A stretch of DNA of 32,902 nt from positions 1-32,902 of the forward strand of contig LXFE01000323.1 of NCBI GenBank assembly GCA_001929475.1. Direction: 5' to 3'. The position numbers were made by a program, and so were the translations under genes. This DNA comes from Neolecta irregularis DAH-3. Taxonomy: Eukaryota. Of this stretch, positions 1 through 32,902 are shown one piece after another; within the stretch, counting starts at the first letter, position 1, and every line of letters starts with the position of its first letter. A model generated the notes under the pieces. That model saw only the letters and a list, made by a program, of their open reading frames with translations. It was not told the DNA's origin and made no database searches.

Positions 1-10
1 ATGGTCATGC

Positions 11-96
11 AGAGACAGAGAGACAGATCGATATCAGAGACAGATCGATATCAGAGACAGATCGATATCAGAGACAGATCGATCTCAGAGACAGAG
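11..96. repeat. 17-bp tandem minisatellite (AGAGACAGATCGATATC x4 plus partial flanks)
   Basis: Units at 19-35, 36-52, 53-69 and 70-86 (last with one mismatch), with AGAGACAG(AG) partial copies on both sides. No spacers between units. Confidence 0.95.
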
Positions 97-326
97 ATGG
101 AAGTCTGCGGCGAGGGGCGGTGTGGTTTGCGGAGCCCGCCTAGCCATTTCCAGGTGATTAGATTACAGATAACCGGCACCGACATCGCCGCGTGTTTCTA
201 CACCAGCATTGCAGAAAGTACTGCGGGCATCGCGAAAACACCAACGGCCGTCTGCGATGTATATCGATGCATATCTGGCTGCGGCTGCCATAGCTGCTGC
301 TGGCATAGCCGTGCCCTCTCCACCAC

Positions 327-1880
327 ATGTCGCGCTTCCCGCTGCTGAAGCACAATGACATCGTCCAGTGCATGCGCGACATGGGCATTCCCTTTTCAGA
401 AGAAGACCTTGCAAAACCTTCCGCCGGGCGCATGCAGGCCGTCTACGAGCAGTTTGCCGAATTGTTCATGGGCCTGTTTACCGGCGAGTTCGACTCGGCC
501 ATACAGAAATGCGGCGAGATACTCGAATACCCAGTACAAACCACCCTCCGCACGGCTGACATCCAGCTAGTCCACTGCGCGTCCATTGGCCTGATGGCCT
601 TCCACCAGCACCTGTACGCCTCCCCGCAAAACACACTGCTCACACCAGCGTGCAACTCATGAACCAAGTAGGCATTCTCGACTTTTCGATACGCGACCTC
701 CTCAAACCCGAGCCGGGCAGAGTAAAACGAATCCTTTCCGGCGTCATCAATTTTGCCAAATTCAGAGAAGAACAGCTCGAGACGTATGAAGAGCTGTCCA
801 AACAATCAGTATGCTTGAAACAGAATGATCTCACACGCAGGAAAACTACCTCAGAGCCCACGGTGAGCTCTCAGAGCGCAATCTCGACTTTATGCACCAA
901 ATAACCGGCATCAAACAGCAGCGAGAGGAGGAAGAACCCTACGCCCGGCAGGTCAAGGAGGCCAACAAGCTGCTTACCCAAAAACTCTACCAACTCAAAT
1001 CCACGCAGTCCAAAATCCAAGAACAAACAGATCGGCTCAAACGCGAAAGAAACGTGTTGCAAGAGAAAATCGTTCGCCCCTCGTTTATCTTGTTCTCACT
1101 TGCAGAAAAACACCTCGTTGAGTTTGAGCAATACTAAAAGGGAAGTCGAGCAAATTCATCTCCGAATCGTTCCTGCCCCTGAGAAATTACGGCAAGCAGT
1201 CATAGACATGTCTGAAAGCCTGATGAGCGACAAAAATGCTATATCAAACCTCGAGAAAAGACTTCGAGATCTCCAAATGAAAGCAGACGTTCTTGTCCAA
1301 CTGGAACAGGTTGGTTTTAAATGTATCCTATTGACTCGACTAGGATTTAATATCTTCATTGAAAGCAATGGAGGAATGTGAAACAGAAGTCATTCGCGTC
1401 GAAGAAGCCTTCAAGAAAGAAACCCGACACCGCGAAATGGTAGACCAGAAAGAAATCGAAGTACGGGAATATACTGTCAAAGAAACTGTACACTGTTACC
1501 AATCCGAGTCTAATATATTTAGCAACTCCACCGACAGCTAGTTCATGCAGAAGAGAAACTCGTTCGAGTCCAGAAACAAGCCGAACAAAAACGCCAAACA
1601 GCTCAACTACGAATGGAAGATATCCGTAAAGAATACGAGTCAATGACCAAGGAACGCGCTGCTCGCTCCCGTGAAATGGACTTGAAAAAGGCAAGCATCG
1701 AACGGACTGAGAAAAAGGTTTAGACTAATTCCATGTCTTTATTAAATCATTTAGATCGCCGATCTTGTAGAAAACGTGGCCCAGGAAACACAGGTCGTAG
1801 AAACCGAATGGGCCAAATTGAACAGCCATATCGAACTTTACATGGATGAAATGCGTCAATGCATGGCTATCGCTGGATAA
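327..1880 (+). CDS. NUF2: Kinetochore Ndc80-complex subunit Nuf2 (multi-exon)
   Basis: N-terminal FPLL..DIVQCMRDMGIPFSEEDLAKP and DFSIRDLLKPEPGRVKRILSGVINFAKFRE match the Nuf2 CH domain, followed by a coiled coil. Introns at 534-566, ~613-648, 809-840, 1072-1105, 1310-1343, 1488-1522 and ~1718-1754 give a continuous frame ending ...YMDEMRQCMAIAG* (TAA 1878-1880). Confidence 0.93.
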
Positions 1881-1890
1881 ATGGGTTTAT

Positions 1891-2625
1891 TTACAGTGGT
1901 TTATTAGTAATAGTAATATCTATACATTTATTTTCTTGTTCTTTCCATTGCACCAGGCTCTTGTGTCCCATACTAGACCATTCGCCCTCGCCAACACCAA
2001 CCGTCCAAAATGATTTCATCCAACGAGCATAACATTTATCAATTCCAATAGCTTGCGACTCTCCCAGAAATTCTGTCTCATTCAAAATACCAATAAACTC
2101 GTCTTCACTCTTCGAGTCTCCGATAATTAAACGGCCATTATTGCAAGCATCAAGTGCACTCGCCAAAGTTCTTCCCAAGCCTTGCGCAGAATATCGTTCA
2201 CCTAGTCTATGCATTTCAGTAAACCCCCAAATGGCAAGAAACGTCTTTTGTTCCATTCGTACAATTGACAGGAACGCGGATAGTTGAGGTAATGACGTGA
2301 CGTGAACAATAGACAACTGTCTGGATGCAGCTTGCCATATACTACTCGCGGTCTCGAGACTACTCAGAAATGACGATATCACGGATCCCTCTGCATTTAT
2401 ATCGTTCTGAAGAGCGTTGTTAATAGAGTGTTGACGGGAAGAACTGCAGATTACTAAAATGGAATTTTCACGAGGTTTGTGTAAACGATGATAATTGAGT
2501 AGAAATAGCAAGACTGAAGCGACAGAAGGCGAAGTTATCAGCAAAGGAAATAAATCGAGGTTGACATGGCTAGTTTGAGACGGGTGTTCAGGACACAGTA
2601 AAAGCTCAATTGGAGGTTGAAACAT
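1891..2625 (-). CDS. Putative divergent Rad51-paralog-like Shu-complex subunit (S. pombe Rdl1/SWSAP1-like)
   Basis: Uninterrupted ORF, first in-frame ATG at 2625. Motifs LSIVHVTSLPQLSAFLS, LAIWGFTEMH, YSAQGLGRTLASAL and FLG...YARW resemble, from memory, fission-yeast Rdl1 and an uncharacterised filamentous-ascomycete family. The start is uncertain. Confidence 0.5.
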   Translation of the reverse strand: MFQPPIELLLCPEHPSQTSHVNLDLFPLLITSPSVASVLLFLLNYHRLHKPRENSILVICSSSRQHSINNALQNDINAEGSVISSFLSSLETASSIWQAASRQLSIVHVTSLPQLSAFLSIVRMEQKTFLAIWGFTEMHRLGERYSAQGLGRTLASALDACNNGRLIIGDSKSEDEFIGILNETEFLGESQAIGIDKCYARWMKSFWTVGVGEGEWSSMGHKSLVQWKEQENKCIDITITNKPL

Positions 2626-2835
2626 AAGCAGCACGAATGAATCGGTACATCGCAATATCAATAATTCACAAGATACATCGCGATCAAACGGACCAGAGAA
2701 TGTAATAAATGTATGTCATTAACGGACAGTAACTAAGCCTAGATCGCTGACATTAACCATGTCGATGGATAACAAGAAAATAAAAACTCTGCTGACTTGC
2801 TCGGCCGGTCGAATAGGACCGCCATGAAATCCCCC

Positions 2836-3429
2836 CTATTGCTGATATCCGGAGCCGGGGAGAGGAAAACAATCATATCCAGCAAGTGAAGCTCCCCCGG
2901 AGCAGTATTCCAACCAAGCCTGAGTAGCGGGATACGAATAGTATGCTGCCCAATAATCGACTAGAATATCAGAAATTTCACTCGCGAAAGGATTGGCCTG
3001 CCTTTTGTAGTATCAAGGACAAACGGGCACTCAGGCTGGCAGCCAAGATTTATCGCTGCAGGGGTTGCCTCATACCCATCAGGGGTATACGCAGTATTAC
3101 AACCTTGCCGAGAAACGGTACCATATATAGGGCTGCCAAGCAAACCAGAGTTGCAATAAGCCAACCCATAAGCCGAGAGATTTTGCCTTGCGAGCTGGGA
3201 GATACTCGTCGCGGCTAAACCATCAGAACTGCCCTTGAAAATGCGGCCAACAATTTACGCCGATTTGATCTCCCCCACAACCCGGATGGGCCTGCACTTT
3301 GCAGCTAAATGTGATCACATTTTTGCTGCCCCCATGTGGATTGGCAGCAATTTTGGACTCTCCAAGATCGGTAGTATCAGCAAGGGTCGCAGTCAAAACT
3401 GTCGCATAGGCGAAGAGAATGAATTTCAT
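2836..3429 (-). CDS. Small secreted Cys-rich protein, paralog A (171 aa, 8 Cys, two degenerate LysM-like modules)
   Basis: Exons 3429-3252, 3214-3002 and 2960-2836. Introns are 37 nt GT-AG and 41 nt GC-AG, both phase 1. Signal peptide MKFILFAYATVLTATLA. Module 1: GCGGDQIGVNSATSISQLARQNLSAYGLAYCNSGL. Module 2: CQPECPFVLDTTKVDYWAAYYSYPATQAWLEYCSGGASLAGYDCFPLP. TATAAAAA lies 38 nt upstream. Confidence 0.75.
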
Positions 3430-3460
3430 GATAGGCGAAGATATCAGCCGGTGCAAATCG

Positions 3461-3850
3461 CCTGCCTTTTTATATTTCACAAACGGCATTTGAGACTGCC
3501 ATAGACCTTGGGGAAGACTTTGCCGAGAGCTCTTTAGTCATTCTCTTCATCGCTAAATTGGTCAAAAACTGAACAACATACCCAACAAAAGCGGCCTGAG
3601 AGAAAGGAAATTGGGCGTCCTCTTCCAAGCTCACACAGGACTCGCTCGTCTGCAGTTTCACTTTATTCCACAATTTTTGTACAGACTTGCAGATATCAAA
3701 AGTCAAAATCAAGATTGTACTTGTCACCTATGACATCGAAATTCAAGGGATGAAGAACTAGGGTTTTGACTTGTCTCGAGCTTTGGCCATTTTTAAATAT
3801 ATCTTACACGTTGCAACGCGAGTTGAAAACATTTTACTAGTGCAAGCTTA
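3461..3850 (-). promoter_or_regulatory. Promoter of paralog A (TATA at 3467-3474), duplicated at 6374-6590
   Basis: The 21-mer CCTGCCTTTTTATATTTCACA is identical at 3461-3481 and 6374-6394, with similarity continuing to ~3525/6443. A second block at 3734-3850 aligns with 6474-6590. Copy A has ~170 extra bp between the blocks. Confidence 0.85.
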
Positions 3851-4089
3851 CGCTTTGTAAGAAGAGCAAAATCTCTTATAAAGCATATTGTATGAAAGAA
3901 TCTCATCTTCAAGTCCTTGTTTTACACCCAAGAGCATCTGAAAATTCACTGTTCTCTCCTGCGTAACGCGACTAACCGCGTGTTTCCCGATGACATTAAC
4001 TAACCTTGAAAATAACAAGTCTGATTAACCTAGTATTGGCGCAGGTTATTTCAGCATCGGATTACAAATATCGGGAATATCATTCGGTA

Positions 4090-4760
4090 TAGAATCTAGG
4101 GATCCGGTCTTGTAATTCCAAGATAGAAATTCATTTCATGATCGGTAGACCCGGTAATTCAAATCCACGCGAAATGTAGTATACGAAACGTAAAGTACTT
4201 TACCATTCACAACCACTGCTCCTCCACCTTGATAATTTATTTTGTTCACTTTATATCCTAACTCATCCTCCACAAATAGGATGTTGGCGTCTATATTGGC
4301 TCGGGAATTATCAATATACACAAGCTAAATCACTTGGAGTGAGAAACTCAATATGTAGCCATTACAAATACTTGGAATGGATCCTCTAATATCTTTGTTC
4401 TTCTAGAAACTTGGAATTTCAAAGCTAGAGTGTTAGAATCATGTAAGCTATTTGGTACTTCAGATAGCGAAATCTAGTTCTTCCTGTGAACCTCCGTACA
4501 TACGAAGCCAATATGTACGTTAGTTGTCCATATCATCGATATCAACATCCACATCTGCATGCAAGCTCTTTGCTTTATCCCTTGGCAATGTCGTCCTCTA
4601 TTTCTCCCAACCAATCTGTGTTTCTAGGTAACTCTTCATATTCAGGAGAATGATGTCTGATTGGTGGAAGCTTGCGAAACTTGATTGGCTTGATACACAA
4701 ACGAGGACAGTCTACGTATTCATCAAGGGCTTGGCGTAGTTGATCTACCAGTTGGGGGAT
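4090..4760 (-). pseudogene. Degraded coding relic, possibly retrotransposon (retropepsin-like) derived
   Basis: Protein-like fragments separated by stops: QLVDQLRQALDEYVDC...GEIEDDIAKG*, and LYIDNSRANIDANILFVEDELG...VVVNGKVLYVSYTTFRVDL. The latter is loosely patterned like an LTR-element aspartyl protease but lacks an intact DSG/DTG. Confidence 0.25.
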
Positions 4761-4939
4761 CTGGACTGAGACTGCTGACTATTTGAATCGACATATTATA
4801 CACCTGGATCGCCAACGAGACAATCCAAAGCGCAGAAAAGCTCTAAACAAAATCGGAGACTCGCAGGTTTGAGCAAGATGTATTAAAACAACGACTGAGG
4901 CTATTCGAGCTTGGTAGCATAGTCGTGTCAGTTGCCTTA

Positions 4940-5460
4940 ACAGGAGAGAAGACATTAAAAAACACTGGTAATGCAGCGGCAGCTAGTTCGAGATGAGAAG
5001 ATAATCTTTTGTAGACGGTCGTTTACTACAATCCACGATTTTAAGCGGGTTGAAAATAGCTAGAAATATTAGAAATTCTCGGTTAGCAAGGAAAGGTCTA
5101 CCCCGGCCGGCGGATTGTAGTATTTTGGGCAACTACCCGTGCAATCTGACGGTAAATCGTCCCCGGGGCTCCATTGGAGGGGAGCTTCCAACCGGTGGGA
5201 GTACAAGCAAAGGGTAAGTCAATTCAACTATAACCGGGTCCGCCGAAGGTGCAAGAGTAGCGGTGCTATATAAAATGTGGTATTGGTCAGCGACGGCCTG
5301 CAAATTCTTTCCGAATGAGGGCGGGCGAGTGTAAATAGGATTAAAGAGCGTTATTGGATGACCGACCGTGATAGGCGTGGACAAAAAAAGAGCGTGGTTT
5401 TGATCACGTGCACCACAAACACCTTTCGAAATGCTGTTGCAATCAGGGCGGCTCCGCAAT
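4940..5460 (-). pseudogene. Pseudogenised third copy (C) of the secreted LysM-like family
   Basis: Fragments GKNLQAVADQYHI, LPFACTP (cf. PYACTP in B), DCTGSCPKYY (cf. QCPQGCPLFF) and PSTKDYL...YQCF (cf. PATQAWL...YDCF in A). A 42-nt intron at 5101-5060 ends ATTTCTAATATTTCTAG, like the second introns of A and B. Frameshifts and in-frame TGA/TAG are present; no signal peptide or conserved promoter was found. Confidence 0.7.
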
Positions 5461-5681
5461 AGAAGGGCAGGCTACGGACAAACCACCACTGGGCCAAGTC
5501 AATGATCAAAGGTTTGGGATAAACATATGTCATATTAAACTCGAATATACAGACCGGACACCTACAATCCGGATATATATCTAAGAACGAACTGCCGCGA
5601 CGTGGGATATCTCGATAAATAACGGACAACAGAAGCTACTCAGCATTGCTCGATTGGCACACAGCCGACAACGAAGACCCT

Positions 5682-6348
5682 TTAATAACAATATTGAGGG
5701 ACCGCAATGCAGACGTTTGTCCCGAGATTGTAAACTTGATCATAAGGGGGCTGTCTTCGGAGGCAATCGTCAGTATTCGAAAAGATCTTGGTGATGTCGG
5801 TAACACCATCTAGAAATATCAGAAATGCTCGTTCTGCAAGTACGAGCATACCGGCTTTGAAGAATAACGGGCATCCTTGGGGACATTGATTGGAATCTTG
5901 TGGGCCTGAACTACCACTACCACCACCCGAAGCAGACGGGGTGCAAGCATATGGGCAATTATAGCGGTTAATGCTACCATTCCCGTACCCGTCGAACAGG
6001 CCATAGTTGCAATACTCGAGGTCGGTCTGAGACACCTGGTTATATTGCGCTAGCTCCGCGAAACTCCCTGCTCCTAAAATCGTCAGAAACCACCCTTTAA
6101 GAATTTTTCTTACCGTTTACATACACAGTAGGTCCCCGGCAAGTTCGGGGGCAATTGCAATTCCCTTGGGTTTGAATCAGGCTACTACCAAGGTTATCAG
6201 GACTGGCGCTGGACCCGCTCGTGGGAGTGAACTTGTCGGACTGAACGGTGGCGGCCGGATTATCGACCACGCTCTGGGGAGAGCTCTGGGAGGAATCCAG
6301 GCTGGCTGCAGCCGACAACGTTGCAAAGGCGAAGACGATGAATTGCAT
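5682..6348 (-). CDS. Small secreted Cys-rich protein, paralog B (194 aa, 11 Cys, Ser-rich spacer, two degenerate LysM-like modules)
   Basis: Exons 6348-6114, 6073-5852 and 5809-5682. Introns are 40 and 42 nt GT-AG, phase 1. Signal peptide MQFIVFAFATLSAAA. Module 1: CRGPTVYVNGAGSFAELAQYNQVSQTDLEYCNYGL. Gly/Ser linker. Module 2: CPQGCPLFFKADGVTDITKIF...YNLGTNVCIAVP. Confidence 0.8.
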
Positions 6349-6373
6349 GTTGATGAGGATCGACTGCCAAGGG

Positions 6374-6590
6374 CCTGCCTTTTTATATTTCACAGTCGGC
6401 ATCTCAGACTGCCGAATAAGACCTTCGGGAGGACTTTTTGCCGGAAAGTTTTGCTACCTGTACGCTAAAACATCATCGAAATTCAAGCGGGAAACCTAGG
6501 GCTTTGACTCGTCGAGAGCTTGGCCAAGTTTAAATATAACTTTCTCTCGACGCATGCCGTGATTGAAAGCATTTTCACGAGTCCAAGCGT
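6374..6590 (-). promoter_or_regulatory. Promoter of paralog B (TATA at 6380-6387)
   Basis: Direct-repeat homology to 3461-3525 and 3734-3850; TATAAAAA lies 32 nt upstream of ATG 6348. Confidence 0.85.
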
Positions 6591-7165
6591 AGGTTTGGGT
6601 TAGCAGTGCGTGTCTATCAAAGCTAAATAAGAAGTCTGAACAATCAGGTTTTCCACATAACACGCCCGTCTCGGGACATACGGGTTCTTGCAGGTCGCGC
6701 TAAGACGTTGGAGTAGGTTTGAAACTGATATCGTATTTAAAGCCTTGATAGACAATCAGAACAAAGACCTTGAGCAGTTTTGACTTGTTATTCAACCGCT
6801 TTCATGTTCTATCCACAAAATACAAATTATAAAGAACAGGGAAAGAGAAGAATGCGAAAAGTTCTCTGAGAAAACAGGGATGTTCTAGAAGAGCAGGACC
6901 CTGCCTAGGGCCAATGTGGAGCTAATTTCGGGTTGGCTTTTGTTCGAATGTTATCCCGTCATTTCCTTAACGTCTCGATCAACATGAACAAGACGCGTTC
7001 AGCCCAAACGAGCAGAAAGCTTGTCCCAATAGCTTCGCAGATCTACCACCATAGCCCCCTCGAACTGGGAATATGATTGGTTGCCTTGCGGGTGTAACTT
7101 TTGACTTTTCTCATTTTCGCTCTCTTTTTCTTTTCTACCCCAGAAAGATATATATATAGACAATC

Positions 7166-8450
7166 CTAGATTCCCAATGCAAGCTTCATACGCTCGTATA
7201 CCAGAAAGGAACACGACACCATTGGTATAATCTAATATTAGCATATTTGACAGTATTCCCAACAAGACCTTCACATATCCAATCGACAAACCCACAAAGA
7301 ATCCTCGAAACCCCCTTCCAAACCAAATTTTCTGGGCGGTCTCCCACATTCCCGTGAATCTTTGCTCTCCTTTCGCTCCTGCAACCTGCATCCGCCGTCG
7401 AATGACTTCTAGGGGATAACTGGCTGTTTGCGACATCAAAGCTGCAAATCCTCCCGCTGTCAGTTCAGACCAGACCTTTAATGGAGCTCGTGTCGCTTTA
7501 TTTGACGGGTCCATCAAAGTATATTGCCGAAGTATTGGTGATCGGAACAAATCTCCAATGAAGTCATGTACCCAAAATGAAACACCGGCATAGGGTAGCA
7601 TGCCCACCAGCGTAGGTGTGAATCCACGGTAAAAATTGCTTATCCCTCTGAAAGAGAGCGGTAGCCGACTACATAACGTTGCCGGAGTAACCGTCAAGGA
7701 TGCTCGTGCCAAAGTAGTATTCGCTGACTCAATGAGACTTGGTTTACGCGTATAATAAATCGGGTTATGACCTCGTTCATGATATATTTGCCAGCAAGTG
7801 TTTGTAAAAGTTATTCGATAATTTTTCCGTGTCTCAAATGCCAATCTCACCCTTACAACCTCCAAGGGATATGTGAATATGACCGAGGTAACACCTACCT
7901 GATTATCACCGAGCGTCCTGAACTAACGGTGAAAATCTACCTGCGAGAGAGCCAGCCATGAAGCGTCTCCAACCTTGGTCCAACCGTTTATTCGGAATGA
8001 GGAGATGTCGATATTGCTCATATGCAATGAATTTGATAGCGGCGTAGGGAAAGATCCGAAGCAATGTAGCTGAATGGCCTTGATATAATCCCCAAACACC
8101 ATCTTGTCGATAAATTGCCTTCGTTGCGTATATCGCACCGGCCCAGCTACCTGCATACTTTGCAAAGTGTGGATTGGATGTCTGGAACAATATCTTTATT
8201 CGATCGAGGGGCGCAATCAAGGTCTTCGCCTGCCTTTTTAGATCAATTTAAAGGAAGAAAGTACGGTGCATCCAGCTAACCCGCCTGCCAATCCAGTTCT
8301 CACAACATAATCTAGACTCTGGGGGTCTGGTTTTCCAACAGCCACAAGATTTCCTTGGGGTAGTATTTCATCATTTATCGCTGGATCGCACGAGAGTACA
8401 TCGTTGCTCTGTTTGACTAGTTCCTCGTTTTCATAGCCGGAAATCAGCAT
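7166..8450 (-). CDS. LEU5: Mitochondrial carrier, Leu5/CoA-transporter type (multi-exon)
   Basis: Three carrier repeats with PX(D/E)XX(K/R) signatures (APLDRIK, YPLEVVR, YPLEVIR). Subfamily motifs [17 protein letters not shown] and [23 protein letters not shown]. Spliced C-terminus ...[14 protein letters not shown] (stop 7166-7168). Confidence 0.88.
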
Positions 8451-8603
8451 GCGAAGAGGGTTGCTGCTGATTTTTGATGTTTTTGTCAAATTATTGTAGA
8501 GATGGTAGCTTTGGATGCCAAGATAGCGGGGTTTAATTTTACAAGACGCCCAACTATATTGTAGATATTTCTATCTCTACATATACAACAAGATCTACGC
8601 AAG

Positions 8604-10898
8604 TCAAATAACTCGAGTTTCTCGTTCAAGCCAAGCCAATGCTTGGGGATTTCCTTTCAAGAAAGATTTAGTTTTTTCCAACACTTGTTTGTGATAGGCA
8701 TTCAACCAATGGATATCGTCATTTGTTAACATCGACTTCTCAATCAAGTTGCTAGCGAAGGGGCACTGTGATAATAAGCATATCCAAAATATTTGAAAAC
8801 ACACACCATGGTAATGGTTTCAAATCCAAAATAAGAGCGGTCCCCAAATCGATGTTGGGTCTCCACTTCCTTTACAATAACCAAATTTTCCAGTCTAATG
8901 CCAAACTTGCCATCTTCGTAATAGCCCGGCTCTATTCTAGATAAGACCAATAATGTTTTATTCACGTACCGTTAGAGAGGACCATACCGGCATCCAGGGC
9001 AACTTCGGAAAATGCAAGCCTAGTACCAATCCCTGCTGGTCCCTCGTGGACATTCAGAAAGGCACCAACACCGTGTCCCGTTCCATGTCGATAATCTAAA
9101 CCTTGAATCCAAAGATGTTGACGAGCTAAAACATCAATAGCAAATCCAGTTGTGCCCTTTGGAAAAACTGCGCGAGCAAGCGAGATGTGACCTTTGAGGA
9201 CGAGGGTATAAGCTTCCTTCTCGAAAGCGTTCGGAGTTCTGTGGTGAACAGTACGAGTGACATCTGTTGTTCCATCCCTTCATCAGTAGAAGAAAATTGG
9301 GACTGTACCGATACTGAGCCCCAGAGTCACATAGATATATTGCGGATGGATCAACGACAGCGCAAGAACCTTTCTCTGGTTGATAATGAATAATGGCACC
9401 ATTCGGTCCAGTTGAAGAGATTGTAGGGAAAGATAAGCCTGCATAATTTTCTTTACCCCTTGGGATGAGCCAAAGGAACTGGAAAGCATACGCACTTTCG
9501 AATCTGTTCCAACTTGTCGGATACATCAACTTCATCCAACGAAGAACCATCTTTTAAGCTATCTTCAAGCCATGCGAAGTATTCGATGAGTGAGGCTCCA
9601 TCTCGAATATGACATTTCCTCATTCCATCCAATTCAACATCGTTTTTCACAGCTTTCGCCATCTGGATCGGACTTTGAATCTCTTCAACGTTATTCTGAC
9701 CAAGAGCATTGACAAGAGCCCAAGAAGCTGTCTTGGCAACGAGAATTTTCTTCTTCGCCTCTAGAGTTTTAGAGAGAATGGTTGAATCTGCAAAAATGGC
9801 ATAGAAAGGCGCAATTTTCACGTGGTCCCCAAGGTGCTTCTTGATTCCATCGTTGAGTTGAGATTCATGAATATAGAGAGTGGTGTTTGTCATCGTGACA
9901 AGTGCATAGGAAAAGAACACCGGATTATAAGGAATATCATCCCCTCGAAGATTGAAAAGCCCTAGTCCATGAGATACATATTCTCATCACACGTACAAGC
10001 AATCTCATCAAGGGCAGATACTACAAAACCTTCAGCAGATCTTTTTTCAATTGCTTTCCGAAGCTCGAGGAGCTTATCGGCGACTGATTTTCCTCGTCCT
10101 GTCAGCACCAAACAGGATGCCATCATGATACCTGTATACTTGGTTTCCAATACAAAGACAGGCCTAGTTGGTCGAGCTGGTCGCTGTTTGGCCCAAACAT
10201 CATCAATCAAATTGCAATCCATAGGGACAAGTTTAGCTTCGCTCTGGCTTTGAAGATCATCTTGTAATTTCTTCGCTTGAGCTTGAAAATCAACCGCATG
10301 TGCAGAGAGAGATCGTACAAAATGTAAGCAGAGTCGCGTCAACTCCAACAGACTTTCCGGACTTTGCCTCTGCTATGGTCCATTCTTGCCAGCTTAAAAC
10401 ATCCGGTAAACCATATTTCATTAAAGTCCAGTTACTATCGAGCTAGATATCAATAAATGCGTCACACTATAGCTCTAATACTTGCTTCCCTGCTTGATTG
10501 AAATAACGCCCGTCGGTAAATAAAGCAGCCTTGGTTTCGGTAATGACTGCACAGCCTGCCGATCCAGTGAAACCTTTGATATAAGTCAAGCACCATAGGC
10601 AAATTAATACCGCTGATATATGCCCGTCTCGCGTCAGCGGGACAAGTGTATTCGCTCTGGTGGGAATCTTCAGAAGGTACGACTTTTCAACTCAGCAGTA
10701 ATAAGAGACAACGAAAACCGCACCATAAAGTTGGATATTGCATTTCCGCATCAACGTACGCAAACTAGAAAGTCGCTCAGTGGTATTTGTTGCACTTGCA
10801 GCTTGATCCATTGGTCGAGCAGTATAGTAATTATGCTTATTGGAGGAGAATGGCTTAATTAGACGTCGCAGCATTCCCCTCAACTGCATAATTATCAT
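8604..10898 (-). CDS. Xaa-Pro aminopeptidase P (M24B, XPNPEP1/AMPP1/Fra1 type), multi-exon
   Basis: SEY....DARRA N-terminal motif, [80 protein letters not shown] and WLNAYH. Candidate starts at 10898, 10889, 10874 or 10811. Confidence 0.93.
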
Positions 10899-11111
10899 GT
10901 CGTACTTTTATATAGAACAGGAAAAAACACATGTACAATTTCAGACATGCCCTGTTGTATTCCTGTCAGATCAGCGTAAATCAGAATCCACCGCCGATTT
11001 CGAACAAAAACTTTTGCATTATCGGGAACAAATGGAAGAAAAGGGCAGTCACGCAGGGACTGACATCAGCAAAAGAAGATATATACATGAATAACACATA
11101 CCTGCAGCAGG

Positions 11112-13109
11112 TTACAATCCTAGTTGTTGTTCCATCTGCTCAATATATATTCTGAGCGTTTCGTATGAATGAGCTTCAGGGTCTGCTATTGCCAGACACG
11201 CACGAATCGATGCAATGAGTTCAGCATCTGGTTCAACCGGCAGGCGTTCAGATTTCATCTCAGGCCACACCTTGCTGATAGCATAAATTGCTTCACGCTG
11301 ATTGCGAGATATTGCAACGAGACTGTAAGTCAAAGTATACATATCCTTGTCCCGGTGAAACCCCGCCAGCTTGACGTCTTTGAAACGCTCCCAGAACGCA
11401 ATCCATAGGTGACATGTCGCTAGGTTTTTGAGCATAAGATTTAAAAATTCAACTGTAATGGGGATTTCAAAGGCACCAAGAATGCTTTCTATGATGAAAG
11501 CAGCAGGATCGGAAAACGGCGGTCTCCTGGTGGGCGCGTAGTGCAACTTTTTACCCTCGGATCGGAGGTGTTCGTATTCTTCCAAAATACCATGTACCTC
11601 CCTTTTGATCTCTTCATCTGTGGGAAGAATGGGTGTGCATAGAGTATAAAGCGCCTTCATCAATCTTTCGTTATGAATTTCAAATCCGGCTTGAGCGTAG
11701 AGTTCCACAACTGACTTCAGGGGATGAAAACGATGTCGAAGCAAAACTTGGCGGCGAAGTTTAGCCTGACCAGACCCTGAATATTCAATCGTACAATTTC
11801 GATTACTAAGCGAAGCAGCAAGACAATCGATCACATCAAAGTAGACCTGTTGAGGCAACATGACACCCCGTGCGATAGCTAGATGTAAGAATCTCGTGAG
11901 GTCGTGACTAGTAAATGCCTCGAAGTTCAAAGAGTGCGCCGTAAGCGCTAACTTGAATCGTTCGAGCCATAGCTCAACAGAAGCATGTAGAGGGAATGTT
12001 GCGCCAGCTGATCGCAAGACAGCTTGGATTTCCCGAGCAGAGGTTTCTGAAGAAAATTTATGCATAGCAGAAGCATGAGCATCAAGGATAAGTTTATGCT
12101 TCTCACTTTCCGGCCTATCGATGAGATGAACGAAGCGCAACACCGATTTGTAGTCGCCTTCCGCAATATAACTCTGAAACGATTCCCAGATTTGTTGCTG
12201 TGAATGAGATCGGACATCACTATCAAGCATTGCTTTCTTGAGAAGAGTTTGGAAATCAAAATCCTCCAAATGAGACTCATGAACAATCAAAGACGAGTAG
12301 GATCGTCGAGAGTTTGCAAATGTAGAATAAAAACGAAGACTCTGACCGCGCATCTGCTTGGTTCCAACTATCCTTGAACTATCCGATGAGAGGATTTGGT
12401 CCTCGGAGTCTTCCTCGGAGAGTTTTAAGAGCCGTTTACGGTATAAACCCTCAAGGTCATATTCTTCTCGTCCGTCTACAGTAAAAAGGTGTATCATCAG
12501 GCCGTGAGCTGCCATGTCAATGCACACCCACTTTGCACAATCGTCTGGAACCTGGAGAAATCCGGATCGGTTCTTTCGTTTTGCCCGCCGTAGTTTTCGA
12601 TATTTGTCTTCTACTTCCAACCCCTCAGCTCGGGGTTTGGTTCCCAATGTATTTTTCAGCCACAAAAGGAATTCTTCGCCTCCAACAGTAAGATGACGCT
12701 CGCCCTTTGCTGAACAGATAATCATGATTGTGCTGCTTCCAAATGGCGACAGGGGTTCCTCGAAGCCCTCGCTCCTAAGATCGAGGATTTTAAAGTCGCT
12801 GAAATTAAGGTGATTCGTCAAGTGATGTACAACGTCTATTAGAAGTTGCGGGGGATTTGAAGGGAGAACAGCTTCGATATCTTCGCACTCGGCAAGATCT
12901 CCAGCATGTAAAGGCCACGACTGGCTTTCCGGTTTGTCATCTTCAATATACCATGGTTTGGCTGGGTGAGCTTGGCCATACGCCGGATCCTGGATATCTT
13001 TTTGTGCTTCTCCCGGCGCTCGAAGTAGAAAACGCGCACTTTGTCTAATCTGGAGGGACCGCGAAGTTGAGATCAGTCGGCGAAGAACCACAGATACCCT
13101 TGGGTACAT
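11112..13109 (-). CDS. ATP25: Mitochondrial ATPase synthesis protein 25 (RsfS/Iojap-like N domain plus C-terminal mRNA-stabilisation domain), intronless
   Basis: Arg/Ser-rich presequence MYPRVSVVLRRLISTSRSL, KPWYI, LPSNPP, ILDLR, IMIICSAKGERHL, EGL..RKLRRAKR, WVCID and IHLFTVDGREEYDLEGL. C-terminal WIAFWERF..LAGFHRDKDMY. Confidence 0.85.
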   Translation of the reverse strand: MYPRVSVVLRRLISTSRSLQIRQSARFLLRAPGEAQKDIQDPAYGQAHPAKPWYIEDDKPESQSWPLHAGDLAECEDIEAVLPSNPPQLLIDVVHHLTNHLNFSDFKILDLRSEGFEEPLSPFGSSTIMIICSAKGERHLTVGGEEFLLWLKNTLGTKPRAEGLEVEDKYRKLRRAKRKNRSGFLQVPDDCAKWVCIDMAAHGLMIHLFTVDGREEYDLEGLYRKRLLKLSEEDSEDQILSSDSSRIVGTKQMRGQSLRFYSTFANSRRSYSSLIVHESHLEDFDFQTLLKKAMLDSDVRSHSQQQIWESFQSYIAEGDYKSVLRFVHLIDRPESEKHKLILDAHASAMHKFSSETSAREIQAVLRSAGATFPLHASVELWLERFKLALTAHSLNFEAFTSHDLTRFLHLAIARGVMLPQQVYFDVIDCLAASLSNRNCTIEYSGSGQAKLRRQVLLRHRFHPLKSVVELYAQAGFEIHNERLMKALYTLCTPILPTDEEIKREVHGILEEYEHLRSEGKKLHYAPTRRPPFSDPAAFIIESILGAFEIPITVEFLNLMLKNLATCHLWIAFWERFKDVKLAGFHRDKDMYTLTYSLVAISRNQREAIYAISKVWPEMKSERLPVEPDAELIASIRACLAIADPEAHSYETLRIYIEQMEQQLGL

Positions 13110-13194
13110 AAATAGGCTGTGTATGAAAAAAGTTTCATCCGAGATCGATCCACGCTCCTCCACAAAAACCAAAAATATTTACTTGGATAGAAAG

Positions 13195-14296
13195 ATGGCC
13201 TCTATCGATTTGCAAACCCTGAATCACTTCGAGTTTGATAGAATTTTAAATGACGGCAACACTATTGTCTTCTAGGACACAAATTGACAGTTGAAGATCC
13301 TCGCACAAAATCTATTACATTACTTGGAAATTTGAAATCACAACGCGCTATAGTAACGCTGGAAAAGACCCCATTCCCTTATGATAACCCTGAAAACATT
13401 CTGGATGAGTCTTCGCTTCGATCAATTGTCCTTGGATTCAGTAACGATGTCTATTCATGGTATCATGGCTTTGCAAAGTCAACGTCACCAGCGTTCAAAA
13501 TCAATATAATTTGGCCTACTACTGAAGCTGTACAATTATTTACCCAGATATTGAGCCCTAAATCTTAAAGCATATTAGGAAATACTCCAAACAAAGTTTT
13601 CGTATGGTGACAGAGACGCCAGAAATCTACAAAACCTTGGTCGAGCCGTACATTGATGCGGTAAGTGCTAATAGATGTCAATGGTGTTTATGAGTTTCTC
13701 CGAGGACGACTGACGAGAAGGGTTTACAATATCTTGAATCACACCACTGAGTCAGATCGCATTGTCTATGAAAATCCGGATGTTCTTACTGGCTACATTG
13801 TGCTTCCCGATCTGTATCCTCTTATTGCGCCATCACAGCTAATATTCAGTAAATGGGATGGAAAGATGGTTTCATCGCTATATCTCTGTGCCATCTTTCA
13901 TAGAAAGGATCTTCGGTCGATTCGAGATCTGACGACGGACCATATAATGCTGTTGAAAGATTTCCGAGAAAGCATTTTGTATGAGATACCCAAGAAATAC
14001 CATATCGATAGCAATCAGCTGAGAATATACTTTCACTGTACGTCATCTATATCTTTATATACGATCCAATTAACGAGGCAGATCATCCGTCTTACTACCA
14101 TTTGCATGTTCATATCGCTCATGTATCATACGATGGCAGTTTTGGGTCGGTCGCGGGAAAAGCAATTCTAATCGAAGAAGTAATTGAGAGACTGCAAGAA
14201 TGTCCCACGGGAACTGGATATTCTTCAAAGACCTTGACATTTTCTATCGGAGAAGAGTCTGATATCTGGAAGAATATTTTCGCAAGGTTGACTTAG
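13195..14296 (+). CDS. DCS1: m7GpppX diphosphatase (scavenger decapping enzyme DcpS, HIT family)
   Basis: FEFDRILND-DPRTK, NDVYSWY, IWPTTE.HIRKYSKQ, VTETPEIY, WVYNIL, VLPDLKWDG, SIRDL and the HIT motif YFHYHPSYYHLHVH after splicing. The first intron (13256-13296) is GC-AG. Confidence 0.93.
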
Positions 14297-14648
14297 AATT
14301 GCCGTGCAACAGACTTGCGCGAGCTTCACTATTATGTCACTATACGTCGGAAAAGAATATGTCGGAGGCTATCTCATGCTTACCAATATTCTTTGAAAAG
14401 ACAATCGTACTGCGATACTTCAATTCACATAATGTCAGTATTCATCATTCTACCTCGCTTTTTTTGTTATCGTTCTTTAGTCCTCATTGTATCTTTCTTC
14501 TTGCATCCCTGTTAATCCATATCAACGCCTTTCCTGGCCCTATTTTTCCTGGGCATCTCCACATTTCAAATAAAACTAACTTCAAGTGACGGAAGTGCTC
14601 GCGAAGTCAAGAATGTCGACAATCTCCTTGGACAAGTATTTGGAGCAG

Positions 14649-15384
14649 CAATGTTGTGGATGGTCCATGGGCTTTTTCACGTGACACATTGATTAAATGC
14701 CAACCACCACCATGCCACCAAATGTGTCGCCCACTCGCTTCCTCTCACTAGTCACTCCCCTGACCATCACCTCGCTCTACCAATGCCCTATGCCCTTGTC
14801 CCACTGCCTCGCAGCCTTTGTCAACCGCCTTTTGCTGCAGAAAGTGCACAACCTACACAGACCCGGCTATCCTGCCAGCCTACTCAAACTCCACTCCCTC
14901 CCGTCTCTCCCTCCCGTCCCTCCTGCCTTGCCCGCCTGTCCCTCCCATCCTGCCTGTCCCTCCTATCTCACGTGCCTTGCCTGCCTGTCCCACCTGCCTG
15001 TCTCTCCCATCTCGTTCTCCGTCTCCCCGCCCATCCCGCCCATCTCGCCTGCCTCACTCGCCTTGCCTGCCCGTCTCTCTCGCCTCTCCCACCCGTCTCG
15101 CATCCCTCTCGCGCTTCTCCTGCTCACCTGACTTGATTACCTCAACCGCCCTTTCTGCCTCACGCGCCAATCTCTCCCGCCTCGCTCGCCTGCTTGGCCT
15201 GTCTTGCCCACCCGCCTGTCAGTTCCCTTGCCAATCTTTAGATAGATATAAAGAATTATATACATAATATAGCAATTTATACTTGAATTTTAACATATTC
15301 CTGCCCTGCACGCCACCACCCAAATCTGTTGTCACGTGTTAGGCCCGGCCGTCCATGAAAAAGCTCATGGCATCCATAACACTG
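14649..15384. mobile_element. Non-autonomous DNA transposon (MITE-like), probably hAT family, 736 bp
   Basis: Left end CAATGTTGTGGATGGTCCATGGGCTTTTTCAC versus the reverse complement of the right end CAGTGTTATGGATG--CCATGAGCTTTTTCAT. Inner inverted CACGTGACA at 14678 / TGTCACGTG at ~15330. Flanking 8-mers TGGAGCAG (14641-14648) and CGAAACAG (15385-15392) differ only by transitions. No transposase. Confidence 0.75.
14870..15232 (+). repeat. Pyrimidine-rich degenerate tandem repeats inside the element (CTCGCCTGC/CCCGCCTGTC-like)
   Basis: The + strand is strongly C/T-skewed, with recurring CCTGCCTGTC, CTCGCC, CTTGCC and CTCACC variants. Confidence 0.85.
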
Positions 15385-16016
15385 CGAAACAGCGAGGAGA
15401 TCGCAGGGAACGAGATCCGAGCATGTCGTACAGTAATACGAAACCTACTGCAAGCCGTCTACGATTATTATCAGCCAAAGGGCAATACTTCTGATCATCA
15501 TTAAACTCTATGCTGCTGACCTCCTCAAGAAAATTGAAAAGCTTTATGATGATAATATTCCGACCGACAACCTAGTCAACCTGAACGGAAGCGCGGAGGA
15601 TGTCCAGAGGTATGCTGATTCTGTCTATTAATCCAAATTGCTATATAAATACAAGCTGCTATCTTTGTGGATGCTTTGACTTTTCTTTGAATGCTTCAGA
15701 ACCGAAGGAATAGACAGACGCTTTCCCACTGGAACACGTCAGTGAGGGATAAGTATTGCCTCGAAGCGTTCTCGCCAGGGTTATGTCCTACAAGGATCCC
15801 GGACAAAGTAGATTCTCTATAGTACATCAAATCCGAGGACTTGTTATCAAACACCAATTGTTGATTAGATAGACCGGAATCAGAGGTTATAGGTCACGAG
15901 CCTCTGACTTTGCAACAATTGATTATTGTTAGTCGCTGCACCTTCTCGAATTGCTCCTTACTCTTGCTTTGGCCTAAACACTACTCTCAGTCGGTCGCAT
16001 AGGATTACGAGACTCA

Positions 16017-19000
16017 ATGTCCACCAGCGACAATAAACCTGACCTATCCGGGTCAAACCACCGCCTAAATTCCAACGATATCGATTCTGCGCTACTCTAT
16101 ACATCTCTCACGACAGCAGTTCCTACAGGACCAAGTAAGTCGATCCAGCTAGAAGTTGCATTCTCACATATCAGTCCTAGATATTATTTCCCAGCCTGTT
16201 CTCCAGCCCGTTTACTCAACTACACTCTCATTATCGGAATCCGAGAACACTTGGATAAAAGAAAACTTTACCAATTTATATTCCTGTGAACCAGTCTCTC
16301 AACATCAGCACAGTTTTCGGGAGCATTTTCAGCAGTTAGCCGCAGACATAAATGCCTTGGATCTCGGATTCCTGTATAATAAACAATCATAGACAATCCA
16401 CTGAATGATCAGTCAATTCAAGGATCAAACTTCTTTTGGTGGCCTCGAGCGAAATTCCAGTAGTCAGGAAGAACTCAAAGTTGTTGCTCAAGCCCGAAAG
16501 AAACTAGGAAAGTTCGCCAGTAGCATTCTCGACCAAATGAATTTAAACTTTAGATGTATCGTTTGATCTAGCAACTTTGGACTGATAAACATAGATCCTA
16601 CACCGATGACGCCTAGTTCGAGAACTGGGACTGCAGCACAGTTTTCTTTCCTGAATACGGACCATTCCGCCGACCATGACATTCTTTTTCAGTCGTCACC
16701 TCCGGCATACAAACCAGAAGCCATCATTGCCAATAAAATAGACGCATCTCATGTTTCGCACTTGATCGAACCGCAGATAACCATGCACAAGACGCCTAAC
16801 CCTTCAACCTCTGCCATAAAATCCGGAAAAGAAAGTCGTGAAAGATTGCGTGTGACTGAACTACTTACAAAGAACATTGTAAATTCGACAAAGTTAGTAA
16901 AGGATGACAAAATCAGGGGAGAATATGCAGTAAAGGAGTTTCAGTCGCTTTGCGAAGACATTTTCGAAGCCGATGATGCCCATGTACCAGGTGAACCTCT
17001 TTCAGAATCGAACGACGCTCAGATATTGTGGTCCTTGGGGACTCATTTGAACGGAGAGCCCTGTCTATCTTTCGAGATTATGGTTCGTTTGGAAAAATTA
17101 ATTACGAATGTCATTAAGTTGAAGAGGAGCAAGGATTTATTGATATCCGATCTCTTTCGAATTCAAAAAATATGCAAAAGGTCAATATCGCTTATTTCAG
17201 AAGAAGATTTGGGAGGTATTGATTTTGAACAACAATCTGGGGTCGACGAGTTACTCAAGCGAATCGACCTCAATGAAAAATCTCTTATGGCTTCTTCACT
17301 CATTTTACTGATTGCACAAAGCTATCATAGGGAGAAACAGGTTTTTTGTTCTTTACCTCTTTCACTCATTAATCAGTTATGCTCTGAAGAATTGCTACTC
17401 AATATTGCAGACAATGTCAAGTCTCTCGTGGAGAATAACCTTCATACAATGATCAATGGAGATATCAAGGGTTAGGCTTTCTTGCTTGTCAAACTGATGG
17501 AAGAAAATAAGTCTGCATACTTTAGAGCTGCTTTGACCCATAAAAGGTATTTGGGATCACTTCTGCAGCGCGTCATTCATGTAATGTCTTCTTTCGGTAA
17601 TCTCATAGAACAATTCTTGTCCGAAAACATCATTACGAGGCTAGAGTTTCTGTCCGTCGGTCTCATATTTGTTGAAAACAGTCCGAAGGATGTCTCTTCT
17701 ATCTTTACTCCAGTTATGGTTGAGAGTCTAAGAGTCATATCGATGGATCTGATTTGTAAGGTAAGATGTTTTCAGCTCACCTCGTTGATAATCTAGATTT
17801 TTTCCCGATATGAAGATCAGCGTGATTTCATTACAGAAGAAATTCTCGGAAATCTGACAAAGTTACCGTCTAGTCGTCAAAAAGCTCGTCAATTTATACT
17901 AAACAATGGAAAACATGTTCAGTTGATAAGTGCACTTCTTTTGCGCTTAGTGCAGTCGTTTTCTCAAACTGTTGCTGTGGACAAAAGTTTCTTGGCAGAG
18001 ACTTATTCTGGTTATCTCATTAATGGATCTCCAGACCAGGGAAGAGAGTTTTCGTCAAAAGACTTGACTCATGTTCACAAGCATGTATGGAGATAATTAT
18101 GGGTTTCTGCTGACGCGAGATTGCAAGGAAAGCATCCATTGCATCCGAAAATGCAACACATATTACTCATCGTATCGTTAATTGGATTGTAACCAAAGCA
18201 TTTAGAGAACCAAAGACTAGCACATTGGAAAATCCACAAAAAGTCTTTTTTGAAATCCTCGTTAATGATTTTTTAATAATGTTTACCTCGTCGGACTGGC
18301 CGGCAGCAGAATTGATGCTCGGTGTAATTATCAAACACCTTGCATCTCACCTTGCCGATGACAGGAATCATGCCAATACTCGCGGTTCTGCTCTAGACTC
18401 TCTGGCAAACATTATGAGCAATGTGCGGAGTATTACTATTGAAAGTCAGGCAGAACTAGTGGAAAAGAATTTGGGATTTCAAACTCATGTTCCAATTTCC
18501 GAAATGACCAAAGAAATTGATGTAGATCAATGGGATTACATTATGGGAGGGTATGAAGTGATCCTTCAAGACTCTTCAAATGCCACTTTTCCTGATGCTC
18601 GAATCAAGGTAAATCTGTTTTAAATCAACAGCAGTGACTCAATATTAGGATGGGTTTCAGTTCTTAATAGTAAGACTTCTTAATGACGTTCTTCAAGCTC
18701 GTGAAAATATCGATGATACTAACACGAGTTCGCCAATTTTTCAACGAGCGAATAAAGCAATACATACACTTGGAAACATCATCGTTGCTTCCACATATAA
18801 AAGCATACATACTTTTACAGAATCTACAAGTCCTCAGTCTCTTCGTTCTGCTTATCATACTGTGTTGTCAACCTCGACAACTTGTCGTTCCTTTGATACA
18901 ATCATACAACGACTTATTCAGCTGCTCGATGCACCGCAGATTGTACTTCGAACAAAGGCTCTCAAAGCACTGGGTCATATATCATTGTCAGATCCCTCAG

Positions 19001-21789
19001 TGCTTTCTAGAACATCGATCAAGACTGCTGTAGCTCATCGAATGTCTGATACATCGCCTCAAGTCCGAGATTCAGCACTGGATCTTGTTGGAAAATACGT
19101 TCAGATGCAGCCAGCATTGGCCAAGGGCTATTTCCAATACATTGCTGAACGTCTTACTGTATGTGATTATGTAAGCACTCACTTATATTTGCAGGATCCT
19201 GGATTAAATGTTCGTAAGCGTGCTATGCGTTTATTAAAGGAACTTTATATCAGAGGCGATCAAGAAATCAAGATTGAAATCGCATTACGGTTGATTCCGT
19301 GTATTTCTGATAGTGAAGAGGGAACCAGAGTATACATCCCTTTTCGTCTGCATAGTGATGAAGTTTTAAGGAATTTGCTAGCAAAACCATGGATGAGCTC
19401 TGGTTTGAATCGGACACAACAATGCCGGTCGTTGCCAACAAGAAACAGTTTTACCACAAGGCGGCCGTCATAATTAAATCAATCAGTAAACTCGGAAGAT
19501 TCAGTCCTTTGGTTTATGATTTAGTTCGACCGGTGCGCTTACTCTTCCCTGCCTTTCCCCTTATATTTTTAGAAGAATAAGCCTGAAAATCTTGGTATAT
19601 TGAAATCTTTTGTGCATGCAATCTACGAGCTTTTATTACAGAGTCAAAGCGCTAACGATAATATTGAAGATAAAATTGAGTGCCTTTCGGCAATCGCAGT
19701 TTTCGTGCGAGTTGCCCCTCTTGCAATTGATTGTTCACATCTCGTATCACTACAAGTTGAGTTAGAGTCCAAGGATCAGACAGTTTTGTACCTTGTTCTG
19801 ACGATCTATCGATCGACCCTTCCGTCGTTGGCAAATATACCAAAGAGCTTTCTTATCAATATCCAAAAGACTCTACTTGGAAAAATGACGACATTTTTCA
19901 CTCGAGTATACACTCTTGTAAATCAACATGTTAACGATCAGGTACTAAAAGAAGCTGTTCCTGTGATTTGCGCAGTTTCCGAGAAAACCAATGAAATGCA
20001 AAGAATCACTGCAACGATTCTCTCATGTTTGAATGGAATTTCTGTGGCTAAGAATCTTGCAATTAACAACGAAATCGTTTCATATAGTCGTAATCTAGCT
20101 CTTCTACTAGTCTTGCTAGGTCTATTTGGACAGAACTGTGATCTTGATCGAGCGGAACTTGATCTAGGCAAACTCGTTGACAACACAAAATTCGAGTCAG
20201 TGAATGATTACATCACCGATACGATATCGTTGTTTTGTAACTATTGTTGTCATGAAGATATACAAAAGTCTGCGATACAAGGCTTGTGTATGTGCTTTAT
20301 CAAGGGTGGACGTTTATTAATTTTTCAGGTTTTCTGTGTTCCACTAATTCGTCGCTCTTTTTAAAATCTTCGGTTCTCAAATCTATGGATAGGGTCTTCT
20401 CGAGTGATAATCAAAAACATAAAATTACATTGCTAAAGGGTCTTCATGAATATCTACTGTTGGAAGAGCAAAGGATGATGATTGCTGCTGAGAATGAAAA
20501 ATTCAGCCAGCAAGTGAATGCCGCTACTCTTAACCGCGAGAATCGAATTAACCAAGATTCTGGGTATGCCATTATTTTATTTAGTACGTATTAATTTTTA
20601 GCGTTGCAACATCGTTGATGCAAAGATACTTGGACTCTATTCTCACCGCAGCTATGGGACAAGATTTACAGCTGTCTTTTGTTGCAGTCCAAATTATTCA
20701 GAGTATCGTAGCTCAAGGACTTGCCAATCCAAGAAACGTAAATATATACTCGCCGCTGATTTGCTAATATATTAGTGCATGGGTACCGTGATTGCATTAC
20801 AAACGTCCGCAGACGCAAGGATACGCGAAATCAATATTATGCTACATACAGAATTGAACGCAAAACATGAATCGTTGATCGAAACGTGCTGCGTCTCTGG
20901 AGTGAGGTCTATATTCGAGTATCAGAATAGTATGACTGGCGATACACAAGGTATTTGCGATTATTTATCTGTATTAAAAATCAAGGATTTATCGACGGTT
21001 CTATTCGCTTATCTCATTTAACCGCTCTTTATAAAATACTCAAAACAAACCGCATATCAAAGAAGAAATTCTTTAATGGTCTAGTTACTTCGCTTGGTAT
21101 GGATCCAATGAGTAATACAATTACGTTAGAGGATGTACGATATACAAAATTCGTGGTGGAGGCTTTGTCTTGTCTGGACTTTGCTACTCTGGAGGAAGTT
21201 TTACTTGTGATTCATGTGCTTGATCGGCACCTTGTCACGACTGCGGATTCGATATTGCAATCAGTTGAATCTATGCTGTTGGAAGTGTCGTCTTCTATGT
21301 TGCATGGTGCAGTTTTATATTCAGCGATATTCATTCTCAAGAAACATTTAAAACAAATGTATGGACTTTCGGAACAAAAATGTCGAGCATTTGATTCTAG
21401 CAAGATTGGGATTTCAAGAGATGCGAAGCCTGCCGTCAAGCAAGATTCTTCTGTTTTGTTATCATGGGATCAAGTTCCTGGGATGAGACGAGCCAGCAGG
21501 GAAATAGCCGACTATAAGGCGGTATGTTTCTGTGGTTGGAGAACTTCTTTTAAAGCCCTAGTTTTGTTTGCTTATGAATGAACAACCGAGTTATGAAGAA
21601 TATGCAGTAGAGGATGCGATACATAGTCTTGAGGGCACATTTCTTATCGAAAGGTCTGGTACTGAGGCTGGTGACTCTGCTACAGAGGGAACCACGCCGG
21701 GCTCAAAATCCGGCAGAAAGAGAAGAAAAACGGAGGTCATAATGGAGGATTCTCCCACAAAGAAACGAAAGCCGTTGAAGAAAACGTAG
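16017..21789 (+). CDS. SCC2: Cohesin loader Scc2/Mis4/NIPBL (many short introns)
   Basis: QRDFITEEILGNLTKLP..RQKARQF, DWPAAELML, LRTKALKAL, DTSPQVRDSALDLVGKY, DPGLNVRKRAMRLLKELY, DSG...SLMQRYL, QGLANP and CMGTVIALQTS. HEAT repeats plus a Nipped-B C-terminal region and a basic NLS-like tail. Confidence 0.93.
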
Positions 21790-21885
21790 GAATGAAATCT
21801 GGGATGGCAAATGGACATGTACAAATTTAATGGGTGGAGCTTCGGGGCGTATATACATTGAAATTTTTATTTGCATAGCAGTGTT

Positions 21886-22614
21886 TTAATCAAGACTTGG
21901 GCTTAATGCAACGAGGGAGAATTGAATGTTTGATTGTTCTCGTTGGATGAACTGGCGTATGAGTGTGATTACTGCTTCGCCGAGGAGATCTTGGTCGTCT
22001 GGCAGGATTCCTCTATCGAGAGGCCCGCTACGTCTACCGTCGAGTTCATAAATGTGGCCGTCTGTTCCCCGTGTATAGCAGACGAAATGCAGATTTGTGT
22101 CTTGGTCGGCGTCTGGTGGAGCAGAGTCGCCTTGAGAGGCCATTTCTTTGTGCGCATCGGCGAGGATGGAGGAGGTTTCGAGGACTCGAGGTCTTTCTGC
22201 AGCTGGACGAGACAAAAGCTCAGTGATTAGAGTGTTCAATGCACTTGCAGGAACGATGTTGTCCACCACACCATTGTTTGCAATGCTGTGGAGCAGGGCG
22301 ATGGTTCCTTGGCAGATCAGCGACCCACAGTATTATGCCACACCACAGGCGTTTTTGATTGTCTGTTTTATCCAGCAGACGTGTTTAGAGTCTGGAGAAG
22401 CGCCGAATCTCGCGTCGTCGTCGGGTATGGAGTGTTGGTATGCTTGAGAGAGGGGAAAGACAAGGAGGAGTGCCTTTGCAGGGCGCGGAATGAGATCGAG
22501 TAGGTCCAATGAGTAGACATCGTGAAAAGCGAGGTTTTTTTCGAGGCCGAGAATGCGGGAGAATCGGGTCAGCAGCGCGGGATTGTTTTCGACGGGGACA
22601 AAAGCGGCAGCCAT
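21886..22614 (-). CDS. YUH1: Ubiquitin C-terminal hydrolase (peptidase C12, UCH-L3/Yuh1 type)
   Basis: FVPVENNP, FHDVYSLD and PRPAKALLLVFP. Catalytic KQTIKNACGTIALLH joined across the 36-nt intron 22343-22308. HFVCY and YELDGRR. Confidence 0.93.
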
Positions 22615-22695
22615 GCGAAATTGGGTGTTTGTAGAAGCGGTAACTAGCAAACGTCGGGAATTTATTCTTATTCGCCAACCACCCGAATTTCTCCA

Positions 22696-24087
22696 ATGAG
22701 TATTCTGGCGCTGTCTCCAGAATCCGCCAAAGTGCGGTGGACAGCGCGCGAACTTGCGGTTCTGCGCAGTCTGACTATAGCTGCGAGTGCTATGAGCATG
22801 TGTGCGTGCACGTTGATGCTCTACTGGTTCTACAATCTACGCCGCAAGTCGTTCCGGCTGCAGTCCGTATTTATTCACCGATCCTCTGCTAATAGATAGA
22901 CTTATTATGGCGCTGGTGCTGTGCGACTGCATCCGTGCGGTGTGGGAATTTGCGTATCCCATCGTAATCTGGGCACACCACGACCGCCTCGACCAGGCTG
23001 CGTATTGCCAGGCCACGGGCTTCTTTATTGCTGCGTTTATGGAAGCCGGAGGCATTTGCGTTAGGCGGACTGCACTAACAGGTCAGACTATGCCGTCGTT
23101 GTTATTGCAGTTCACACTGCGCTCTATGTCTTTGCTCCAAACATCACCCGCCCCGGCGACGAAGGCGGCTTGTCCAGGTACAAATCTTGGGTCTTTGCGA
23201 TATGGGCTTTCCTTTCGCTTCTCATGGCCAGTCTCGGGTTTCTCACCCCAACAAAGGGCTATGTTCCCTTGTCTGTCTGGTAACAATTTTGGCTATTTCC
23301 CATTCTCATATCCAGGTGCTATCTGCCATCCAGGCCTCTCACCTGGCGAATGTCCCTGTCCTGGGGCCCCCGCTATTTTATCTTTGCCTTCATCACAGTC
23401 CTCTACATCGCCATCTACGTCTACATCCGCCGCAAATTCAAATTCATCGCCAAAGATCTCGAGATCCCCCATGCAGACTCGAGCGACAGCTTTGCCCTAA
23501 ACCCACACTCCTCCACGCCCCCCGTTCGAATGCAATCTTTTCGAAAATCAAATAGGGTCCTTTTCGCTCGTGCAAATCAATCAAAACAAATACCAGACCG
23601 ACAATCATTTGAAGACGACGGTATCGAGAATCCCCAAATAGCTGCACTCAAAAATTCAAGCAGAGAAGGTCAACCTAGTTTCCAACAAAGGAAACAAATG
23701 GTTAGTCGACAATTACGCCTTTTGTTCGTTTATCCAATGGTTTATATAATCATTTGGATCGTTCCTTTTGCGCATCATATATCCCAATACGACGACGATA
23801 CATTTCGCGATCCAATATTCGGACTCGCTTGTGCAGCTGCCTTTCTAATTCCTCTACAAGGTTTCATAAACGTCTGCGTCTACGCTCGTAATGAAAAACC
23901 ATGGAAAGTATCCCCAGATGGAAGAAGACCTTCAGATACTTCTTTTTCTCCTCAAAACAATAATACAATAAAGCTTCAAATCCTAAACCGTGGATTCCGA
24001 AATTGGGTTTCGAGTACTCTTGCCAACGACGCTTTTATTCGATTAGAAATCCAGGAAGCTGAACCCACTACATTACAAAATAAATAA
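22696..24087 (+). CDS. Glucose-sensing G-protein-coupled receptor, Git3/Gpr1 family
   Basis: Seven hydrophobic segments after removing three short introns. Motifs FRLQLIMAL..CD, YCQATGFF, DYAVVVIAVHTA, WCYLPSRPLTWRMSLSWGPRY, QLRLLFVYPMVYIIIWIVPF and QGFINVCVYARNEKPW. Confidence 0.9.
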
Positions 24088-24376
24088 AAAGAAAGACAAA
24101 ATATGAAATATCCCCCTGACATTATAATTCTTTACACTTTTTTTGGGGTTTTTTATTTTTTTTTCGCAAATGGGAATTGGTTTGTATTTTGTATTTCAAT
24201 AGTCAATCAAGTTTATCAGTAATTGTTAATGTCTGTATATTTAATATATATATAAATATCTATTAATCTAATAGATAGATGCCCCTCTTTACACCCACCA
24301 ATTAAATGCCTAAATGCCCACCTGCACTAATGCAAAACCCCACATCACGTCATTATCCGCAAATAAACATTCGGGT

Positions 24377-25665
24377 TTATTCTCTTGTTTTTACGTAATT
24401 TGCCGGAAAGATACCTTGTTGATTACCAATTCGACCTTTCCACCAATCCTAGCAATTAGCCAAAACAAAAAGAAATAAAACAAGATTGAAGGGGTACGTT
24501 TTGGGAGGGTGTGCGTTTAATTATATCTATTATATCTCCTTTTTTAAACCCGAGATCTCCGGGTCGTTCGGCTTTGAAAGTAAACGATGCGATTGCTTGG
24601 TCATTTCGTAGTATATTTGACTGGGAAGATAATTTATTGGGAATTGATTGCTGGGAAAAGTGGTTTGGTTGGTTGGTACTAGCGACTTGATCGCGAAAAG
24701 GGTTTAAAATATCATCAATGTAGTGATTGTCGTTGTTGATTTCATGGATAGTTGCCCTTCGAGAAGAGTGGAAAGGGTTGCCTCGTTTCCATGGTAGAGA
24801 ATTACTTCTTGAGCGGCTATCAGATGAATTTCTACCCCAGTCGTCGTCGTTGTCGTCGGTATAGTTGAAATCAGGGATATCGGAGAACGAATCACGTCGA
24901 TCGATGCCGTCTGCTCGGAAAGCGCGGGTATTTAGGATAGCGTATAGAGGATCTGCTCCGAGAGGGGGATCAATTGCTCCACTGAGAATTTGATTCGCAG
25001 TTACTTTTGCGCGGTAAAAGTTTTTGTTTGCGTCCTTGCGTTCGATGAGGGCACTTCCTTCAAGACTGATTCCAGCAAATAAACCCTTTGTTTTAGAGTA
25101 TGCGAATACAGCGGCGACTGATTTCAGACTTGCTCCGCCTGCTGCTTCGACATTGCGACCTAATGGGCCGAGAGCAACTGATATGTTTCCTCCGAGGGTG
25201 ATGCTTCCTGCTTGGGAAAAGGTCTTTACAGCGGCTTGGTCGTTGAGGATGAATATGACTATGATTAGCAGGTTAGCGAATCCAGTTACAATCTGTGATT
25301 TCTCCGCCAATTTGTCCGCCAAAGCCTGTTTAATGAGTACCGGTGATACGAGGCGTATACCCATGCCGCCCATGATAATGGCAGAGGGAGCAGACCAGTT
25401 GCCGTTTGCAAGGCGTGCGATAACAAGACCGGACCCAACTCTTCCAGTAAAGAGGAAACCAGCCTTGAGTACAGTAATGATAGCAAGGCCTTTAGCATTG
25501 CGGAGGACGGAGGGGGGGATGACTTTGTCTGAACCGAATGTGTTTGACGGTTTTACAAAGGATGTGAGTATACGAGCACATTTGCGACATTCGCCTGGAG
25601 GGTGAGCTATATTACTATGGATAAATACTGGTCAGGGTATTGGGCAGCGGCGAATGGATGCCCAT
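24377..25665 (-). CDS. YSC84: SYLF (Ysc84 actin-binding) plus SH3 protein, Ysc84/Lsb3 family
   Basis: MGIHSPLP..SECRKCARIL, IPPSVLRNAKGLAIITVLKAGF, WSAPSAI, GFGGQIGGEITDFIFILN and FAYSKTKGLFAGISLEGS. C-terminal SH3 GDLGFKKGDII..DWWKG..GIFPANYV. Four introns. Confidence 0.92.
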
Positions 25666-26190
25666 GATTGCTTGGAGTAGAGGGTAGCGGAGTGGTTTAC
25701 GCCAAGCTTGCTAATTAGCGGCCTTTGGGTATAAAACGCTGTGGCTAGATCGCGTTTTGAAGGAGTGACTTTTGACCAGTGAGTCTTTTTCTCGTTCTAT
25801 ATGTCTGAGACAAGTATTTGCCGGCCCCAGTCTTGCGCGGGTGATGTCCATTTGCCGAGATGCCGTTTGGCTGAGCAGGCAAAACGGGCAGAGTCGGCAG
25901 ATGTACTGTCTGTGCTTTAATGTACTTGCGGTAGCGTACTTTGTGTATGTATTGTATTATGCTGGGATGGCTGCTGTAAACACTGCCATGCCGCTGCTCC
26001 TTTTTCTTGCTGCAACCTCCAAGACTATCTTGCAGACTTGTTGCAGACGTCGTGCAGGCTGTTGCAGACGTATCGCAGACTGAATTTATTTCAGCCGCAT
26101 CAGGCGATTTGCAAAAAAGAGGGCGCGCTCCACCTGAAACCGGCTCGTGGATGAGCCTCGCGGGATCCGCCAAACCCTAAAACTCTTTAA

Positions 26191-27999
<1,809 letters not shown>

Positions 28000-28197
28000 G
28001 TGATTTGTCGTTTTGTTGGAGTTTTCTTTTTGGCAATCTCTGGGGTCTATCTTTTTTTTGTTTTCTCAAGTTTGTTTTATTTCTCTTTTAACATGGCACG
28101 TCATATCTTTTTGTATCTGTAGAAAATTCAGCTTTTGGGCTGTCACCTATAAGGTAGCTATAGATTCAAATCGACATCCTCTCCACATTTGACTTTG

Positions 28198-30137
28198 ATG
28201 TTTCGACCACAACCAAACCCCTATGACGAAATAGTCGGTATATTCTTCAGCCGCATAAAAGCAGGCGGGTGACGTGATAGTCAAAGCGACAGACGAGAAT
28301 CTCACAAGCGAGAATTGGGAATATATATTAGACGTTTGCGATAAGGTAAACGGGAATCCAGATACCGGGTATATAAAGCACGTCGCTAGTCCCGTGCTTA
28401 TTGCTTGGACCCAAAGATGCTGTTGCCGCTGCCCTGAAACGATTCAGCCATCGAAGCGCAAATGTACAACTATACGCACTCGCTGTATACCGTCCTGTTC
28501 CTCCAGTTTGATATTTACACGGGCAGCTGGCGAATGCGCTTAGTCAAAATTGCGGGACCAAGATCCATCGTGAATTGGCTTCACGAACATTCACGCAATC
28601 GTTGTCTAGATTAATTGGCGATCGCGTATGCATTTTGTATTGTGTGGTCTCATCAAGTTAGAACGTACATAAAAGCGTCAAGGGTCGTGCATTCGAACTC
28701 ATCGAGTCATGGGTGGAAGAATATAAAAGTGATCCGTCACTAGGTCTTATGGCGGAAGCCTACAAGCAATTAAAATCACAGAGTACCTGTCCATTCAAGT
28801 GAAAATTGAGGTATAGATCTTGATATACCGCCTCCATCGAAACCCCAGAAACACGAAATCACTCAATCTGATCGGCGAAGAGAGGAAGATGAACTTCAAA
28901 TGGCTCTTGCTTTGTCGTTGAGCGATAGCGTTAGTATATCGGATAGAAAGACCCCGCAATCGTCGTCGTCGTTTTCACAGGCTCAGCATACTCTACAACC
29001 TCCTTTTGAACAACCAAGAACACCGGCTCCTGCTCATACCACCGCCGCAACGGTGTCGCGTGTTCGAGGTCTATACGATTTTGTCCCCTCTGAAGCAGGT
29101 GAATTAGCTTTTCGAAAGGGAGATATCATCACCGTTCTTGAATCAGTGTACAAAGACTGGTGGCGAGGTTCACTCCGCGGTATAGTTGGAATATTCCCTA
29201 TCAATTATGTAGAAATTGTTCCCGATCCAACGCAAGAAGATCTCCGAAAGGAGGCTGAAGATGAAGCTAAAGTGTTTTCTGAAGGAAAGAATGTTGAGAA
29301 ACTGCTTGTCTTGTTGACTGAGAATGAAGGAGGCAGAGATTTATCTGAAGATGAGCAGCTGCAGGTATATGTTTTATGGCAAGGTTTCTGATTTATAGAC
29401 GTTGTATCATTCAGCAATTTCAGTACGACCAAAGTTGGTAAGTTTGATTGAAAAATATTCGCAGAAACGAGGTTTGATTGACTTTTTCATTCTTGTTTAT
29501 ATTAGATGAGCTTATTACACTCAATGATCGGTTTCTCAAGGCACGTAGGGATTACGATGCGCTGATGGAAGCATCTGTCGCTCAATTCTCACGACCAGAA
29601 GCCTCGATGGGTTATTATCAGCCGTCCAAGGCCCCACCATCTCGACGAGACGAGCGACCACTGGCCGAGACAAAACCTTTTGAACCGTATCAAGCTCCGC
29701 AACATGCGTCTCGCCCAGAGGTTTATGCACCAGTGTACCAAGCTCCACAATCTGAACCGCCGTATGTTCAACATGGCGGTCGACCTGCTGCTAGACCAGA
29801 TATTCGACAAGACTACACCCAACCGGGAACCTCTCGACCATATCCTCCACAAAGCTACGACCAACCCCCGTCCAGCCACCCCCCGTATCCAGTCGACGAT
29901 GCGGTAGACTATCGAGATCCTGCCTATCGTGCGTCCACACCGCCTCTAGTGTCATCCGACGTTTACCAACACCCGCCTCTAGCGTCATCCGACGTTTACC
30001 AACACCCGCCACAACCCGCGCGCACCGACCCCCGACACCCACGAGTATCACCTGGAACAATGGCAGGCATAGGAGACTATTACCGGCAGAAAGATAACGT
30101 GGCCGATGAACTCTTTCTTCCGCGAAATACCGGATGA
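28198..30137 (+). CDS. HSE1: ESCRT-0 subunit Hse1/STAM (VHS-UIM-SH3-GAT)
   Basis: [51 protein letters not shown]3: [29 protein letters not shown]. Pro/Gln/Tyr-rich tail. Confidence 0.95.
29940..30010 (+). repeat. 33-bp in-frame tandem duplication in HSE1 ([11 protein letters not shown] / [11 protein letters not shown])
   Basis: Units 29940-29972 and 29973-30005 differ by one T/C. Confidence 0.95.
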
Positions 30138-30238
30138 TTTGATAATAAGTTTCCCTTTTTTTCTATATTTTTCGACTAGCTGCAATACATTTGAGCATAT
30201 TTTTCCAAATATATTTAACCACCACACCTACCTGCTTT

Positions 30239-31363
30239 ATGGCTGCTCAACGTACCTGCAAAGAGGAAACGTTAATATTCCTTGGAACCGTACTTCTCTT
30301 TGAAATACCTCGATGACGAGTTTGAGGGTACGAGTAGTTCTATTCCTGTTATCGGCTGTTTAACTCGACAATCGCCTTGTTGTAAAGTATGTCTGTCGTC
30401 TATACAACCCGACTCGAAGAACCGGAGAAGAAATACGTCGGCGCTGGTGCGAGTCAGGTATTGCTATTTTAGCGGGGCTGGTTTCACAGAAAGGACACCG
30501 GACGGGGTAAAGTGAGTTTAGAGATTGTCCTTGTGTTTCTTATCAGCGTGCTAGAAATATCTTGATTGACGCAGGAAAGACGTTTTATGGTAAATCATCG
30601 TGTTTTGTTTCTGATATCTAGAATCGGCATTACTTGTCTTTCCCAAATACGGCCTGCGACAAATCGATGCACTGTTACTATCACATAATCACTGCGAGTA
30701 TTCTGAAGCCGATTACGCGGCTGATCTAGTGCGGCAAACGGTCTTGATGATCTACGAGGGTGGACTTTGGGCGGGTTTGTCCAAGAGTATATTGACGTAT
30801 ACTGCGATCAAGCAACGTTTCATTCGGTAAGAACGATGTTTCCGTTTCTAGTGGATATCAGCAAAGCTACCGGCGGCGGCGATGTTGTTCGTAAATTTAC
30901 CCCTGAAGCGATCTAGCTTACAGACCAAGGGTTCAAATGGCATGTCATCGATCCAATCGAGCCGTTTCAAATAGAGGCCGGGGGTATCCAGGTTCAAGCT
31001 CTGCAAGTCGAGCATGGATTCTATTCTAGTGGTTTGCCTTACTATTGTCTTGGTTTCCGCATTGGCGAGTTTTCGTATATCTCGGATACCAGCGCCGTTC
31101 CGGAACGCACAAAGACGCTATTACACGGAACTAAAGTCCTCGTTCTCGACGCCCTGCGAGATAAACCCCATCCAAGTCATTTTTCAATCAACCAGGCGCT
31201 TGGTTTTGTAAAGAGTTTGCATCCGCCACCCCTACAAACATACTTGACTGGATTCTCCCACGATGTAAATCACTATGAACTCGAGAAACGGTTGGTCAAG
31301 GATACTAGTATCAATATTACACCTTGCTTTGATGGCCAAAAGGTTGAATTGGATTATTGCTAG
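30239..31363 (+). CDS. Metallo-beta-lactamase-fold hydrolase, PhnP-like (S. pombe SPCC777.06c type)
   Basis: Spliced LIFLGT|GTSSSIP..C..CKVC, KNRRRNTS, NILIDAGKTFY, LLSHNHCDAANGLDDLRGW, VEHG, FSYISDTS, VLDALR..HPSHF and GFSHDVNH. Confidence 0.88.
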
Positions 31364-31457
31364 AAAGATATCTTGATAAATAAATTTACCACCCCGAGTT
31401 TTACCCAACTAGTACATCTAAATCTTTATGCAAAAACTGTAGTGATTGGCGCTGATG

Positions 31458-32902
31458 TTAGGCATCGTAGGTAGGTATAATAGCTTTGAGTGCTGCGATT
31501 AAAAGATGGTTTGGCTTGACCTCTTTTCGCCACAGAGTTTTGCGGGCTTCTTCTTCTTGAGGATCGATTTTGGCGTTGACGTCGGTGTTGGTGTAGGCTT
31601 TCAACAAGGAGGTGCGACAGGAAGGACATTTCGGACCAAAGCCTACAATGAGATTGAACACGGTGGTGGAGTACCTTCAACACTGCTCTCCAAGCAACCT
31701 CTGCAAGCGGTATGGCCACAGTAGGTGGATACTGGCGGGTTTTTAACAAAGTCGTAGCAGACCGGGCAGGTGAAATGAGATTGCAAGGCTTCGATGAAGT
31801 CGCCCATGCTGTACAAGACTTTATCGGTCAAGATTGCCTGCCACGTCCGCGCATTCACCTTGTCGGCATCAATCAGTTTTTTGAGGGACGCAGACGGCTC
31901 CCAAAGCTTTCGAGATTTTTTGACAAGGGCAGCGGCGATGTTGCCGTCGGCTTTCCGTTTCGACTTGGGGTCGTCTTTTGTTTGCTTGTCGGTGGTTGGA
32001 TTGTAGTTGTCGGGGACGACCATTTCCAGTCCAAGTTCAGCGATGAGTTTTTTGCCTGCGACGGTCCAGGGAGCCGGTGCTTTATCGTCCCGGAAGAATT
32101 CGTATCTCCAAACGATGAACCCTGTTGAGCCTTTCTCTGGCCAGTACTATACTCAGACGGGTGATGGTGGGAGATACCCTCTTGAGGCGATAAATGCCAT
32201 CATAGCGGCACCCTTGATCTGGGGCAAATTTTGGGTGGTGCTTTTTCAATTTTTCTGTTCTAACGACGCGAACAGGTTTGGAATTTTTCCAGTTCTTGGC
32301 TTCAGCCCCCTTGTTTGGATTTATGGGAGCATCGCAGGTCATTGCCAAGGCCAAGTTTTGCTTTGCAAGAGTCTGGTCGAGTGTTTGTTCTGCGGTTCTC
32401 CTGTTTCCGGTTTTGAGATCACGGCCACCGGAACCAGTGTAGACAAAACTGTCTCCGTCGTCGATGTCTTCGGGATATCCAGCAGCGAGCACAATGGACT
32501 GAGCGCCGCCGGCATTTGCTGAACCGGCGATTCCGCCTACTGGAGGCCTACAAGGTTGGTGTGTATATTTTGGGCGAGGACCTGTGAATGCCCGCCTCGC
32601 TGACGCCCATTCTGAATTTCCACGTCTGGCCGACTTCGATCCCGGGGATGGGGCCAAAGTGGTCTTTTGCAACAATGGTGCACTGGGCGATCAGAGCAGG
32701 GACCGCAAGGGCATACTTCTTTTGAGCGGCCGACGCATGCCATGCCCCTGCCCCAGTCTTTGGTCTGGGTTGCCGAGGGCATCTTTGACTTTTTGCTCTT
32801 TGAGACATCGATTGAGTCTCCGGCCTTGACAAAGCTGCTAATGTCGAGGGTGCAGTCTTTGCAGAACCTTTGGATGAGCAACGAGGCAGCGCGGGGGGGG
32901 GG
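31458..32902 (-). CDS. UHRF1: UHRF1-like E3 ligase (end of PHD finger, SRA/YDG domain, C3HC4 RING), 5' part outside window
   Basis: Spliced: (W)[98 protein letters not shown]...CPSCR. Introns of 31-34 nt. Confidence 0.93.

Follow-up and report, generated by a model that had tools for sequence, protein, structure and literature searches.

A Neolecta-specific pair of predicted secreted, cysteine-rich proteins with a possible degenerate LysM module

Gene models, genomic context, and annotation

The window analyzed here is a whole contig (32,902 bp) of Neolecta irregularis DAH-3. Its minus strand carries two three-exon genes, A and B (Table 1), which had been predicted from the sequence alone; both models were reproduced exactly and encode proteins of 171 and 194 aa, respectively. 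As predicted, the introns are in phase 1 (four of four; cumulative exon lengths of 178 and 391 nt in A and of 235 and 457 nt in B) and occupy equivalent positions, being aligned between A and B in a DNA alignment; with respect to the motif C...CP, intron 2 shows an offset of two codons. The sizes of the introns (37–42 nt) are in keeping with the Neolecta genome, in which ten mapped reference introns measure 35–41 nt and for which a supplementary table of the genome paper gives a mean intron length of 42 bp.

The location of the pair between ordinary genes was also confirmed: it is flanked on one side by Nuf2 and an unknown ORF, and on the opposite side by aminopeptidase P and a mitochondrial carrier. 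Pfam assigned no family to two spacer ORFs and a 274-aa ORF, and a search of the whole window against Rfam gave no match. There is no third copy of the family in the contig (tblastn; best other match with E = 0.25).

The genes had been described as hidden, which holds for A but not for B. Gene B is the GenBank hypothetical protein NEOLI_001644 (P0001), with both introns and their splice sites identical to our model; the 194-aa protein corresponds to residues 19–212 of P0001, whose start was placed 18 codons further upstream. The database record of NEOLI_001644 carries no domain or function annotation, and the literature searched contained no mention of the term. Gene A appears to be unannotated, which leaves the second copy absent from the annotation: the family profile recovered only P0001 and no annotated protein with its exon 2, and a word search of proteins of 124–2000 aa found no carrier of this exon. 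For the annotation as a whole, 99.4% of the Neolecta gene models are said to be supported by RNA-seq, with RNA obtained from fruiting bodies.

Table 1. Coordinates of genes A and B, their introns, and their upstream features in the window
Feature	Position	Strand	Details
Gene A	2836–3429	-	Exons 3429–3252, 3214–3002, 2960–2836; spliced model, open, 171 aa
Gene A, intron 1	3251–3215	-	37 nt, GTTGGC..TAG
Gene A, intron 2	3001–2961	-	41 nt, GCAGGC..TAG
Gene A, proximal conserved upstream block	3452–3500	-	22-nt core TGTGAAATATAAAAAGGCAGGC at 3460–3481
Gene A, distal conserved upstream block	3725–3830	-	81% mean column identity with 6455–6560
Gene B	5682–6348	-	Exons 6348–6114, 6073–5852, 5809–5682; 194 aa, ATG at 6348
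Gene B, intron 1	6113–6074	-	40 nt, GTAAGA..TAG
Gene B, intron 2	5851–5810	-	42 nt, GTATGC..TAG
Gene B, proximal conserved upstream block	6365–6413	-	22-nt core at 6373–6394
Gene B, distal conserved upstream block	6455–6560	-	Locus alignment with A
N-terminal extension of the GenBank model of B	6349–6402	-	18 codons, ATG at 6402; overlaps TATA-containing core

Protein features

Both proteins are probably secreted and would enter the secretory pathway via an N-terminal hydrophobic signal. Their N-termini are similar, as expected for the shared signal peptide of the original prediction, although the signal peptide itself is predicted from hydrophobicity alone (mean Kyte–Doolittle value of 1.6 for residues 2–16). 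The proteins contain 8 (A) and 11 (B) Cys residues, consist to 35–37% of Ser, Thr, Gly, and Pro, and have a net acidic charge. Each would form two modules of about 50 residues, presumably stabilized by disulfide bonds and joined by linkers rich in Ser, Gly, and Thr.

Module 1 follows the motif C-x7-VN-x(20-21)-YCN-x17-C. The longer pattern proposed for this region (VN.A.S...LA....S...L.YCN.GL) matches A as written, but B requires one more residue between LA and S. The second proposed pattern, C...CP...L....C..(L/V)P, is not contiguous; it represents two motifs, C...CP and L....C..[LV]P, which are 34–35 residues apart in both proteins.

Pfam identified no domain in the six exon translations or the full-length P0001, and a hit to DUF7458 (E = 0.24; 12.3 bits versus a cut-off of 27 bits) was considered noise. 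Hydrophobins were rejected because CC pairs are missing, CFEM and hevein/CBM18 domains on the basis of Cys spacing (also with no Pfam match in each case), and cationic antimicrobial peptides because of the net acidic charge.

Paralogy and lineage restriction

Judged from their sequences, A and B are paralogous: they share the signal peptide, module 1, the positions and phases of the introns, and a 49-nt upstream block. The local alignment scores of the signal-peptide regions (47 versus 17 ± 3.6 for shuffled sequences) and of module 1 (91 versus 25 ± 5) were not reached in any of 2000 shuffles, and the whole proteins match each other with E = 2e-8 (BLASTP). The similarity between the second modules and that between the third exons are not above chance (scores reached in 422 and 1264 of 2000 shuffles, respectively). 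The substitution pattern indicates that the duplication is old and under constraint, because pS in module 1 is saturated (0.73) versus a pN of 0.43.

A profile of the family searched against 1.84 billion representative proteins recovered only P0001 itself; there was no match among PDB sequences at E ≤ 10, and two scans of metagenome contigs yielded no relatives. The candidate new tandem family of secreted Cys-rich proteins is borne out as a lineage-restricted pair with no homolog in any search made, and we regard A and B as lineage-specific, predicted secreted Cys-rich proteins that are possibly of a degenerate LysM type.

Upstream regions and translation start

The conserved blocks upstream of A and B show what is best read as a promoter shared by both genes. 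The proximal blocks are the sole direct repeat found between positions 1800 and 7200 (49 nt, 86% identical); their TATA-containing 22-nt core is perfectly conserved between A and B, occurs exactly twice in the window, and is absent from 100 shuffled versions. The element TATAAAAAG begins 45 nt before the ATG of A (3429) and 39 nt before that of B (6348). Between the distal and the proximal block, gene A has about 200 nt more than gene B. A third AAAAAGGCAGGC site (8228–8239), probably situated where an intron meets an exon in the carrier gene, was judged a coincidence.

The proximal block also bears on the start codon of gene B, because the 18-codon extension of the GenBank model, with which P0001 acquires the N-terminus MPTVKYKKAG..., overlaps the conserved TATA-containing core and is therefore probably promoter or 5' leader and not coding sequence. 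Translation from the upstream ATG (6402 in B, 3489 in A), which would place the hydrophobic stretch 19–21 residues into the protein as a signal anchor or a signal peptide with a long n-region, is the less probable alternative, with roughly one chance in three by our reckoning. It draws support from the fact that the upstream ATG is in frame and stop-free in both paralogs, that the leaders of A and B differ by 6 nt and the frame is therefore preserved, and that it was the start chosen by the GenBank annotators; moreover, TATAAAAAG is only 39–45 nt from the downstream ATG, which would make for a very short 5' UTR. However, 28 of the first 30 nt from the ATG at 6402 are identical in A and B, including all third positions of the first ten codons, whereas synonymous sites elsewhere are saturated, and the conserved stretch reaches about 35 nt further upstream than this ATG. 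This combination points to a constraint at the level of the DNA (promoter or leader) and not of the protein. In addition, position -3 is A at the downstream ATG of either gene but C or G at the upstream ATGs. The GenBank start of NEOLI_001644 probably buries the signal peptide, so that screens of the secretome may miss the protein.

Splicing and present activity of gene A

Gene B, which is already annotated, would be the working copy. Gene A has retained an open frame and the conserved promoter, but its donors seem weak, which makes its present activity uncertain. The reference set consisted of the ten mapped introns of aminopeptidase P (plus the two introns of B). All ten begin with GTRY (purine at +3, pyrimidine at +4), and both donors of B begin with GTA, whereas the model of gene A requires the atypical donors GTTGGC and GCAGGC. 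An ab initio harvest of introns for a larger donor sample proved too noisy to use (candidates with GT, 22; GC, 19; GA, 21; AT, 24).

The possibility that A is a decaying or dead copy, mis-spliced through degenerated donors and leaving B as the sole functional member, deserves serious consideration, and we give it somewhat less than even odds. Besides the dissimilarity of GTTGGC and the GC-AG donor GCAGGC to the reference donors and those of B, this reading is favored by a better-looking donor (GTAAAT at 3258), whose use with the acceptor of the model would cause a frameshift in gene A, and by the absence of exon 2 of A from every annotated protein searched. On the other hand, all three exons of A are open in homologous frames despite the saturated synonymous divergence, the eight Cys positions common to A and B are retained, and both promoter blocks and both segments comprising branch point and acceptor are still conserved. 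The set of donors used for comparison is small (12 reference introns), and AAG|GCAGGC is a tolerable GC-AG donor, which also counts against a dead copy.

Relationship to LysM domains

LysM domains, which bind GlcNAc-containing glycans (chitin, peptidoglycan), are marked by a GD(T/S) turn after strand 1 and by a conserved Asn where helix 2 ends. The proteins had been predicted to be diverged tandem LysM proteins devoid of the canonical GDT and WNP; GDT and WNP are indeed absent from A and B. The statistical tests do not favor a LysM assignment, which leaves a set of leads. Pfam gave no LysM match (PF01476; curated cut-off, 20.9 bits) at E ≤ 10 for the six exon translations or the full-length P0001, and an HMM built from eight LysM domains of E. 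coli scored 0.5 bits on B and did not match A. The profile–profile comparison (hhalign), whose template of eight LysM domains from E. coli K-12 is shallow and exclusively bacterial, did not support LysM either (probabilities of 0.2–3.6%), with P values of 0.012 for the pair of first modules (A1 + B1), 0.25 for the pair of second modules, and 0.11 each for all four modules and the whole-protein profile.

Nevertheless, hhalign aligned module 1 without gaps over 25 residues in LysM register, with V, S/T, L/I, A, S, L, and Asn at LysM positions. In this register, the Asn of YCN in module 1 of both proteins falls on the conserved Asn of LysM, a residue also noted in PMC4392113, whereas at the GD(T/S) turn B has AGS and A has ATS, with G-D lost. 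Module 2 has no Asn at the corresponding place and no significant similarity to module 1 or LysM. The search string for the four Cys residues of fungal-specific LysM domains that is quoted in a figure legend of PMC4392113 (c[^c]{8,13}c[^c]{15,17}n[^c]{6}c[^c]{8,10}) has no match in A and none in B.

Further leads come from language models and predicted structures. When residues 80–212 of P0001 were compared by their features in the ESM Atlas, the best named clusters were all LysM (0.85–0.79), although scores below 0.9 with 131 shared features are compatible also with chance. The search by structure listed LysM in eight of ten rows at TM values of 0.32–0.37, starting from an Atlas model with a pLDDT of 0.46; exon 2 of gene A alone retrieved unnamed clusters and not LysM. 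Two AlphaFold2 models had a mean pLDDT of 34.5 each and are unusable; the first shows, at low confidence, a strand (92–94) and two helices (101–107 and 112–118) in module 1. With this model, five of the nine Foldseek rows at E ≤ 10 were LysM/CBM50, albeit with weak E values (3.8–9.1), whereas the second, single-sequence model produced none. The likeness to LysM is a suggestive lead only.

Nature and possible function of the proteins

We favor, tentatively, a scenario in which two anciently duplicated, co-regulated, and Neolecta-specific genes encode small, acidic, secreted proteins whose module 1 would be a strongly degenerate LysM-type (beta-alpha-alpha-beta) module that lost the GDT turn. 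Outside the cell, the proteins may function like lectins that bind a glycan of the wall or the environment, with chitin or another ligand as the putative target. This interpretation, including the extracellular lectin-like role, is plausible but falls short of even odds.

A comparable degree of credence is due to an alternative in which A and B are orphan secreted Cys-rich proteins whose modules adopt another or a new small, disulfide-rich fold, with a role unrelated to the binding of GlcNAc-containing glycans, e.g., in the structure or at the surface of the fruiting-body wall. None of the tests with a statistical readout favors LysM, the Cys signature of fungal LysM is missing from A and B, and the leads lack repetition, since the Atlas result was not reproduced with exon 2 of gene A nor the Foldseek result with the second model. 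The absence of homologs among the 1.84 billion representatives and the origin of the annotation RNA from fruiting bodies fit this explanation. Against it stand three weak and mutually correlated indicators that favor LysM over any other family and the spacing of hydrophobic residues, Ser, and Asn in module 1, which over 25 residues needs no gap to match LysM; the net acidic charge is contrary to a cationic antimicrobial peptide.

A bolder version of the LysM scenario seems unlikely. It envisages an ancient, private two-gene family whose LysM module was remodeled beyond the reach of sequence profiles (loss of GDT, a Cys beside the Asn, and a new disulfide pattern) and is combined with a second module of unassigned fold. 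The family would bind a ligand distinct from chitin oligomers and be driven by a dedicated promoter with an invariant 22-nt core, possibly as part of a fruiting-body or root-association program of Neolecta, an unusual multicellular member of Taphrinomycotina.

If module 1 proved to be a remodeled LysM, the range of sequences known to adopt this widely used glycan-binding fold would broaden, and Taphrinomycotina, in which Taphrina relatives are reported to be without any LysM effectors (bioRxiv 10.1101/2021.09.16.460675), would gain a LysM-like secreted protein. The result would also bear on the question of how Neolecta, an enigmatic multicellular relative of fission yeasts, constructs or protects its wall. 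Otherwise, the pair would be one more case among the many orphan Cys-rich secreted proteins in fungal genomes.

Comparison with known systems

With fewer than 200 aa, an apparent signal peptide, at least four Cys residues, lineage restriction, and tandem duplication, A and B resemble the small secreted Cys-rich proteins (SSCPs) and candidate effectors, which form a descriptive category rather than a family, so that membership is silent on mechanism. The Tal6-like fungal LysM domains (Akcapinar et al. 2015, PMC4392113) likewise have Cys residues within and next to the module, and their first strand is preceded by an N-terminal extension with Cys, but their string c-x(8,13)-c-x(15,17)-n-x6-c-x(8,10) matches neither A nor B, in which a Cys directly precedes the conserved Asn (YCN), with the next Cys after a further 17 residues. 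In contrast to LysM domains of PF01476, A and B fail the Pfam and profile comparisons, are without the GDT turn, and have a second module that is unsupported. Like the LysM effectors Ecp6, Slp1, and Mg3LysM (PMC4392113), however, A and B are small and predicted to be secreted, have no catalytic domain, and would comprise two modules of about 50 aa with linkers, the first with LysM-like spacing. The low-confidence model would give module 1 the beta-alpha-alpha pattern of LysM/CBM50, and LysM clusters are the nearest named neighbors of P0001 by language-model features.

A lineage-restricted pair of paralogs

Genes A and B are a real, ancient, and lineage-restricted pair, putatively co-regulated, that encodes small, cysteine-rich, probably secreted proteins. 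Local alignment scores of their parts were tested against 2000 shuffles. Module 1, the first of two cysteine-rich segments in each protein, scored 91 (shuffled, 25 ± 5) and the signal-peptide regions 47 (shuffled, 17 ± 3.6), with 0 of 2000 shuffles reaching the score in either case. For module 2 (26; shuffled, 23 ± 4) and the third exons (18; shuffled, 19 ± 4), the score was reached by 422 and 1264 of the 2000 shuffles, respectively. The whole proteins align in BLASTP with an E-value of 2e-8 (29% identity over 124 columns), and an internal repeat between module 2 of A and module 1 of B is marginal (79 of 2000 shuffles). Divergence in module 1 (pS 0.73, pN 0.43) indicates saturation of the synonymous sites. 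There is no third copy on the contig, and searches of PDB sequences, 1.84 billion representative proteins, and metagenome contigs (two scans) revealed no relative.

Coordinates and properties of features on the contig
Feature	Position	Strand	Remarks
274-codon open frame	1891-2715	-	directly adjoins gene A; no Pfam family at E ≤ 0.01
Gene A	exons 3429-3252, 3214-3002, 2960-2836	-	171 aa; introns of 37 and 41 nt
Gene B	exons 6348-6114, 6073-5852, 5809-5682	-	194 aa; introns of 40 and 42 nt
Perfect 22-nt core TGTGAAATATAAAAAGGCAGGC	3460-3481 (A), 6373-6394 (B)	-	inside upstream blocks 3452-3500 and 6365-6413
GenBank N-terminal extension	6349-6402	-	overlaps conserved TATA core
Xaa-Pro aminopeptidase P gene	introns within 8766-10723; start 10889	-	ten introns of 35-41 nt

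The three-exon structure of both genes holds: coordinate splicing of the minus strand recovered the two proteins exactly. All four introns are in phase 1 and aligned at equivalent positions in the locus alignment, as originally claimed, with intron 2 two codons out of register when the C...CP motif is taken as the reference. The description of the genes as hidden applies to A but not to B. A word-indexed protein search with the read-through translation of gene B returned a single match, the 212-aa "hypothetical protein" NEOLI_001644 of the Taphrinomycotina fungus Neolecta irregularis DAH-3, whose residues 19-212 are identical to the gene B model letter for letter and whose annotated splice sites are the same; gene B is therefore not hidden. 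Gene A appears to be absent from the annotation, because a HMMER profile including its exon 2 found NEOLI_001644 as the only match among the 1.84 billion representatives, and a word search with this exon among proteins of 124-2000 aa gave no match. The available part of the genome report (PMC5309816) lists 5,546 gene models, 99.4% of them with RNA-seq support, from DNA and RNA both obtained from fruiting bodies; it also gives 4.3 introns per gene with an average of 42 bp.

The genes flanking the pair are ordinary: ORFs that are Nuf2-like, unassigned (the one of 274 aa), or marked by an RsfS domain, together with the genes for a mitochondrial carrier and for aminopeptidase P. The 2.2-kb spacer between A and B (3500-5600) has a lowered G+C content (0.39-0.40 around 3500-5000) and contains no Pfam match in two ORFs tested, no Rfam match, and no repeat. 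Against a G+C background of 0.38-0.47, the stretches at 14000-15500 and 26000-27000 stand out, one with a strong negative GC skew (to -0.39) at a G+C content of 0.53, the other with a G+C content of 0.59.

Upstream blocks and the start codon

The only direct repeat within 1800-7200, which the original prediction did not report, is a 49-nt block just 5' of each gene (86% identical); a distal block of ~100 nt is 81% identical between A and B and lies ~200 nt from the proximal block in gene A. The 22-nt core of the proximal block occurs exactly twice in the window (none in 100 shuffles) and contains TATAAAAAG 39-45 nt 5' of the predicted ATG. Because the core is perfect while the coding synonymous sites are saturated, it is probably a dedicated promoter element. 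A third exact copy of AAAAAGGCAGGC at 8228-8239 (-) lies at the apparent 3' end of a 35-nt intron and the following exon start in the mitochondrial carrier gene and was judged a coincidence.

Translation may instead begin further upstream. The GenBank start of NEOLI_001644 is an ATG at 6402, 6 nt 5' of the core and 18 codons before the predicted ATG, and gene A has a matching in-frame ATG at 3489. This alternative is still alive: the reading frame is preserved, and the downstream ATG would imply a very short 5' untranslated region. However, 28 of the first 30 nucleotides past the upstream ATG are identical between A and B, including all ten third codon positions, which, given the synonymous saturation elsewhere, points to constraint at the level of DNA rather than protein. 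We therefore lean towards the downstream ATG, which yields a classical signal peptide; if it is correct, the annotated 18-codon extension is probably an artefact that masks this peptide.

Splice sites and the state of gene A

Ten reference introns were obtained by mapping the annotated aminopeptidase back onto the window. In all ten donors, GT is followed by A or G at +3 and by C or T at +4 (GTAY/GTGY), and most acceptors are AAG or TAG. The donors of gene B are GTAAGA and GTATGC; those of gene A (GTTGGC and GCAGGC) are both atypical, one of them in a GC-AG intron, so that gene A is possibly a decaying copy. A better-looking donor, GTAAAT at 3258, would break the frame with the unchanged acceptor and would cost nine conserved residues with the CAG at 3195. 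Decay is nevertheless at odds with what gene A retains despite saturated synonymous sites: none of the three exons has lost its open frame, each of the eight cysteines that A has in common with B is present, and the upstream blocks and branch-point/acceptor segments, two of each, are conserved. On balance, gene A seems functional at present.

Protein features and possible relationship to LysM domains

In both proteins, the signal is followed by a linker, which in B is long and rich in Ser; modules 1 and 2 come next, with a Gly/Ser or short linker between them. The similar N-terminal regions are hydrophobic (residues 2-16, mean Kyte-Doolittle 1.6), in agreement with the proposed common signal peptide; cleavage would fall after about residue 17 and leave mature parts of 154 aa (A) and 177 aa (B). 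The proteins contain 8 (A) and 11 (B) cysteines, are rich in S+T+G+P (35-37%), and are net acidic; a GPI anchor is presumably absent, since the C-termini lack a hydrophobic tail. The first of two proposed shared patterns (VN.A.S...LA....S...L.YCN.GL) fits A as written, but B has an extra residue between LA and S. Both halves of the second occur in A and B, but C...CP and L....C..[LV]P form separate motifs there, with a gap of 34-35 residues.

The proposed assignment to LysM found no statistical backing. Pfam LysM gave no row at E ≤ 10 for the six exon translations and full NEOLI_001644. Used as an HMM, a template of eight LysM domains matched by PF01476 in E. coli K-12 reached 0.5 bits for B and did not hit A; in hhalign, it gave P-values of 0.012 for the pair of first modules, 0.25 for the pair of second modules, and 0.11 both for the four modules together and for the whole-protein profile, with probabilities of 0.2-3.6% across comparisons. 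Softer leads lean towards LysM. The hhalign register is identical and ungapped throughout, placing V, S(T), F/I(L), L(I), A, S, L, and a conserved Asn on LysM positions. When the ESM Atlas was searched by features of residues 80-212 of NEOLI_001644, every named neighbour was a LysM cluster (0.85-0.79), although such scores can also arise by chance and 131 features are shared vs 170 typical of true members; the by-structure rows include LysM in 8 of 10 cases (TM 0.32-0.37). In the AlphaFold2 model from the two-row alignment (mean pLDDT 34.5), module 1 contains one strand and two helices, and five of nine Foldseek rows for this model are LysM/CBM50 structures (E 3.8-9.1). These leads are correlated and fragile, because exon 2 of gene A alone yields unnamed Atlas clusters and the single-sequence model (pLDDT 34.5) no Foldseek row. 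A LysM-type fold is quite possible, though less likely than not, for module 1 and unlikely for module 2.

In the literature searched, no paper naming Neolecta together with LysM concerns gene B, and none mentions the locus tag NEOLI_001644. Taphrina and Protomyces are reported, in the available part of a preprint, to be without LysM effector-like proteins (bioRxiv 10.1101/2021.09.16.460675). The LysM reading of the Neolecta pair, confirmed by none of the tests run, is a reasonable hypothesis; the pair differs, however, from the fungal-specific four-cysteine LysM, whose search string, as published in the available part of PMC4392113, matches neither A nor B.
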